DNA of 64,000 nucleotides, from contig CAZXQG010000005.1 of assembly GCA_964642725.1 (NCBI GenBank), positions 16,597-80,596 on the forward strand, given 5' to 3'. Within the stretch, counting starts at the first letter, position 1. Every line of letters begins with the position of its first letter. A program made the position numbers and the translations under genes. The notes beneath the pieces were generated by a model that was not told the origin of the DNA, ran no database searches, and was given only the letters and a program-made list of their open reading frames with translations. The DNA is from an uncultured Chitinophagaceae bacterium. Lineage in GTDB: Bacteria; Bacteroidota; Ignavibacteria; UBA10030; UBA8401. Shown here one piece after another: positions 1-64,000 of this stretch.

Positions 1-26
1 CGTCTTTTCTTAGGGAGATCCGACTA

Positions 27-362
27 ATGAAATTCACATCGAAAGAAATCGCAGGGGTTACCGTAATCACGCTGGAAGGAAATGTTCTTGGCGGCCCCGA
101 TGCGACGGAATTAAACAACACGCTTCACAAGTTTATTGACGCAAAGAAAAAGAAGATCGTTGTCGACCTGAAAGGCGTTTCCTCGATGAACAGTTCCGGG
201 CTCGGCATGCTTATCGGCGGCGTTACCACAATGCGCAACGTCAAAGGCGACCTTAAACTCGCGGGCGCTTCAGAAAAGATCCTCAAACTTCTGCAGGTAA
301 CAAAGCTGCTTTCCGTCTTCGAACATTTCGATACGACAAAGAAAGCGGTTGAAAGCTTCTGA
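27..362 (+). CDS. STAS-domain anti-sigma-factor antagonist (SpoIIAA/RsbV-like)
   Basis: 111 aa. STAS-like pattern with a phosphorylatable Ser region (VSSMNSSGLGMLIGG). An intrinsic terminator hairpin follows at 386-420. Confidence 0.7.
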   Translation: MKFTSKEIAGVTVITLEGNVLGGPDATELNNTLHKFIDAKKKKIVVDLKGVSSMNSSGLGMLIGGVTTMRNVKGDLKLAGASEKILKLLQVTKLLSVFEHFDTTKKAVESF

Positions 363-385
363 ATATTTTCCTAATTACGAAAAAG

Positions 386-420
386 GCGCCTTGTCAATAC
401 AAGACGCCTTTTCTATTTTG
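386..420. terminator. Rho-independent terminator hairpin (ggcgccttgt-caat-acaagacgcc plus T-run)
   Basis: 10-bp stem with one mismatch, followed by ttttctatttt. Lies between the convergent STAS gene and the rpiB-like gene. Confidence 0.6.
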
Positions 421-503
421 GACCGTCTGCGATCTGCGAAAAATATGCATCTTCCGAGAAATCACGGCATTTTCGCGCAACGTCTCCGTCGACACCGGGA
501 GTT

Positions 504-1229
504 TTACTTCGTAAATTTCTTTTCTACATCCGATATTTTATCGACACGCTTTTTATGCCTCCCGCCGCCAAACCAGGTTTCCAGCCACACTTTGACGATG
601 GATTTGATAAGTTCTATTCCAAGCACTTTTGCCCCGAGGGTAAGAACGTTGGCGTCATTATGTTCCCGGCTGCTCTGAGCAACGAATTCGTTGAAACAGG
701 CAGCAGCCCGTATCCCTGGAAGTTTATTGCACACAATGGATGAGGCTACTCCCGTTGCATCAATCATGATTCCCCGCCATGCTTCCCCCTTCGCTACAAT
801 TCGAGCAACCGCGTAAGCGTAATCAGGATAATCACAGGCATCTTCTGAATTTGTCCCAACGTCCAGGATCCGGAATCCAAGGTCTTCAAGGTATTTCTTC
901 AGCAGCTCTTTCGTTTGAAAGCCGCCGTGGTCGCTGCCGATAACAATTAACTTCGAACCAACTTTCGACGAAGAAATCGTCGCGGCCCTGTAGGATTCCG
1001 AAGACGGTGACGGCTTCGGCCCGTCCGATGCTTCCTTTGTATCGATGAAATGTACTTTCAGTTCCTTTGCTTTGTCTTTCGCAGAGGGAGTGACAATGGT
1101 ATTCCTGTCGGCGAAGATGCTCGTCTTCCCTTCTTTAACCGCTTTTACAATATCGCGTTCTGTGAGAACTGTTTTCGCCATGGCTGGAAATTTCTTCTTA
1201 ACTATTTCGCGTACTCTTCGTCTCCCCAC
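504..1229 (-). CDS. rpiB: Ribose-5-phosphate isomerase B (RpiB/LacAB family) with a ~90-aa N-terminal extension
   Basis: The C-terminal 150 aa carry the RpiB blocks IVIGSDHGG, GIMIDATGVASSIVCNK, NDANVLTLGAKV. The true start may be the internal MAKTV (near 1181). Confidence 0.7.
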   Translation of the reverse strand: MGRRRVREIVKKKFPAMAKTVLTERDIVKAVKEGKTSIFADRNTIVTPSAKDKAKELKVHFIDTKEASDGPKPSPSSESYRAATISSSKVGSKLIVIGSDHGGFQTKELLKKYLEDLGFRILDVGTNSEDACDYPDYAYAVARIVAKGEAWRGIMIDATGVASSIVCNKLPGIRAAACFNEFVAQSSREHNDANVLTLGAKVLGIELIKSIVKVWLETWFGGGRHKKRVDKISDVEKKFTK

Positions 1230-1690
1230 TCAACAACTTCAAGTTTCACTTTTGCGGTGCCCGTTCCTTTCATTCCCAGCTGTGTTGCCGCAGCAACCGA
1301 AAGGTCAATGATGCGCTCCAGCTTGAAGGGTCCGCGGTCGTTGATGCGCACGACAATCGACCGTTTGTTGTCAAGGTTTGTCACGCGGACTTTTGTGTTA
1401 AACGGCAGCGAGCGGTGGGCAGCGGTCATTTTATACATGTCGTACGTCTCTCCGTTCGCCGTTTTCTTTCCATTAAAATCATCCGCATAATAGGAGGCGA
1501 TGCCCTCCATGGTTTTCAACGACTTCGCCTCACTGTTCCCTTCATGAGATCTCGACTCAGTCGATCGCTCTCGAGTGAAGCGCGGCGACGATGCGCATCC
1601 TGAACTGATGAAAGCCGCAGCGAGTACACCGACAATGAACCCGGAATAAACGAACAGCACCTTCGTATGTTGCCGGCCGGACTCTTTCAC
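1202..1690 (-). CDS. rlpA: Septal ring lytic transglycosylase RlpA-family lipoprotein (DPBB domain)
   Basis: Lipoprotein signal peptide (LAAAFISSGC). RlpA blocks GIASYYADDFNGKKTANGETYD and VRVTNLDNKRSIVVRINDRGPF. Confidence 0.75.
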   Translation of the reverse strand: MKESGRQHTKVLFVYSGFIVGVLAAAFISSGCASSPRFTRERSTESRSHEGNSEAKSLKTMEGIASYYADDFNGKKTANGETYDMYKMTAAHRSLPFNTKVRVTNLDNKRSIVVRINDRGPFKLERIIDLSVAAATQLGMKGTGTAKVKLEVVEWGDEEYAK

Positions 1691-1726
1691 AGTTCTCGTT
1701 GTGGTGGATTTTCGGAAACCGTCGAG

Positions 1727-2824
1727 CTATAAATAATCGTTCATCTGTTTGCGGCGTATATGATCGACAATCTCTTTCACATCCTGCGATGCACCGCGTT
1801 TGCAGATCAACAACGCATCTCCCGTGCTGACGATAATGAGGTCGTCAACACCGACCGTCGCCACCAATTTGTCGTTCGTGTGAACATAGCAATTGTTCGT
1901 GTTGAAGGAAATCACTTTCCCGTGAAGCGAATTTCCATGTTCATCTTTCGACGAAAGACGGTAGACTTCGTCCCACGATCCGACGTCACTCCATCCGAAT
2001 GCCCCGCGTATCACGTACGCGTTCGTCGCTTTCTCCATTACGGCGTAATCGATCGAGATTCCGCGTATCAACCCATACGCGTGCTCGATGCTCTGTTCGA
2101 GAAGCGGCGTCCCAAGCGACGGTTCGATGCTCATCAAATGGTCGTAGAGTTCCGGAAGTGAATGCTTGATCTCTTTCAAAATGACGTCTGCCCTCCAAAT
2201 GAACATACCGCTGTTCCAGAAGAAGTCGCCGCTTTCGATAAATTTCTGGGCAGTCGCAAGGTTTGGTTTCTCGGCAAACGTCTTTACTTTGAAAATTTCT
2301 TGTGGCGGCGTTTTGCTTGTGCCCTGTTCATCATCAACGATCTGGATATATCCGTAACCGGTCTCCGGATGGGTCGGCTGAATTCCGATAGTGATAAGGG
2401 ACGATTGCTCGTGCGCCGCATTTACGCCAACCTTCAAAACACGACGGAATTCTTCCTCGTCGAGTACAATATGGTCAGAAGGGAGCACCACCATTACGCC
2501 GTCAGGGTCCAGCCTGCTGACAAATATTGCAGCCAGTCCAATGCAAGTCGCGGTATTTCGTCCGATCGGTTCGCAGATAATGTTTTCAACCGGGATCCCA
2601 GGCAACTGTTTGATTACGGCATTCTTTTGCAGTTTGTTCGTGACGATAAAAATATTTTCGGGAGCAACAAAGCCGTTCAGACGCCCGACAGTGTTCTGGA
2701 TCAGAGTATGCCCGCCCGCCATTTCCATCAGCTGCTTCGGCATTCGTTCACGGCTCCGCGGCCAGAACCTTGAACCGACTCCTCCCGCCATGATCACGGC
2801 ATAGATCGTTGTTTGTTCACCCAC
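1727..2824 (-). CDS. manC: Mannose-1-phosphate guanylyltransferase (GDP-mannose pyrophosphorylase)
   Basis: N-terminal nucleotidyltransferase motif MAGGVGSRFWPRS. Full-length ManC-like protein of 365 aa. Confidence 0.8.
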   Translation of the reverse strand: MGEQTTIYAVIMAGGVGSRFWPRSRERMPKQLMEMAGGHTLIQNTVGRLNGFVAPENIFIVTNKLQKNAVIKQLPGIPVENIICEPIGRNTATCIGLAAIFVSRLDPDGVMVVLPSDHIVLDEEEFRRVLKVGVNAAHEQSSLITIGIQPTHPETGYGYIQIVDDEQGTSKTPPQEIFKVKTFAEKPNLATAQKFIESGDFFWNSGMFIWRADVILKEIKHSLPELYDHLMSIEPSLGTPLLEQSIEHAYGLIRGISIDYAVMEKATNAYVIRGAFGWSDVGSWDEVYRLSSKDEHGNSLHGKVISFNTNNCYVHTNDKLVATVGVDDLIIVSTGDALLICKRGASQDVKEIVDHIRRKQMNDYL

Positions 2825-2833
2825 ATTTCACCT

Positions 2834-4084
2834 TTAATGTTTAAGCAGCGCTTCGGGGTCTTGAAGAATTTGATTGATGCTTTCAAGCATTGCGGCTCCG
2901 TTGGACCTTTCAGTAAGCGCCTTCGAAAGACGTTCGCCGACTTCACGCATGACTTCCGCAACACGCTCGTCTTGAGCCAAACCCGATGAATCAACATACC
3001 GAATGAATTTTAGCACCGATAGAAAGAACTCGAGAATCTCCTTCTTCCCGTGCGCACGAGCGACCTCAGTTGAACCTCTCGCGATCATCGCTAGCACTGC
3101 AAACACGCTCTTGCGTTCAGAGGGAGTCTTCGTGCCGATCTTTGAAACAATTTCTGTGAAGCGCTGAAAGCCGAGCAAAAGATTTTGATCGAGAATGTCG
3201 GCGAGAGCCGGGGATTCCACGACAGCCGGCGGGGGCGGCGTTTGAGGTTCGGGCTTTGAAAACATCTCTGGCTGAACTTCAGCAGGAAGGTCAGTCGGTT
3301 CCTCCGCGACAAGAACAGGCGGTACCGGTTCCGTCTGAGGCTCGGCCTCAGGAAGATTCTCAGGCTGCGTCTCGGGTTCCAGTTCCGGAACAATTTCGGG
3401 CTGATTTTCTGTAAGAAGTTCCGTTGGTTCCTCCACAACATCGACAGGAGGCGCCGGTTCCATCTGAGGTTCAGGCTCGGAAATAATCTCAGGTTGAATT
3501 TCAGGAAGAACCTCCGCCGGTTCCTCGGCAACAGCGACTGGGGGCTCTGGTTCCATCTGAGGTTCAGGATCTGAAATAAACTCAGGCTGAACTTCAGGAA
3601 GAAGCTCCGCCGGTTCCGTCTGAACTTCCGGTTCGGGGAGAAGCTCAGGCTGATCGTGAGAAGCAAGTTCCGCCGGTTCCTCGGCGACAACGGCAGGCGC
3701 GGACATTGCGGTCTCAACCGGTGCGTCAAATGGTTCGCTGAGAAATGCTTCGAACAATTTGTCGCTCAGCAACATCGCATCGATGTCAAATTGATCAGGA
3801 GAAAAATCTTCGCCCGGCTGTGCGACGCGTTCCAGCAACCACTGCATGGAAAGTGCGGCTTTCGTGAAACCGAATACCTGGCTCAAATGGTGTAACTCGT
3901 CTTTTAGATTCGGCGCCTGCTCAAGCCGTTCGATCAAAACCCGCATCTTGCTCCCGTGAAAAGGAATCAAGCTGTCTTGCAATCCCGCTTGGGTTCGTTG
4001 AAGCACCTGCAATAAGTATTGTTCTGGGTTATCCATGTTTGTAATTTCTCGGAACTCTCTCGGAAACTGCACAGAATATTTCAT
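2834..4084 (-). CDS. Hypothetical cytoplasmic protein with a central Pro/Glu-rich ~31-aa tandem-repeat linker
   Basis: 416 aa with no signal peptide or TM segment. Residues ~125-292 are an acidic PE-rich repeat (PPVAVAEEPAEVLPEIQPEIISEPEPQMEP, about 5 copies), with globular-looking N- and C-terminal domains on either side. Continuous ORF with normal codon usage. Confidence 0.55.
   Translation of the reverse strand: MKYSVQFPREFREITNMDNPEQYLLQVLQRTQAGLQDSLIPFHGSKMRVLIERLEQAPNLKDELHHLSQVFGFTKAALSMQWLLERVAQPGEDFSPDQFDIDAMLLSDKLFEAFLSEPFDAPVETAMSAPAVVAEEPAELASHDQPELLPEPEVQTEPAELLPEVQPEFISDPEPQMEPEPPVAVAEEPAEVLPEIQPEIISEPEPQMEPAPPVDVVEEPTELLTENQPEIVPELEPETQPENLPEAEPQTEPVPPVLVAEEPTDLPAEVQPEMFSKPEPQTPPPPAVVESPALADILDQNLLLGFQRFTEIVSKIGTKTPSERKSVFAVLAMIARGSTEVARAHGKKEILEFFLSVLKFIRYVDSSGLAQDERVAEVMREVGERLSKALTERSNGAAMLESINQILQDPEALLKH
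3209..3712 (-). repeat. In-frame ~93-nt tandem repeats encoding the PE-rich linker
   Basis: Repeated ctcaggctgaacttcaggaag.../ccggttccatctgaggttcagg units are visible in the DNA; they correspond to the PEPQMEP/EEP(A/T)E(L/V)LPE peptide repeats. Confidence 0.6.
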
Positions 4085-5147
4085 ACGGGATTGTGCCGAG
4101 CGTATCGGAAATCTTCCAGCAGGAAATTTCCGAATCGCCGTCCCGTCCCATTAACGTCACCCGGTCACCAACCTTGCACGCAGCCCGCTCGCCGACATCG
4201 ATCATGAGTTGGTCCATGCAAATCGCGCCGACGACAGGGTATTTTTTCCCATTGACGAGAACGTCCGCTTTGTTCGTCAGCCGCCTGCTGATGCCGTCAG
4301 CGTAACCGATTGAAACCGACGCGATATTCGTTTTTGACGATGTGTAATAGCGACGTCCATAGCTGACGCTTGTTCCCTTCTCTACTGTTTTCATAAACTC
4401 GATCCTTGAACGTATTGACATTGCAGGTTTCAACGGCAGAGGTTTTCGAGTCTCTCGAGAAGGATAGCAGCCATACAGCATGATTCCGGGGCGAACCATA
4501 TCGAAATATGACTCTTTCAATTGAAGGATCGCACCGCTGTTGGCGCTATGTTTTATGGGAATGTGAATACCGGCTGAATCAAGCCCGTGGAGAAGTGAAG
4601 TAAAATCCGACAATTGTTTGCGGGCAAACGACAGATTTTTCGCATCCGCTGTGGCGAAGTGAGTGAATATTCCAGCCACTTCAATATTGCCGAGCATACT
4701 CACTTCACGGATAAAAGCTGTCGCATCTTTAGGGGCGATGCCAATCCTTCCCATGCCGGTATCGACCTTCACGTGAACGACGGCTTTTTTCCCCGCACCG
4801 GCCGCGATCCGGTCAAGGTTCCGCGCAATCGAAATTGAACACAAAGTCGCTCCCAGATTGTGCTCGACGAACAACGCAAGCTGCGGTTCCGGCGGCGCCG
4901 TCAGCACCAGTACTGGAGCCTCGATTCCGTTTTGCCGGAGAGTGACTCCTTCTTCAACAATGGCCACGCCGAGGTGCGATGCCAGTTTCTCTTTCAATAT
5001 CGACTTTGCAACCGGAAGCATTCCATGACCGTACGCGTTGGCTTTGACAACCGCCATTATGTATGGCTGCTTGCCGACCTGTTTTCGAACTTGCTTGAGA
5101 TTGTGATGAATTGCTTTGAGGTCAATTTCTGCGTAGGTCGGTCTCAT
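4029..5147 (-). CDS. alr: Alanine racemase
   Basis: PLP-binding motif AVVKANAYGHG. Full-length Alr-like. Start set at MRPTYAEIDL (5147) rather than the longer ORF start at 5180. Confidence 0.85.
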   Translation of the reverse strand: MRPTYAEIDLKAIHHNLKQVRKQVGKQPYIMAVVKANAYGHGMLPVAKSILKEKLASHLGVAIVEEGVTLRQNGIEAPVLVLTAPPEPQLALFVEHNLGATLCSISIARNLDRIAAGAGKKAVVHVKVDTGMGRIGIAPKDATAFIREVSMLGNIEVAGIFTHFATADAKNLSFARKQLSDFTSLLHGLDSAGIHIPIKHSANSGAILQLKESYFDMVRPGIMLYGCYPSRETRKPLPLKPAMSIRSRIEFMKTVEKGTSVSYGRRYYTSSKTNIASVSIGYADGISRRLTNKADVLVNGKKYPVVGAICMDQLMIDVGERAACKVGDRVTLMGRDGDSEISCWKISDTLGTIPYEIFCAVSERVPRNYKHG

Positions 5148-5213
5148 GAATTCAATCTTGGGAAAAAAAATCAATGCCAATATAGCAGATTAATGAAGAA
5201 GAATCAACGAACA

Positions 5214-5252
5214 TACAAAAAAGCCCACAAACGGATTTAATCTTTGTGGGCT
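5214..5252 (-). terminator. Rho-independent terminator downstream of atpC
   Basis: 10-bp perfect stem agcccacaaa/tttgtgggct followed by a T-run on the minus strand. Confidence 0.65.
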
Positions 5253-5275
5253 GTGAGACAAACTATTACGGCGGC

Positions 5276-5683
5276 TCAGTGGTTTTCTGCAATTTTTAAA
5301 CGATTGATGGCGCGAATGAGGGCAATTCGAGCGCGCTCTTCGTCAATGCGTTCTTCCTTTTGCAAACGCTCGGCAGCACGCTCTTTGGCTTTCTCTGCTC
5401 TCTGCACGTCAATTTCATCGGAGCGTTCGGCCGTCTCCGCTAAGAGAATAACCTTGTTGCCGTTGACTTCAACGAAACCGCCGCTCGTTGCATAACGGCT
5501 GACTGCTCCGGCAGGATCGACGACTTTCACCTGCCCGACCGTAATCGATGAAAGAAAGGGTGCATGATCGAACAATACCTGGAAGCCCCCCGCCACACCC
5601 GGTGCGCTGAAACTTTGCACTTCCCCGGAGAAAACCGTTTTCGTCGGAGTCACTATATCGAGATTAAAATTCTTTCCTGACAT
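5276..5683 (-). CDS. atpC: F0F1 ATP synthase epsilon subunit
   Basis: 135 aa of typical epsilon-subunit sequence, immediately downstream of atpD. Confidence 0.85.
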   Translation of the reverse strand: MSGKNFNLDIVTPTKTVFSGEVQSFSAPGVAGGFQVLFDHAPFLSSITVGQVKVVDPAGAVSRYATSGGFVEVNGNKVILLAETAERSDEIDVQRAEKAKERAAERLQKEERIDEERARIALIRAINRLKIAENH

Positions 5684-5704
5684 CAGAGTTCGTTGTTATT
5701 CTTT

Positions 5705-7138
<1,434 letters not shown>

Positions 7139-7304
7139 TCACAATATTCGTAGCTAATGTTTCAAATTAACTAATTTTTTAAGAAAAATCAATGCAAATC
7201 TAGGTGAAGAATGATTCCATAACTCAAATTATTCCGCGAAAAAGTATCTCGAACTGCGAAAGTTCAAGAACATAAAGTCATTGCATCACTTCACTTTTAA
7301 AAAA

Positions 7305-8261
7305 TCATCGTTTGAGAATGGAGGCTATGATAGCCTTCCCATGCAAACGCCCGTTTTCAATAAATATTCTGTTATTATTTTTTCCTGCTGCAATTGAACC
7401 GGCAATGTAGAGCCCCGGAATGTTTGTTTCCATCGTCACCTCGTCGTAATCGGGCGCCAGCGTCTCGGAATTCGTTTCCACTCCTATTGCTTTGAGAAAG
7501 CTGATATCGGGGTGGTAGCCTATCAGGGCAAAGACAAAATCGGTTGGAATTGAAAAGCGGCCCCGGGCGTTGTTTTCGAGAACAAGCGAATCTGCTTTTA
7601 TCTCTTTTACCTCAGTCGAAAAATGTGTTGTTATCGTCCCTTCTCTTATTCTGTTTTCGATGTCCGGAAGGATCCAGTATTTTATTCCATCGCTCAATTT
7701 TTCCCATCGATGAATAAGAGTGACGACCGCGCCGTGACGGTACAATTCTAGCGCGGCAATCGCGGCGGAATTTTTTCCGCCTATGACGGCAACATTCCGC
7801 CTGAAGTACGAAAATGGCTCTGAATAATAATGAGAGACGGTTGGAAATTCTTCTCCGGGGATATTCAAAAGGTTTGGATTGTCGAAGTAACCTGTTGCAA
7901 CGATGACGTTTCTTGTTTTGTATAAAGATTTGCTCGTCTTTAGTTCGAAGCCTTGGTCTGCTTTTCTTAAGGAAACTACTTGTTCAAAGAGTTGCAGCCG
8001 GAGCTTAAAATGTTCGGCGACTTTCATGTAGTACTCCAACCCGTCTGCTCTCGTAGGCCGCATTGACGACGAAGAAAAAGGAAGGCCGCCTATCTCGAGC
8101 AGTTCCGGCGTAGAAAAAAAGGACATCGCCGTTGGAAATTTTTGGATGGAATTGACCACCGCGCCCTTTTCAATAACGAGATAGTGCAAACCCGCTTTAT
8201 ATGCTTCGATAGCAGCCGACAGCCCCGCCGGCCCCGCTCCAATGATCACAACATCATACAT
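7305..8261 (-). CDS. FAD/NAD(P)-dependent pyridine nucleotide-disulfide oxidoreductase, YpdA (putative bacillithiol disulfide reductase)-like
   Basis: N-terminal GxGxxG (VVIIGAGPAGLSAA) and a second dinucleotide motif VAVIGGKNSA. About 320 aa, YpdA-like length. Confidence 0.6.
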   Translation of the reverse strand: MYDVVIIGAGPAGLSAAIEAYKAGLHYLVIEKGAVVNSIQKFPTAMSFFSTPELLEIGGLPFSSSSMRPTRADGLEYYMKVAEHFKLRLQLFEQVVSLRKADQGFELKTSKSLYKTRNVIVATGYFDNPNLLNIPGEEFPTVSHYYSEPFSYFRRNVAVIGGKNSAAIAALELYRHGAVVTLIHRWEKLSDGIKYWILPDIENRIREGTITTHFSTEVKEIKADSLVLENNARGRFSIPTDFVFALIGYHPDISFLKAIGVETNSETLAPDYDEVTMETNIPGLYIAGSIAAGKNNNRIFIENGRLHGKAIIASILKR

Positions 8262-8274
8262 TAAAAGCCCTTTC

Positions 8275-8315
8275 TCACAAAAAATCCGTCCTTCGTTTGA
8301 ACTTAAGGGACGGAT
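8275..8315 (-). terminator. Intrinsic terminator after tRNA-Thr
   Basis: Stem atccgtcc/ggacggat followed by a T-run on the minus strand. Confidence 0.5.
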
Positions 8316-8335
8316 CTCTCATGCATAATACGAAG

Positions 8336-8407
8336 AGCTGAAGGTGGGATTTGAACCCACGACCTGCGGTTTACGAAACCGCTGCTCTACCGCTGAGCTA
8401 CTTCAGC
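8336..8407 (-). tRNA. tRNA-Thr (anticodon CGU)
   Basis: Cloverleaf folded by hand from the minus-strand sequence GCTGAAGTAGCTCAGCGGTAGAGCAGCGGTTTCGTAAACCGCAGGTCGTGGGTTCAAATCCCACCTTCAGCT. Acceptor stem 7 bp, D arm GCTC/GAGC, T arm GTGGG-TTCAAAT-CCCAC, anticodon loop TTCGTAA. CCA is not encoded. Confidence 0.9.
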
Positions 8408-8430
8408 CATGCTTTGATAATATAAAAAAA

Positions 8431-9144
8431 TTAGAAGAAAATTCCAATAAACGGCCCGTGAACCATGCGCGCATAGTCTTGCGTTTTATCGCTCATCGAC
8501 CATTTCTGAGTCTCAAACCGGTAACCCGCCGTTACACCATCTCCGATAAGTTCACGAAACAAAAATTGAAGTTCGGCAACGACGGCAGTAGACGACCCGC
8601 TTTCTACACTGAACCCTGCCGTGCTGTAATAAAGAATTCCAACGCCGGTGAATTGAACTCCAAAATTCTCTGTTATGTGTTTGTACTCCAAACCTGTCCC
8701 AATTCCGACACTTGCAATGTTAAAATCTTTGGATGAATTTGATGCACCGCCGGCCTCTACAAAATTCGTCGAAAACACAACTGGCAAAAACAAATTTCCG
8801 CGGTCGGAGGAGGCGGTTAATGAAATATCGGTTATCGATTCAGCGGCCAGCGAAATTTCCGAGCGGCTGTCAGTGTTAAACCTGTATGACGAATAACCAA
8901 AGGCAATCCGCAAGCCCAGCTGCCGGTATTCAGCGGACCACAAAGGGGACTTGACATGGATTTTTGCTGAATCGGAGAGCGTATTCCCTCCCGCCGGCTC
9001 AAAATCCTGAACCGATGTGTTTATCCCGAACGAACGGAAATCCTCGAGCGAAGGATAGTTCTCTTCAAAAAGCTGGCTTCGAGATTCTTTCGACGAACAC
9101 ACGAGAAATAAGAAAATAAAGCAGCACCTGGAAACAGTCATGTG
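8431..9144 (-). CDS. Putative outer-membrane beta-barrel protein
   Basis: Signal peptide (MTVSRCCFIFLFLVCSS), alternating-hydrophobic beta-strand pattern, and the C-terminal aromatic residue (…IGIFF) typical of OMPs. Confidence 0.5.
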   Translation of the reverse strand, partial: HMTVSRCCFIFLFLVCSSKESRSQLFEENYPSLEDFRSFGINTSVQDFEPAGGNTLSDSAKIHVKSPLWSAEYRQLGLRIAFGYSSYRFNTDSRSEISLAAESITDISLTASSDRGNLFLPVVFSTNFVEAGGASNSSKDFNIASVGIGTGLEYKHITENFGVQFTGVGILYYSTAGFSVESGSSTAVVAELQFLFRELIGDGVTAGYRFETQKWSMSDKTQDYARMVHGPFIGIFF

Positions 9145-9276
9145 TGTAACTCTTGCACCGTCCATAATATTTTTGCTGGTTGAATGTACATTTTTTTAAT
9201 GAAACTTTCATCCCGCTCAATTTGAGAAACAAAAACATTCAACGTATATTATGCATTAGATAAGGGCAGGAAAAAT

Positions 9277-9690
9277 ATGATGAACCGGTTTTTCAAATTT
9301 GGATTCTCGATGGCAGGCTGTGTCGTAGCGTTAGTCTTCGTTCTCTCATCGTGCAAAGACACATCAAATTCGGTTTCGAACTTGGACGAAATAGTTTTCC
9401 CTGCAACGGGTATCAGTTATGAGAAGCAAGTGCAGCCGCTCTTTAACATCGGCTGCGCAACTACCTCATGCCATGATAACCAGGACAAGACGCTCAACCT
9501 TACAAGCTACGGTTTATGGAAGTTAGATCCGGGCGTTATCTATAGCGGGGATACAACCAATAGCAGATTCATATGGTGCATTGAAGCAAGGCCTGGATCA
9601 TCCCCCATGCCGCCGGCGAGGCCCCTGGTACAAAACCAAATCCAGGGATTGAAGAGGTGGATCTACGAGGGTGCAAAAGACACGCAGTAA
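9277..9690 (+). CDS. PSCyt1-like (planctomycete-type cytochrome c domain) lipoprotein with a CX4CH motif
   Basis: Lipoprotein signal (LVFVLSSC). The domain pattern VQPLFNIGCATTSCH…L.L…MPP…LKRWIYEGA resembles PF07635; the haem motif is CATTSCH rather than CXXCH. Confidence 0.45.
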   Translation: MMNRFFKFGFSMAGCVVALVFVLSSCKDTSNSVSNLDEIVFPATGISYEKQVQPLFNIGCATTSCHDNQDKTLNLTSYGLWKLDPGVIYSGDTTNSRFIWCIEARPGSSPMPPARPLVQNQIQGLKRWIYEGAKDTQ

Positions 9691-9695
9691 TCTGC

Positions 9696-10205
9696 CTACT
9701 TCTTTTGTAACAAATACACCAAATCGAACTCTATGCCTCCTTCCGAGTGTTCTACAATTCTTCCTATCTCTTTTCCGTCAGAAAGCAGAATAAACGTCGG
9801 CACTTTTGTCACGTGATACTTCTCCGTCACTCCCTCGCGATTTCTCTTTGACCTGTCGACGCCGTACAGTTCGATGTTCGCTTCAGGTATATGCGCTAAA
9901 GATGCCGTCTTAAAGAATTTTGGAAGTTCGCGTTTCGTGTCGCCGCACCATGTGCCGCCGATGACGATGAAGCGAATATCTTTCGCGGCTGAGGAGAGAA
10001 ACACGACGGATGCAGAGTCCGGTGTGAACGATGCAAAGTTTTTCGCGTACCAATCAAAAGAGGAGTCGGCCTCTAACAGCGAGGATGAAAACCTGCCGGT
10101 GATAATCTTCTGTCCGCGCGGTTCGACTGAAACCTGATAGGATTCGCCGGAACCACACCCGGCAATAAGTAACAATACCGCAAGAAAAACCGTTCTACGC
10201 GCCAT
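9696..10205 (-). CDS. Thioredoxin-fold lipoprotein (TlpA/redoxin-like, CxxT active-site variant)
   Basis: Lipobox LLIAGCGS. Thioredoxin-like block VIGGTWCGDTKRELPKF and VPTFILL. Start chosen at MARRTVFLAV. Confidence 0.5.
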   Translation of the reverse strand: MARRTVFLAVLLLIAGCGSGESYQVSVEPRGQKIITGRFSSSLLEADSSFDWYAKNFASFTPDSASVVFLSSAAKDIRFIVIGGTWCGDTKRELPKFFKTASLAHIPEANIELYGVDRSKRNREGVTEKYHVTKVPTFILLSDGKEIGRIVEHSEGGIEFDLVYLLQKK

Positions 10206-10206
10206 T

Positions 10207-11097
10207 TCAATCCACCTTTGTGACTCTGATATCTTTGCCCCACATAAGCTTCGAGCGCAGAACATCGTAGTAGCTCTTGTCTTTGCGTTTCACCAGCTTC
10301 ACAGAATAATCCGCTTTTTGTACAAAGAGATTGACCGGAGGAGTGAATACTTTTTCCTGCTGGCCGTCCGCCGTCACGCGCACATTCTGAAGTTTCGACT
10401 CGACGAAGACCCGGACAACGCTCGAATCCGGAACGATGACGGACCGTGCAGTCAACGTATGGGGGCAAATAGGGCTGACGGTGAGAACGTCGCTCGCCGG
10501 AACGACGATTGGGCCGCCCGTCGCAAGGGAATAGCCTGTCGTTCCTGTGGGCGTGGAAACAATGATCCCGTCGCCTCGGTAGGTCATAAGATAATCGTTG
10601 TTGACGTATGTTTCGAGGTCGATTACGCGTGAAGAGTTACTTTTGTCGATGACGATATCGTTCACGCCGAACATCTGGACGTCGTCACCTTCCGCGGTAA
10701 CCTTGATAACCATTCGGTCTTCGATAACATGCTGGTTGTTCAGGATATCGTCTACAAACGATTCTACTTCGTCTATCGAAAGTTCAGCAAGGAAACCAAG
10801 TTTCCCGAGGTTGACGCCAAGGATTGGCACGGCGGCACGGCCGACGAGTCTTGCTGCCGAGAGAATCGTACCGTCGCCCCCGAAAGCAATAACCATGTCG
10901 CACTCGGCAACAATTTCCTCGAGAGGCGCAGTGTCTTTTTTGAGGATGACCTTTTTCCCAGCCTGTTTGTTGACGACCCTGGCAATTTCATCGTGGGTAA
11001 CAAATTCAATGAGGCGCTTTTCGCCGGTCCCTAACAGCCTCAATACAGCGTCTCCCAGCGTGTCTTTCGATAAATTCCCAACGATTCCGAATTTCAT
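10207..11097 (-). CDS. nadK: NAD+ kinase
   Basis: GGDGT motif (AFGGDGTILSAA) and NLGKLGFL. 296 aa. Confidence 0.9.
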   Translation of the reverse strand: MKFGIVGNLSKDTLGDAVLRLLGTGEKRLIEFVTHDEIARVVNKQAGKKVILKKDTAPLEEIVAECDMVIAFGGDGTILSAARLVGRAAVPILGVNLGKLGFLAELSIDEVESFVDDILNNQHVIEDRMVIKVTAEGDDVQMFGVNDIVIDKSNSSRVIDLETYVNNDYLMTYRGDGIIVSTPTGTTGYSLATGGPIVVPASDVLTVSPICPHTLTARSVIVPDSSVVRVFVESKLQNVRVTADGQQEKVFTPPVNLFVQKADYSVKLVKRKDKSYYDVLRSKLMWGKDIRVTKVD

Positions 11098-11396
11098 TGC
11101 GCCGCCTCGTCCTTCACCGCCGGCGATGGAGTTTCTTTCGCCATCTCATCAACATAATTCAATTTCAGATCCTGAAGCACGCCGATAAGAAATCGTTCTT
11201 CATCGGGCGAACGATTTCCCTTCGTCTTTTCTTTCAGCATATCGATCAAGTCGATCGATAATTGCGCTTGTTCCATATTCTTTTCAATCTTATCGGTAAC
11301 GGGGTTTTTCATTTTCCCCATTTGTTGAAGCGCTGCGGCTTGAAACATCGAAACAAGCTGAATAAACATCATCTCATTCTTTTCTGAAGTATCCAT
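11094..11396 (-). CDS. DUF1844-family protein
   Basis: 100 aa. Pattern FIQLVSMFQAAALQQMG…IDLIDMLKEKTKGN typical of DUF1844. Confidence 0.5.
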   Translation of the reverse strand: MDTSEKNEMMFIQLVSMFQAAALQQMGKMKNPVTDKIEKNMEQAQLSIDLIDMLKEKTKGNRSPDEERFLIGVLQDLKLNYVDEMAKETPSPAVKDEAAQ

Positions 11397-11502
11397 AATT
11401 CACTTTCTTTCCGACGCTGAACGATGCAAAATGTTCGAAATAAAATCCAGAATTCTGCCTTGGCCGATGCAATGGTACGAAAGAGAAGAACCAAAATCAA
11501 CT

Positions 11503-12267
11503 TTACCTATTTCGCGAGGAATCGGAATTCCATATTTCCCATAGTTTTGCGTATTTTGTAAAAACGTATGCCGACGAAAGAACGGCAAGGATCAGTCCGG
11601 GAATTCCATCCAGGAAGCCTAATCGAAAACAATACATTCTAAGAAAAAGCCATGGAGGTCTGATCAACAGATCGACAAGCCGAAACGGTCTTCCGGCTTT
11701 GAACAATTCCTCGCTTGCCAATGTGGTATACCGATTGAATTTCTCTAAGTAATGGCGAAGATTGGGGTCGGTGAAGTGAAGCAGGTCGTGATGAAGTTCG
11801 CCGATTGTCCCTCGCACTACCAGCCCCTCGTGAACGGCCGAAGTAGTGAACGAAGCTGAGTCCTTGCGAAAAAGCCGTACGACTCTTCCCGGGTACCATC
11901 CGGAATGTTTCATCCAACGACCGAGAAAATACGCCCGACGAGCGACAGAATAAGCCGCCTTTGACGGGGAGGATCCCATCAATGATTGGATTTCAGCGCC
12001 TAACTCCTGTGTGACGCGCTCATCGGCGTCGAGCCATAGAATCCACTTATGATGCGATTTCTCTACTGCAAATGTTTTTGCTTCGGAAAAACTTTTCCAC
12101 GGCTCTATAAAGATGCTTTGAGTGAATTGCCGAGCCAGCGTTACCGTTGTGTCGCTGCTCTCAGCGTCAACGACAACGATTTCGTCCGCCCATTGAACGC
12201 TTTCGAGGCACGCAGCAATATTCCGTTCTTCATTCCGCGTAATGACAATGACTGACAACGGTGTCAT
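11503..12267 (-). CDS. Family 2 glycosyltransferase (LPS core/WaaE-like)
   Basis: LSVIVITRNEERNIAACLESV…VVVDAESSDTT is a GT2 signature. The start is likely MTPLSVIV, overlapping the upstream gene by 4 nt. Confidence 0.7.
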   Translation of the reverse strand: MTPLSVIVITRNEERNIAACLESVQWADEIVVVDAESSDTTVTLARQFTQSIFIEPWKSFSEAKTFAVEKSHHKWILWLDADERVTQELGAEIQSLMGSSPSKAAYSVARRAYFLGRWMKHSGWYPGRVVRLFRKDSASFTTSAVHEGLVVRGTIGELHHDLLHFTDPNLRHYLEKFNRYTTLASEELFKAGRPFRLVDLLIRPPWLFLRMYCFRLGFLDGIPGLILAVLSSAYVFTKYAKLWEIWNSDSSRNR

Positions 12268-13451
12268 ACACTCTCCGGGGCGGGAAGCTTCTTCACCGCA
12301 TAAGCCAACCCGACTGTGAACCAGACGAAAACCATTATTTGATGGCTGCCGAAATTCCATTCAAATAACCCATTGAGAAGAAAACCGATGAAGACGGCAA
12401 ATGCCCCCAGCGTAACCGATCCCGCAAGCCAATCGGCAGTTGAGCCTCTGAACATTTGATATTCCACGACGAGTATTTTACAGAACATAGCAACAACGAT
12501 GGAAAGGCCGATGAGACCGAGCGTCACCAACAGCATGACAAAATTATTATGAAGATGCCCCCCTCCTTCGGGGTCGTCCGCAGATTTGTATTGTGCGTAG
12601 ACTTCATGAACATCGGAATCTCCAATCCCGAGCAGAGGATGGTCGGCGAATATTTTCAGGCCCGTTGACCACATCACTAACCGAGAATGATTTGTCGGGT
12701 CGGAAAGGTCGACGATGCTTTTTGCCCGATGCACTTGGCTGGCAGGAGCGAACAAAAAAAACAACGCAAGGAATGCAACAAGAACGAAAAAGAGGTATTT
12801 ATTTTTCAAAATACTTATGACGATCACTCCGCCAAGAAATCCAACCCATGAACTCCGGGTATTGGTCAGGATTAACGCAAGAAATGACGGGACAAAAAAC
12901 AACGACAACCATCCTTTGACCGCCGCCGGTGTTTTCTTGTGGAGGATAAATGGAACAATCATCAGGCACGCGATCATTTTCAAACCGCCCGTCGTCATGT
13001 AGTGTTGAAACACGTATAATCTTCCCTCGTGGACAACATAGTAATAGACTATTTCAATGATTGATGTCACCGCCACCGCGCCAAAAATAATGAGCAGACT
13101 GTTCAACACTTTTTTCCTGGAGTCAAACGACAGCAGCACGAGATACAGAACGGAAATGAGCAGCAGCCGCTTTGTGTTGACAGCCGCCTGAGCCGGAAAC
13201 ACCGCGGTCGCGGTCGTCAAAAATTCGATGCACACATATGCAAGAAAAAAATAATCGAAGGAAGTTCCACAAAGCAACCATCTCCGCTCTGCAAAACTCC
13301 AATACACTACAAGCATCAACGATAGCCCGAAGACAATTGAGGAAGCCGCAATCGATATCGAAATGACGGCTACTTGAGTAACAAGAAGAGCAAAAAGAAT
13401 TGAACTCAGGAGCGCTTTTCGCGACTCGGGAAGAGAATCGGCGGTGGTCAT
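12264..13451 (-). CDS. O-antigen ligase (WaaL)-family polytopic membrane protein
   Basis: About 10 predicted TM helices with a large periplasmic loop (Wzy_C-like). Start likely at MTTADSLPES. Confidence 0.55.
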   Translation of the reverse strand: MTTADSLPESRKALLSSILFALLVTQVAVISISIAASSIVFGLSLMLVVYWSFAERRWLLCGTSFDYFFLAYVCIEFLTTATAVFPAQAAVNTKRLLLISVLYLVLLSFDSRKKVLNSLLIIFGAVAVTSIIEIVYYYVVHEGRLYVFQHYMTTGGLKMIACLMIVPFILHKKTPAAVKGWLSLFFVPSFLALILTNTRSSWVGFLGGVIVISILKNKYLFFVLVAFLALFFLFAPASQVHRAKSIVDLSDPTNHSRLVMWSTGLKIFADHPLLGIGDSDVHEVYAQYKSADDPEGGGHLHNNFVMLLVTLGLIGLSIVVAMFCKILVVEYQMFRGSTADWLAGSVTLGAFAVFIGFLLNGLFEWNFGSHQIMVFVWFTVGLAYAVKKLPAPESV

Positions 13452-14599
13452 TGGAAAACTATGTTGTTTGTGATATGTTCCGACGCAGCGGATCTTGTTT
13501 CTTCTATAGCATTGAGAACCGGTTTTAGCTGAAGCGTCTCCATGCATAAGACTGGACGTTTGTCCCTGCACAATTCCCACTGCTTCGGTTTAGGATTACG
13601 GGTTGCACAACCGATACATGGCAGGTCTACTCGTACATACCGTGAAATCTTCCTTGGATCATAGGGGCCAGTGTCCAACGGATCGGCAAATCCCATGAGC
13701 ATCACGACGGGTGTTTGCAGCGCACAGGCGATATGGAGCGCGCCGGTATCGGGCCCGACAACTAGATCGGCACGGTCAAGGAATGCCATGAGTTGTCGGA
13801 GCGACGTCATCCCGACGAGCGAAACGGAGCTATGTTTCATGCCGGACCGAATCGACTCAACTTCACGCTCGTCCTGCTCAATGCCTGTAAACACAATCTT
13901 CGCATCATACAGCTCGACGAGAGAATCTGCAAGCTCGCTGTACCGAACCGGAAGCCATTGGCGGACCGAATTGGGCGCGCTGCATCCCGGATGGAGGCAA
14001 ACAACATAGTCATTATCCGAGATTTGCAGACGATGGAGGTATTCCCTGGCGCTTTTCTTCTCTTCCTCTTTCGCAACGAGAAGAGTGCCGTCAACTTTGC
14101 CGGGGTCAGTCCATTCGAGAACTGTTTCAGTCTGCGCATCGACGGTGTGCAATCCGGGCGTCCGCGGAACCGGAACATCGAGAAGCATTCCGAGCGAATT
14201 GTCCATGCCGCAAAGATATTTCGCTCCGGCCAGTTTCGCCATGATCGTATAATGAGAGTTGGCTTCTTCAACGGCAATGATGTCATAGCGATAGCGCCGA
14301 AGATGGAGAAACAATTTTGTATGTTCGAGGAGTGAAAACTTCGCGGAGAGTGGAAAAACATTTCGGACGCCGGGAAAACCCTCAAGTAGAGAGACCGACC
14401 TCTCACTGACAACCGCGTCGATCGCAGCTTCTACAAATGTCGTATGGAGCCGCAGCAACACAGGTGTAATCGAGACAACATCGCCGAGCAAACCGTTGCG
14501 AATCACTAGAATGCTCTTTACTCGCTCCCGTTGCCCAGCAAATTGCAAAAAGCGCCCCTTCTTCTTGGAGGGTGCCAATGTTTGACCGGATGGAGTCAT
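13448..14599 (-). CDS. ADP-heptose:LPS heptosyltransferase (GT9, WaaC/WaaF-like)
   Basis: GT9 blocks ILVIRNGLLGDVV and LVVGPDTGALHIA. Start likely at MTPSGQTL. Confidence 0.7.
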   Translation of the reverse strand: MTPSGQTLAPSKKKGRFLQFAGQRERVKSILVIRNGLLGDVVSITPVLLRLHTTFVEAAIDAVVSERSVSLLEGFPGVRNVFPLSAKFSLLEHTKLFLHLRRYRYDIIAVEEANSHYTIMAKLAGAKYLCGMDNSLGMLLDVPVPRTPGLHTVDAQTETVLEWTDPGKVDGTLLVAKEEEKKSAREYLHRLQISDNDYVVCLHPGCSAPNSVRQWLPVRYSELADSLVELYDAKIVFTGIEQDEREVESIRSGMKHSSVSLVGMTSLRQLMAFLDRADLVVGPDTGALHIACALQTPVVMLMGFADPLDTGPYDPRKISRYVRVDLPCIGCATRNPKPKQWELCRDKRPVLCMETLQLKPVLNAIEETRSAASEHITNNIVFQ

Positions 14600-14624
14600 G
14601 TCGGAAATATTTGTTTCCCAAACT

Positions 14625-16490
14625 TCATACATTGAACTGAAGGTCGTACAAACGTTTATACAAACCATCTTTCTGTTTCATCAACTCGACATGCCGCCCC
14701 ATTTGTTCGATTCTTCCGTTCTCAAGGACGACAATCCGGTCCGCATTCCGGATCGTTGACAACCGGTGCGCAATCACAAGAGAGGTGCGGTTCTTCATCA
14801 AACGTTCAATCGCTTCCTGAACGAGGATCTCACTCTCCGAATCGAGTGCCGATGTCGCTTCATCAAATATCATGATAGGAGGGTTCTTCAGCAATGCACG
14901 GGCAATAGAAAGACGCTGCCGCTGCCCTCCGGAGATTTTTACACCCCGGTCGCCGATGATCGAATCGAACCCTCTCGGCAACGCATCAATAAACTCGAGA
15001 GCGTTCGCAGCTGCAGCGGCATCGCGGATCTTCTCCTCAGGACAATCGCTCAACCCATAGGCGATGTTGCTGCGCACGGTATCGTTAAATAAAATTGTCT
15101 CCTGGGTCACAATCCCGATCTGCTTCCTGAGCGATTGCAATTCTATCAAACGTATGTCAACTCCGTCGATCGTAATCAATCCTTCGACTGGATCGTAAAA
15201 TCGCGCGAGAAGGTCAACGAGGGTCGTCTTGCCGCTGCCGCTCGGTCCGACAATTGCAACGACTTCCCCTTTCCGAACCCTGAGGTTGATACCGCGGAGG
15301 ATTTCTTTAGTCTCGCCTCCCTGCGGCACTCCGTTCGAATAGAAGAAGGAGACGTTTTTGAACTCAATGCAATCGCGAAGATTGCCGATGGAAGCGGCCT
15401 GAGGATGGTTTCGAATCGAAGGTTCAATATCGAGTATCTCAAAAATCCGTTTTCCCGCAGCTGAAAATTCTTGCAGCCGGTTAATCACGCTGCTCAGTTC
15501 CTTGACAGGAGGCATCACCTGGAATATCGCAAGAAGGAAACCGAGAAACTCCGCCGCCTTCATCTCTCCCGTCACGAGGACCTGCCGTCCACCGTACCAT
15601 ATGATGGCGACTGCCGCCAGAATCGAGAGGAACTCCGTGACCGGAGTTGACAGATTCCTGATCCTGGTCATTGTGAGAACAGTGCGAAAATAACTCTTTG
15701 TTTCTTTCCTGAATTTCTTGTCTTCGAAATCTTCCATCCCGAAGGCCTTGACCACCTTGACGTTCGAGATCGTTTCCTGCAAAACCGAAGTGATATCAGC
15801 CATCTTCTCCTGTATTACTCTGCTTTCTTTGTGAAGCCGCAAGCCGATCCAACTGATGATAAATAGGGAAAACGGGAATACGCCGAATGAAAGGAGAGTT
15901 AACTTCCAGCTTAAGGTAAAGGCAATACCCAGAAAAACCATAACAAGGAGCGGCTCTCGAATCAAAGTTACGAAGCTTGCCGAGACGCCGCCGTTGACGA
16001 CGTTGACATCGTTCGTTACCCGGGAAATGAGATTGCCCGTCCGCTCGTTGGTGAAATAGCTGAGCGAGAGATTGTGAAGATGACGGAACAACTCATTCCG
16101 AATATCCATCATCAAACCCTGCTCAACATGCGCCATCGTGTAGGATTGGACATAACCGAAGGCGTTCTTGAGCAGAAACACGACGAGAATGATAATGCAA
16201 ATCCGGTAGAGCGAGTCCGTTTTCGAGCCCGCGAATACGAATGATTGGAGCGATTGATCGAACCGTTGTTTAAAGCCGACTATTTCGTTCGGCACGACGC
16301 TGTTCCGCGGAGGAGTGGCTTGCTGGAGCGCTTGCGGGGTTGATTGATCGAACAGTGTTTCGAGAAGCGGGATCGAGAGATAAATTGAAGCGCCGCTAAA
16401 AATAGAATAGAATATCGTACACGCTACAGAAATCGTCAGCGACTTCCAGTACGGCCGGACATAGCGGAGTATTCTCAAGAACACACGCAT
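14625..16490 (-). CDS. msbA: ABC transporter, fused permease/ATPase (MsbA-like lipid A/lipid exporter)
   Basis: Six-TM N-terminal domain plus an ABC domain: Walker A GPSGSGKTT, signature LSGGQRQRLSIARAL, Walker B IMIFDEATSALD. Confidence 0.8.
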   Translation of the reverse strand: MRVFLRILRYVRPYWKSLTISVACTIFYSIFSGASIYLSIPLLETLFDQSTPQALQQATPPRNSVVPNEIVGFKQRFDQSLQSFVFAGSKTDSLYRICIIILVVFLLKNAFGYVQSYTMAHVEQGLMMDIRNELFRHLHNLSLSYFTNERTGNLISRVTNDVNVVNGGVSASFVTLIREPLLVMVFLGIAFTLSWKLTLLSFGVFPFSLFIISWIGLRLHKESRVIQEKMADITSVLQETISNVKVVKAFGMEDFEDKKFRKETKSYFRTVLTMTRIRNLSTPVTEFLSILAAVAIIWYGGRQVLVTGEMKAAEFLGFLLAIFQVMPPVKELSSVINRLQEFSAAGKRIFEILDIEPSIRNHPQAASIGNLRDCIEFKNVSFFYSNGVPQGGETKEILRGINLRVRKGEVVAIVGPSGSGKTTLVDLLARFYDPVEGLITIDGVDIRLIELQSLRKQIGIVTQETILFNDTVRSNIAYGLSDCPEEKIRDAAAAANALEFIDALPRGFDSIIGDRGVKISGGQRQRLSIARALLKNPPIMIFDEATSALDSESEILVQEAIERLMKNRTSLVIAHRLSTIRNADRIVVLENGRIEQMGRHVELMKQKDGLYKRLYDLQFNV

Positions 16491-16552
16491 GCAACGATTC
16501 TCTCTATTTTAAGGAAATATTCCTAATGGCAGACGCAGGCCTCTTCCCGGCA

Positions 16553-19123
16553 TCACTGTACAACAAAATTGACAAGCTTGTTCTTGACGATAATTTCTTT
16601 CACAACACGTTTGCCGTCGACATGCTGTTTCACATTTTGTTCCGCATACGCCAATTGTTTCAGGGCCGATTCATCGATGTCGACGGGAACATTTCTCTTC
16701 GCACGAATTTTTCCGTTCACCTGAAAGACCACTTCGACCGTTGTTTGCTCCATTTTCGATTCATCGAACGCCGGCCACGGTTCACAAGCCAACGATGATG
16801 TATGCCCCAGCTTTTGCCATAACTCTTCCGCAATGTGGGGAGCGAACGGCGCAAGCAGCAGGACGAACGGCTCGAGAACTTGACGTGGACGGGATTCAGC
16901 TTTTGTTAATTCGTTCACAAGGATCATCATTTGCGAGATCGCAGTGTTGAACCTGAGCGCTTCAATATCCTCGCCAACTTTTTTCACCGTCGAATGGAAG
17001 ATGCGTTCAAGCTCGGAGGAAATTTCAACTCTCTTTACAGCGGGATCAAGAGTTCCGTCTTCGCCGACATACAAACGCCATACGCGGTTCAGAAACCGAT
17101 AGACCCCTTCCACACCGCGCGTGCTCCATGGCTTCATCTCTTCAAGCGGCCCCATGAACATCTCGAACAACCGCACGGAATCCGCTCCGTACTCTTTGAC
17201 AACCTCATCCGGGTTGACAACGTTGCCGCGCGACTTCGACATCTTCCGTGAATCTTCGCCGAGGATGATGCCTTGATGCCTTAGCTTTGTGAACGGCTCC
17301 TTTGTGCTTACGAAGCCAAGGTCGTACAACACTTTGTGCCAGAACCTGGCATACATCAAATGCAGCACCGTGTGTTCGGACCCGCCGACGTACAAGTCAA
17401 TCGGCATCCATTTGCGTTCGAGCGCAGGGGAACAGAATTGCGTGTCATTTTTTGGATCGATGAACCGAAGATAATACCAGCAGGATCCCGCCCATTGAGG
17501 CATTGTGTTCGTTTCCCTGCGCCCCTTCATTCCGGTCTCCGCATCGACGACGTTAACCCATTCAGTCGCAAGAGCGAGCGGAGATTCGGTTGTTCCGCTC
17601 GGCTGGAATTTTTTCAGTTCCGGAAGAATCAGCGGAAGTTCATCGTCGCGGAGCGGTTTCATTGTTCCGTCTTCACAATGAACGATCGGAATCGGTTCGC
17701 CCCAATAGCGCTGGCGGGCAAAAAGCCAGTCGCGCAGCTTATAGTTTATTTTCCGTTCCCCGATTCGTTCAGATTCCAGCCATCGGATAATTTTTTCTTT
17801 CGCCTCATCGACATGCAGTCCATCGAGAAACGCGCTGTTGACAGCCGGCCCGTCTTCCGTATATGCTTTTCCTTGAAAACCTTCAGGCGGCTGCACCGTA
17901 CGGAGAATGGGTAAACCGAATTTTTCCGCGAATTCCCAATCTCTCTCGTCTTGGCCCGGAACTGCCATGATGGCACCCGTGCCGTAGCCTGTCAAAACGT
18001 AATCGGCGATCCAAATCGGAATTTCTTTTTTTGTCGCCGGGTTAATAACATAGCTGCCAGTGAATACTCCGGTTTTCTCCGTGTCGATGCCGCGCTCGAG
18101 GTCGCTTTTCAGGCTTGCTTGAGTTCGATAACTCTCGACGGCTTTTTTCTGATCTCCCGTCGTTATTCCATCCACAAGGGGATGTTCGGGGGCAAGCACC
18201 ATGTAGGTCGCCCCAAAAATCGTATCCGGCCTTGTCGTGAAAATTCTTACGTTGTCATTCCTCCCTTTCACCGGGAAATTAATTTCTGCTCCCTCTGACC
18301 GGCCGATCCAATTTCTCTGCTGCTCCAATGTTGAAGCGGGCCAATCAAGTTCTTTTCCATCTTCAAGCAGCCTTTCAGCGTACGCGGTAATCCTCATCAT
18401 CCATTGCCTCATCGGCCGGCGTTCGACAGTGTACCCCTTGTCGGTCCATTCAGCAACTTCTTCGTTCGCAAGGACCGTCCCCAGAGCCTCGCACCAATTC
18501 ACTGGAATTTCGGCGATATAGGCAAGGCGGAATTGCGCGAGGAAATCATGCTTATCCTTTTTGCTTTTCCGCTTCCATTCTTCAGCGGTGAAACTTTCTC
18601 CGACAGACAGACCCTTTGTCCCTTGACGAAGCAATTCCTCTTCAAGAGTTTGTATCGGCCTTGCCTTATGGACGCGTTCGTCGTACCATGAATTATAGAT
18701 TCGAAGAAAAATCCATTGCGTCCACTTATAATATGCCGGATCGGTCGTGTCTATTTCCCGCGACCAATCGTAACTCATTCCGAGCATTTTGATCTGACGG
18801 CGGAAGGTCGAAATGTTTTGTTCGGTGGTAATGCGGGGGTGGATATTTGTCTGCATCGCATACCGCTCAGCCGGCAGCCCGAACGCATCCCAGCCCATCG
18901 GATGCAGGACACTGTACCCTTTCATCCTTTTGAACCTGGAAAGAATATCGGTCGCCGTATATCCTTCGGGATGCCCGACATGAAGTCCGGCCCCGGAAGG
19001 ATATGGATACATGTCGAGAATGTAGACTTTGGGCTTTGCTGAAGAACTATCCGTTCGAAACGTCTGATTTGCTTCCCAGTATTGCTGCCACTTGGATTCT
19101 ATTTCTAAAAAATTGTATTTCAT
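16553..19123 (-). CDS. leuS: Leucyl-tRNA synthetase
   Basis: HVGHP (HIGH) and KMSKS motifs. 856 aa. Confidence 0.95.
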
Positions 19124-19213
19124 CCTTTTTGTCTTCTGTCGTTGTATATCTGCCTATCGCTAAACACTCTCCGTTGGAGCGAAATGAAAATGACTCCGTT
19201 CGTTGTGCGCTGC

Positions 19214-20128
19214 TCATGGTTCATTGTTGATTGTCTTCTTAATGTATAGCATTGCCGTCCCCTCCGTCCCGATTCGAAACCTCGACTGCAGCTCTTCTAC
19301 GGTTGCGCCATTCTGTGCCATAATCGTCGCAGCAGTGTGCCGCAGCGAAAACGCTGTAATCCGGCGAACTTTTCCGTTCTTCACGCCTGCTCTCTCAAGA
19401 TACATGTTGACGCGCTGCCTGATTCCGCGTGTCGTCATTCTCTTTCCACGTGTCCGATTCCCTGCACTCATGATCAATGGTTCATTTTCTCGGGCATCAT
19501 TTCTGAAGGCAAGATATCCGAGGAACGCTTCCTTCACATCGTTAGGAAGAAGAACGGTTGTTTCTTTTGTCGTTTTACCTTTGCCCTGAACATTGAAGAT
19601 CATTGTCGAGCTAACGATCTTCAAATCGCCGATATTCGCACGGATCAATTCTATCTCCGATAATCCGCATCCGACCATCGCTTTGATGATTGCGAAGTCT
19701 CGAAACCCCCGCTCATCATTCCGATCGATCGACTGAAAAATCGCTTGAATATCCTGCAACGAGATCGTCTCTCGAGAATGCTGCTGCGGTCTCTTGTTTC
19801 CTTTTACCTCTTTTGCAGGATTCCGTTCCAGGACTTTGACCTCGACCAAATAATCAAAAAGACGCCTCAGTGCCGTAAGGTAAGTGGAGACCGAAACTGG
19901 TGCAAGCTTGATTTTTTTTATTAAATATGTCTTGTATCGCTCTACATCCGCTACACGGAACAGAAATTTTTGATCCAACGGATACCAGCGCATGAATTCA
20001 TGCAGTGAGCGTTCATACGTGCCGCGAGTTTCGGGCTTGCTCTTTCGCAGTTCTTTCAGAAATCCCTCGAAATGGCCGAGCAATCGCTTGTGAGAAATCC
20101 GGACAGAAGAAAATTGCGACGATTTCAT
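19214..20128 (-). CDS. Tyrosine-type site-specific recombinase (XerC/XerD family)
   Basis: 304 aa. N-terminal SAM-like domain, C-terminal catalytic block LRHTAATIMAQNG…LYI (R, H, Y present); the first His of the HxxR box appears replaced (AFSLRH). Confidence 0.7.
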   Translation of the reverse strand: MKSSQFSSVRISHKRLLGHFEGFLKELRKSKPETRGTYERSLHEFMRWYPLDQKFLFRVADVERYKTYLIKKIKLAPVSVSTYLTALRRLFDYLVEVKVLERNPAKEVKGNKRPQQHSRETISLQDIQAIFQSIDRNDERGFRDFAIIKAMVGCGLSEIELIRANIGDLKIVSSTMIFNVQGKGKTTKETTVLLPNDVKEAFLGYLAFRNDARENEPLIMSAGNRTRGKRMTTRGIRQRVNMYLERAGVKNGKVRRITAFSLRHTAATIMAQNGATVEELQSRFRIGTEGTAMLYIKKTINNEP

Positions 20129-20376
20129 TCTCCTACAGCAGAGTTTTTAGTGGGACGTTTCGCTCATCTTTCTTCTCAATAACAGAAATTAACGAAAATT
20201 GAAGAGAGAAGCAACGAAACGCGCTGCTGGGTACCGACTCAGTTTGATAAATTTTCTGGGTGGAACAGGCATTCATGCCTGTCAGATAGGTCAGACAAGA
20301 ATGTCTGACCTACAGATACATTGAAATTAAGTCACTACCCGCTGTTGCAAGCCGTCTGACTGCTTCTATCAATTGG

Positions 20377-20404
20377 ATGGATTGAAAATCAATCCATTTT
20401 TTTT
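20377..20404 (+). terminator. Plus-strand intrinsic terminator (atggattga-aaa-tcaatccat plus T7) 35 nt upstream of proB
   Basis: 9-bp perfect stem followed by ttttttt; there is no upstream A-run, so it is orientation-specific. Confidence 0.6.
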
Positions 20405-20438
20405 GAATTAGCATTTTTATTTATTATCATTTAACGGT

Positions 20439-21575
20439 ATGCATCGAATGAAAGAAATATTGCTTGCCGGGAATAGCGTCGTCATCAAGATTGGGACGAA
20501 CCTCCTGGCCGACCGGGCGAAAGGGATCAACCGCGACAGGATCGATACGATCGCGAAAAGTGTCTCCTCCCTGCAATCTCGCGGCAAGCAGGTCGCAATT
20601 GTTACATCGGGTGCGATAGGCGCGGGGATGTTATTGCTTGGAATGAAAGAACGTCCGAGGGCGATTCCCGAAAAACAGGCTGCCGCAGCCATCGGTCAGC
20701 CGATTCTCATGGAAGTATATGAGAATGCGTTCAGAAAATATCACTGTACGATTGCCCAAATTCTTTTGACAAAGGATGATTTCGTCAACAGGGCGCGGTA
20801 TATCAACACCAAGAACACATTCTCTGCCTTGTTCGAAAAAGGAGCCGTCCCGATCGTCAACGAGAATGATACCGTAGCCGTAGAGGAAATCAAGCTCGGG
20901 GATAACGATAATCTTTCGGCCCTTGTTGCCAACCTTATCGAAGCAGACCTGCTGATTATCCTCAGCGATGTCGATGGACTTTTTTCAGATAACCCGACGA
21001 GAAATCCGAAAGCTCAATTGATTTCCGTTGTGGACAAGGTTACGCCAAATGTTGAAAAACTGGCGAAGAAGCATGGCAGTGAAATGAGCACCGGCGGGAT
21101 GTTTACCAAGGTCCAAGCAGCGAAGCAATGCGTTTCCGCGGGAATTCCCGTCATCATCGCAAACGGAACGAATCCCGGCATTCTCGATGAAATCTTCGCC
21201 GGCAAGAATTCAGGAACGCTGTTCCTGCCCGCAAACAATAAAATGAATGTGCGAAAAAAGTGGATCGGATTTGTGTCGGATTCAAAAGGGGTCGTCGTTG
21301 TTGACGGCGGGGCAAAAAGCGCTTTACTCATAAAACAAAAAAGTCTTCTTCCATCCGGAGTTCTGGAAGTGCGTGGAGAGTTTGAGACGGACGATACGAT
21401 TTCAGTCGTAGACACGGAAGGAAATGAAATTGCACGGGGCGTTGCGGGATATGCATCATCCGACCTCAATAAAATTAAGGGGAAGAAAACCAGCGAGATT
21501 CAGAAAACCCTAAACCGGAAAGGCAGCGACGAAGTCATTCACCGTAATAATCTTGTGTTGATTGGAACAGAATAA
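20439..21575 (+). CDS. proB: Glutamate 5-kinase (with C-terminal PUA domain)
   Basis: VVIKIGTNLL…; amino acid kinase fold plus PUA. Start may be MKEILLAG at 20448. Confidence 0.9.
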   Translation: MHRMKEILLAGNSVVIKIGTNLLADRAKGINRDRIDTIAKSVSSLQSRGKQVAIVTSGAIGAGMLLLGMKERPRAIPEKQAAAAIGQPILMEVYENAFRKYHCTIAQILLTKDDFVNRARYINTKNTFSALFEKGAVPIVNENDTVAVEEIKLGDNDNLSALVANLIEADLLIILSDVDGLFSDNPTRNPKAQLISVVDKVTPNVEKLAKKHGSEMSTGGMFTKVQAAKQCVSAGIPVIIANGTNPGILDEIFAGKNSGTLFLPANNKMNVRKKWIGFVSDSKGVVVVDGGAKSALLIKQKSLLPSGVLEVRGEFETDDTISVVDTEGNEIARGVAGYASSDLNKIKGKKTSEIQKTLNRKGSDEVIHRNNLVLIGTE

Positions 21576-22828
21576 TGGCCGCCGGCAACGTCCCCAAAAA
21601 AGCCAGATCGGTAAAAGAAGCAAGCAGCGTATTGTACAATTGCTCATCACGGCAGAAGAACGCCTTGCTCAAAGCGATTGTCTTTCGACTACGCGATCAA
21701 ATTCCAGAGATTCTCCAAGCGAACAAAAAGGATCTCAAAAGCGCCGCAGCCGCAAAGTTATCAGACGTGTTAACAGATCGCCTCACATTGAATGAACAAC
21801 GGATAGCGCAAATGATGGAAGGGGTAAAGGACGTCATTAAATTAAGCGACGCCGTCGGCACTGTAGTCGAGAAAATAAAGAGACCGAATGGACTCTGTAT
21901 AGAGAAAATGCGAGTTCCCCTGGGTGCAGTGGGTATTATTTACGAATCGCGGCCTAATGTGACAATCGATGCGGCAGCGCTCTGCCTAAAATCCGGAAAT
22001 GCAGTATTGCTTCGCGGAGGTTCCGAAGCAATCCACACAAACAAAAAACTTGTTGCCGTTATCAAAACAGCGCTGAACGAGGTCGACCTTCCTGCGGGCT
22101 GCGTCGAGTTTATTGATACCACGGACCGAGCCGCAGTGCTGGAGATGTTGAAGCAAGAAAAATATCTCGACGTGGTCATTCCCCGAGGGAGTCAGCAACT
22201 GATCAGTTTTATTCAGGCAAACTCCTCCGTGCCCGTAATCGCACACGGCGAGGGCAATTGCCATATCTATGTGGACAACTCTGCCGACATTGCAATGGCA
22301 GAAGAGATTGTCTTCAATGCTAAAGTCCAAAGGCCGTCAGTCTGCAACGCTGCTGAAAAACTGTTAGTCCACAGTTCCATTGCCGCACAATTCCTTCCTC
22401 GCGTAGCACGAAGGCTATCGCGCGCGGGAGTTGAAATCAGAGGGGACAAAGAAACGCTTGCATTTGTTGAGAATGCAATTCCTGCTGCACAAACCGATTG
22501 GAGTAAAGAATATCTGGACTTGATCATCGCAATAAAAGTAGTAAAAAACCTCGATGCAGCGATCATGCATATCAACCGGTACGGTTCACACCATTCCGAT
22601 GCGATCGTCACGCAAAACACAAGTCATGGCGAACGATTCTTACGGGAGGTCGATTCGGCCGCTGTGTATGTGAACGCTTCGACGCGGTTTACCGATGGTT
22701 TTGAATTCGGCCTTGGCGCGGAAATAGGGATAAGCACGCAAAAGCTTCATGCGCGCGGTCCGATGGGACTCGTCGATCTGACAAGCATTAAGTACGTCGT
22801 TCACGGGAAGGGACAGATCAGAAAGTAG
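21575..22828 (+). CDS. proA: Gamma-glutamyl phosphate reductase
   Basis: ALDH-like ProA blocks, catalytic Cys region (VCNAAEKLLVH). Its start overlaps the proB stop. Confidence 0.9.
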   Translation: MAAGNVPKKARSVKEASSVLYNCSSRQKNALLKAIVFRLRDQIPEILQANKKDLKSAAAAKLSDVLTDRLTLNEQRIAQMMEGVKDVIKLSDAVGTVVEKIKRPNGLCIEKMRVPLGAVGIIYESRPNVTIDAAALCLKSGNAVLLRGGSEAIHTNKKLVAVIKTALNEVDLPAGCVEFIDTTDRAAVLEMLKQEKYLDVVIPRGSQQLISFIQANSSVPVIAHGEGNCHIYVDNSADIAMAEEIVFNAKVQRPSVCNAAEKLLVHSSIAAQFLPRVARRLSRAGVEIRGDKETLAFVENAIPAAQTDWSKEYLDLIIAIKVVKNLDAAIMHINRYGSHHSDAIVTQNTSHGERFLREVDSAAVYVNASTRFTDGFEFGLGAEIGISTQKLHARGPMGLVDLTSIKYVVHGKGQIRK

Positions 22829-22900
22829 GAATTTAAGAGCCAGGAGTATGCCGAAGAATTCGCTTCACTGTTTGCTCATTGTTGATTGTTCATTGATGTT

Positions 22901-24658
22901 TCACTCAACGCATTTCATCACAACAAGTGTGATATCGTCGGATTGCGGCGCGCCAGAAGTGTAGCGCGCAATTTCGTTTTGAATTTCATCGAGAGTGCGC
23001 TGAGCTGTCAGCGGGCCGATAGTTCGCAAAAACTCTTCAACCTTCTCTTCTGTATAATCAACCCCTTCGACATTCATCGCTTCGCTTATTCCGTCGGTGA
23101 ACATGACAACGACGTCTCCGGGAAATAGCTGAACGTCTCCCTCGATGTACGGCGCCGCCTCTCTCGTCACGCCGAGAATAATTCCCCCTTCCTTCAGCCT
23201 TTCGATTGACTTGTTCTTCCGCACAACGAAAGGATAATTATGACCCGCATTTACATAACGGAACATTTTAGTGACCGGATCAAAAATTCCCCAGCAAAAG
23301 GTGATGAATTTATCGCTGCCGGTATTGTCGCAAATGAGGCGGTTCACCCGCGAAGTCATTTCAGAGAGAGGAAGATCGAAATGAACAAGCGTTCGGATCG
23401 TTGCCTGGACATTCGCCATCAAAAGCGAAGCGGGCGCCCCTTTGCCCGACACATCACCGATGGCTATTACGCAACGCCCGCCTTCCAGAACAACGACGTC
23501 GTAGTAGTCCCCGCCAACCTGCTTTGAGGAGATGTTCAAGGCCGCAAGATCCAGTCCCGGAATTTTCGGCAGTGAACGTGGAAGCAGGCCTTTTTGAATC
23601 TCGCGGGCGATGTTCAATTCATTTTCCATCTTTTGCTTTTCGACAGCTTCGTAAAAGAGGCGCGTGTTTTCCAATGAAATGATGGCGAGATTTCCAAGAC
23701 TGTAGATGAACTCCAGGTCCGAATCCGAGTACACTCCTCCGCGAAGCCGCTCGCCAAGGCACAACATCCCTTTCACTTCATTCTGCACCTGAAGCGGAAT
23801 AAGAGCAACGATCCCCTGCTCCTCACAGGCCTCCCGAAGAGTCAACAAAACTTTTTTTCGCTGAAGGTCAGATACTAACACGGGTGAAGTGATGTTTTCG
23901 AACAGCACCTGCTTGTATTCTGAAAAATCCTGTGTATTGATCCGCGAAGCAACGGTCTCGCCGTTCCGGAGAAACACTGCATAGCGGCTTGCCCCCACTT
24001 GCCCCATCAGCGTAAACGTGAAAAGCTTCAACAGCTTTTCCCTGTCAAAAATAGCGTTGAACTCTTTGCTGAGCTCGAACAGCGTGCGCAATTCCTGGAC
24101 TTTTTCGTCGAGTGCCCGGTTGACATTCTTCACTTCCCCGAAGGCAATTCCTTTTTCAATCGCCGCTGCGGAGATGCTGATAATTGCCTCGACAAAACCT
24201 TTCTCCTCTGTCGTCAGTTTTTCTTTGCTCACACGTTTGCCTATCCCAAAAAACCCCAGGACGATGCCGTGAGATACGATCGGAAACATCCTCACAATGC
24301 CGATTTTGAAAAGCTGCACCTCATCGGGGCTCATGGTATGGGAAAGGGCAAAGCTCCTTCGTGGAACGCGCGGGAAAACAAATTCTTTTGAAGCAAACTC
24401 AACGGGAATTCCTTTAGAGTTTTCTATACGGAAGTGCTTCTCTTTCGTTTTAATGAGCACAACGCTCTTAGACATCAGGAGTTTCCCCATCAATGTTAAG
24501 AGAACGGTTCCGAGTATGAATTTCAGGTCGAGGGAAGAATTCACAATGTTGCTGAATTCAAACAACGGCGTAATATCGGCAAGGCGATTGATGTTCGGCG
24601 AATGCGTGGAAGGCTTCAAAAGGAACGATCCTTGGCGTTCATAATTCGGATGCCTCAT
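22901..24658 (-). CDS. PP2C-family serine phosphatase with tandem N-terminal GAF domains (RsbU/SpoIIE-type)
   Basis: C-terminal PPM blocks GGDYYDVV, GDVSGKGAPASLLMA, VNAGHNYPF, MFTDGISEA; N-terminal ~350 aa are GAF-like. Confidence 0.8.
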   Translation of the reverse strand: MRHPNYERQGSFLLKPSTHSPNINRLADITPLFEFSNIVNSSLDLKFILGTVLLTLMGKLLMSKSVVLIKTKEKHFRIENSKGIPVEFASKEFVFPRVPRRSFALSHTMSPDEVQLFKIGIVRMFPIVSHGIVLGFFGIGKRVSKEKLTTEEKGFVEAIISISAAAIEKGIAFGEVKNVNRALDEKVQELRTLFELSKEFNAIFDREKLLKLFTFTLMGQVGASRYAVFLRNGETVASRINTQDFSEYKQVLFENITSPVLVSDLQRKKVLLTLREACEEQGIVALIPLQVQNEVKGMLCLGERLRGGVYSDSDLEFIYSLGNLAIISLENTRLFYEAVEKQKMENELNIAREIQKGLLPRSLPKIPGLDLAALNISSKQVGGDYYDVVVLEGGRCVIAIGDVSGKGAPASLLMANVQATIRTLVHFDLPLSEMTSRVNRLICDNTGSDKFITFCWGIFDPVTKMFRYVNAGHNYPFVVRKNKSIERLKEGGIILGVTREAAPYIEGDVQLFPGDVVVMFTDGISEAMNVEGVDYTEEKVEEFLRTIGPLTAQRTLDEIQNEIARYTSGAPQSDDITLVVMKCVE

Positions 24659-24684
24659 TCGATGTCAATGAGGGGCAAGAATTC

Positions 24685-25122
24685 TTAGTGGAGATATTTA
24701 ATAAGTCTCACGACGTTCTTTTTAGGATGAATCGTGTACTCCACTTTATCCATCAACTTCTTCATCAAATACATTCCCAATCCGCCCCGTTTGTAGTGAG
24801 ACATGTACTCTTTCATGTTCGGGACCGGTATCTGGTTGGGATTAAAATGTTTTCCATGATCCTCGATAAGAATTTCAAACTCCGGCTTTTTCATCGAAAC
24901 GACAATGTCAATTTGCTTGTCCGCGGCATAGCTGTAGGCGTGCTTGATAATGTTCGTACATGCTTCATCAACAGCGAGGGCAATATTGTTGACGTCATCT
25001 TCCTTAAAGCCGAAGACCTTTGCCGCATCGGCGACAAATTCGCGCGCCATGTTCAGCTTCTCCGTCTGGCTTGGAATGCGCAAATTCAATCGAGTTGTCT
25101 TTTGATTACCGCCGCTGGTCAA
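24685..25122 (-). CDS. RsbW/SpoIIAB-like anti-sigma-factor serine kinase (HATPase_c)
   Basis: 145 aa. GHKL ATPase N-box (DEACTNIIKHAY) and G-box (GGLGMYLM). Confidence 0.75.
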   Translation of the reverse strand: MTSGGNQKTTRLNLRIPSQTEKLNMAREFVADAAKVFGFKEDDVNNIALAVDEACTNIIKHAYSYAADKQIDIVVSMKKPEFEILIEDHGKHFNPNQIPVPNMKEYMSHYKRGGLGMYLMKKLMDKVEYTIHPKKNVVRLIKYLH

Positions 25123-25160
25123 CGTTCCAATCTCCTTTTTCCCGTGAGGTTCATGGTTTC

Positions 25161-25526
25161 CTACTTGCTCGATTGTTTCTTTGCATCGAACTTTTTCACC
25201 GCCTCGTGTTCATCGGTGAAGATTTCGTACAACATCGGAAAACCGAGAAGGTCGAAGATATTGTAGACTTTCGGCGACATGTTGGACATCTTGATGTCTC
25301 CCCCACCCGTCCGCACATCCTCGATGAAGGCCATAAACACTCCCAGCCCCGCGCTGGAAATGTATGCCAGGTCCTTGCAATTGACCAAGATATTTAGTTT
25401 CTCTTCTTTGATGAGTTTTTGAAATGCCTCTTCAAGGTTTGGGGCGGTATGCGCATCCAAATATCCCTTCAAGTCCATGACATGGACTTTTCCGCTCACC
25501 CGAAATGAAATCTTGAATTCGTTCAT
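25161..25526 (-). CDS. STAS-domain anti-anti-sigma-factor (RsbV/SpoIIAA-like)
   Basis: STAS fold pattern with conserved phospho-Ser context (LAYISSAGLGVF). Confidence 0.75.
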   Translation of the reverse strand: MNEFKISFRVSGKVHVMDLKGYLDAHTAPNLEEAFQKLIKEEKLNILVNCKDLAYISSAGLGVFMAFIEDVRTGGGDIKMSNMSPKVYNIFDLLGFPMLYEIFTDEHEAVKKFDAKKQSSK

Positions 25527-25565
25527 CTGATAACTCCTCACAATAATAGTTGAAAATCGTCTCTC

Positions 25566-27662
25566 TCACCGTGGCGCTCCCTTCCATTTCACCACGAACA
25601 CAGTGAGATCATCATCATATCCTTGAGCGTCCGTGTAACTCCAGACGCGTTGAATGATTTCTTCCTTAATCTCTTCCGCAGAATGCGAGCGCTTTTCTTG
25701 AACAACGCTCATCAAACGCTCGTAGCCGAATTCTTCTCCCGCTGAGGAGCGCGATTCCGTAACGCCATCCGTATAAAAAACGCAGACATCCCCCTTATTC
25801 ATCATGATCCTTTTTTCTTCAAGCGAGTCTTCGAATAACATTCCGGCACTCAACCCTAAACCCATGCCGGTCGGTGTAATGTACTCAATCGAGGCAGAAG
25901 TTGCATACAACATCGGGCAATGTCCGGCTCGGCTGAGAACAAGCTCCCCTGTCGAAACATCGAGGACGGCATAAATTAAACTAATAAAAGATCGTTTGTC
26001 AATGCTCGAGATCAGCGACTGATTTGCTTTGATGAGAAATGTTCTGGGAGATGAATAAATTTTGCTGAGCGACTGGAAAATACCTTTCACTTCTGCCATA
26101 TAAAAAGCGGCTCCGACTCCTTTGCCCGAGACATCGCCGATGACGATGCCGACATGGCGGTCATCCAGTATTGCAATATCATAATAGTCGCCGCCAACTT
26201 CGAGGGCCGGTGCGGAGACAGCCTGCATTTCCACGTTCGGGAATATCGGGAGCGTTTGCGGGAGAAGGCGCTTCTGCATTTCCTGTGCGAGTAGTAATTC
26301 CCGCTGAAGACGCTCCTTTTCCAGCGACCGTTGAATCAATGTTGCGTTCTCGATCGCAATGGTCACTTGGTCGGCAAACCCGGACAACACTTCGATGTCG
26401 TCTTGGTCAAAACCGAAATCCATTTGTTTCGTCGCGTAAAGGATTCCTATCAGATTTTGATGCGACACCAGCGGCACCACCAAAAGCGATCCGACCTTCT
26501 TGAGCTTTGTCATATATTTCGTGCGACGGTCGGTGCTCACATCATCGATGAGCAGGACTTTTTTTGAGGAGAATACGAGCGAGCGGATCGAAACCTGATC
26601 GCCGAATAAGATCGTCTGGATATCCTCGGTTGAAATATTCCTCGCAGAGACAATTCCATTGCTGGCGTGGGAGGATTTTCTCTCTCCTTCGTTTGGAAAA
26701 ACTTCCAGCCACGAACTCGACGCCTCACAAACCTCAAAGGTCATCTTCGTGACAGTCTCCGCCAATTCGTTAAGGTCAAACACCTGCGTAATGAGCCTGC
26801 TGAGGTTGTGGAGCGAACTCAATTCGGTCTGTTTCCGGTCGAAGGCTTCTGCCGTCGGCAAATGGAAGAGTGTGCTGATGAATGCCATTCCAAAATACAC
26901 GGCGCCGAACAACGAGGTCAATTGAACAAACGTGTGCAGCGGATAACTGAAATAGAGGAGTGCCTTTGCCAAAAACGGTTTGTCTGAAATGGAGAGAAGA
27001 ATGTTGACCGCCATGAAAGCAAAAAAAGCGAGCAAGGCGTAGACCATCGCATAAATCTTCTCACGACGCGACAGGTACGCGATCCATGACAATCGGAACG
27101 AGTTAACGATAATCATGACGACGGCAAGAACAAAAAAGACGGTCGTGTAAACCGACAGCTCGAGCGGCCGGAGGTTGATCGTCGTCGCAGATGCTAGGAA
27201 GAAAAAGATCAGCAGAATCCAAAAATTGCGCCGCGTCCCTTTTTTCCTTTTATACAACAGCATGTCCTTGATATTGAGCATTGTCATAACCGCCACAATG
27301 CCGGCAGCGATGCTCAGAACGGTGGAAAAAAGAATGGTGATATAATCGCGGGGAAATAATTTGAACGCCCGAGTTTCAAATTCATTGAAGTGCAGCACAC
27401 TTGCAGTGATCGACAGGGCGACAAAGATTCCAGCCCATGCAGCAACCCGACCGATTCGCTGAATCATTGTGAACTGGCGTTCTTTTCTCAGCGTTTCGAT
27501 GTAGAATGTGCAGAGAATAAAAGCAAGAATAACTAACGCTCCGCGGCCAACGGAAAAATTTCCGAGCTCAGCATCGAGGCTCTTCATCGTGGCATCGATA
27601 ATGAACACCGAGCTAAAAAGGAGAATGGAAACGAGGAGTGAAAGTAGTTTTCTAATCTTCAT
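25566..27662 (-). CDS. Polytopic membrane PP2C phosphatase (SpoIIE-like: N-terminal ~9-TM domain, GAF, C-terminal PPM)
   Basis: Hydrophobic N-terminal ~280 aa; C-terminal PPM blocks GGDYYDIA, GDVSGKGVGAAFYMA, SRAGHCPM, FYTDGVTE. Confidence 0.8.
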   Translation of the reverse strand: MKIRKLLSLLVSILLFSSVFIIDATMKSLDAELGNFSVGRGALVILAFILCTFYIETLRKERQFTMIQRIGRVAAWAGIFVALSITASVLHFNEFETRAFKLFPRDYITILFSTVLSIAAGIVAVMTMLNIKDMLLYKRKKGTRRNFWILLIFFFLASATTINLRPLELSVYTTVFFVLAVVMIIVNSFRLSWIAYLSRREKIYAMVYALLAFFAFMAVNILLSISDKPFLAKALLYFSYPLHTFVQLTSLFGAVYFGMAFISTLFHLPTAEAFDRKQTELSSLHNLSRLITQVFDLNELAETVTKMTFEVCEASSSWLEVFPNEGERKSSHASNGIVSARNISTEDIQTILFGDQVSIRSLVFSSKKVLLIDDVSTDRRTKYMTKLKKVGSLLVVPLVSHQNLIGILYATKQMDFGFDQDDIEVLSGFADQVTIAIENATLIQRSLEKERLQRELLLAQEMQKRLLPQTLPIFPNVEMQAVSAPALEVGGDYYDIAILDDRHVGIVIGDVSGKGVGAAFYMAEVKGIFQSLSKIYSSPRTFLIKANQSLISSIDKRSFISLIYAVLDVSTGELVLSRAGHCPMLYATSASIEYITPTGMGLGLSAGMLFEDSLEEKRIMMNKGDVCVFYTDGVTESRSSAGEEFGYERLMSVVQEKRSHSAEEIKEEIIQRVWSYTDAQGYDDDLTVFVVKWKGAPR

Positions 27663-27908
27663 GAAAAACGGTTGATGGAATACGTATGATACTTACTTTA
27701 CTTCGTTGAAAATGAGGGAAAGTTGCAGCCAGCCGCATCAAAAATATCGAAAAGCGGGTTGAATAACAAGGAGAAGAGAGGAGTGCTTTTCGGCCTATTT
27801 CCCCTGTTGGGTCAAAACAATTCTCAAAAATCTATTGCAAAGAATGAGAAAATTTCTTATCTTCATTGAAGAAATTAAGCATGTGAAGGAAAGGAATTTT
27901 TAGATATT

Positions 27909-28100
27909 ATGGCAAAAGTCTGTGAAATATGCGGTAAAAGGCCGATTGCGGGAAACAATGTAAGCCATGCAAACAACCGGTCTCCGCGTCGATGGCTTCC
28001 AAATCTTCAGGAAGTGCGGGCAATGGTCAACGGCTCCGTCAAGCGTGTGAGGGTATGCAGTTCTTGCTTGAAAGCAGGAAAAATTCAGAAAGCCATCTGA
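27909..28100 (+). CDS. rpmB: 50S ribosomal protein L28
   Basis: 63 aa, [12 protein letters not shown]…; terminator at 28125-28153. Confidence 0.9.
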
Positions 28101-28124
28101 CCAATAACGAGGTTTTAAGATTGC

Positions 28125-28153
28125 AAAGGTCATCGTCACGATGGCCTTTTTTG
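28125..28153 (+). terminator. Intrinsic terminator after rpmB
   Basis: Stem aggtcatcg/cgatggcct followed by tttttt. Confidence 0.55.
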
Positions 28154-28257
28154 TTTGTCCGGCGCCAGAACATTAATGCGATTTAATGAGCCACTTTGCC
28201 CACGCGCTTTCATTTTTCGATATAAATAGGTAGATTAGGCAGAATTGAGGAGATGAG

Positions 28258-28881
28258 ATGTCCCCACCTAATCAGCTTACACTGCTGCGAATCATTTTAA
28301 CGCCTGCATTTGCGTTACTCCTGTTTTCTGACTCTCCGACAAATAAACAGTTAGCATTGCTCGTGTATTGCCTTGCGGCGCTGACCGATTGGTACGACGG
28401 ATGGGTTGCACGGCGATGGGGCTACATTACACGGTGGGGAAAGTTTCTCGACCCGCTAGCAGACAAAGTGCTGACATCGGTTGCGTTTATTTCTTTTATC
28501 TATATCGGGTACGCAAGCGCGTGGATGGTGTGGATTATTGTTACAAGGGATATCTTTATAACGCTTCTCCGTTCATATTCTGAATACAAGGGTAAGCCGG
28601 TCGAAACAATAAAATTTGCGCGGACAAAAACATTCTTCCAACTCGTCGTCATTTACCTCTTCCTCGTCGCATACGTCATCAGAAGCTCTCCGACGCTCTA
28701 TGCCCATTACGGTATTTGGGTTGAAATTGCAGCCGCCAAAGAAATCATGTTCGGGCTGATGTTGATAGTAACAATCCTTACTGCATGGTCGGGAGTTCTC
28801 TATCTCGTCCAAAACTGGAATATCATTAAAGAATTATTCATGCCGAATGATCGAGCCGCCGAAACTGAACAACCCAACTGA
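28258..28881 (+). CDS. pgsA: CDP-diacylglycerol--glycerol-3-phosphate 3-phosphatidyltransferase
   Basis: CDP-alcohol phosphatidyltransferase motif DWYDGWVAR…GKFLDPLADK. Confidence 0.85.
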   Translation: MSPPNQLTLLRIILTPAFALLLFSDSPTNKQLALLVYCLAALTDWYDGWVARRWGYITRWGKFLDPLADKVLTSVAFISFIYIGYASAWMVWIIVTRDIFITLLRSYSEYKGKPVETIKFARTKTFFQLVVIYLFLVAYVIRSSPTLYAHYGIWVEIAAAKEIMFGLMLIVTILTAWSGVLYLVQNWNIIKELFMPNDRAAETEQPN

Positions 28882-29359
28882 CACAATCGTTGTAGAATCT
28901 CAGCCGTCGCCGGCTGTATCTCCGCTTATTAAGATTTTTGCGTCCGCTCTTTTTTCAGGCTATGCACCGTTTGCCTCTGGAACAGTGGGAACGTTGGTCG
29001 GAATTCTCATTTACCTCATCCCCTCATTTTCCCAAACAGCAATCCTGCTGCCAGCGTGCGCCTTTGTGTTCGTCCTCGGAAGCCTTGCAGCCGGTACAAT
29101 GGAAAAAGCATACGGCCATGACCCGTCGATCGTTACTATCGACGAAGTCCTGGGAATCTGGGTCAGCCTTCTCTTTCTGCCAAAATCATACGTCATTATC
29201 GCGGCTGCTTTCTTTTTCTTCCGACTATTCGACGTGCTCAAGCCGTGGCCCGCGAACGTGTTCGACAAAAGGCACGGCGGCTGGAATATCATGCTCGACG
29301 ACGTCGTTGCTGGAATATACACGAACGTCGTTCTTCAAATCGCTTTCAGAGTTTTTTAG
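28847..29359 (+). CDS. pgpA: Phosphatidylglycerophosphatase A
   Basis: PgpA pattern FSGYAPFASGTVGTL…DEVLG…FRLFDVLKPWP. The annotated start overlaps the pgsA 3' end; the true start may lie further downstream. Confidence 0.75.
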   Translation: MIEPPKLNNPTDTIVVESQPSPAVSPLIKIFASALFSGYAPFASGTVGTLVGILIYLIPSFSQTAILLPACAFVFVLGSLAAGTMEKAYGHDPSIVTIDEVLGIWVSLLFLPKSYVIIAAAFFFFRLFDVLKPWPANVFDKRHGGWNIMLDDVVAGIYTNVVLQIAFRVF

Positions 29360-29396
29360 TGCATTCAAACCTCCCAACATTTTATGGACAGTCATC

Positions 29397-30668
29397 ATGG
29401 ACGGTGAAGTCATCACCATTGGCGACGAGCTTCTCATCGGTCAAGTCATTAACACAAATCAGGCGTACATTGCCGAAAAGCTCAACACCGTAGGAGTGTT
29501 CGTCGAACGAATGACGACAGTCGGCGACAACCGGGTAGATATTCTTCGGGCGTTCCGCTCGGCGTGGGAAATGTACGACGTTGTGTGCGTTACCGGCGGA
29601 CTCGGGCCGACGCATGATGATATCACAAAAAAACTTGTTTGCGAATTTTTCACAACCGACCTGGTGAGAAACGAAGCTGTCTTTAACGACGTCAAAGCTC
29701 TTTTCGCAAAACGCAACATGGCATGGACAGCATCGGCAGAGGGGCAGGTGCTTGTTCCGCGCACATGCAAAGTCCTTCGCAACAGCAGCGGCACGGCACC
29801 GGGAATGCTTTTTGAAGAAGCAGGCAAAGAGGGAAAAAAATACTTTGTTGTGATGCCGGGAGTCCCCTTCGAAATGAAAAGCATTATGGACGAAGAGCTT
29901 CTCCCCTACTTTGAAAAAGAGCATTTCGGCACGGTCGTTCGTCATCGCACACTGAAGACAACCGGCATCGGAGAATCAACACTGGCCGCAGAAATTGGAA
30001 GTATCGATGAAGTGATCGGAACAGACGGAACCACAACACTTGCATTTCTCCCTAATCCTCTCGGCACGAAAGTGCGCATCACCGTTCGGGATAACTCCGT
30101 CGAAGCCGCAGAACGGAAATTAACGGCGGCTGAACAAAAACTGAGGACGCATGCGCAACAATACATCTACAGCTCGAACGAAATGGAACTTGAAGATGTC
30201 GTCGGAGCACTTCTGACAGAGAGAAAACTAACGATTGCCGTCGCCGAATCGTGCACAGGGGGATTGATCGCGCACCGCATTACAAACGTCTCCGGAAGTT
30301 CAAATTACTTCAAACGTGCCTTCGTCACGTATTCGAACGAGTCGAAGATTGAGACGCTGTCCGTTGCGAAAGAGCTGATCGAGCAACACGGAGCAGTGAG
30401 CTGTGAAGTTGCGTCGGCGATGGCAGCAGGAGCACGAAAGAATGCCGATGTTGACATCGCGCTTTCAACCACAGGAATTGCCGGACCAACCGGGGGAACG
30501 CCGGAAAAGCCGGTCGGTTTAGTGTGGATCGGGTATGCCGATTCAAAAGACTCCCTCGCCTTGAAATTCAATTTTAACGACCATCGCCTTCGATTCAAAG
30601 AGCGGGCGTCACAGGCCGCCCTTGAGCTGCTGAGAAGAAAGTTGTTAAAACTTGAAATTCGAAAATAG
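29397..30668 (+). CDS. cinA: CinA (competence/damage-inducible protein; MoCF-binding domain plus C-terminal PncC-like NMN deamidase domain)
   Basis: MDGEVITIGDELLIGQV…GGLGPTHDDIT (N-terminal domain) and CTGGLIAHRITNVSGSS (C-terminal domain). The 5' 459 nt of the 576-aa ORF overlap pgpA out of frame and are discarded. Confidence 0.85.
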   Translation: MDGEVITIGDELLIGQVINTNQAYIAEKLNTVGVFVERMTTVGDNRVDILRAFRSAWEMYDVVCVTGGLGPTHDDITKKLVCEFFTTDLVRNEAVFNDVKALFAKRNMAWTASAEGQVLVPRTCKVLRNSSGTAPGMLFEEAGKEGKKYFVVMPGVPFEMKSIMDEELLPYFEKEHFGTVVRHRTLKTTGIGESTLAAEIGSIDEVIGTDGTTTLAFLPNPLGTKVRITVRDNSVEAAERKLTAAEQKLRTHAQQYIYSSNEMELEDVVGALLTERKLTIAVAESCTGGLIAHRITNVSGSSNYFKRAFVTYSNESKIETLSVAKELIEQHGAVSCEVASAMAAGARKNADVDIALSTTGIAGPTGGTPEKPVGLVWIGYADSKDSLALKFNFNDHRLRFKERASQAALELLRRKLLKLEIRK

Positions 30669-30674
30669 CCCCCG

Positions 30675-31241
30675 ATGAAAGGCATGCGGACGTTCATTGG
30701 CATTTTCCCCCCTCCCCACATTCAATCGGCTATAGCAGAAATTCAATCGTCGCTCAAAATCGACGATTCCGGAATTCGCTGGGAAGATCAAAAAAAATTT
30801 CACGTAACAATGAAGTTTTTAGGCAACGTGCCGCAGGATCAACTTCATCAGCTTTACATTGTATTGGAACGGAAGAGCCAATCAATCAGCCGGTTCGAAA
30901 TAACTCTGACAAATGCCGGTTGTTTTCCTACCGCGCGGGCTCCAAAGACAGTGTGGATCGGCTCTTGGATGGATCAAAACATCCTGCTTCAAGACTGTTT
31001 CACGGCTGTCGAAAATGCGTGCGCCTCTGCCGGCTTCAAGAAGGAAGAACGCCGGTTCCATCCCCATATAACGCTCGGCAGGGTAAAAGGAAAAATTTCT
31101 GAAAACTTGATTAAGAAGATTGAAAATACTACCTTTGAACCATTACAATTCCTCTGTACCGAGTTGCTCATCATGAAAAGCGACCTCTCCCCCTCGGGTT
31201 CAGCATATTCACAACTATCCAGTATTCCATTGAAACAATAG
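30675..31241 (+). CDS. thpR: RNA 2',3'-cyclic phosphodiesterase (ThpR/LigT, 2H family)
   Basis: Two HxT/S motifs ([16 protein letters not shown]). Confidence 0.8.
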
Positions 31242-31249
31242 GAGCTTTT

Positions 31250-32329
31250 ATGTCCGAAGAAAAAGAGTCGAAGATCCAGGCGTTGAAAGTCGCCATCGAT
31301 CAAATTGAAAAGCAGCACGGCAAAGGATCGATCATGAAACTGGGCGAAGGGCCCATCGTGAAGATTGATTTCATTCCGACCGGCTCGATTTCGCTTGATG
31401 CTGCGCTGGGCATCGGCGGAATTCCCCGCGGGAGAGTAACCGAAATTTACGGACCGGAATCGTCCGGTAAGACGACGCTCTGCCTTCACATCATCGCAGA
31501 AGCGCAAAAGACGGGCGGGCTCGCAGCGTTCATCGATGCCGAACACGCGCTCGACACGGCGTACGCAAAGCGCCTCGGCGTCGATACAAATAATTTATTG
31601 TTGTCGCAGCCCGAGTTTGGCGAGCAGGCTCTTGAGATCGTCGAAACGCTCGTCCGAAGCGGCGCGTTGGATGTCGTTGTCATCGATTCTGTCGCAGCGT
31701 TAACGCCGCGCGCGGAGATCGAAGGAGAAATGGGCGACCCCTCAATGGGCGTGCAGGCACGCTTAATGTCCCAGGCGCTAAGGAAACTGACTGCAGCCAT
31801 CAGCAAATCGAAAACATCCGTCATTTTCACCAACCAGCTCAGGATGAAGATTGGCATTATGTTTGGAAACCCTGAAACGACAACCGGCGGCAATGCATTG
31901 AAGTTTTACGCATCGGTTCGGCTCGACGTGAGGCGCATCGAAGCGCTGAAAGACGGCACAAACGTTATCGGCAACAGGACAAAAGTAAAAGTCGTAAAAA
32001 ATAAAGTTGCCCCGCCATTCCGAGAGGCACAGTTTGATATTCTGTACAACGAAGGAATCTCAAAACTCGGAGATTTGATCGATATCGCCGTCGAGCACAA
32101 CATCATCGTAAAAAGCGGGTCATGGTTCTCCTATAAAGAAGACCGCATCGGGCAGGGACGCGATGCCGTAAAGGCGTACCTGACAGCGTCTCCAAAAATC
32201 GCCGAGGAAATTTTTATTGCTGTCCGTAAAAAATTGGGAATGATTCCAGACACCGATACGGCAGCGCCGGCGAAGCAGGCTCCGGCAAAACAAGCCGAGC
32301 AGGCATCCCCGAAAAAGGCAGCGAAATAG
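31250..32329 (+). CDS. recA: Recombinase RecA
   Basis: Walker [10 protein letters not shown]; full conserved RecA core. Confidence 0.95.
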
Positions 32330-32345
32330 AATCCGTCGAAGCGCG

Positions 32346-32984
32346 ATGCGCATTACGAAAATACAGCGGCAAAAGAAACGAGCGTCGCGGAAGTCGGTGT
32401 TTATCGACGGGAGTTTTGCTTTTGGCGTCAGCGATGATGTGCTTCTTAAATTTGCACTGCACGAAGGGGCTGAACTCGATCAGGGGACAATAGACCAAAT
32501 TCTTGAAACCGAGGACGAAGAGACGGCAAAGCAGAAAACACTTCGGTTTCTCTCCATCCGGCCTCGCAGCAAGAAAGAGATCCGTGACTATTTGTTCAGA
32601 AAAGAATTCTCGGCCGACATCGCAGAAAAAGTCGTCCGGCGGTTAGAAGCACTGAACATGCTCGACGACCTCGCATTCGCGCGCATGGTTTGCCGGGATG
32701 CCATAGCGAAAAAACCGGCTGGTGCGAAATTACTCCGGCAGGGACTAATGAAAAAAGGCGTTCCCGGTCCGATCATAGAATCCGTCCTTCCCGAATTTTC
32801 GACGCCCGAGTTGGAACTCCAAATGGCGCTTAAAGCGGCAGAACGCCAAAGCGTGCGGATCGGACGTTCATCAAAGCAACTCGACAGCGATCATTTTAGA
32901 AAGAAGATAGTCGACTATTTAATACGACGCGGCTTTACATTTGACACTGCATTGAGCGCGACCAGACAACTCCTTTCGAAATAG
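32346..32984 (+). CDS. recX: RecA regulator RecX
   Basis: Three-repeat helical RecX pattern, directly downstream of recA. Confidence 0.8.
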   Translation: MRITKIQRQKKRASRKSVFIDGSFAFGVSDDVLLKFALHEGAELDQGTIDQILETEDEETAKQKTLRFLSIRPRSKKEIRDYLFRKEFSADIAEKVVRRLEALNMLDDLAFARMVCRDAIAKKPAGAKLLRQGLMKKGVPGPIIESVLPEFSTPELELQMALKAAERQSVRIGRSSKQLDSDHFRKKIVDYLIRRGFTFDTALSATRQLLSK

Positions 32985-32986
32985 TT

Positions 32987-34033
32987 ATGCACAAATTCTT
33001 TAGAAGCCGGCACTGGAAAGTTTTTCTCGTTACGTTCGGTATCACCGGATCGATTTTTGCTCTTTCCCTTCTTGGCCAAGTGTTCCTCCTGCTCACGATG
33101 TCGTTTATACTGACGATGGTCCTGAAACCGCTCGTCGATTACCTGGAGAACAACGGAATTCCGAGACCGGCAGGAATTCTTGCAATGTATGTCATCATCG
33201 GCGGAATTCTTGTCTTTGCATTGATCAACGTCTATCCAATTGTTATTCTTCAATTATCAAGCCTCTCTTCGTTGATGAACAGCGAGCATCTTTCGGCATT
33301 GCTGAAACAGATGGCTGCCTCAATCTCGGATAAAATCCCTTTTATCAAAGCAGACATTATTCTCAAGAAGCTGAATACTCTCCTTCCCGAATTAGCCAAA
33401 ACGGCGGAAGATTCCCTGACAAGCGCTCTCAGTCTTGTTGCATCCTTCATTATTGTCCCGTTCATCACATTCTTTCTGCTTAACGATTATTATAAAATGC
33501 AGAAGGCGTTGATTGAAAACGTCCCCAATAAATATTTTGAGATGGCGTTGAACGTCGTTCACACGCTCGATCGTCAAATCAGCAAGTACATTCGCGGCGT
33601 CTGTATCGATTCGCTTGCAGTGGCAATTCTATACATCATCGCATATTACATTATCGGTGTTCAATACGCGACCCTGCTCGGACTGGTAGGTGGAATTGCA
33701 AATATCATCCCGTTGGCAGGGCCTGTTATCGGCGCGATTCCAGTCATGATTGTGTCAATTATTCAATTCGGCGATTTTCGAATGATCATACCGATCGTGA
33801 TTTCAACCGTCGTCGTGCGGCAGCTGGACGATATTTTCGTCCAACCGAACCTCTACGGCAGGCTACTCAACATGCATCCGTTGACGATTCTTATCGTCAT
33901 TCTCTTAGGAGGCGAAATGCTGGGGATTCTGGGAATGGTGCTGGCAATTCCGGTTTACACGGTTATTACGGTAACAGCACGTGAAACAAACTGGGGACTC
34001 AAAAACTATCGGATCACGGAGTCCAATGGATAA
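32987..34033 (+). CDS. AI-2E family transporter (PerM/UPF0118), paralog 1
   Basis: About 8 TM helices. Family blocks FIIVPFITFFLLNDY and GGEMLGILGMVLAIPV. Confidence 0.75.
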   Translation: MHKFFRSRHWKVFLVTFGITGSIFALSLLGQVFLLLTMSFILTMVLKPLVDYLENNGIPRPAGILAMYVIIGGILVFALINVYPIVILQLSSLSSLMNSEHLSALLKQMAASISDKIPFIKADIILKKLNTLLPELAKTAEDSLTSALSLVASFIIVPFITFFLLNDYYKMQKALIENVPNKYFEMALNVVHTLDRQISKYIRGVCIDSLAVAILYIIAYYIIGVQYATLLGLVGGIANIIPLAGPVIGAIPVMIVSIIQFGDFRMIIPIVISTVVVRQLDDIFVQPNLYGRLLNMHPLTILIVILLGGEMLGILGMVLAIPVYTVITVTARETNWGLKNYRITESNG

Positions 34034-35066
34034 TTTTTTTACAAGCCGGTATTGGAAAGTATTTGTCGTTACTTTCGCCATCGCTGCGCCGATATTTATC
34101 CTCTCGCTGTTCGGAGAAATTTTTCTTCTCCTTGTGCTGTCGCTTGCCATGACGATGATCCTGAAACCCCTTGTTGATTTCTTTGAAAAAAAAGGTTTAC
34201 CCCGGGCCGTCGGAATACTTGTCCTCTATCTTGTTATCGGTTCTCTATCGTTCGGCGGCTTCCTGACGGTATATCCCGTTATCGTGCGTCAGATTACAAA
34301 TATTGCAGTGTTCGTAACAGGAGACCGCCTCAACCTTGTGTTAAACCAGCTCAGTTCATCGATAACAGGGAGTCTCCCTTTTCTCAAATCAAGCGATTTA
34401 ATGACAAAAATTGAGACAACGCTCCCTGTCCTTGCAACCAAGGCCGAAGGCGCAATGACAAGCGCACTCGGCATAGCCGGATCGTTCATCATTGTCCCGT
34501 TCATAACCTTCTTCTTGCTGAACGACTATGACCGAATGCAGAAAGCGTTCATCGAAAACATACCGAACAAATATTTCGAAATGTCGCTGAATGTGATCTA
34601 TAAACTCGAACAACAACTCGGCAAGTACATCAGGGGAGTGTGCATCGAATTGATGTCCGTAGCACTCCTCTACATCGGCGCATATTCGATCCTTGGGTTT
34701 CGATACGCCATAATTTTTGGCATGGTGTGCGGATTCTCGAATATTATTCCGATGGCCGGCCCATTGATCGCCGCGGTACCAATCATCGTCGCCTCGCTGA
34801 TTCAGTTTGGCGACTTTCGCATGCTGCTTCCGATCGTTCTCACGACATTCGTCGTTCAGCAAATCGACCAAATGTTTATCCAGCCGAACGTGTACGGGAA
34901 AATCCTGGATATGCATCCTTTGACTATCGTGCTTACCATCCTTATCGGCAGCGAGTTGCTCGGAATACTCGGGATGGTGCTTGCAATTCCGATCTTCACC
35001 GTTATCAAAGTTACTGCTCGAGAAACTAACTGGGGGTTAAAACATTATAGGATCACACGCTCATGA
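34026..35066 (+). CDS. AI-2E family transporter, paralog 2 (tandem duplicate)
   Basis: About 50-55% identical to paralog 1 throughout (MDNFFTSRYWKVFVVTF vs MHKFFRSRHWKVFLVTF). Start at MDNFF, overlapping paralog 1 by 8 nt. Confidence 0.75.
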   Translation: MDNFFTSRYWKVFVVTFAIAAPIFILSLFGEIFLLLVLSLAMTMILKPLVDFFEKKGLPRAVGILVLYLVIGSLSFGGFLTVYPVIVRQITNIAVFVTGDRLNLVLNQLSSSITGSLPFLKSSDLMTKIETTLPVLATKAEGAMTSALGIAGSFIIVPFITFFLLNDYDRMQKAFIENIPNKYFEMSLNVIYKLEQQLGKYIRGVCIELMSVALLYIGAYSILGFRYAIIFGMVCGFSNIIPMAGPLIAAVPIIVASLIQFGDFRMLLPIVLTTFVVQQIDQMFIQPNVYGKILDMHPLTIVLTILIGSELLGILGMVLAIPIFTVIKVTARETNWGLKHYRITRS

Positions 35067-35746
35067 CACGCGTCGTCTTTGATATCGAAACGCTTGCCCT
35101 CCCGCTCGATTCGTTCGACCAACCGACGCGGGAATATCTTTTTAAGTTCGCCGACACGGAGGAAAAAATTGAAGAAGCAAAACAGAACTTGAACCTTCAC
35201 GCGCTCACTTCTCAGATTGTGGCAATTGCTCTTTTGAATCCGGATACAAACATGGGGAAAGTGCTCTTTCAATCGGATTCAAAAGAAGAGTTCACCGCTG
35301 CGGACGGCCTTGTGCAATACAAATCCGGATCGGAAAAAGAAATCCTCGAAGCGTTCTGGAAACTGATTGCATCATACCACCAATTCATTACCTTCAACGG
35401 CCGGGGATTCGATTGTCCCTTCCTGATGGTCCGATCGGCGCTCTTAAACGTCCAGCCGACACGAAACCTTGTTCCCTACCGGTACGATGCGAGTCAGCAC
35501 TGCGACCTTTTGGAACAGCTCACGTACTACAATACTACGCGCAGATTCAGCCTTGATTTTTATTGCAAATCGTTCGGCATCGACAGTCCGAAAGCTCACG
35601 GGATCACCGGGCTTGATATGGGAAAGCTGGTCGAAGAAAAGCGATTTCATGACATTGCTGAGTATTGCCTCGGCGACGCCCGGGCAACAGCGGAGTTGTT
35701 CAGACGATGGAGTCAATACCTCGACTTTAGCAAAAATAGTTCTTGA
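35063..35746 (+). CDS. Predicted 3'-5' exonuclease, RNase H-like DEDDy fold related to the PolB exonuclease domain
   Basis: Exo I VFDIETL, Exo II FNGRGFDCPFL, Exo III YCLGDARAT. ATGA start/stop overlap with the upstream transporter gene. Confidence 0.6.
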   Translation: MTRVVFDIETLALPLDSFDQPTREYLFKFADTEEKIEEAKQNLNLHALTSQIVAIALLNPDTNMGKVLFQSDSKEEFTAADGLVQYKSGSEKEILEAFWKLIASYHQFITFNGRGFDCPFLMVRSALLNVQPTRNLVPYRYDASQHCDLLEQLTYYNTTRRFSLDFYCKSFGIDSPKAHGITGLDMGKLVEEKRFHDIAEYCLGDARATAELFRRWSQYLDFSKNSS

Positions 35747-35801
35747 CAGGAGCAACTTTTTTTGTTAGTTTTACGTATCAAACTTAGTTGATGGATAAAG
35801 T

Positions 35802-36146
35802 ATGGTCGAAGTAACCACAGCACTTAAAGCGTTGTCAGAAGAAATTCGAATCAGGCTGCTCCTCGTACTATTACATGAGGAAGCGTGCGTCTGCGAACTC
35901 ATGGCAACGTTTAATATGGCTCAGTCAAAGCTCTCTCATCATTTGATTGCTCTTCGCGATGCTGGATTCATCAAAGATGAAAAAAGAGGAAAATGGAATT
36001 ACTATCGGATCGATACGAACAGCCTCGACCCGATGAAAAAAGAACTTCTCTCTTCACTCACTGGCTGGGTTGACGATGATTCGATCATTGAGAAAGATCG
36101 ATTGACGCTCGAAAAAGTAAAGAACAAAATGCAGATCTGCTGCTAA
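35802..36146 (+). CDS. arsR: ArsR/SmtB-family metalloregulator
   Basis: HTH with metal-binding Cys pair (ACVCELM) and the LSHHL recognition helix. Confidence 0.8.
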   Translation: MVEVTTALKALSEEIRIRLLLVLLHEEACVCELMATFNMAQSKLSHHLIALRDAGFIKDEKRGKWNYYRIDTNSLDPMKKELLSSLTGWVDDDSIIEKDRLTLEKVKNKMQICC

Positions 36147-36194
36147 TTTTTTTGAATTAACATATCAACAATAATTGATGAAAGGATTTTCCTC

Positions 36195-36974
36195 ATGAAT
36201 ACCGACCTGGAAATTAAAGAAAACGTTAAGGAGAAGTATTCACAGATAGCAAAGGGCCAGATTTCTGTTATTGCCACGAAAACTTCCTCCTGCGGTTCGG
36301 GGCAGAGTTCTTGCTGCGGAACCGGCTCCGAATCCCTGGTGCAGATGTCGTTGGACTACCATCCAGAGGATCTTTCAAACTTGCCGGAAGGGGCTGACTT
36401 GGGGCTTGGCTGCGGTGTTCCGACTGCGTTTGCTGATTTGAAAGAGGGGTATACGGTTCTTGACCTCGGTTCCGGCGCCGGCATTGATGTATTCATCGCG
36501 GCCCGGCATGTTGGCATTACTGGAAAGGCCATCGGCGTCGATATGACAGAGGCAATGATCGATAAGGCAAAAATCAACGCGAAGAAAATCAATGCAACAA
36601 ACGTCGAATTCCGGCTCGGCGAAATCGAGGCATTGCCGGTTGAAAACGCTTCTGTTGACCGCGTCATCAGTAACTGCGTGATCAATCTTGTGCCAAACAA
36701 GGAGAACGCATTCCGGGAAATCTATCGCGTCCTGAAACCGGGAGGCAAATTCACCGTGTCCGATATCGTTGTTGATGGCGCCATTTCCGTGGAAGAAAGA
36801 AACAACGCCGCATTGTGGGCAGGATGTATCAGCGGGGCGATCGACAGAAACGAATACATCGCGATCATTAAAAACGCGGGTTTCAAGAATGTTGACATCG
36901 TCTCTGAAAAACATTACGATTACAAGCTCGACAATGCGCGTTTGAATTCGATAACCATTTCCGGGACAAAATGA
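36195..36974 (+). CDS. arsM: Arsenite S-adenosylmethionine methyltransferase
   Basis: SAM-MT motif VLDLGSGAGID; conserved ArsM cysteines (SSCCG…, GCGVP). Confidence 0.8.
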   Translation: MNTDLEIKENVKEKYSQIAKGQISVIATKTSSCGSGQSSCCGTGSESLVQMSLDYHPEDLSNLPEGADLGLGCGVPTAFADLKEGYTVLDLGSGAGIDVFIAARHVGITGKAIGVDMTEAMIDKAKINAKKINATNVEFRLGEIEALPVENASVDRVISNCVINLVPNKENAFREIYRVLKPGGKFTVSDIVVDGAISVEERNNAALWAGCISGAIDRNEYIAIIKNAGFKNVDIVSEKHYDYKLDNARLNSITISGTK

Positions 36975-37402
36975 AACCGAAGATTCTCATTCTCTGCACT
37001 GGCAATTCCTGCCGAAGTCAAATGGCCGAGGGATTTCTGAAGTCATTGGATCCTTCACTTCATGTCTTTTCAGCGGGAACCAACCCCGCGGCGCGCGTCC
37101 ATCCGCTCGCCTCAAAAGTGATGAAAGAAGTCGGTATAGACATCGGCGGCAATAAACCAAAGGATGTCGAGGAGTTTATCAACGATTCTTTCGATTACGT
37201 AATTACAGTTTGCGATAATGCGAAAGAAACATGCCCTGTCTTCATTGGAAAGGTTCATCATAGATTACATATGGGATTCGACGATCCTGCTGAAGCCGTC
37301 GGAACGGAAGAAGAAGTTGCGGCTGTGTTCCGGCGTGTTCGTGATGAAATAAGAAAAACGTTCACCAGATTCAATGAACAGAAGATCACAAAGGCATCAT
37401 AG
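36971..37402 (+). CDS. arsC: Arsenate reductase, LMW-PTP family (thioredoxin-coupled ArsC)
   Basis: P-loop CTGNSCRSQMAEG plus downstream Cys residues (TVCDNAKETCP). Confidence 0.8.
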   Translation: MKPKILILCTGNSCRSQMAEGFLKSLDPSLHVFSAGTNPAARVHPLASKVMKEVGIDIGGNKPKDVEEFINDSFDYVITVCDNAKETCPVFIGKVHHRLHMGFDDPAEAVGTEEEVAAVFRRVRDEIRKTFTRFNEQKITKAS

Positions 37403-37499
37403 AGCAATTTGACAATCCATCATTAACAACATTAACAACGGAAGGCCCTTTGGGAAAGAAACAATTCTGTTTGCTTGCGTCCACATAGGATAAGAACTC

Positions 37500-38537
37500 A
37501 TGGACAACATACGCAAGCAACTCTCACTGATTGATCGATACCTGACGCTTTGGATTTTTCTAGCCATGGGCTTAGGTGTCGGGCTTGGATCATCGTTGCC
37601 CCGCATAGCGGATTTCTGGGACTCGTTAAGCTCCGGAACAACAAACATTCCGATCGCTATCGGGCTCATCCTGATGATGTATCCGCCCCTGGCGAAAGTA
37701 AAGTACGAAGAACTCGGCGATGTGTTCAAGAATAGAAAAGTGCTTCTCCTCTCGCTTATTCAAAATTGGCTCGTCGGCCCGGTGTTAATGTTTCTTCTCG
37801 CAATAATATTTCTGCATGGATATCCAGAATTCATGGCCGGACTGATCATAATTGGCCTGGCTCGCTGCATTGCCATGGTCATTGTATGGAACGAACTCGC
37901 TCAAGGCGATACGGAATACGCTGCAGGCCTTGTCGCGTTCAATTCGATCTTTCAAGTTCTTTTCTTCCCTCTGTATGCCTACTTGTTTCTGACGATCTTC
38001 CCTTCGTGGTTTGGGCTGCAGACATTCGTCGTCAATATCACCATCACCCAAATTGCAAAGAGTGTTTTCATCTATCTCGGCATTCCATTCTTAGCCGGAA
38101 TGATCACGCGATTCATACTGCTGAAACTGAAAAGTAAAGAGTGGTATCAAGAAACATTCATACCGAGAATTTCTCCCATCACGCTTATCGCTCTTTTGTT
38201 CACGATCGTTGTGATGTTCTCTCTCAAAGGAGAATACATACTTAAAATTCCGCTTGACGTTGTTCGCATTGCGATCCCCCTTATTGTCTATTTCGTCACA
38301 ATGTTCGGCATTTCATTCTATCTTGGGAGAAAGAGCGGGGCGGGATACGCAAAGTCAGCGACGCTATCTTTCACAGCAGCAAGTAATAATTTTGAATTAG
38401 CGATCGCTGTTTCTATTGCCGTATTTGGAATTCATTCCGGTGTGGCATTTGCAGCGGTGATTGGTCCCTTGGTTGAAGTGCCGGTGTTGATATCGCTTGT
38501 AAACGTGTCGTTGAGATTGAAGAAGAAATATTATTAA
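37500..38537 (+). CDS. acr3: Arsenite efflux permease ACR3
   Basis: 10-TM BART-superfamily pattern. The conserved Cys falls in GLARCIAMV (C in TM4). Confidence 0.8.
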
Positions 38538-38679
38538 CATGACAATTGTCCACTCGCACACTCAGTCTTCTCTTCTGCGGTAAGCTGCATGCCTTCGCAG
38601 TATGGCAATTCTTCCCTTTCACTCTGTGCAATCTTAATAACCAGGATGATACAATAAGAAAAATTCATAAACTCTCAAA

Positions 38680-38718
38680 CAAAAAAGCCTCTCATAGACT
38701 GAGAGGCTTTTTGTTTTG
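38680..38718. terminator. Bidirectional intrinsic terminator between acr3 and bioY
   Basis: aaaaaagcctctc-atagact-gagaggcttttt: flanking A-run and T-run. Confidence 0.7.
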
Positions 38719-38731
38719 CCAAAGAGCTTTT

Positions 38732-39319
38732 CTATGCAGGGAGCTTCCTATATCGTCTCGCAAACTCATTGTAGATCGCTGCTGCTGCTGAAAGCTTCAA
38801 CAAATCCCACCATGAAAAAATCAAAAATCCGCTGACAAGCGACTCCTCAAAATTATGGAGGTAAAAAAGATTCAGAAATGTTGCCCCGCTCGCAAAAACT
38901 ACAACAAGTCCTAAGAACATTACTGCGAAAGTCCACAAATATCCGGAACGGATTTGAATAAGATGTCCCACCAAGAGCGCCGCGATCGGGAAACTGAGCA
39001 GGTATCCTCCCGACGGCCCAATCATTCGCGCGAAGCCAAAACTGCCGCCAAAAAAAACAGGCGCGCCGGCCATTCCAATGCCCAAGTACAACAGTTGGCT
39101 CAACGATCCGTTGCGGCCTCCCAGGAATGCAGCTCCCAGCAGAACAAAAAATGTTTGCAACGTATATGGAACAGGTTGATGGGGAATCTCAGCTTGCGCT
39201 CCAAGAGCAGTCAGCGCAGCAAATACTACAATCCACACAGCCTGAACGAGGATGGTTGATTTTTCTCCCGTCAACGGCAATACCGTCGCACGTTGGAAAA
39301 ATGGACCTGTTGTTTCCAT
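38732..39319 (-). CDS. bioY: Biotin transporter BioY
   Basis: BioY pattern (TLQTFFVLLGAAFLGGRNGSLSQLLYL…GPSGGYLLSFP). Confidence 0.7.
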   Translation of the reverse strand: METTGPFFQRATVLPLTGEKSTILVQAVWIVVFAALTALGAQAEIPHQPVPYTLQTFFVLLGAAFLGGRNGSLSQLLYLGIGMAGAPVFFGGSFGFARMIGPSGGYLLSFPIAALLVGHLIQIRSGYLWTFAVMFLGLVVVFASGATFLNLFYLHNFEESLVSGFLIFSWWDLLKLSAAAAIYNEFARRYRKLPA

Positions 39320-39336
39320 CATGTCTCCTACTATTA

Positions 39337-40197
39337 TCACAAATGTTTATGAAACCAGGCGGAAGTTAATTCGAGAACTCGATTCATGGCCGGAGCCGGT
39401 TTTGTATACGGATGCCGCGCTCCATACATATGGCCAATTCCATCCAGAAGGATGAGATCAGTCAGCGTCTTATCTGAAACATCGTAGAGGCTTTTTACTT
39501 CTTCAATCGGAACCGGAATGTCGTTGGTTCCATGGATCAAAAGCAGCGGTTTCCTCAGATCGTGCACTGCCTGCTTTATATTTAGTCTCTCCCCATTTTT
39601 CTCAAGATCGTCGAGCAAGTCCGTCCGTAATCTGAACAAACTCTCTGGGTTAATGGACGGAAGTCCGACATACCCTTTTTCCCGCCACCGCTTTCGCTGT
39701 CCTTCTGTATACCGGTTAAAATACGAAACCGTCGACCATCCCGCAACGGCTTTGATTCTCTCATCTTCTTGAGCTTTGATGATCGCAATTCCGCCGCCCC
39801 GGGAATGGCCTGCAATTCCGATCTTCGATTTGTCGATAATTGGACAATCAATTCGCCCCGTCGAAATTCCGTCCAGAATTGCTGCAACATCATCCAGCTC
39901 AAGGCTGAATGTATTGATTGAAAACTTTTCCCGTTCCGAAAACTTCCTGAAATTTTTCCCGATGCCATTATGAGAGAAATTGAAAACGATGGAGACAAAA
40001 CCGGCTTCGGCAAAATACCGGCCTATCGCAGGAAACGGCCCCCAATCTTTGAACGCTTTGAAGCCGTGGCAAACGATGACAACGGCCAATTTTCCGCCTG
40101 CAGTTTCCGGCGCCTCTTTTCTCCACCTGATGTCCCCGTACAATTCAACTTCCGAGGACGTTGAAATTTGGAATACACGTTCAATGATTTCATCCAT
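39337..40197 (-). CDS. Alpha/beta-hydrolase family esterase
   Basis: Nucleophile elbow GHSRGG; catalytic Asp/His region (HGTNDIPV…GHM). Confidence 0.6.
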   Translation of the reverse strand: MDEIIERVFQISTSSEVELYGDIRWRKEAPETAGGKLAVVIVCHGFKAFKDWGPFPAIGRYFAEAGFVSIVFNFSHNGIGKNFRKFSEREKFSINTFSLELDDVAAILDGISTGRIDCPIIDKSKIGIAGHSRGGGIAIIKAQEDERIKAVAGWSTVSYFNRYTEGQRKRWREKGYVGLPSINPESLFRLRTDLLDDLEKNGERLNIKQAVHDLRKPLLLIHGTNDIPVPIEEVKSLYDVSDKTLTDLILLDGIGHMYGARHPYTKPAPAMNRVLELTSAWFHKHL

Positions 40198-40383
40198 AGA
40201 AAACCACTAAGAAAATAGCCAACAGTCGAGTGAATGTCAAGAAAGGGATCCTTGAGCGGCCCCTCTTGTGCAGGCTTCAGCGATGCATTAGTTTCATGAT
40301 CAAAGCTCAAACACTATCGCGATGTGTATTTACAATATGCCTAGGGTCATGGTACCGCTCAAAATCTCCCCTTCAAAAAATTA

Positions 40384-40412
40384 TTGACTCTTTTCGCGGT
40401 ATTGCTTATATT
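40384..40412 (+). promoter_or_regulatory. Sigma70-type promoter for prs (TTGACT-17-TATATT)
   Basis: Seen in sequence; leaves a ~100-nt leader before the prs ATG. Confidence 0.4.
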
Positions 40413-40517
40413 TATAGGCTTAAAAGAAATGCTATTGAGAGTCTCCCGCCGTTGCGGGGCCAAGAAACCGGCCAGCTGAGCCGATACTCCAGTTCGTTCT
40501 TACGAAGTGAACCTCTC

Positions 40518-41471
40518 ATGTATCGATTAAGAGTTTTTTCCGGCAGGGCAAACCCCCAGTTGGCAGAACAGATTTCGAAAAATCTGGGCGAGGAATTGGG
40601 CAAACTGGATATTCGGAACTTTAGCGACGGCGAACTTTGGGTCAAGTTCATTGACAATGTCCGCGGTGCCGACGTCTACATCATACAGCCGACGAATCCG
40701 CCCGGGGACAATTTAATGGAGCTTTTGCTGACGATCGACGCTGCGAAACGCGCCTCCGCGCGAAAGGTGACGGCCGTTATCCCGTATTTTGGCTACGCAC
40801 GTCAGGATCGTAAGGATCAGCCGCGTGTGGCGATCACGGCAAAGCTCGTTGCTAATTTGTTGACGGAAGCAGGCGCCGACAGAATTATTACTATGGATTT
40901 GCATGCGCCGCAGATCCAGGGATTCTTTGATATACCCGTTGACCATTTATATTCCTCCGTGGTCTTTGTTGATTACTATCGGAAGAAAAAGATTCCCGAT
41001 TTGACCGTCGTGTCCCCCGATGTGGGCGGAATCAAAATGGCCCGGGCATATGCAAAAAGGCTGGAAGCCGACTTGGTGTTGATCGATAAGCGCCGGCCGG
41101 CCCCAAACGAAGTTGAAGTCATGAACATCGTAGGCGAGGTCAAAGGAAGAAACGTCCTTATCGTTGACGATTTGATTGATACCGCAGGAACATTTACCAG
41201 CGCAGTCAAGACCCTGAAGGATGCCGGTGCAAAGGATGTGTACGGAGCGTGTACACACCCGATCCTTTCAGGAAAGGCAATGGATCGCATTAACGGCTCC
41301 CAAATTTCCAAATTGCTCGTGACGGACACTATTCAGCTGAAGCAATCATCTTCGAGAATCGAAGTCATGTCCGTCGCAAAGATTTTTGCCGAAGCCATTC
41401 ATCGCTCCTTCGACAACAAATCCATCAGTTCGCTTTTTGACGTTGATAAAGATAAAACCCAGGACGATTAG
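40518..41471 (+). CDS. prs: Ribose-phosphate pyrophosphokinase
   Basis: PRPP-binding motif VLIVDDLIDTAGT. Start at MYRLRVF; the 96-codon upstream extension of the ORF is non-coding. Confidence 0.9.
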   Translation: MYRLRVFSGRANPQLAEQISKNLGEELGKLDIRNFSDGELWVKFIDNVRGADVYIIQPTNPPGDNLMELLLTIDAAKRASARKVTAVIPYFGYARQDRKDQPRVAITAKLVANLLTEAGADRIITMDLHAPQIQGFFDIPVDHLYSSVVFVDYYRKKKIPDLTVVSPDVGGIKMARAYAKRLEADLVLIDKRRPAPNEVEVMNIVGEVKGRNVLIVDDLIDTAGTFTSAVKTLKDAGAKDVYGACTHPILSGKAMDRINGSQISKLLVTDTIQLKQSSSRIEVMSVAKIFAEAIHRSFDNKSISSLFDVDKDKTQDD

Positions 41472-41492
41472 TTTTTCTAAAAGGAGTAAGAT

Positions 41493-42266
41493 ATGTCAGA
41501 AGTAGTTCTTCAAGCAGAAGTTCGCTCGCACGTCGGGAAACATATAAAGGCACTGCGACGCTCCGGGAAAATTCCGGGTGAATACTATTCGCGCGGTGAA
41601 AAGAACATTCACCTTGCGGCGACTCCGCTTGGATTGAAGCCGCTCATCTACACTTCAGAAGCTCACATTGTAAGCCTGAAGCTTGACAACGGTGAATCAA
41701 AGACGTGCGTGCTTCGCAACGTTCAGTTCGACCCCGTATCAGAATTACCAATCCACTTCGACCTGCAGGGCGTTCGCGCAGACGAAGAATTAACCATCGA
41801 GGTGCCTGTGATGCTCAACGGCACGCCGAAAGGCGTCAAAGACGGCGGGACCGTTCAGCATGTGATGCACCGACTCAAAGTATCCTGCTTACCGAAATTC
41901 ATTCCCGATCATATTGAAGTAAATATTGCGGAACTTGGAATTAATCAGTCCATCCACATTCGCGATATTAAGGTCGACAATGTCAAGATTCTCGAAAGCG
42001 AATCCAGTACGATTGTCGCAGTTGTTCCTCCGACCATCTTGAAAGAGGAAACACCTGCCGACGCGGCTGCTGCAACTGCCATTGCCGAACCCGAAGTTAT
42101 TGCTAAGGGCAAGAAGCCAGAAGAGGGTGAAGAAGGCGCGGAAGGTGCACCTGCCGGAGCAAAAGCGGCGGCACCGGGTGCAAAGGCGGCTCCAGCGGGC
42201 AAAGCGGCAGCACCCGCAGCAAAAGCTGCCCCGGCAGCTCCCTCTAAGAAGGAAGAAAAGAAATAG
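41493..42266 (+). CDS. rplY: 50S ribosomal protein L25/general stress protein Ctc with Ala/Pro/Lys-rich C-terminal tail
   Basis: Ctc-type L25 N- and C-terminal beta domains, then a ~60-aa low-complexity AKAAPAG tail. Confidence 0.8.
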   Translation: MSEVVLQAEVRSHVGKHIKALRRSGKIPGEYYSRGEKNIHLAATPLGLKPLIYTSEAHIVSLKLDNGESKTCVLRNVQFDPVSELPIHFDLQGVRADEELTIEVPVMLNGTPKGVKDGGTVQHVMHRLKVSCLPKFIPDHIEVNIAELGINQSIHIRDIKVDNVKILESESSTIVAVVPPTILKEETPADAAAATAIAEPEVIAKGKKPEEGEEGAEGAPAGAKAAAPGAKAAPAGKAAAPAAKAAPAAPSKKEEKK

Positions 42267-42336
42267 TTTTGCGTTCGGTAGAAATATTTTTAATCTCTGT
42301 TCTTTGAAACGTTTTTCTTAATCAGCATCTCCCTCA

Positions 42337-42978
42337 TTGCAGAATTTCCTTGACGAAGAAGCAGATTCAGAGAAAATAGCATGCGTTGTCGGATTGGGAA
42401 ACCCCGGCAAGCGGTATGGTCTGACGAGACACAACGTCGGCTTCAATGTTGTGTCGTCGCTTTCGCGCTCGCTACGGTCGCCCATGATAGAAGGCAACGG
42501 GGAATTCTTTTTTTCTGAGTGTGCAATCGAAAGCCGGCGCTTTCTTCTGGCGACTCCGTCGACGTACATGAACGAAAGCGGAATGGCCGTCCTTCAACTG
42601 ATGGACCAATTCAATGTCGCGGCTTCGGACCTGCTGATCATCGTCGACGATTTTCAACTGCCGCTTGGGACTTTAAGAATTAGGGAAAACGGAAGCGACG
42701 GCGGACACAACGGACTCGGCTCTGTCATTTACCATCTGCAAACGGATAATATTCCGCGATTGCGTTTGGGCATCGAAGGTCCGACATGTCCAACGGAAGA
42801 TAGAAAGGAGTTAATGGCTGCCTACGTGCTTTCTCCATTTGATAAGGAAGAAATCCAGCGCTCTGAAATGATGATTACGCATGCATGCGACGCCGTGCTC
42901 GCTCTGGTTCTTCACGGAATTGAATTCGCTATGAACAATTTCAATAGATCGTTCTTAGACGATGACATGACAGTGTAA
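42337..42978 (+). CDS. pth: Peptidyl-tRNA hydrolase
   Basis: VGLGNPG…TRHNVGF…NGHNGL blocks. The ORF begins at a TTG start (the first ATG at 42381 is out of frame); the exact start is uncertain. Confidence 0.8.
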   Translation: MQNFLDEEADSEKIACVVGLGNPGKRYGLTRHNVGFNVVSSLSRSLRSPMIEGNGEFFFSECAIESRRFLLATPSTYMNESGMAVLQLMDQFNVAASDLLIIVDDFQLPLGTLRIRENGSDGGHNGLGSVIYHLQTDNIPRLRLGIEGPTCPTEDRKELMAAYVLSPFDKEEIQRSEMMITHACDAVLALVLHGIEFAMNNFNRSFLDDDMTV

Positions 42979-43136
42979 ATAAGTTTTAAGTATTAAGTTC
43001 TAAGTTTTACGCTATAAGTTTTGTTTATTTATCCATGTAATTGGTCGTAAATTTTTAACTTTTAATCTAAACTCAACACCCTGTTCCATCATAAAAGAGA
43101 TGGAGCCATCATTACACGTCCATAGGAGACATATCG

Positions 43137-43520
43137 TTGGAAAAAGAACACAAGATTTACGAGACGACATTTATCGTCAATGCGGCGCTTGATGACGCCC
43201 AGATTGACGCCGTCATCGAAAAAGTCAAAGAAGTCATCGTGAAAAACGGCGGCGAGGTCCGCTCGCTGGAAAAATGGGGCCGCAAACGCCTCGCCTATAC
43301 GGTCGACAAAAAAAACAACGGGTTCTACGCTTTCTTTGAATTCAAAGGTCCCGGCGACCTCATCGCCAAAATGGACCGGCATTATCAATTGGATGAGCAA
43401 ATTATCCGCTATTTGACGATCCAATTGGACAAGAAAGCGCTGAAAGCAAAAGAAATCGCCACTGCGCTCCTAAAAAGTCAAGCGGCGGCAGCACCCGGCG
43501 TCGGAGATGTAGTCGCTTAA
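43137..43520 (+). CDS. rpsF: 30S ribosomal protein S6
   Basis: YETTFIV…GRKRLAY; TTG start. Confidence 0.85.
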   Translation: MEKEHKIYETTFIVNAALDDAQIDAVIEKVKEVIVKNGGEVRSLEKWGRKRLAYTVDKKNNGFYAFFEFKGPGDLIAKMDRHYQLDEQIIRYLTIQLDKKALKAKEIATALLKSQAAAAPGVGDVVA

Positions 43521-43591
43521 CTTATCATAAAGTGGACAATTTCACCAAACTTTTTCGAAACCAGCAATAGAATTTAAAAGGAGAATTCACC

Positions 43592-43876
43592 GTGTTCCAT
43601 CAAAGTCAAAATCGGCGAGGAGGCGACGACCGGCGGGAAAAGCGCGACTCGAATGCAATTCGAAAAAAACGCACATGCCGTTTCTGCGACTCGAAAGAAA
43701 TCTACATCGATTACAAGGACGAAAAAAAATTGTACCGTTTCGTCACCGAGCAAGGGAAAATAATTCCCAAGCGTATTACCGGTTCGTGCGCCAAACACCA
43801 GCGCCAATTGGTGAAGGCGATCAAGCGAGCACGGCATCTTGCGCTGCTCCCCTTTGTGTCCGACGCCATTAAATAA
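43592..43876 (+). CDS. rpsR: 30S ribosomal protein S18
   Basis: CRFC…IDYKD…RITG; GTG start. Confidence 0.85.
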
Positions 43877-43906
43877 ATTGCACTCATTAAGAATGCTGGA
43901 GAAAGT

Positions 43907-44350
43907 ATGAAAGTCATTTTACGTCAGGATTATGAAAGCCTGGGAAAAATCGGCGAAGTCGTTGCAGTGAAGGACGGCTACGCGCGGAATTACCTTATTC
44001 CGAGGAGCATCGCGTACCGGGCAACGACAAGCAGCCTGCGCGCCCTGGAAGAAGAAAAGAAGCAACACGAACGGCAGGAACAAAAGCAGTTCAAGGAAGC
44101 GGAAAAACTCGGCGTTGAACTCGAAAAACTCTCCGTCACTATTCCGATGAAAGTCGGCGAGGATGACAAACTGTTCGGTTCCGTCACTTCCCAAATGATC
44201 GCCGATGCACTGAAGGAAAAGGGATTCACGGTAGACAAGCGGACGATCGAGCTTGAAGAGCCGATCAAAACCCTCGGCATATTCGAGGTCCCCGTGAAAC
44301 TTCATACTAAAGTCAGTGCAAAAGCAAAAGTGTGGGTTGTCCGGGAATGA
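43907..44350 (+). CDS. rplI: 50S ribosomal protein L9
   Basis: MKVILRQD…GYARNYLIP. Confidence 0.9.
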   Translation: MKVILRQDYESLGKIGEVVAVKDGYARNYLIPRSIAYRATTSSLRALEEEKKQHERQEQKQFKEAEKLGVELEKLSVTIPMKVGEDDKLFGSVTSQMIADALKEKGFTVDKRTIELEEPIKTLGIFEVPVKLHTKVSAKAKVWVVRE

Positions 44351-44372
44351 CCTGACAGTATCCCTTTTTTAT

Positions 44373-44410
44373 ACCTGACGTCACGAAAGAGACGGTCAGG
44401 TATTTTTTTT
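44373..44410 (+). terminator. Intrinsic terminator ending the rpsF-rpsR-rplI operon
   Basis: acctgac…gtcaggt stem followed by T8. Confidence 0.6.
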
Positions 44411-44439
44411 ATCACAAACACTAGAGTGAGGACTTGTTC

Positions 44440-45834
44440 ATGGCACATCAACAGCCGTTGTGGAGCGGAAGGTTTAAAGAGCCGCTGTCGGAAATAGCTC
44501 TCAAATTCTCTTCCTCTGTCGACCTCGATAAGCAGTTGTACCAGGAAGATATTGCCGGAAGTATCGCTCACGTCGAAATGCTTGCCGCGGTAAAAATTAT
44601 TTCACTGGAAGAATCGCGCCGCATTCGAACCGCATTGAGGGCGATTGCGAAAGAAATCGACTCAGGAAAACTCGAGCTTTCGTGGGAGAAAGAAGATGTT
44701 CATATGGCGATTGAACAGCGGCTCATTCAAAAAATCGGACCTATGGGAGGGAAACTTCATACTGGGCGCAGCAGGAACGATCAGGTTGCGTTGGACGAAC
44801 GGCTGCATCTCCGGGGCGCGATTCGCGAGATGCAGAAGCTCACTCTCCAGCTTCAACGAGTGCTGCTATTTAAAGCGGAGAAATATTTCGACACAATCAT
44901 GCCCGGGTATACGCATCTCCAACGGGCACAGCCGGTCTACCTCTCACATCACCTTCTCGCTTACACTTCAATGTTCGAACGGGACTTTGAGCGGTTGACG
45001 GACTGCTACAAACGACTGAACAAACTTCCTCTCGGCGCAGCGGCGTTGGCCGGCACATCCTTTCCAATAGACCGGGCCCTTGTGGCGCGGAAGCTCGGAT
45101 TCGACGGAGTGATTGAAAACAGCATGGATGCGGTCAGCGACCGCGATTATCTGATTGAGTTCATTTCCGTATGCAGCATCGTCATGACTCACCTTAGCAG
45201 GCTCGCGGAGGAGATCGTCCTTTGGAGCTCGCAGGAATTCAATTTTGCAAGAACTGACGACGCGTATACTACGGGGAGCAGTATTATGCCGCAGAAAAAA
45301 AATCCCGACATGGCGGAGCTTGTGCGCGGAAAAGCCGGCAGAGTGTACGGCGACTTAATGAATATTCTGACAATCATGAAAGGGCTTCCGCTCGCCTATA
45401 ACCGCGACATGCAGGAGGACAAGTTCCCGCTCTTCGATGCGGTCGCCACCACGCGTCAGTGTTTGTTCATTTTCTCGCACATTCTTATCCATACGAAGTT
45501 TGACAAGAACAGATTTGAAGAAGAATTAAAGAACGATTTTCTGACTGCGACCGAGATCGCCGATTATCTGGTAAAAAAGGGAACGACCTTCCGCGATGCT
45601 CATGCGATTACGGGAAACATTGTTGCTCATGCTATCGAACACAAAAAAAGCCTTGCACATCTAACGTTGTCCGAGTTGAAACGCTTCTCTCCCCTGCTTG
45701 AAGAGGACATGTTCGATCTGCTTGACCCGCATAAGAGTATCGAGCACAAAAAGTCGGCAGGAAGCACGTCTTCCCAGGAAGTAAAGAAGCAAATCATACA
45801 TTGGTCGCGTGTGCTGAGGGGGAGAAAATTGTAG
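44440..45834 (+). CDS. argH: Argininosuccinate lyase
   Basis: Fumarate-lyase signature GSSIMPQKKNPD; LWSGRF N-terminus. Confidence 0.9.
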   Translation: MAHQQPLWSGRFKEPLSEIALKFSSSVDLDKQLYQEDIAGSIAHVEMLAAVKIISLEESRRIRTALRAIAKEIDSGKLELSWEKEDVHMAIEQRLIQKIGPMGGKLHTGRSRNDQVALDERLHLRGAIREMQKLTLQLQRVLLFKAEKYFDTIMPGYTHLQRAQPVYLSHHLLAYTSMFERDFERLTDCYKRLNKLPLGAAALAGTSFPIDRALVARKLGFDGVIENSMDAVSDRDYLIEFISVCSIVMTHLSRLAEEIVLWSSQEFNFARTDDAYTTGSSIMPQKKNPDMAELVRGKAGRVYGDLMNILTIMKGLPLAYNRDMQEDKFPLFDAVATTRQCLFIFSHILIHTKFDKNRFEEELKNDFLTATEIADYLVKKGTTFRDAHAITGNIVAHAIEHKKSLAHLTLSELKRFSPLLEEDMFDLLDPHKSIEHKKSAGSTSSQEVKKQIIHWSRVLRGRKL

Positions 45835-45859
45835 GAGCTGTGAAGCGCTCGGATTTTAG

Positions 45860-47515
45860 CTATCGGGCTTCTTTCAACGATTTCAACCGCACAGCCTCAA
45901 ACTCATCCCCCTTGTTCCATTGAGGCATCGTTCCCCGGTTGGCAAGAAGATAGGCAAGGTGGAAATAAAATTTTGCCTGCTGAATCGTCCCTTCGTACGT
46001 CCAATCGCTTCGAATCTCGTCGCTCGGCTGGTGATAATTATAGGCGTTGTATTCTTCAGCCATTTTCATTCCCCAACCTGCGGGTTTTCCTACATAATCA
46101 ATTCCGGGGTCAAAGTAGGCCGTAGGAACGCCGACTGCGGCAAAGCTGAACTGGTCTGACCTGTAGAACATCCCCTGTTCCGGAAATTGATCGGGTTTGA
46201 CAATAAAATTCGCCACCGCTGCTGCCATATTCACTGCTTCATCGATTGTCGTCCGTCCCCTCCCTATCATCGAAATATCCCGCGTCTCGCCAAACATGTT
46301 CACACCATCCATGTTGATATCGGCGGCGATCTTTCCGAGAGGAAATGTTGGATGAGCAGCATAGTATTCCGATCCAAGCGTGCCGGCTTCTTCTCCTCCC
46401 ACCAGCAAAAACAACACTGATCTTTTCGGCCGTTGTGCGAGATGTGTGAAACCCTGTGCGAGGGTCAACACCATGCTTACGCCGGATGCGTTATCGACAG
46501 CGCCGTTGTCAATAGAATCTCCGTTCACCGGTTGAACAATCCCTAGATGGTCGAAATGAGCCGTGAAAATTACCACTTCATGCGATAGAGCCGAGTCGCT
46601 TCCGCGCAACAAACCGGCAACGTTGGCAGTCATCATTTTCCTGATCGTGTTATGAATATGCACCGAAACATTTGTGCAAAGCGAAATCGGTTTAAATTTT
46701 CTTGACCTCGCCGCTTTCATCAATGCTTCGAGATCTTTTCCTGACATTGCTGTTAAGCGTTTGCTGGCGCTTGCAGATAGCCACGATTCCAACTTTATCG
46801 GTTCCTCTTTGGAGCCGGCGAGCGAAAAGTTTTCTCCGGTCCATGACGTTTGGACCACTTGGAAAGGATAACCGGCAGATTCAGTGGTATGAATGATGAT
46901 AGCACCTGCCGCCCTTTTCCGGGCTGCGATTTCATACTTGTATGTCCATCTGCCGTAATACGTCCTCGCCTTGCCGCCAAAAAATTTTGGGTCGCTCCCG
47001 GGAGGATCGTCGTTCATCATCAACAAAACTTTTCCTGCCACGTCAACACCTTTATAGTCGTCCCAATTTTGTTCCGGCGCGACAATGCCGTATCCGACGA
47101 AAACAACTTCTGCATTGTTGATGTCAACATTTTCATCAGGCGTGCCTGAAAAACCGACGAATTCCTCCCGAAACTTAAAGTGCTCTTCTTTTACGCCGCA
47201 TCGGGCGACAAAATCCATCGTCGGATCGGCCGTCGTTCCGATAATAGGGAATCGCTGAAGGTAAGTTCCATTCTCGCCCCCCGGTTCGAGGCCGAGAAGC
47301 TGAAGCTGGGAGAGAAGATATTTTTGCGTTACCGCGTCGCCGCGAGTCGCGGGCGCACGTCCTTCCAACAAATCGCTGGCTAAGAATTTTAGGTGACTCT
47401 GAAAAACGTGCGCATTGATCGCGGTGAAGGCCTGTCTCTCATCATCCGTCATTTGAGCATGGAGAAAAGCGATAAAGATCATCGAACAGGAGACGACAAA
47501 AACGGTTTTTTTCAT
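45860..47515 (-). CDS. Secreted M28-family Zn aminopeptidase with PA domain
   Basis: Signal peptide. M28 metal-ligand blocks (HFDHLG, NGAVDNASG, GGEEAGTLGS). Confidence 0.65.
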   Translation of the reverse strand: MKKTVFVVSCSMIFIAFLHAQMTDDERQAFTAINAHVFQSHLKFLASDLLEGRAPATRGDAVTQKYLLSQLQLLGLEPGGENGTYLQRFPIIGTTADPTMDFVARCGVKEEHFKFREEFVGFSGTPDENVDINNAEVVFVGYGIVAPEQNWDDYKGVDVAGKVLLMMNDDPPGSDPKFFGGKARTYYGRWTYKYEIAARKRAAGAIIIHTTESAGYPFQVVQTSWTGENFSLAGSKEEPIKLESWLSASASKRLTAMSGKDLEALMKAARSRKFKPISLCTNVSVHIHNTIRKMMTANVAGLLRGSDSALSHEVVIFTAHFDHLGIVQPVNGDSIDNGAVDNASGVSMVLTLAQGFTHLAQRPKRSVLFLLVGGEEAGTLGSEYYAAHPTFPLGKIAADINMDGVNMFGETRDISMIGRGRTTIDEAVNMAAAVANFIVKPDQFPEQGMFYRSDQFSFAAVGVPTAYFDPGIDYVGKPAGWGMKMAEEYNAYNYHQPSDEIRSDWTYEGTIQQAKFYFHLAYLLANRGTMPQWNKGDEFEAVRLKSLKEAR

Positions 47516-47552
47516 AATCTCTTCCTTCAGATGGAGCTTCTGGGCATCAGCA

Positions 47553-47981
47553 CTACTTTGCGCCTGCATTCAATTGCAATAAGGCAATGAATGTCAGCGC
47601 CATTGCGAATAAACTAAATGCCGCAGCAAAAGGAAAAAAGAAAACCAACTCATTGATGCCCCACAGTAAAAGGGTCGCCGAAATTGTGATAAGAATGTTC
47701 TTCGCGAGGCTCGGATTTTGGGCTGCAGAACCAGAAACGATCCATAGAATAACAGAGATCAATAATATTGCTAATGCTGACGCGTATCCATATCCATCGT
47801 AATAGTCGCCCATGCTTCTCATTGCACCCATAAACGGAAACCTGTGCTCGGTCATTTGTTCGATGACCTGCTGTTTTTCCAGCTCAGCTGTCTGTTTCCA
47901 CGTCAGGCTTCCGATCATGTGTCCGACATCATGGAGAATCATAACTATGGAAGCAACTCTCAGCAAAATTTTCGGCTTCAT
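47553..47981 (-). CDS. Hypothetical small membrane protein (4 TM)
   Basis: Hydrophobic segments only; no recognisable family. Confidence 0.35.
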   Translation of the reverse strand: MKPKILLRVASIVMILHDVGHMIGSLTWKQTAELEKQQVIEQMTEHRFPFMGAMRSMGDYYDGYGYASALAILLISVILWIVSGSAAQNPSLAKNILITISATLLLWGINELVFFFPFAAAFSLFAMALTFIALLQLNAGAK

Positions 47982-48051
47982 AAATATTCCCTCTGTTCTT
48001 GATAGACACAACCGCCGACTCAAATGAATATGTCATAGCTATTTCAATTGC

Positions 48052-49260
48052 TTAGCAGAGAATCTTTACAATGTCTTGTTGAATGGGTTCCCCGGGTATG
48101 ATGATCTTCTTTTCTTTAGAAATGTACACGTCAATTTCCAAACGTACGCCAAATTCACCCGGTAGGTAAATTCCGGGTTCGATAGAAAAACATGTTTCAG
48201 GAATAATCTCGCGACGGTCATGGGTCTCCAGGTTGTCGATGTTGGCGCCGTTCCCATGGACTTCTGTTCCGATATTGTGCCCCGTGCGGTGAATAAAATA
48301 TTCGCCATATCCGTTGCCGGCGATAAATTTGCGGGTAATATCATCCACGTCGCATCCCCGTACTTTGCGCCCGCCGGCGAATTCTTTCTTCAAATAATCC
48401 ACTGCCGCATCACGCGCTCCTTTGACGATTTCAAAAACTTTTTGATATTTGGCGGGGATATTCTCTCCGGCATATGCTACCCAAGTAATATCAGAATAAA
48501 CACTCTCTGGCTTGTCCTTCTTCGCCCAGAGATCGATCAAAACATAATCTCCTTTTTTTACTTCCGAAAAAATCTCTTTTGCCGGTTCATAGTGAGGATT
48601 TGCTGCGTTCGCGTTCACCGAGCAATTTGGAGCATCGTCGATAACGAGATTGTTCTCTTTGAAGTATTCGACCATTCGCTGCTGCACGTCGTACTCCGTC
48701 ACTTTTTGTCCAGCGCGCAATCTCTCGCCGATGAATCCGAATGCGACATCGACCGTCTTTCGCAATACTTTTGACGTTTCAAACTGATCGTTCCGCTGTT
48801 CATCCGTCCAGCGGGCTTCAAAATATTGAACGATATCTGCGGATGAAACGACTTCGACCCCGAACGAACGGATAAGCTCTACCGTCCCCGCATCGACTTT
48901 TGAAACATACGGGATATCATTGTTCGGAGAATATTCCATCGCAACCGATTTCATTCCGCGAAGAGTTCCCTTGAGGGCTTCCTGGAGCGATTGCCAGCTA
49001 ACATAGACTGTTTTGTTGCCGGGGAGATGGTCGAGATTGTATTGTTCAATGCCATGAACAAGTTTCTGCGGCGTGCCTTGTGCAGGGATGAAGTAGAAAT
49101 ATCGCCGCATTTGCGTGAGGTGCGACGGGAGTTCCAGTAATTTCGAAGCAAAAATATTGGATTGCCTGAAATTATATAACAGCCATCCATCTAGGTTGTA
49201 GGTTTTAAGCGTTGTCTGAATCGCTGAAATTCTTTGAATTAATTCGCCAGCTTTTGACAT
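48052..49260 (-). CDS. M24-family metallopeptidase (Xaa-Pro aminopeptidase/creatinase fold)
   Basis: Pita-bread metal ligands (HRTGHNIG, E…E). Includes the N-terminal creatinase/prolidase domain. Confidence 0.65.
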   Translation of the reverse strand: MSKAGELIQRISAIQTTLKTYNLDGWLLYNFRQSNIFASKLLELPSHLTQMRRYFYFIPAQGTPQKLVHGIEQYNLDHLPGNKTVYVSWQSLQEALKGTLRGMKSVAMEYSPNNDIPYVSKVDAGTVELIRSFGVEVVSSADIVQYFEARWTDEQRNDQFETSKVLRKTVDVAFGFIGERLRAGQKVTEYDVQQRMVEYFKENNLVIDDAPNCSVNANAANPHYEPAKEIFSEVKKGDYVLIDLWAKKDKPESVYSDITWVAYAGENIPAKYQKVFEIVKGARDAAVDYLKKEFAGGRKVRGCDVDDITRKFIAGNGYGEYFIHRTGHNIGTEVHGNGANIDNLETHDRREIIPETCFSIEPGIYLPGEFGVRLEIDVYISKEKKIIIPGEPIQQDIVKILC

Positions 49261-49399
49261 GGAATGTGTCCTCTGCTAATGTCGGGAAATGTCGTTGCCT
49301 GCTACATGTCCGCCAATATAAATAATTCTTACTCAAATAAAAATCCCCGAACGCGTTTTCGCATTCGGGGACTTTGTATTCTGCTTGCTGCAATGCTTC

Positions 49400-51073
<1,674 letters not shown>

Positions 51074-51077
51074 TCAA

Positions 51078-51368
51078 TTACTTAGGCATGATCGCGAAAA
51101 CGTCGCTCTCACGCATGATAAGGACTTCTTCCCCGTCGACCGTAACCTCTGTTCCAGAGTATTTTCCATAAAGAACTTTGTCGCCCACTTTCACTTCCAT
51201 CGGAACTTTCTTCCCTTCCTCTGTAAGTTTCCCGGGTCCTGCAGCCACCACCTCGCCCCATACCGGTTTCTCTTTGGCAGTATCCGGAAGGATAATTCCG
51301 CCTTTTGTTTTTTCTTCAGCCTCGGCAGGCTTTACAACAATTCTGTCAGCCAAAGGATGTAATTTCAT
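51078..51368 (-). CDS. groS: Co-chaperonin GroES
   Basis: 96 aa, classic GroES. Confidence 0.95.
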
Positions 51369-51440
51369 ACAAGTCTCCTTAACTTTAGGTTGATACCGTG
51401 TAACTATGTTATTTTATGTAATTTAGAGCGTCAAGATCTA

Positions 51441-51467
51441 TTAGCACTCATCACCTATGAGTGCTAA
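51441..51467. promoter_or_regulatory. CIRCE operator (HrcA binding site) TTAGCACTC-N9-GAGTGCTAA
   Basis: Perfect consensus inverted repeat with a 9-nt spacer, upstream of groES. Confidence 0.9.
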
Positions 51468-51494
51468 TATACATACGATTGTTGGGAATGTCAA
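51466..51494 (-). promoter_or_regulatory. Sigma70 promoter of groESL (TTGACA-17-TATATT), overlapping CIRCE
   Basis: Read on the minus strand: cTTGACAttcccaacaatcgtatgTATATTagcactc. Confidence 0.6.
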
Positions 51495-51504
51495 GCCTCT
51501 GAGG

Positions 51505-52194
51505 TCAGATTTTGGTCCCGGAAACGATCAGGACGAATTCCCCCTTAATTTGGCGGGACGAGAGCACTTGCCGGATAGAAGATAGTCTCCCTCGAAGGAT
51601 CTCTTCAAATTTTTTTGTCATTTCACGACCGATGACGGCTTCCCGGTCGCCAAAACTATTTTGAAGATCTTCAAGAGTTTTAAGGATGCGGTGTGGAGAT
51701 TCGTAGAAGATAATTGTCCGGGGCTCATCTTTCAATTGTGATAATTTTGTTAAACGCCCTTTCTTGTGCGGAAGAAATCCTTCGAAAACAAACGACTGGG
51801 TCGGCATTCCGCTCGCAACAAGTACCGGAACAAAGGCTGTCGGGCCCGGAAGCGGGACAACCGGCAGCTCGTTCCGAATGCAGGCTTGAATAATCGAGTA
51901 CGCGGGGTCTGAAATCCCAGGCGTCCCTGCATCAGAAACGAGAGCGACAGCCAAACCTTCTTTCAGCTTTTCAATTATTTGTGGAACACGAATCGTCTCG
52001 TTATGGCTGAAAAAGCTAAGAAGCGGTTTTTGGATTTGGAGATGATCGAGTAGAACTTTTGTCGTGCGCGTGTCTTCCGCCGCAATCACATCAACTGCCG
52101 ACAGAATTTTCACCGCTCGATAGGTGATATCGTCAAGGTTGCCAATCGGAGTTGGAACAATGTACAGCGTTCCTGGGCGAATTTCTTCCGGCAT
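51505..52194 (-). CDS. rsmI: 16S rRNA (cytidine1402-2'-O)-methyltransferase
   Basis: TP-methylase (tetrapyrrole methylase fold) blocks LYIVPTPIGNLDD, AAEDTR. Confidence 0.8.
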   Translation of the reverse strand: MPEEIRPGTLYIVPTPIGNLDDITYRAVKILSAVDVIAAEDTRTTKVLLDHLQIQKPLLSFFSHNETIRVPQIIEKLKEGLAVALVSDAGTPGISDPAYSIIQACIRNELPVVPLPGPTAFVPVLVASGMPTQSFVFEGFLPHKKGRLTKLSQLKDEPRTIIFYESPHRILKTLEDLQNSFGDREAVIGREMTKKFEEILRGRLSSIRQVLSSRQIKGEFVLIVSGTKI

Positions 52195-52198
52195 CGGC

Positions 52199-53047
52199 CT
52201 ATATACCCCAATCGCGAACGTAACGGAAATCTACGTTGACAGTCCGTTGTGATATCTTTGCCACGACCGGCGGCCGTCGCTTGAATTGGTTTTGTTTCAC
52301 GCGCTTCTTGATTTTGGCAATAAACTTTTTCTCAAACCCCAACGCCGCCAGTTCATCATCCCTGCGGCGCTCATCAATCATGTAGTACAACAGCCGGTCG
52401 ACATCGCTGTACAAAAAACCGAGCTCGCCTTCATCCGTCTGGTCCTGCCATAGATCCGCCGTCGGCTTCTTTTCAATAATCTTGCGAGGAACACCTAGAG
52501 CTTGCGCCAGCTGCCATACCTGCGTTTTAAAAAGGTCGCCGAGCGGGTTCACCGCGCATGCCATGTCGCCAAACAATGTGCCGTACCCCAGCATCGTTTC
52601 TGTCTTGTTCGACGTTCCTACAACGAGCGCGTTGTGATGAAGGGATCGATCATAGAGAATGATCATTCGCATCCGCGCCATAATGTTGCCGCGACGGACG
52701 TTGTCTTTGATATGCTGAGATGTAATAAACGGATCAACCATCGGAGTAATATCGACAATTTCCGAATGGACCTTCAGTTCCTTCACAACCGACTCAGCAT
52801 CGGATTTGCTTTCCGGGCTGCTCGACGAATACGGCATCAAGACAACAAACACATTTTCTTTCCCCAATGCTTCCGCAGAAAGATAAGCGGAAACGGCAGA
52901 ATCCACTCCCCCGGACAATCCGATCACCGCCTTTGTAAATCCGGCATTATGAATCTGGTCACGGACAAAATCAACCAGCATTTTACGCACAAATACTGGA
53001 TTAAGAAGCAGCTCATTACCGGAAATGGTTCTAGTCGTAGTTTCCAT
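52199..53047 (-). CDS. nadE: NH3-dependent NAD+ synthetase
   Basis: PP-loop SGGVDS. Confidence 0.85.
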   Translation of the reverse strand: METTTRTISGNELLLNPVFVRKMLVDFVRDQIHNAGFTKAVIGLSGGVDSAVSAYLSAEALGKENVFVVLMPYSSSSPESKSDAESVVKELKVHSEIVDITPMVDPFITSQHIKDNVRRGNIMARMRMIILYDRSLHHNALVVGTSNKTETMLGYGTLFGDMACAVNPLGDLFKTQVWQLAQALGVPRKIIEKKPTADLWQDQTDEGELGFLYSDVDRLLYYMIDERRRDDELAALGFEKKFIAKIKKRVKQNQFKRRPPVVAKISQRTVNVDFRYVRDWGI

Positions 53048-53059
53048 AGTTTTCTGTTT

Positions 53060-54496
53060 TCAAAGTTCGCCAATGTTGAGTTCTTGAAGAGCTTTTCGCA
53101 TGATGGTGAATCCCTCTTCCAGCTCGCCGCGTTGAATTGTCAACGGCGGCCTGAAGCGAATGGAACGGTCACCGCATCCAATGATGATCAAGCCTTCTTC
53201 GTACGCTTTCTGGCGCAGCTGATCCCGGTTTTGCGCCGAGTCCATGTCGATAGCGCACATCATTCCACGCCCGCGCACATTGGAAACTAACGACGGAAAC
53301 TCGGCTCCCATCGCATTCAACTCTTGCAGCATGAATTCTCCTTGCACGTGTGCGTTTTCTACCAAGCGTTCTTCCTCAATGATCTCCATTATTCTCGTGA
53401 AACGCACCATGTCAACTAAATTGCCGCCGAATGTCGAGTTGAGTCGGCTCGGCTTGTGAAACACATTGTCAAGAACATCATCAATACGCGTGCTGCTCAT
53501 AAAGCCGCATACATGAGTCTTCTTGCCAAACGCCATCAAATCCGGTTTCACAAAATATTCATGAGCCCACATTTTTCCCGTAAGCCCGATTCCTGTCTGG
53601 ACTTCATCAAAGATAAGAAGGATTTCATTCTCATCACAGATCTGACGAAGCTTCACCAGAAATTCCTTCCGGAAATGATTATCGCCTCCCTCGGCTTGGA
53701 TTGGTTCGATAATGATTGCCGCAATGTCGTCCGGATTGTTAATGATCGCTTCTTTGATTTGACGGACGGCAGCCTCTTCATCATCCATTACTTCTTTTAA
53801 ATGAACGCCATTGAGCGGGAACGTAATGGCGGGATTTAAGATTCGGGGCCATTTGAATTTGGGGAAATAATTCGTTTTCGTCGGATCTGTGTTGGTAAGC
53901 GATAATGTGTAGCCGCTGCGTCCGTGAAACGCTCGGCGAAAATGAATGATCTGCCTTCCCCTCTCTTCTGTATAGCCTTTGATAAAATTCTTACGAACCT
54001 TCCAATCGAACGCTGTCTTCAATGCGTTCTCAACTGCCAGCGCGCCGCCGTCGACAAAAAAAGCGTAGGGCAAATACTCCGGTTGTACGATGCGCGAAAA
54101 GGTCTCGACAAACTCGGCCATTTCCACGCTGTAAACATCGGAATTAGAAGGCTTGTTGACCGCTACTGCTGCGAGCTTCTCAAGAAACTCCCGTTCCGTC
54201 ATCTTCGGATGATTCATTCCAACCGCGGAGGAACCGAAGAAGGAGAAAAAATCGAGATATCGTTTGTTGAAGCGCGAATCGTACAAATAACAACCTTGAC
54301 TCTTCTTCAGATCGACAACCAGGTCGAATCCGTCAACAAGCATATGATGCGAAAGCGTGAGATGGACGTCTGTCGACGGGACGGTAATTGGAGTTTTCGT
54401 GGTAGGCTTGCTCAGTGGTTTCTTTTGACGGCTGTCGCCGCCGTTATTTTTTGTTCCACCATCGTCGCTCGCCTTTTTGACGGCTGATTCTGACAT
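53060..54496 (-). CDS. lat: Class-III PLP aminotransferase, L-lysine 6-aminotransferase (LAT)-like
   Basis: Blocks NKPSNSDVYS, FVDGGALAVENALK, FHGRSGYTLSLTNT, EPIQAEGGDNHFR, FDEVQTGIGLTG, AFGKKT (Schiff-base Lys), PSRLNSTFGGNL, IRFRPPLT, matching LAT as recalled from memory. Start at MSESAVKK, which has a GAGGTG SD 4 nt upstream. Confidence 0.65.
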   Translation of the reverse strand: MSESAVKKASDDGGTKNNGGDSRQKKPLSKPTTKTPITVPSTDVHLTLSHHMLVDGFDLVVDLKKSQGCYLYDSRFNKRYLDFFSFFGSSAVGMNHPKMTEREFLEKLAAVAVNKPSNSDVYSVEMAEFVETFSRIVQPEYLPYAFFVDGGALAVENALKTAFDWKVRKNFIKGYTEERGRQIIHFRRAFHGRSGYTLSLTNTDPTKTNYFPKFKWPRILNPAITFPLNGVHLKEVMDDEEAAVRQIKEAIINNPDDIAAIIIEPIQAEGGDNHFRKEFLVKLRQICDENEILLIFDEVQTGIGLTGKMWAHEYFVKPDLMAFGKKTHVCGFMSSTRIDDVLDNVFHKPSRLNSTFGGNLVDMVRFTRIMEIIEEERLVENAHVQGEFMLQELNAMGAEFPSLVSNVRGRGMMCAIDMDSAQNRDQLRQKAYEEGLIIIGCGDRSIRFRPPLTIQRGELEEGFTIMRKALQELNIGEL

Positions 54497-54790
54497 GTTA
54501 CACCTCAAGTTTTTTTTCGGTTCGATGAAAGAGTGGTGCCGTACCTCAGCCACCGTACCTCAGAAAAACTCCTGATGCTCGAATAACGAAACGAAATACA
54601 GGTGAAACATGCTTGTCATTCAAATACTGTTACAATTGAAAACTTTTCTTGCCTACCGTCAAGTCGCCGAATGCCAAAGGTATTGTGTTGGTCTTTATCG
54701 CCATCACTTATTGGCGCACTTGGCCTCTCGTGCCGAAGGCATCACTTCGTGAGCGGTGAAAGATACAATATCAATTATTTGGAGTTGACT

Positions 54791-56278
54791 CTAGTAATTG
54801 TCTATTTGTGCCCGTTGCAACGTGCCGCTGTAATCAACATAGACAGCTTTCCATTCCGTGAAGAAATCGTAGACAGTCCAGCCACCTTCACGATGGCCGT
54901 TGCCGGTTTGTTTCACACCTCCGAATGGCAGATGCGCCTCTGCTCCAATTGTAGGAACATTGACGTATGTGATACCGGCTTTGATATCCCGTACCGCGAT
55001 GAAGGCTTTATTGACGTCGCGAGTGTAGATCGACGACGAAAGGCCGTATACAGTGTTGTTGAGAATCGAGATGCTCTCATCCAATGACTTCGAACGAATC
55101 ACTGACAACACCGGTCCAAAAATCTCTTCTTTCGCTATCCGCATTTCCGGAGTGACATCGGTAAAAATCGTCGGCTCGTGAAACCACCCTTTGCTCAGTC
55201 CGTCTCCTTTTGCTATCGAACCGCCGGCTGTGAGCCTTGCTCCTTCTGCCTGTCCTACCTCAACATACTCATGCACATTCTCACGTTGTTTTTCGTTCAC
55301 ACACGGACCAACGTCGGTTGTGGGCAACAACCCGTCGCCAAGCCGCAATTTCTTCGTTCGCTCAAGGAGCATGGACATGAATTTATCGTAAATCTTTTCA
55401 TGCAGGATGAGCCGGCTTGTGGCAGTGCACCGCTGACCAGTAGTTCCGAACGCGCCCCACAATACGCCATCCAATGCAAGGTCGAGGTCGGCATCGTCCA
55501 TCACGATTTGCGCATTTTTTCCCCCGAGCTCAAGCGAGACACGCTTGAGCGTTTCAGTCGCGTCCTTTTGAATTTGTTTTCCCACGACAGTCGAGCCGGT
55601 GAAAGAAATCAAATCAATATCGGGGTGGGATGTAATTGCGCTGCCGACTTCACTTCCTGCCCCGTGAACAATGTTGACCACGCCTTCCGGGATACCGGCA
55701 TCCATCATAATCTCAACCAATGTGGCAGCGGTTTTCGGCGTGTCTGTCGCCGGTTTAAAAACGACGGTATTGCCGGAAAGAACGGCGGGAAAAATCTTCC
55801 ATGTTGGAATCGCCATCGGAAAATTCCAGGGAGTGATAATGCCTGCAACTCCGATCGGAACACGGATTGCCATTGCAAATTTGTTTGGAAGCTCCGACGG
55901 AACGGTGTGGCCGAACAACCGCCGTCCTTCCGACGAAGCATAGTACGCAGTATCAATCCCCTCCTGCACATCGCCGCGAGTTTCCGCGATGACTTTTCCC
56001 ATTTCCCGCGTCATTTCCCGCGCCAGTTCCTCTTTGCGGGCAACCATGATGTCCCCGATCTTCCGCAGAATGTCGCCGCGCTTCGGAGCGGGAACAAGCC
56101 GCCATTTCTCAAAAGCCGCGCGCGCAGCCTTCACCGCTTCGTCAACATCCTCTTTGCCCGACTTCGGAAAAACGCCGATCAATTCATCCCAATTCGCGGG
56201 GTTACGATTCTCGAAAGTCCTCCCCGATTTCGCGTCAACCCGCTTTCCGTTGATAAGGTTTTGAAATTTCTGTGACAT
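54791..56278 (-). CDS. NAD(P)+ aldehyde dehydrogenase, probably alpha-aminoadipic semialdehyde/piperideine-6-carboxylate dehydrogenase
   Basis: ALDH signatures ELGGKNA and catalytic Cys GQRCTA; functional call from linkage to lat. Confidence 0.6.
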
Positions 56279-56327
56279 GAATACTCCAATGTGCGGCGTC
56301 AGCGTGAGATTCTATTTTCGCGTATAC

Positions 56328-57626
56328 TTATTTCCCTAAACCGACTCTCTCAAATATATAATCGACATGGCGCAGGCTTTTCGAGGGATCGAACGCCTCG
56401 TCCAGATCCTCACCGGAGAGCAGTGCTGTTACTTCCGCATCTCCTTCCAGCACTTCCTTAAAATTCTTTTTTGACTGCCAGACATCCATGGCATTTTTTT
56501 GGACAATGCGGTAAGCATCTTCCCGCTTCATTCCTTTTGTCGTCAAGGCGAGCAAAACGGGCTGCGAAAAAACCAGGCCGTGAGTGAGCTCGATATTCAC
56601 TCTCATATTTTGAGGATACACGAGGAGCTTATCAATAACATTCGTCGTCAGAGCAATCATGTAATCGAGGAGGATGCAGCTGTCGGGGACGACAATTCGT
56701 TCGACGGATGAATGTGTGATATCCCGCTCGTGCCAGAGGGCGACATTCTCAAGCGCTGCCTGTGCATTCCCCCGAAGAACACGCGACAGGCCAGCGATTC
56801 GCTCGCAGGTAATCGGGTTGCGTTTGTGCGGCATCGCTGAGGAGCCTTTTTGTCCTTTCGAAAAATACTCTTCGGCTTCCAACACTTCCGTTTTTTGGAG
56901 ATGACGGATTTCAGTCGCGAATTTTTCCAGTGAGCTGCCGACCACCGCAAGAGTCGCCATAAATTCGGCATGACGGTCGCGCTGAAGAATTTGTGTCGAT
57001 ACCGGCGCCGGTTTAAGACCCAGTTTTGCACAAACGTATTCTTCAACGCTGGGGCTCAAATGCTCGAACGTTCCGACTGCCCCTGAAATCTGCCCAACGG
57101 AAATCGTCTCAATGGCGTGCAGAAGGCGCTGAATGTTCCGCCGCGTCTCATCGAACCAGAGCGCCAACTTCAGTCCAAATGTGGTCGGTTCGGCATGGAT
57201 GCCGTGCGACCGTCCGATCATTACCGTTGTCTTAAATTCTTTGGCGCGGCGGGCAAGAACATCACGTAATTCTTCCAATCCTTTCAGCAGAAGCTCGCCC
57301 GATTGCTTCATCTGCACCGCCAACGCAGTGTCGAGTACGTCAGACGATGTCATTCCAAGATGGATGTAGCGCGATTCCGGACCGACGTATTCGCCGACGT
57401 TCGTCAAGAAAGCGATGACGTCATGTTTCACTTCCTGTTCAATCTCGTCGATCCGCGCTATATCGAACTTTGCTTTCTCACGAATAACCGCTACCGCATC
57501 TTTCGGGATGACGCCCAACTCAGCCTGCGCTTCGCATGCAAGGATTTCTATTCGCAGCCAAATGGAGAATTTGTTTTGATCATTCCATATTTTGCCCATC
57601 ACCGGGCGGGTATATCGTGCAATCAT
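56328..57626 (-). CDS. purB: Adenylosuccinate lyase
   Basis: Fumarate-lyase signature SSAMPHKRNP. Confidence 0.9.
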   Translation of the reverse strand: MIARYTRPVMGKIWNDQNKFSIWLRIEILACEAQAELGVIPKDAVAVIREKAKFDIARIDEIEQEVKHDVIAFLTNVGEYVGPESRYIHLGMTSSDVLDTALAVQMKQSGELLLKGLEELRDVLARRAKEFKTTVMIGRSHGIHAEPTTFGLKLALWFDETRRNIQRLLHAIETISVGQISGAVGTFEHLSPSVEEYVCAKLGLKPAPVSTQILQRDRHAEFMATLAVVGSSLEKFATEIRHLQKTEVLEAEEYFSKGQKGSSAMPHKRNPITCERIAGLSRVLRGNAQAALENVALWHERDITHSSVERIVVPDSCILLDYMIALTTNVIDKLLVYPQNMRVNIELTHGLVFSQPVLLALTTKGMKREDAYRIVQKNAMDVWQSKKNFKEVLEGDAEVTALLSGEDLDEAFDPSKSLRHVDYIFERVGLGK

Positions 57627-57640
57627 TTGCTATCAGAGCC

Positions 57641-58831
57641 TTATGTTCGTTTCTCGAGTGTCAGATTAACTTTGAATGTCCTTTTATCACGGTAGACTGT
57701 TAAATTGAGGATATCGCCTGCTTTTGCATCGTTAATGATTGCGATAATCGTTTCTTCGGTTTGAATTTTTTCGCCGTTGATTTCCAGGATAATGTCGCCG
57801 ACCTTTAAGTCCGCCTTCTCTGCGGGACTGCTTTTCTTGATGTCGCTGATGATAACCCCCTCGGCATTTTTTAGACCAAAATACTTCGCGATGCGCTGGT
57901 CGACAATATTCACTTCCATTCCCGTCCAGAAGTTGCGTTCGACTTTCCCTTTTTTCTGAAGTTCATCCACGATCGACTTCACCCGGTTGATCGGAATGGC
58001 AAAGCCGTAGCCGATATACGCCTGGCTCACACCGGCAGTGTAAATGAGCGTGTTGATCCCGATAACCTCTCCCGCGCTATTGACAAGCGGCCCGCCGCTA
58101 TTCCCAGCATTGATCACCGCATCGGTCTGTATCAGGCCGCGGTATGAGCGATTCTCGTCGACATTCAGGTTCATTCCCTTGGCGCTGACAACGCCAACGG
58201 TAACAATCGGCTTGTCGATATTCTCAAATAGTCCGAACGGGTTGCCGAACGTGATCACCCATTCGCCGATGATAACATCGTCGGAATTCCCGAGCTTGAC
58301 ATACGGAAAGTCTTTCCCTTTGATCTTAAGCAACGCAACGTCCGAAACCATGTCCGTGCCGACAAGGTCAGCCGGAAATTTTTCTCCGTTCGTCATCGTT
58401 ACGATAATTTCTTTTGCATTCCCGGCCACGTGGTCGTTCGTAAGGATGTATCCTTCAGGTGAGATGATGAATCCGGACCCTAAACCTTTTACTTCCTGCT
58501 TTAGACTCCTATTGCCAAAAAACTGACGGAAGAACGGGTCATCCCCGAAAAAATTTGAAAACGGATCCCGATATTCCCTCACCTCGGTTACGGTAATGCC
58601 GACGATCGCCGGGCTCACGCTCTCCACCGTCGCCGTAATAGCATTCTTCCTCGATTTCGAAATATCGTCGTCCGAATTTTTCTGCTGTTCCTGGGAAGTA
58701 AACAACGAGCTTTGCAGCTGTGAGCCCGTCGTACCGGCATTCGACGCATTGCTTCTCGGTGCGAGAGAATATCCGAGTACGCCGCCGGCACCAATGCAGA
58801 CGATAAATAACAAAAGCGCCTTTCGTGACAT
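57641..58831 (-). CDS. htrA: HtrA/DegP-family serine endoprotease with one PDZ domain
   Basis: Catalytic triad context (TNDHV, D, GNSGGPL); C-terminal PDZ. Confidence 0.85.
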   Translation of the reverse strand: MSRKALLLFIVCIGAGGVLGYSLAPRSNASNAGTTGSQLQSSLFTSQEQQKNSDDDISKSRKNAITATVESVSPAIVGITVTEVREYRDPFSNFFGDDPFFRQFFGNRSLKQEVKGLGSGFIISPEGYILTNDHVAGNAKEIIVTMTNGEKFPADLVGTDMVSDVALLKIKGKDFPYVKLGNSDDVIIGEWVITFGNPFGLFENIDKPIVTVGVVSAKGMNLNVDENRSYRGLIQTDAVINAGNSGGPLVNSAGEVIGINTLIYTAGVSQAYIGYGFAIPINRVKSIVDELQKKGKVERNFWTGMEVNIVDQRIAKYFGLKNAEGVIISDIKKSSPAEKADLKVGDIILEINGEKIQTEETIIAIINDAKAGDILNLTVYRDKRTFKVNLTLEKRT

Positions 58832-58832
58832 T

Positions 58833-59456
58833 TTATTTCCCGTTTCTTGTTCGTGATAAAATCAAATCCCGGAGGGGTCCGATATGCCGGATGAACAGAA
58901 CTGCAGACATCACGGAATAGGCCAAAAGAATCTCAGCGTCTGAAAAAGCTGCAATCGTGAACTTCACAATGAATTCGTTCGGCAAAATGAAACCCATCAT
59001 TGGCGACCCAATGATCGCAACAACGTTTCCGACATGGACATTCTTCGAAAAAGAATATCCTACAACCCAACAAAGAAGCCACATTGCGACGAAAATCCAG
59101 CTTACCATCAGCATTGCCCCAGCGGCGGGGGCCAACCCTCGCCCCCCCTTAAACTTCAGCCACACGGGATAACAATGCCCCACGACAATACCAAGGAGAG
59201 CCGTAAAAAGAGGCGCCGTCGTTGAACCAAAAAATAGAGATGTAAGGAAGATTGCGAATGCGCCTTTTAACACATCGATAACAAGCACAAAAAGACCGAC
59301 AAACCGTTCACCAGTCACTTCGTATGCATTGAGCGTCCCAACGTTGCCGCTGCCTGCGGTCCGAATATCGAAATGTGCTCTTCGTTTGACAACAATGTAG
59401 GCAGTAGGCAGGGAACCGATGAGATAACTAAGGACAAAAGCTTCCAGGATTAGCAA
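58833..59456 (-). CDS. plsY: Glycerol-3-phosphate acyltransferase PlsY
   Basis: SGNVGTLNA and FKGGRG motifs. Confidence 0.85.
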   Translation of the reverse strand: MLILEAFVLSYLIGSLPTAYIVVKRRAHFDIRTAGSGNVGTLNAYEVTGERFVGLFVLVIDVLKGAFAIFLTSLFFGSTTAPLFTALLGIVVGHCYPVWLKFKGGRGLAPAAGAMLMVSWIFVAMWLLCWVVGYSFSKNVHVGNVVAIIGSPMMGFILPNEFIVKFTIAAFSDAEILLAYSVMSAVLFIRHIGPLRDLILSRTRNGK

Positions 59457-59637
59457 AAAATTGCTGCCGCACTATTGAGTGTTTAATGTTTGCGAAAGCA
59501 AAGTAGCAAAAAATCGTCCGATAGTCAAGGTAAGCAGCGGGACATTTCCGTATAACTTGAAGTCAACACAGCAGTTGTACCGGCCTTCCTTGATTCTTCA
59601 AGCTGAAACGAGTATATTCGATAAGAAAAAAAATCAA

Positions 59638-60387
59638 ATGGACCAGACCTACCTTAAGAAACTTTTAGCCGACCTGAAACGCGGACGGATTTCGGAACAG
59701 AAGGCACTTTCTTCGATCCAAAATTTTTCTTATGAATCGCTCGGCTTTGCGACGATCGACCATCATCGTCAATTCCGTCAAGGTTTTCCCGAAGTTATTT
59801 TATGCGAGGGAAAAACTCCGCAGCAGATTTCGATCATCGCAAAAAAAATCGCAGAACGCGGCAGCGTTCTGCTGGCAACCCGGGCGAGCCGAAAGGACTT
59901 TGCCGCCGTGCGAAAAACTGTGAAGAACGCTCATTACATGTCCGATGCGCGAACGATTACGGCGAACGAGCCATTGCCGGCCGATTCGAAAAAGAAACTT
60001 ATTCTTGTGGTCACAGCAGGAACTTCGGATATCCCCGTTGCAGAAGAAGCTGTTGTCACGGCAAAGATGATGAAGCAAAATGTAGAAACAATGTACGACG
60101 TGGGAGTCGCCGGTATTCACCGCCTGTTGAACCAAAGCGACAAACTCCATAAAGCAAGCGTCATCATTGTTGTGGCAGGAATGGACGGCGCCCTCGCAAG
60201 CGTCGTCGGCGGCCTCGTGCGCGTCCCAGTTATCGCTGTTCCTACCTCGACAGGGTACGGCGCATCATTCGGCGGCATTGCACCGCTGCTGACTATGTTG
60301 AATTCATGCGCTGCAGGGGTCACCGTAGTGAACATCGATAATGGATTCGGCGCCGCCTTTGCGGCTTGTCTCATAACAAAGTTGTAG
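59638..60387 (+). CDS. larB: LarB-like protein (PurE/AIR-carboxylase-related; nickel-pincer cofactor P2CMN synthase family)
   Basis: N-terminal LarB-specific domain plus a C-terminal PurE-like fold (LILVVTAGTSD…VIIVVAGMDGAL…VPTSTGYG). Start at MDQTYLKK. Confidence 0.6.
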   Translation: MDQTYLKKLLADLKRGRISEQKALSSIQNFSYESLGFATIDHHRQFRQGFPEVILCEGKTPQQISIIAKKIAERGSVLLATRASRKDFAAVRKTVKNAHYMSDARTITANEPLPADSKKKLILVVTAGTSDIPVAEEAVVTAKMMKQNVETMYDVGVAGIHRLLNQSDKLHKASVIIVVAGMDGALASVVGGLVRVPVIAVPTSTGYGASFGGIAPLLTMLNSCAAGVTVVNIDNGFGAAFAACLITKL

Positions 60388-60434
60388 GCAAACAATTTTA
60401 TCGGTATTCGGTGTAAGGAAGAAGGAAAACGTTC

Positions 60435-61823
60435 ATGCTCAGCGACTTGAAAAAAATACAATTCAGACAAAACATTTTGGAAACAATCGGGAACACCCCG
60501 CTGGTAAAGCTCAATAGGATTGCGAAAGGGTATAAGCCGCATATCTTTGCTAAGGTGGAAATCTTCAACCCTGGTGGCTCTGTGAAAGACAGGATTGGGG
60601 TGGAAATTATTGAGGATGCGGAGCGGAGCGGACGGCTGAAGCCAGGCGGAACAATCGTCGAATCAACTTCCGGAAACACTGGAATGGGGCTTGCGATTGT
60701 GGCGGCAATCAAAGGCTACAAAACTGTCTTCACAATGCCTGATAAAATGAGCGGCGAGAAAATTCAGCTGCTCCGCGCGTTTGGAGCGGAGGTTATCGTT
60801 ACGCCGACAGCAGTCCCGCACGATTCTCCCGAAAGCTATGCGGAAGTTGCAAAGCGTATCGTCCGCGAAACGCCAAACTCAATTCTCGCCGACCAGCACT
60901 TCAACCCGAAAAACGATGAGTCGCATTACCACACAACGGGTCCGGAAATTTGGGAACAAACCGGCGGCCAAATCGACTACTTTGTGTGCGGCATCGGTAC
61001 GGGGGGAACGATCAGCGGTGCCGGAAAGTTTTTGAAAGAGAAAAATCCCAAGATTAACGTGGTCGGCATTGACCCGAAAGGATCAATCCTTCGCGAGTTT
61101 TTCTACACAAAAGCATTCTCCCCCGTTTTCCGAACATACAAAGTGGAAGGCATCGGACAGGATTATATACCGGGTACGCTCCATTTCGAATACATCGACG
61201 AAGTGATCGAAGTGACCGATAAAGAATCGTTTCTCACGGCGCGAAAGCTTACACGGGATGAAGGTATTTTTGCAGGCGGTTCAAGCGGCGCTGCGGTTGC
61301 AGGAGCATTCAAGCTCGCCGAGCGCCTCTCGGAAAAAGACGTTGTCGTCGTTCTGCTGCCGGACGGCGGTTCCAAGTACCTCAGCAAAATCTACAACGAT
61401 GATTGGATGAAAGAAAACGGTTTCCTCGCCCCCGAACGCATCACACTCCGGTATGTGCTCGAATCAAAATCATCGAAACTTCCGCAGTTGATAACCGTTG
61501 ATGCTTCCTCGACAATTCGCACCGCGCTCGATTTGATAACCGGTAAGAACATTTCCCAGTTGCCGGTCTTCGAAAATAAAAAATGTATCGGGAGCGTTTC
61601 CGAAGGAAATCTCCTTACCATCTTACTGAAAGATTCGTCCAAGTTTGATGCGAAAGTGCAATCAGTGATGGAACCTCCTTTCCCCGAAGTCCACATGAAC
61701 GAAGAAATCAGCCGGGCGGTGGAATACTTTGCAAAAAAAGAGCCCGCAGTCTTAGTGAAGGACGATACCGGCCTCATCGGAATCATTACCCGGTTCGACG
61801 TTTTAGGGTACCTTTCCCGGTAA
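60435..61823 (+). CDS. Cystathionine beta-synthase (PLP fold-II domain plus tandem CBS domains)
   Basis: GNTPLV…NPGGSVKDR…SGNTG blocks; a C-terminal Bateman module of about 130 aa. Confidence 0.8.
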   Translation: MLSDLKKIQFRQNILETIGNTPLVKLNRIAKGYKPHIFAKVEIFNPGGSVKDRIGVEIIEDAERSGRLKPGGTIVESTSGNTGMGLAIVAAIKGYKTVFTMPDKMSGEKIQLLRAFGAEVIVTPTAVPHDSPESYAEVAKRIVRETPNSILADQHFNPKNDESHYHTTGPEIWEQTGGQIDYFVCGIGTGGTISGAGKFLKEKNPKINVVGIDPKGSILREFFYTKAFSPVFRTYKVEGIGQDYIPGTLHFEYIDEVIEVTDKESFLTARKLTRDEGIFAGGSSGAAVAGAFKLAERLSEKDVVVVLLPDGGSKYLSKIYNDDWMKENGFLAPERITLRYVLESKSSKLPQLITVDASSTIRTALDLITGKNISQLPVFENKKCIGSVSEGNLLTILLKDSSKFDAKVQSVMEPPFPEVHMNEEISRAVEYFAKKEPAVLVKDDTGLIGIITRFDVLGYLSR

Positions 61824-61830
61824 CTCGCTT

Positions 61831-62103
61831 ATGCAATGGGAGAAATCAGCAGTTGATAAACTTGATGAATTGGTACAGGTTGTCCGCGACCCGTTTCGCG
61901 AGATCATCAAGAACTCTGCACAGGCGCATGCCGAACGGTACGCGGCGCAGCGGGAGAAACCTCACGTCACGATAAAAGACGCCGTGCTCGGATTTCTTCG
62001 CGCACGTTCTCACAAATTGAACTCGGAGGGCTTGATGCTGCTCAAAGAACACGCGATCGAAGAAAAGGAATTTACCGACTACGAAAACAAGGGAATGATA
62101 TGA
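61831..62103 (+). CDS. Small PCP_red-like (protochlorophyllide-reductase C-terminal-like) domain protein
   Basis: 90 aa. W-x-x-x-A…L…VRDPFRE…AE.YA…ITIKDAV matches the PF08369 pattern as recalled. Its stop overlaps the downstream start (ATGA). Confidence 0.4.
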   Translation: MQWEKSAVDKLDELVQVVRDPFREIIKNSAQAHAERYAAQREKPHVTIKDAVLGFLRARSHKLNSEGLMLLKEHAIEEKEFTDYENKGMI

Positions 62104-63239
62104 AGTTCTCATCAAAGACCGTTCACGCCGGACAACGACCCGACCCGACGACCGGCGCCGTGATGACGCCGGTCTTTCTCACATCGACGTACGTCCAGGA
62201 AGAATTAGGAAAAAATAAGGGGTACGAATATTCCCGCGTTTCAAATCCAACACGGACAGCGCTCGAAATGAACATTGCTTCTCTTGAAAATGCGGGAGAA
62301 GGAATGGCGTTCGCATCCGGGATGGCGGCGATCGATGCTCTCTTCCGACTTCTGTCGCCCGGCGATCATATCATCGTGACAAACAACGTTTACGGCGGAA
62401 CCTACCGCATCGCTAAAATGGTGCTTGAACAATTCGGACTACAGTTCGATTTTATCAACACGACCGACATGAACAGTGTTGTTCGCGCGCGCAAACCGAA
62501 CACAAAAATGATCTTCATCGAAACACCGACAAATCCAACGATGGAAATTGCCGACCTCGGGGCGATCGCAAAATTCGCGCGCACGCATCATCTCATTTCT
62601 ATCGTCGACAATACGTTCGCCACGCCGTATTTGCAGCGGCCCATTGAATTCGGTATCGAGGTCGTCGTTCACAGCGTTACAAAATATTTGAACGGGCACA
62701 GTGACATGCTCGGCGGGATGATTGTTACGAACAACATCGGCATCGCCGAGAAGCTTCGCTTCTGTCAAAAAGCCGTCGGGGGAATTATGAGCCCCTTTGA
62801 TGCATGGCTTTGTTTGCGCGGAACAAAAACGCTGGCGGTACGAATGAAGCAGCACTGTGAAAACGCGACGATTATTGCCGAATGGCTGGCGGCGCAGAAA
62901 AAAATCCTGAAGGTAAACTACCCCGGTTTACGAAGCCATCCTCAGTATGCGCTCGCCAGAAGGCAGATGAGCGGGTTTGGCGGAATGATTTCGTTTGACG
63001 TCGGAAGCCTGAACAATGCCAAACGATTTTTGAAACGAGTCCGCCTTTGCGCGCTCGCCGAAAGCCTGGGAGGCGTCGAGACACTCATTTCCCATCCTGC
63101 GACAATGACGCACGCTTCAGTTCCGAAACCAGATCGAATCAAAAACGGCGTCACTGACGGGTTGGTTCGAATTTCGGTTGGAATCGAAGATGTAGAAGAT
63201 TTGATCGACGATTTAAAGAATGCGCTGAAGGGAATCTAA
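62100..63239 (+). CDS. Cystathionine gamma-lyase/gamma-synthase family PLP enzyme
   Basis: Cys/Met-metabolism PLP family blocks; Schiff-base Lys in SVTKYLNGHSD. Confidence 0.85.
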   Translation: MKFSSKTVHAGQRPDPTTGAVMTPVFLTSTYVQEELGKNKGYEYSRVSNPTRTALEMNIASLENAGEGMAFASGMAAIDALFRLLSPGDHIIVTNNVYGGTYRIAKMVLEQFGLQFDFINTTDMNSVVRARKPNTKMIFIETPTNPTMEIADLGAIAKFARTHHLISIVDNTFATPYLQRPIEFGIEVVVHSVTKYLNGHSDMLGGMIVTNNIGIAEKLRFCQKAVGGIMSPFDAWLCLRGTKTLAVRMKQHCENATIIAEWLAAQKKILKVNYPGLRSHPQYALARRQMSGFGGMISFDVGSLNNAKRFLKRVRLCALAESLGGVETLISHPATMTHASVPKPDRIKNGVTDGLVRISVGIEDVEDLIDDLKNALKGI

Positions 63240-63280
63240 AGAATAGTTATGCCATGAACCTAGAGCCATGGCATGACTTG

Positions 63281-63817
63281 CTATCTAAGAAATTGTTTCC
63301 TCACCAATAACCACGCTGCAAGCGTCATCCCATCCCAAATCTCCCCGCGTGCCATCATCGCCTCAAGTTCATCGGGAGCAACACATACAATTTCAAATTC
63401 TTCAGTCGCTTCAGGCTTTGCCTTTACATACGAAAGATTTCGCGCTATGAATACTCTGCACATTTCGTCTGTGACTCCGTTGAAAGGATTGAACTCTCCC
63501 CCCATGATCCATGATTGCGCAATATATCCTGTTTCTTCTTCCAACTCCAACCTGGCCATCTCATCGTACGTATGTCCTGGCTTCACTCCGCCGCACGGGA
63601 ATTCAATGCTCTCTCTGTCTCTCAAATAGCGATATTGATTGACAAGAACGATTCTGCCGTCATCCATCACCGGAACGATCATGCTCGAGCCTTCCGTATG
63701 CACGTAGTGATATTCCCCCTTGACCCCGTTTGGAATCTGGAATGAATCAAGATAATAATTCCACCAGGGATTCTTATAGATAATTTTTGACGTGAGTTTC
63801 TTCCAGCGGGAAAGCAT
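63281..63817 (-). CDS. NUDIX hydrolase (ADP-ribose pyrophosphatase-like)
   Basis: Nudix box GGVKPGHTYDEMARLELEEETG. Confidence 0.75.
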   Translation of the reverse strand: MLSRWKKLTSKIIYKNPWWNYYLDSFQIPNGVKGEYHYVHTEGSSMIVPVMDDGRIVLVNQYRYLRDRESIEFPCGGVKPGHTYDEMARLELEEETGYIAQSWIMGGEFNPFNGVTDEMCRVFIARNLSYVKAKPEATEEFEIVCVAPDELEAMMARGEIWDGMTLAAWLLVRKQFLR

Positions 63818-64000
63818 ATCGGATGGATAGAGTATGATAGATGATTTTGAGACTTCCCTTAAAAAGGATCAGCCCATTCCGCTATTGGCAGCAGAAACAA
63901 CGGAGAATTATCTGATTCATAAGAGAAATGCCATTAATGCCGCTATATGGGTTCTGACTTCTGTCTCCTGACTCCTAAAATCTTTCAGATCAATTCGCTC

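Follow-up and report, generated by a model that had tools for sequence, protein, structure and literature searches.

The analysed window is a stretch of 64,000 nt on contig CAZXQG010000005.1 of assembly GCA_964642725.1 (uncultured Chitinophagaceae bacterium; GTDB UBA8401). The gene under study, whose product is referred to here as protein X, is located co-directionally between alr and a manC-like gene with rlpA, and the identities of these neighbours, as named in the initial annotation, were verified with Pfam and TIGR models (Table 1). The manC-like gene was matched by TIGR01479 (E=2e-102, GMP part only) and begins 9 nt past the stop codon of protein X. By a promoter/terminator scan, no terminator-like sites were found at the alr-X or X-manC junctions; the two terminator-like matches inside the protein X gene, at 3384-3400 (plus strand) and 3031-3050 (minus strand), belong to an overall total of 8, which was below the shuffle expectation of 11.4. 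Promoter-like matches (11 versus 7.2 +/- 3.1 in shuffled sequences) were not clearly enriched, and one of them is located 5' of alr (5207-5179). When the window was scanned for Rfam families and tRNAs, only tRNA-Thr was found.

Table 1. Coordinates of the protein X gene, its parts and its neighbours in the analysed window.
Feature	Position	Strand	Remarks
atpD (5705-7114) and atpC (5276-5683)	5276..7114	-	5' of the cluster in every subgroup
alr, alanine racemase	4029..5180	-	Pfam Ala_racemase_N/C; TIGR00492 395 bits, above cutoff; gene callers' start 5147
In-frame codons of the maximal ORF 5' of ATG 4036	4037..4084	-	16 codons, MKYSVQFPREFREITN
Start/stop overlap of protein X with alr, ATGGATAA	4029..4036	-	8 nt; translational coupling
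Protein X, most likely CDS	2834..4036	-	400 aa; stop TAA 2834-2836; ATG 4036 overlaps the alr stop
N-terminal domain, residues 1-106	3719..4036	-	five helices: 4-19, 25-40, 44-52, 58-72, 80-99
Intrinsically disordered linker, residues 107-275	3212..3718	-	169 aa; 24% Pro, 24% Glu; AF2 disorder
Repeat-bearing part of the linker	3221..3706	-	~31-aa unit in about five copies, degenerate
Best-preserved tandem DNA repeat	3426..3617	.	TRF: 93-nt unit, 2.1 copies, 86% match
C-terminal domain, residues 276-400	2837..3211	-	125 aa; five main helices: 284-298, 305-328, 332-351, 357-375, 380-392
Shadow ORF, 212 aa	3091..3729	-	same strand as protein X, +1 frame; R/N/L-rich low-complexity translation
manC-like mannose-1-phosphate guanylyltransferase	1727..2824	-	no PMI domain; Pfam NTP_transferase and ManC_GMP_beta-helix
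RlpA-family lytic transglycosylase lipoprotein (DPBB domain)	1202..1690	-	TIGR00413 160 bits, above cutoff
RpiB with ~90-aa N-terminal extension	504..1229	-	TIGR01120 above cutoff on residues 95-236

The maximal ORF of protein X (2834..4084, minus strand, 416 aa) had been taken as the gene. The ORF is real and lies on the minus strand, but its translation very probably starts at ATG 4036 (MDNPEQ...) and not at ATG 4084. The former codon overlaps the alr stop within ATGGATAA, and the same overlap geometry was observed from tblastn coordinates in 18 of the 21 genome loci (the exceptions being L011 and L020 with a short gap and L018 with a gap of ~30 nt) and also in the P0178 and P0120 subgroups. 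Among the full-length homologues listed, most start at the position aligned with MDNPEQ, the exceptions being some truncated calls and a minority of gene calls in which a MKYSVQF-type start further upstream is used, and one member of the 90% identity cluster was called at 400 aa. In remote homologues and in loci devoid of alr, the start is placed at the position aligned with M17 of the 416-aa ORF. ATG 4084 lies inside alr codons (...CCG TAT GAA ATA TTC..., PYEIF), and the extension upstream of ATG 4036 is probably untranslated.

The protein X gene is genuine and selectively maintained. Against 12 orthologues, dN/dS was 0.04-0.14 in both terminal domains, and both are therefore under purifying selection; the window protein's sequence is present on about 20 contigs or more. 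A pseudogene, or a spurious ORF held open by low-complexity repeat DNA, might be suspected from the scarcity of stops in two frames of the repeat region and from the frameshifted or truncated metagenome gene calls (P0086, P0097, P0098 and P0104), but the dN/dS of about 0.1 on both sides of the linker, the confident AF2 models, the positional orthologues in four deep subgroups and a reading frame kept intact through linkers of every length in >80 homologues leave such a reading a negligible chance, and it was effectively refuted by dN/dS and frame conservation. The shadow ORF within the gene (Table 1) is a by-product of stop-poor repeat codons and not a gene. It had been described as antisense, but it runs on the minus strand in the +1 frame, and the plus strand there contains only ORFs of 40-79 aa. 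The frameshifted calls P0097 and P0104 terminate in the same R/N/L-rich low-complexity type.

AF2 models show protein X as two independently folding all-helical modules joined by a disordered tether. Structure prediction of the terminal domains had been suggested at the outset, and both were predicted to be helical with high confidence in the window protein (pLDDT >90; 80-97 for the N-domain and 81-97 for the C-domain), with the linker disordered (pLDDT about 39-56) and free of secondary structure. The earlier division of the protein into two conserved terminal domains with a Pro/Glu-rich stretch (169 residues) between them was thereby retained, from both the alignment and AF2. The N-domain has a constant length of 106 aa in the core family, and Y7, R14, LQDSLIPxH, VxGF and FEAFLSEPF are invariant in its alignment, the last three of which, together with LLDQNLLLGFQRF, represent the invariant surfaces of protein X. 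The C-domain opens with the near-invariant PALTDLLDQNLLLGFQRF and is modelled with four long antiparallel helices and a short fifth one, in what may be a CheA-P1/HPt-like topology. The maximum Kyte-Doolittle 19-residue mean was 1.02, in agreement with the earlier statement that a TM segment and a signal peptide are lacking, and the description of protein X as cytoplasmic, with a flexible acidic Pro/Glu linker between two folded domains, was upheld.

The same 5+5 helix layout was obtained in the model of a remote homologue with ~14-18% alignment identity to the core family; tblastn of this homologue against the window gave <=25% identity for the N-domain and no match for the C-domain. Its model had a pTM of only 0.53 at a mean pLDDT of 88, and the domains are therefore seemingly not rigidly packed. 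The core family and the remote subgroup are homologous in both domains, with hhalign probabilities of 98.5% and 96% for the N-domain and the C-domain, respectively. An internal duplication, with the N-domain homologous to the C-domain, was rejected (hhalign probability 0.1%).

The linker contains 1 Lys and 0 Arg among its 169 residues and carries a net charge of -43, with a Glu+Asp fraction of 0.26 and a net charge per residue of -0.25. Protein self-identity at offset 31 was 0.41, whereas none of 500 shuffles exceeded 0.29, and the periodicity is therefore above chance; DNA self-identity at offset 93 was 0.57. About five repeats of ~31 aa (93 nt) had been proposed, of which the periodicity was confirmed, but good preservation is limited to about two copies, the others being degenerate. 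The core EPxELLPExQPExxSxPEPQxEP is recognisable in the linker in five degenerate copies, 4 of which are headed by VxEEP at spacings of 52, 31 and 43 aa. With TRF, the identical gene in L001 gave a 93-nt unit in 2.3 copies (83% match) and a 63-nt unit in 2.1 copies (77% match). The L005 orthologue carries a different repeat (54-nt x 3.2), and a substantial tandem repeat is absent from most orthologues, with only short 6- and 9-nt arrays in L006 and L022. The ~31-aa/93-nt repeat is specific to the lineage of the window protein, in which the linker was shown to have been lengthened by tandem duplication of the 93-nt unit.

Among 38 core-family homologues, the linker ranges from 30 to 169 aa, the window protein having the longest one, and in the remote subgroup it is reduced to ~12 aa. 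Tether length was thus shown to be unconstrained across the family, and a subgroup with such a short linker shows that the core function can do without a long tether. The repeat is probably not functionally special beyond the length and charge that it supplies. The repeat number had been expected to vary among strains, but the four sequence variants of the 90% identity cluster (about 20 contigs) are equal in length, with no copy-number variation observed within the species, and the variation is found between species.

Searches with the single protein, with a linker-less profile and with individual members gave no match in Pfam, NCBIfam or PDB sequences, in keeping with the failure of the initial annotation to recognise either terminal domain. 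Of the two findings that had been named beforehand as contrary to that annotation, neither a pseudogene nor a clear match to a characterised family was obtained. By using the full alignment as the query against 1.84 billion proteins, only 67 family representatives were retrieved, and all the named ones are from uncultured Bacteroidota/Ignavibacteriales MAGs. As judged by these searches, the family is a sequence orphan and, within the present sampling, restricted to uncultured Bacteroidota/Ignavibacteriales-like lineages. It is defined by the 106-aa N-domain and the 125-aa C-domain in one ORF, directly 5' of manC-like and rlpA genes.

Within the 21 retrieved loci, the order atpD-atpC-alr-X-manC-rlpA-rpiB was found in those long enough to show it. 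X-manC-rlpA is kept 3' of atpDC in 4/4 deep subgroups and alr in 3/4. The trio is kept in the P0178 subgroup, in the P0160/P0162 subgroup (alr absent, SLT added) and in the P0120 subgroup (NamZ and NAGPA added). The cell-envelope context that had been claimed for the gene therefore holds across the deep subgroups, and its variable additions are alr, NamZ, SLT and NAGPA. The spacing between protein X and manC is 2-9 nt in every subgroup examined.

An analogy with ZipA, FtsK and TonB, which had been put forward for the architecture, proved weak. These proteins have N-terminal membrane anchors, P/Q or (EP)n(KP)n linkers, and ZipA_C, the FtsK motor and TonB_C, respectively, at their C-termini. Protein X resembles them in its long Pro-rich flexible spacer between functional modules and in its envelope or division context, but it has no TM anchor (max hydropathy 1.02), and its linker is polyanionic, the nearest numerical counterpart being the disordered region of PopZ. 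It further differs from ZipA in the all-helical C-domain and the lack of a ZipA_C Pfam match, from TonB in the Lys and Arg content of the linker (1 and 0) and the lack of a TonB_C match, and from FtsK in the lack of a Pfam match to it. One homologue (P0007) is labelled 'TonB' with no domain match behind the label (Pfam '-', no TonB-family match), which is most likely a compositional artefact.

CheA P1 domains (Salmonella, E. coli and Rhodobacter) were the best natural Foldseek matches of two independent models, with E-values that were not significant, and the match was assigned to the C-domain by aligned length and helix lengths and not read from the alignment. Taken at face value, this would make the C-domain a working or regulatory HPt module, with a non-canonical phosphate acceptor or with docking of a response regulator or kinase, which is very improbable. 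HPt domains are antiparallel four-helix bundles, with a fifth helix in CheA P1, and accept the phosphate on a conserved, solvent-exposed His of the second helix (HxxKG-type motif). No conserved His was found in the C-domain in the core-family alignment, in which the aligned helix reads AVLAMIAKSS, or in the superfamily alignment. The Hpt Pfam model (PF01627) matched neither the window protein nor 14 core members (E<=10) nor 39 superfamily members (E<=1), the linker-less profile gave no match against PDB sequences, and hhalign against a CheA P1 template sequence gave a probability of 0.4%. HPt membership was ruled out by the missing His and the absent profile similarity. Unlike the genes of CheA P1/HPt proteins, the protein X gene has no chemotaxis or two-component genes nearby, and the flanking regions of loci in four subgroups contained no histidine kinase or response-regulator genes. 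HPt-like domains devoid of the His can act as scaffolding or regulatory modules in P. aeruginosa FimL, which the C-domain of protein X resembles in the lack of a phospho-acceptor His (PMC3019171). The HPt-like domains of FimL are recognisably homologous to ChpA, whereas the domains of protein X are not recognisably so to any HPt family.

PopZ (DUF2497/PF10691) is from Alphaproteobacteria and protein X from another phylum; in PopZ, the C-terminal helical domain serves for oligomerisation or condensate formation at the cell poles. Protein X, likewise cytoplasmic with no membrane anchor, could be read as a self-assembling hub of this kind, in which the C-domain would oligomerise, the acidic Pro-rich linker would, through repulsion, tune condensate fluidity or assembly and clients would be recruited by the N-domain, so that these Bacteroidota would have a scaffold organising a pole or another site. 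Both proteins have a helical N part, an acidic proline-rich disordered region and a helical C part, in that order, and the 12-column motif PxLx[DE]xLDQNL is common to the start of the C-domain and the PopZ C-terminal helix. In Pro content (24%), acidic content (26%) and net charge per residue (-0.25), the linker of protein X almost equals the PopZ disordered region (23%, 29% and -0.28, respectively) (PMC9512792). However, the length of the latter is narrowly conserved within clades (PMC9512792), whereas that of the protein X linker varies >ten-fold; the domains of protein X are bundles of 100-125 aa, versus a single N-terminal helix and three C-terminal helices in PopZ; no member was matched by PF10691; and hhalign against 120 PopZ proteins gave probabilities of 6% over 12 columns for the C-domain, 0.1% for the N-domain and 0.3-1.2% for the remote subgroup. 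A PopZ-like hub is accordingly judged improbable. Homology to PopZ, suggested by LDQNL and by a resemblance in the pattern of the N-terminal helix, was ruled out by the alignment of the 120 PopZ proteins. Protein X as a functional analogue of PopZ that arose independently in an uncultured Bacteroidota lineage, a self-assembling cytoplasmic hub organising envelope-precursor enzymes (Alr and the ManC-like enzyme) or growth/division sites, with recurrent tandem duplications as an evolutionary linker-length dial, would likewise be a long shot.

The reading preferred here, tentatively and as a possibility somewhat short of probable, is that protein X is a cytoplasmic non-enzymatic adaptor linked to envelope precursor supply or peptidoglycan remodelling. 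Each helical module would bind to itself or to a partner, and the linker, acidic and stiffened by proline, would hold the two modules apart and soluble, with a contour length of about 60 nm and a typical span of about 10-15 nm as estimated by generic polymer scaling. Its partners would most likely belong to cell-envelope precursor supply or peptidoglycan remodelling because of the coupling to alr and the manC-like gene and rlpA 3' in every subgroup. The putative functional tie of protein X to the envelope is drawn from gene order. The carriers all belong to one broad lineage and the region including atpDC and trxR-like is syntenic, so the order may partly reflect descent. In an alternative reading, the gene order would be inherited synteny with no functional meaning, protein X would be a helical regulator or adaptor that evolves fast and serves a process other than the envelope (such as the regulation of ATP synthase or central metabolism, since it always follows atpDC), and the repeat would be a neutral slippage expansion. 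This alternative, which is considered rather unlikely, agrees with the whole trxR-like-atpD-atpC-...-rpiB block being collinear in all subgroups, with neighbours 50-83% identical where protein X falls to 30% or less (as is typical of non-enzymatic proteins), and with a linker that spans about 12 to 169 aa and bears unrelated repeats in different lineages. It accords poorly with the 8-nt alr overlap and the 2-9-nt manC spacing, which are maintained across subgroups with <30% protein X identity, and with the recruitment of extra peptidoglycan genes (NamZ, SLT and NAGPA) to the cluster in different subgroups.

As things stand, protein X is a conserved hypothetical protein, and no long-standing question is resolved by it. 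If the adaptor reading is true, it would represent an undescribed non-enzymatic family whose gene is start/stop-overlapped with the alanine racemase gene in an entirely uncultured, poorly known branch of Bacteroidota, and which in every subgroup is 5' of the GDP-mannose pyrophosphorylase/RlpA pair; it would also be one more case of a convergent PopZ-like polyanionic Pro-rich tether. With lengths from about 12 to 169 aa, the linkers form a natural series for asking whether tether length matters. The family merits a domain model for its two new helical domains, which have no Pfam/NCBIfam entry, and its gene calls need correcting. The existing gene calls of the family begin at three different codons.

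A search of 5.8 billion proteins gave 86 homologues of X, the protein of the minus-strand ORF under study, and 38 full-length ones were aligned. The N-terminal 106 and C-terminal 125 residues were of fixed length and highly conserved in this alignment, and the linker between them varied from 30 to 169 residues, was alignable by composition only and was longest in the window protein (24% Pro, 24% Glu, one Lys, no Arg, net charge -43). An AlphaFold2 model of the window protein, built with the homologue alignment, contained five helices in residues 4-99 and further helices in residues 278-399 with pLDDT >90, and residues 105-275 were without secondary structure (pLDDT 39-56). The two globular domains around a Pro/Glu-rich stretch described in the initial annotation were thus recovered, and so was its lack of a signal peptide or transmembrane segment, as the maximum 19-residue Kyte-Doolittle mean was 1.02 and the N-terminus was acidic. 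The N-domain and the C-domain bore no relationship to each other. Conserved and cytoplasmic, X consists of two helical modules, each independent, and a polyanionic disordered tether that joins them. The model of P0160, a remote homologue (mean pLDDT 88, pTM 0.53), may be read as two domains whose orientation to each other is not fixed with confidence, even on a linker of 12 residues.

Coordinates of the features in the window
Feature	Position	Strand	Description
rpiB	504-1229	-	TIGR01120 above its cutoff
rlpA			RlpA family, TIGR00413 above its cutoff
manC-like	1727-2824		GMP half of TIGR01479; no PMI domain
X, maximal ORF	2834-4084	-	416 aa
X, gene as taken	2834-4036	-	400 aa
'Shadow' ORF	3091-3729	-	212 aa
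Tandem DNA repeat in X linker	3426-3617		93-nt unit, 2.1 copies, 86% match (TRF)
alr, maximal ORF	4029-5180		start TTG 5180; TIGR00492 above its cutoff
tRNA-Thr	8335-8407

Two candidate starts are offered by the maximal ORF of X, which was the one reported initially. ATG 4084 sits within the alr frame, in the codons CCG TAT GAA ATA TTC of alr PYEIF; at ATG 4036 the start and the alr stop overlap, the sequence there being ATGGATAA. Most full-length homologues, and also members at loci without alr, start where this second ATG (MDNPEQYLLQ...) aligns; a minority of the gene calls started upstream (MKYSVQF-type), and some were truncated. Since one member of the window protein's own 90% cluster was likewise called at 400 aa, the gene was taken, on these comparisons, to begin at ATG 4036. 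The 'shadow' ORF had been described as antisense; it lies on the same strand as X in the +1 frame, and the opposite plus strand carried ORFs of 40-79 aa only. A few metagenome calls (P0086, P0097, P0098 and P0104) had slipped into frame +1 or were joined to alr, some running the alr C-terminus into X and others passing from the X N-domain into an R/N/L-rich +1 linker frame. They look like assembly or calling errors; the stop-poor repeat DNA gives long spurious ORFs from frameshifted reads.

Run on the gene itself, TRF gave the 93-nt unit at 2.3 copies and, less strongly, a 63-nt unit at 2.1 copies. Self-identity of the linker was highest at an offset of 31 aa for the protein (0.41, against a maximum of 0.29 and a mean of maxima of 0.22 in 500 composition-preserving shuffles) and of 93 nt for the DNA (0.57). 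Four units headed by V(A/V)EEP(A/T)(E/D)L begin at residues 119, 171, 202 and 245, and a headless fifth copy lies between those at 119 and 171, so that about five repeats of ~31 aa was a fair description, with only two or three copies well preserved. The 93-nt repeat is lineage-specific, and the closest relatives have linkers of 60-75 aa without it. The orthologue at locus L005 (4578-5585), from another MAG, carries at gene positions 428-600 a tandem repeat of 54 nt (3.2 copies, 90% match) that is translated into units of ESQPEPLTGLQ type and is unrelated to the 93-nt unit; linker expansion has therefore recurred. Most orthologues were without a substantial tandem repeat, and L006 and L022 had short 6- and 9-nt arrays only. 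The strain-variable repeat number expected initially was not observed within the species, the four 90%-cluster variants on ~20 contigs being of the same length. Tether length drifts, partly through tandem duplication; the repeat has expanded, in this lineage only, a linker that some relatives can dispense with.

Only 67 proteins at E<=1e-3 came out when 1.84 billion cluster representatives were searched with the family profile. The remote subgroups (230-285 aa) matched in both domains, and hhalign of the core family of close homologues against one of them, A4 (the P0160/P0125 group), gave probabilities of 98.5% (E 3e-15) for the N-domain and 96% (E 2e-9) for the C-domain, which confirms their homology. 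Among 185,579 species-representative genomes scanned, X occurred at 21 loci, all in MAGs labelled Bacteroidota, Bacteroidetes, Ignavibacteriales or (binchicken) Chitinophagaceae bacterium; for the few remote members with a name it was again 'Bacteroidota bacterium', and no cultured carrier was seen among these genomes and named members. No match to window X was obtained in Pfam, NCBIfam or the PDB sequences (the last also searched with the linker-less profile), nor in Pfam when 14 core and 39 superfamily members were each scanned by themselves, in line with the initial failure to recognise either terminal domain. As judged from sequence, the family is new; its kind, helical modules with an acidic Pro-rich tether, is already familiar.

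The gene order at the 21 loci, where the contig sufficed, was trxR-like, atpD, atpC, alr, X, manC-like, rlpA and rpiB, with rpiB displaced by ~2 kb at L016, and the alr end overlapped the X start in 18 of them. The P0178 subgroup has atpDC-alr-X-manC-rlpA, and the P0120 subgroup has atpDC-NamZ-alr-X-manC-rlpA-rpiB-...-NAGPA with a 4-nt, ATGA-type alr/X overlap. The P0160/P0162 subgroup lacks alr and keeps atpC-X-manC-rlpA-rpiB, followed by an SLT lytic transglycosylase; its neighbours are 50-80% identical to the window's and X 25% or less. X is packed tightly between alr and manC-rlpA, the neighbours named in the initial annotation, and lies 2-9 nt upstream of manC in all subgroups examined. 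X-manC-rlpA downstream of atpDC is invariant, alr is usual, and additional peptidoglycan-turnover genes lie nearby in some lineages.

This conserved neighbourhood supports, as far as gene order can, a link to the envelope. X may tentatively be regarded as an adaptor or scaffold whose modules would bind partners or X itself, probably in the supply of envelope precursors or the remodelling of peptidoglycan. Because the block as a whole is collinear within a single broad lineage, descent accounts for part of the order, and inherited synteny around a protein of unrelated regulatory role with a neutral repeat is a somewhat less probable reading. A pseudogene or artefact has next to no probability, as dN/dS against 12 orthologues was 0.04-0.14 in both domains where dS was unsaturated and linkers of every length were read through in frame in all full-length homologues; X is a real gene.

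A PopZ-like self-assembling hub was suggested by the linker (Pro 0.24, acidic 0.26, net charge per residue -0.25), which nearly coincides in composition with the PopZ disordered region (0.23, 0.29 and -0.28, respectively; PMC9512792), and by PxLx[DE]xLDQNL, which occurs both where the X C-domain begins and in the PopZ C-terminal helix. However, in profile-profile comparison with 120 real PopZ proteins this motif aligned over 12 columns at a probability of 6% and the N-domain and a remote subgroup gave nothing, so homology was rejected; moreover, the disordered-region length of PopZ is narrowly conserved within clades (PMC9512792), whereas that of X is not conserved. Such a hub is improbable, and PopZ is an analogue by composition and layout, not a relative. 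Still less probable is an HPt-type signalling module. CheA P1 was the best natural fold match to the model, not a significant one, and would fall on the C-domain as judged from its aligned length and four long helices plus one short, the tool giving no aligned region. HPt domains are defined by a His, but none is conserved in the C-domain in the core or superfamily alignment and Pfam gave no match; the C-domain would at most be a bundle of pseudo-HPt type, for which the HPt-like domains of FimL, also without the His, offer a parallel in principle (PMC3019171). The initial interpretation is partly supported, and the observation behind it was essentially right after three corrections (start codon, strand of the shadow ORF and no strain-level variation).

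The homologue P0007 carries the JGI label 'outer membrane biosynthesis protein TonB'; no TonB-family domain was matched in the family by Pfam, and the label is probably a compositional mis-annotation from the Pro-rich linker. For alr, callers prefer the ATG at 5147. For the manC-like gene, the callers' internal ATG (356 aa) would truncate the conserved nucleotide-binding loop AVIMAGGVGSRFWP, and GTG 2824 (365 aa), 9 nt past the X stop, fits better. The rpiB gene is readable with a ~90-aa N-terminal extension overlapping the rlpA 3' end; TIGR01120 matches residues 95-236, residues 13-59 weakly match the C-terminal part of TIGR02536 ('ethanolamine utilization protein'; E 7e-6, far below its cutoff), and the callers' start is later (225 aa). 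Same-species contigs diverge upstream of the trxR-like gene, beside tRNA-Thr, where L002-L004 (about 1-5300) carry a DnaG/Toprim/DnaB_C primase-helicase gene and small ORFs, and L001, whose X gene is identical to the window's, and the window (8335-9165) carry thioredoxin-like, 137-aa and 244-aa genes; the site may be a strain-variable island. A T9SS-cargo gene (LTD + PLDc_2 + Por_Secre_tail) is one 1105-aa ORF in L002-L004 and is broken into 671-aa and 409-aa ORFs at L001 17123-20440, outside the window; the break is due either to a frameshift at strain level or to faulty assembly.

What the first reader, a model, noticed from the sequence alone, without database searches (positions are those of the whole stretch)
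22901..27662. Four-gene partner-switching cassette with two PP2C input phosphatases and no linked sigma factor
Four co-directional, tightly spaced minus-strand genes (gaps of 24-38 nt). In order of transcription: a ~9-TM SpoIIE-like PP2C, a STAS protein, an RsbW/SpoIIAB-type GHKL kinase, and a GAF-GAF-PP2C. In Firmicutes such modules sequester a sigma factor encoded in the same operon; no sigma gene lies in or beside this cluster. The output partner of the kinase therefore remains unknown. A second, orphan STAS gene sits 27 kb away at 27-362. The tandem GAF domains suggest a small-molecule input; the membrane domain suggests an envelope input.
Basis: partly seen in the sequence, partly recalled or inferred. 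Interest (0 to 1): 0.6.

Follow-up and report, generated by a model that had tools for sequence, protein, structure and literature searches.

The report
Sigma-less partner-switching signalling operon
Four adjacent genes in an uncultured Ignavibacteria-like bacterium encode an ordinary-looking protein phosphorylation switch (one kinase, one small target protein, two sensor phosphatases) that is conserved across its relatives; no sigma factor gene lies nearby, a situation already known from several other bacteria.

Summary
On the minus strand at 22901-27662 there are four co-directional genes with gaps of 26-39 nt: an 8-TM-GAF-PP2C phosphatase, a STAS protein, an RsbW-type GHKL serine kinase, and a GAF-GAF-PP2C phosphatase. 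All catalytic and phospho-acceptor motifs are intact. No sigma-factor domain occurs in the 64-kb window, nor within 10 kb beyond the left edge or about 8 kb beyond the right edge.

The cassette is conserved in the same order in GTDB species of Ignavibacteria and relatives. STAS plus kinase sit upstream of the GAF-GAF-PP2C in 63 of 68 loci, and the membrane PP2C is present in 43 of 60.

Three refinements follow.
- The "orphan" STAS at 27-362 is the third gene of secD-secF-STAS. In 17 of 54 relatives its ortholog lies within 10 kb upstream of the cassette.
- In one clade (15 loci) an autoregulated ECF sigma/zf-HC2 anti-sigma pair lies directly upstream of the cassette. Neither that pair nor its promoter motif is in this window.
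- STAS is the most conserved component.

Partner switches without a linked sigma are already described (Chlamydia, Bordetella, Vibrio, Rhodobacter, Nostoc). This is a new member of a known kind. Its output is unknown. Interest is modest.

The parts
25566..27662 (-). Gene 1: membrane input phosphatase, 698 aa. It has 8 TM helices (about 2-276), a GAF domain (296-439) and a PP2C/SpoIIE domain (500-694).
   Evidence: Pfam; hydropathy; AF2. The TM domain has no Pfam match and no PDB fold match. The metal-binding motifs GGDYYD, GDVSGKG, TDG and DDD(L)T are nearly invariant in 40 homologs. Closest solved PP2C is Rv1364c, E 3e-14.
25161..25526 (-). Gene 2: single-domain STAS protein (anti-sigma-antagonist type), 121 aa, with phospho-acceptor Ser58 in ISSAGLG.
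   Evidence: Pfam STAS 1.7e-17; TIGR00377 70.1 bits, above its 53.45 cut-off. Ser58 aligns with SpoIIAA Ser58 and the RsbV phospho-Ser and is invariant in 47/47 orthologs. It is the most conserved cassette protein (median 65.5% identity).
24685..25122 (-). Gene 3: RsbW/SpoIIAB-type GHKL serine kinase, 145 aa, TTG start.
   Evidence: HATPase_c_2 3.1e-32. Best PDB hit is B. subtilis RsbW 6m36, E 1.2e-16. N-box E53/N57/H61, G1 D88xG90 and G2 G113-G114-x-G116 are conserved in 60-66 of 66 orthologs.
22901..24658 (-). Gene 4: cytoplasmic input phosphatase, 585 aa. It has GAF-1 (about 23-150 plus a long helix to about 204), GAF-2 (205-331) and a PP2C domain (393-582).
   Evidence: Pfam; GAF-1 by AF2 plus Foldseek. 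Invariant D384, D387, D402, D522, D574 and D575 in the alignment.
27719..27769 (-). Putative promoter of the operon: TTG (27769-27767), N20, TATTTTTG (27746-27739), plus a conserved GCAACTTT block (27726-27719).
   Evidence: The block is conserved upstream of gene 1 in the window and in L007-L016. The match to the Bacteroidota primary-sigma consensus (TTG / TAnnTTTG) comes from my own knowledge and is inferred, not tested.
27..362 (+). Second STAS protein (STAS2), 111 aa, third gene of secD-secF-STAS2. It is the probable second substrate of the cassette kinase.
   Evidence: Pfam. The secD-secF context is shown. The MNSSGLG motif is invariant in 15/15 orthologs. Its ortholog lies within 10 kb upstream of the cassette in 17/54 loci, in two different arrangements.

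Best explanation
The four genes form one operon that encodes a serine-phosphorylation partner switch. The operon is probably read from a housekeeping-type promoter.

The RsbW-type kinase phosphorylates Ser58 of the STAS protein, and probably the equivalent serine of the unlinked STAS2. Two PP2C phosphatases remove that phosphate. One is gated by an 8-helix membrane domain plus a GAF domain. The other is gated by tandem cytoplasmic GAF domains. Two different signals therefore converge on the phosphorylation state of one small protein, as RsbU and RsbP do on RsbV in Bacillus.

The output is not a sigma factor encoded in or near the operon. I commit to a STAS-centred output. The unphosphorylated STAS protein(s) would be the active species and act on a partner encoded elsewhere that need not be a sigma factor. 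The kinase would serve mainly as the off-switch, as in SypA/SypE, RbaV/RbaW and HmpV/HmpW.

Shown here: gene order, domains, intact catalytic and acceptor residues, conservation of the operon, and absence of a sigma gene. Inferred: who phosphorylates whom, the signals sensed, and the output.
For: Domains and motifs.

Operon-like spacing.

Conservation of order in GTDB species loci: STAS plus kinase in 63/68, membrane PP2C in 43/60.

Variable input phosphatases: other lineages add or swap a PDZ-GAF-PP2C or a REC-PP2C around the same STAS-kinase core. This fits a design in which many inputs converge on one STAS.

No sigma domain in the window or beyond its edges. Among 120 flank ORFs of 30 loci, the only Sigma70_r2/r4_2 matches number six, equal to the six ECF-clade loci kept in that set.

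STAS is the most conserved component in 42/43 complete cassettes (65.5% median identity, against 51.7% for the kinase and about 44% for the phosphatases). This is expected if STAS must keep interfaces with the kinase, two or three phosphatases and a target.

A second STAS with a conserved acceptor serine, and no kinase or phosphatase of its own, stays syntenic with the cassette.

Precedents for STAS-output systems without a sigma: PMC8256260 and PMC9127174.
Against: Nothing here shows any protein-protein interaction or phosphorylation.

The kinase is a typical small RsbW-like protein (best PDB hit RsbW). Kinases of this type do sequester sigma factors encoded elsewhere in some bacteria (Chlamydia sigma-66, PMC8256260; RpoS via HsbR-HsbA in P. 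aeruginosa, abstract of PMC6482189).

Only 64 kb of the genome plus about 18 kb of flanks was searched, so an unlinked group-2 or group-3 sigma partner cannot be excluded.

Higher conservation of STAS than of the kinase is only suggestive. My comparison with canonical RsbV/RsbW conservation rests on memory, not on a test made here.
Confidence: 0.5

Rival explanations
1. Canonical anti-sigma partner switch with an unlinked sigma. The kinase dimer sequesters a sigma factor encoded elsewhere in the genome (primary, group 2, or a FliA/SigB-like group 3). Dephosphorylated STAS displaces it.
For: The kinase is most similar to B. subtilis RsbW (E 1.2e-16; NCBIfam RsbW model 90.6 bits). STAS matches the anti-sigma-antagonist superfamily model above its cut-off. 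Unlinked sigma targets are documented for Chlamydia and for RpoS in P. aeruginosa (PMC6482189 abstract).
Against: There is no sigma gene in about 82 kb around the cassette. No recurrent sigma of the SigB/F type appears next to the cassette in 30 loci. The kinase scores below the RsbW and SpoIIAB equivalog cut-offs. The kinase is less conserved than STAS.
Confidence: 0.35
2. The module is an accessory regulator of an ECF sigma/anti-sigma pair. In Ignavibacteriaceae-type genomes the ECF sigma and its zf-HC2 anti-sigma precede the cassette. In the window's organism the pair would simply be encoded elsewhere.
For: In 15 loci the order is ECF sigma (Sigma70_r2 plus r4_2), zf-HC2 protein, 8TM-GAF-PP2C, STAS, kinase, GAF-GAF-PP2C. 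The only GGAAC-N16-CGTCT promoter in each locus lies upstream of the ECF gene, so read-through into the cassette is possible. A sigma-24 target was proposed for a flavobacterial rsbUVW cluster (PMC2668756).
Against: The linkage is confined to one clade (15 of 78 loci). No homolog of that ECF or anti-sigma is in the window or in the other loci. The ECF promoter motif is absent from the window, and the looser pattern occurs at chance level. The ECF already has its own anti-sigma. About 240 nt separate the anti-sigma gene from the cassette.
Confidence: 0.1
3. The adjacency is coincidental, or the module is decayed. The PP2Cs would act on other substrates (for example targets of Hanks-type kinases), and the STAS and kinase would be non-functional remnants.
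For: None specific. PP2C phosphatases can have several substrates.
Against: The same order is kept across family- to phylum-level relatives. The acceptor Ser and the kinase ATP-binding boxes are invariant. All four ORFs are intact.
Confidence: 0.03

Closest known systems
Chlamydia trachomatis Rsb system (RsbU, RsbV1, RsbV2, RsbW; PMC8256260)
   Same: Both have a membrane-anchored PP2C input phosphatase, one RsbW-type kinase and two STAS proteins with acceptor serines. Neither has a SigB ortholog or a sigma gene in the cluster, and the target is debated or unknown in both. A second chlamydial PP2C (CT259) is recalled from my own knowledge, not taken from the review.
   Different: The chlamydial genes are scattered, and RsbU senses through a periplasmic domain. 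Here the genes form a compact operon. Sensing is by an 8-TM bundle with almost no periplasmic loops plus GAF domains, and the second phosphatase is GAF-GAF-PP2C. The sequence relationship is at domain level only.
Bacillus subtilis RsbU/RsbP-RsbV-RsbW-SigB
   Same: Two input PP2Cs with different sensor modules converge on one STAS protein that is phosphorylated by an RsbW-type kinase. The kinase and the STAS are the closest solved relatives (6m36).
   Different: There is no sigB-like gene in the operon or within about 82 kb, and no RsbT, stressosome or RsbQ partners. The proteins score below the NCBIfam equivalog cut-offs. The GAF and 8-TM sensors replace the RsbU N-domain and the RsbP PAS domain.
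STAS-output switches: V. fischeri SypA/SypE, R. capsulatus RbaV/RbaW, Nostoc HmpUVW and hcyA-D
   Same: All have a STAS, a kinase and a PP2C without a linked sigma. The unphosphorylated STAS is thought to be the active output, and the target is unknown.
   Different: They differ in domain architectures and phyla (SypE is a fused kinase-phosphatase; hcyD is a hybrid histidine kinase). They have no second GAF-GAF-PP2C and no secDF-linked second STAS.
Mycobacterium tuberculosis Rv1364c (fused PP2C-kinase-STAS; PDB 3ke6)
   Same: It is the closest solved PP2C domain to both phosphatases (E about 1e-14). It has the same three activities.
   Different: In Rv1364c the activities are fused in one polypeptide and linked to SigF biology. 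Here they are separate proteins.

Membership tests
RsbW/SpoIIAB-type anti-sigma serine kinases (Pfam HATPase_c_2, GHKL) | Pfam PF13581 match above the gathering score | tested here: met
   111.7 bits against a cut-off of 27.4
RsbW/SpoIIAB-type anti-sigma serine kinases (Pfam HATPase_c_2, GHKL) | N-box (E..N..H) and G1/G2 ATP-binding boxes | tested here: met
   DEACTNIIKHAY, EDHGKHF and GGLGMYL align with RsbW. They are conserved in 60-66 of 66 orthologs.
RsbW/SpoIIAB-type anti-sigma serine kinases (Pfam HATPase_c_2, GHKL) | Orthology to RsbW or SpoIIAB (NCBIfam equivalog cut-offs) | tested here: not met
   NF003144 90.6 bits against 145; TIGR01924 76.3 against 155; TIGR01925 62.8 against 135. 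It is RsbW-like but not an RsbW or SpoIIAB ortholog.
RsbW/SpoIIAB-type anti-sigma serine kinases (Pfam HATPase_c_2, GHKL) | Binds and inhibits a sigma factor | not testable with these tools
   No interaction assay is available, and no sigma gene lies in the region.
Anti-sigma-factor antagonists (single-domain STAS, TIGR00377) | Superfamily model above its cut-off | tested here: met
   TIGR00377 70.1 bits against 53.45; Pfam STAS 63.5 against 22.6
Anti-sigma-factor antagonists (single-domain STAS, TIGR00377) | Conserved phosphorylatable serine at the start of helix 3 | tested here: met
   Ser58 aligns with SpoIIAA S58 and the RsbV DST serine. It is invariant in 47/47 orthologs. STAS2 has MNSSGLG in 15/15.
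Anti-sigma-factor antagonists (single-domain STAS, TIGR00377) | Orthology to SpoIIAA (equivalog) | tested here: not met
   TIGR02886 51.6 bits against 114.75
PPM/PP2C phosphatases of the SpoIIE/RsbU type (PF07228) | Pfam match and metal-binding aspartates | tested here: met
   146.1 and 159.3 bits against a cut-off of 25. The GGDYYD, GDVSGKG, TDG and DD motifs are invariant or nearly so.
PPM/PP2C phosphatases of the SpoIIE/RsbU type (PF07228) | Orthology to SpoIIE itself (TIGR02865) | tested here: not met
   For the 585-aa protein: 46.6 bits against a cut-off of 490.8. TIGR02865 did not appear among the hits of the 698-aa membrane protein. Its membrane domain has no Pfam or PDB relative. 'SpoIIE-like' applies to the catalytic domain only.
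SigB/SigF-type partner-switching operon | Sigma factor gene in the same operon | tested here: not met
   No Sigma70 domain was found in the window or its flanks.
Partner-switching systems without a linked sigma (functional class, not a homology family) | STAS plus RsbW-type kinase plus PP2C encoded together, with no sigma gene | tested here: met
GAF domain (first domain of the 585-aa protein) | GAF fold | tested here: met
   No Pfam match. AF2 model pLDDT 87.6. The top 50 Foldseek PDB hits are almost all GAF-containing structures, best E 3.1e-7. Ligand binding was not tested.

The most novel reading that the evidence does not exclude
The switch is a clade-wide hub of Ignavibacteria and relatives, expressed like a housekeeping gene, whose outputs are the two STAS proteins rather than a sigma factor. 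One of them, STAS2, keeps company with secD-secF in three different gene arrangements, which would couple the switch to protein export or envelope homeostasis. That output has not been described for any partner switch.
Probability: 0.12. Interest if true: 0.6.

Novelty: new member of a known kind. Interest (0 to 1): 0.3.

Why it matters
The work defines a well-conserved, uncharacterised partner-switching operon in a poorly studied lineage: Ignavibacteria and related FCB groups, reaching Balneolales and Calditrichota in a three-gene form.

It also gives concrete handles for study:
- acceptor serines in two STAS proteins;
- two or three interchangeable sensor phosphatases;
- a new 8-TM sensor domain with no Pfam or PDB relative;
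- a syntenic second STAS.

If the output turns out not to be a sigma factor, this would add a phylum-level example to the growing class of STAS-output switches. As it stands it is an annotation-level refinement, not a surprise.

Tried and rejected
1. A sigma factor in or near the window. Pfam scans or precomputed Pfam covered essentially all ORFs of 80 aa or more, plus 10 kb to the left and about 8 kb to the right. None was found.

2. The ECF link. The ECF sigma and anti-sigma found next to the cassette in 15 loci have no tblastn match in the window. Their promoter GGAAC-N16-CGTCT is absent from the window. The looser GGAAC-N15-18-CGTC gives 4 hits, all inside genes, against 2.5 expected by chance.

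3. A riboswitch or leader RNA upstream. There is no Rfam hit in 22000-29000 at E up to 0.1.

4. The sigma-70 promoter and terminator scan. The promoter-like sites (4 found, 6.5 expected) are at chance level. The 11 terminator-like sites (6.3 ± 2.4 expected) are a modest excess, but all minus-strand ones lie inside coding sequence. The one strong promoter-like match (24668-24641) places its -10 element downstream of the gene 4 start codon.

5. Identity of the 8-TM domain. It has no Pfam match and no PDB fold match (best E 0.26, TM-score below 0.3).

6. Two look-ups of window proteins by exact sequence failed, probably because the called starts differ.

7. Literature searches for a described Bacteroidota or Ignavibacterium partner switch found only a remark on a flavobacterial rsbUVW cluster.

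8. A whole-genome sigma inventory of the organism was not possible. Only the window and fetched flanks are available.

Full report
OBSERVATION

The minus strand between 22901 and 27662 carries four intact, co-directional ORFs:
- 25566-27662, 698 aa.
- 25161-25541, STAS. This is 126 aa from a GTG. More likely it is 121 aa from ATG 25526, which has a GAGGAG box upstream and is the start called in public assemblies.
- 24685-25122, 145 aa, TTG start with AAGGAG upstream.
- 22901-24658, 585 aa.

The gaps are 24 or 39, 38 and 26 nt.

Pfam gives these matches:
- SpoIIE/PP2C at 1.5e-42 and 1.4e-46.
- STAS at 1.7e-17.
- HATPase_c_2 at 3.1e-32.
- GAF at 1.2e-10 in the 698-aa protein (residues 296-439).
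- A weaker GAF at residues 205-331 of the 585-aa protein.

These values are far beyond chance.
- The membrane domain has eight helices, not about nine (hydropathy; AF2 model with pLDDT 84 and pTM 0.83). The loops are short, the only notable one being a beta-hairpin at 95-104.
- The membrane phosphatase also contains a GAF domain.
- The N-terminal 200 residues of the 585-aa protein have no Pfam match even at E=1. They fold as a GAF domain (pLDDT 87.6). The Foldseek PDB hits are essentially all GAF domains, led by the Lcd1 GAF at E 3e-7. GAF-GAF-PP2C is therefore right.

FUNCTIONAL RESIDUES

STAS Ser58, in the motif ISSAGLG, aligns with SpoIIAA Ser58 and with the RsbV acceptor serine. It is invariant in 47/47 orthologs.

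The kinase aligns best with B. subtilis RsbW (6m36, E 1.2e-16). It keeps three boxes in 60-66 of 66 orthologs:
- the N-box E53/N57/H61;
- G1, D88-x-G90;
- G2, G113-G114-x-G116.

Both PP2C domains keep the metal-binding motifs GGDYYD, GDVSGKG, TDG and DD. Their closest solved relative is M. tuberculosis Rv1364c, followed by RssB and SpoIIE.

All four proteins score below NCBIfam's equivalog cut-offs for RsbW, SpoIIAB, SpoIIAA and SpoIIE. They belong to those superfamilies but are not orthologs of the Bacillus proteins.

SURROUNDINGS AND THE SIGMA QUESTION

The cassette sits among housekeeping genes.
- Downstream, proB-proA converge on it. A Xer-like recombinase gene, leuS, an ABC exporter and LPS genes follow.
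- Upstream and divergent lie rpmB (27909-28100), pgsA, pgpA, cinA, ligT, recA and recX.

Pfam scans or precomputed Pfam assignments cover essentially every ORF of 80 aa or more in the window. They also cover 10 kb beyond the left edge and about 8 kb beyond the right edge. No Sigma70 or Sigma54 domain was found.

ORGANISM AND CONSERVATION

The identical region occurs on ENA and JGI metagenome contigs of up to 125 kb. The nearest named relatives are "Bacteroidota bacterium" and Ignavibacteriales MAGs.

A scan of one genome per GTDB species returned 80 loci.
- STAS plus kinase lie directly upstream of the GAF-GAF-PP2C ortholog in 63 of 68 loci with enough flank.
- The 8-TM-GAF-PP2C ortholog is the first gene in 43 of 60 loci.

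The three-gene core extends to Balneolales (Fodinibius), Caldithrix, Kryptonia and KSB1-type MAGs.

Other lineages add different input phosphatases to the same core:
- an 847-aa PDZ-GAF-PP2C downstream in Ignavibacteriaceae;
- a REC-PP2C in another group.

Over 43 complete cassettes the median identity to the window proteins is 65.5% for STAS, 51.7% for the kinase, and 44.8% and 43.5% for the phosphatases. STAS is the most conserved protein in 42 of 43.

THE SECOND STAS

The gene at 27-362 is the third gene of secD-secF-STAS2, with a 45-nt gap after secF. Its acceptor motif MNSSGLG is invariant in 15/15 orthologs. It has no kinase or phosphatase of its own nearby.

In relatives its ortholog lies within 10 kb upstream of the cassette in 17 of 54 loci. 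Two arrangements occur.
- secD-secF-STAS2 lies divergent from the cassette (L011, L013, L016).
- STAS2 lies divergent from the cassette block while secD-secF lies downstream of it on the opposite strand, in several of the Ignavibacteriaceae-type loci.

Together with the window's own layout, that makes three arrangements in which these genes stay close. This argues that STAS2 belongs to the same circuit and is probably a second substrate of the kinase.

AN ECF SIGMA IN ONE CLADE

In 15 Ignavibacteriaceae-type loci the cassette is preceded on the same strand by two genes:
- a 198-aa ECF sigma (Sigma70_r2 plus r4_2);
- an overlapping gene for a 519-aa protein with a zf-HC2 anti-sigma motif.

Each of these loci contains exactly one GGAAC-N16-CGTCT motif. 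It lies immediately upstream of the ECF start codon, which is a classical autoregulated ECF promoter.

This is the only recurrent sigma linkage. Among 120 flanking ORFs from 30 loci, Sigma70_r2 and r4_2 match six members, equal to the six ECF-clade loci kept in that set.

Neither the ECF pair nor the motif (the looser pattern is at chance level) is present in the window. The link is therefore clade-specific. At most it suggests a transcriptional relationship.

PROMOTER

Upstream of gene 1, the window and loci L007-L016 share a conserved block: TTG, N20, TATTTTTG and then GCAACTTT (window 27769-27719, minus strand). By my own knowledge of Bacteroidota promoters (-33 TTG, -7 TAnnTTTG) this looks like a primary-sigma promoter. 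It would mean constitutive expression, as expected for a post-translational switch. This step is inferred. No Rfam element lies in the region.

MECHANISM

The best-supported reading is a serine-phosphorylation partner switch.
- The kinase phosphorylates STAS Ser58 (and STAS2).
- The membrane 8-TM-GAF-PP2C and the cytoplasmic GAF-GAF-PP2C dephosphorylate it in response to two different signals.
- The phosphorylation state decides whether STAS binds the kinase.

I put the core at about 0.85. The output is not visible in the sequence. My estimates are:
- about 0.45-0.5 that unphosphorylated STAS1 and STAS2 act on a non-sigma partner, with the kinase as the off-switch;
- about 0.35 that the kinase sequesters a sigma factor encoded elsewhere;
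- about 0.1 that the module serves an ECF pair.

Three observations favour the STAS-centred option:
- STAS is more conserved than the kinase.
- There is a second STAS with its own genomic context.
- No SigB/F-type sigma lies next to any ortholog.

None of these is decisive.

COMPARISON WITH KNOWN SYSTEMS

Partner switches without a linked sigma are well documented.
- Chlamydia: RsbU, RsbV1, RsbV2 and RsbW.
- Bordetella: BtrUVW.
- V. fischeri: SypA/SypE.
- R. capsulatus: RbaV/RbaW.
- Nostoc: HmpUVW (PMC8256260).
- Nostoc hcyA-D, a four-gene system whose kinase binds none of the tested sigmas (PMC9127174).

An rsbUVW cluster in a marine flavobacterium was noted in 2009 as unusual for that class (PMC2668756).

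The design with two input phosphatases parallels RsbU and RsbP in Bacillus. What is particular here is the lineage, the compact and widely conserved four-gene order, the GAF-based sensors, an 8-TM sensor domain with no Pfam or PDB relative, and the syntenic second STAS.

VERDICT

It is a new member of a known kind. Interest is about 0.3. The open question of the output is genuine, but it is shared with many such systems and cannot be settled from sequence.

Noticed in passing
window 27-362 (+) with L088 7128-10336; L011, L013, L016; L044, L049, L050, L056, L061, L073: STAS2 is the third gene of a secD-secF-STAS operon. secDF, STAS2 and the partner-switch cassette stay near each other in three different arrangements across relatives.
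   Followed up: partly
L044, L046, L047, L049, L050, L052, L055, L056, L058, L059, L061, L064, L071, L073, L076 (e.g. L059 4699-6889): An ECF sigma and a zf-HC2 anti-sigma lie directly upstream of the orthologous cassette. A single GGAAC-N16-CGTCT promoter ends only about 7-10 nt before the ECF start codon, which suggests a leaderless, autoregulated transcript.
   Followed up: partly
window 27909-28100 (+), terminator-like hairpin 28125-28149: A small rpmB (ribosomal protein L28, 63 aa) gene lies divergent from the cassette. It falls below the ORF length cut-offs. It reduces the upstream intergenic region to 246 nt.
   Followed up: yes
window 8335-8407 (tRNA-Thr, -) and L089 from 18356 onward: A sister-strain contig (ENA ERZ27245394 k141_359306) is 99.9% identical to the window up to position 8381, inside the tRNA-Thr gene. 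It then diverges into genes that include a DnaG-primase/DnaB-helicase fusion. This is probably an element integrated at tRNA-Thr in that strain.
   Followed up: partly
window 35802-38537 (+): An arsenic-resistance-like cluster: ArsR-family regulator, SAM methyltransferase (possibly ArsM), low-molecular-weight phosphatase/ArsC-type protein, and an SBF/ACR3-type permease.
   Followed up: no
window 19214-20128 (-): A tyrosine recombinase gene lies between proB and leuS. A homolog sits just downstream of the cassette, ahead of leuS, in 7 other loci (flank cluster 17). It is therefore probably a housekeeping Xer-type recombinase rather than a mobile-element integrase.
   Followed up: partly
L059 11732-14275; L068 11845-12990: Other lineages attach further input phosphatases to the same STAS-kinase core: a PDZ-GAF-PP2C of 847 aa and a REC-PP2C.
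   Followed up: partly
window 26778-27662 (-), residues 1-295 of the 698-aa protein: This is an 8-TM sensor domain with a confident AF2 model. It has no Pfam family and no similar solved structure, and it is conserved in at least 43 species loci.
   Followed up: partly
L017-L020, L022, L028, L033-L038, L060 (e.g. L036 105-794): A 229-aa TPR protein lies immediately upstream of the cassette on the same strand in 13 loci of another subclade.
   Followed up: no
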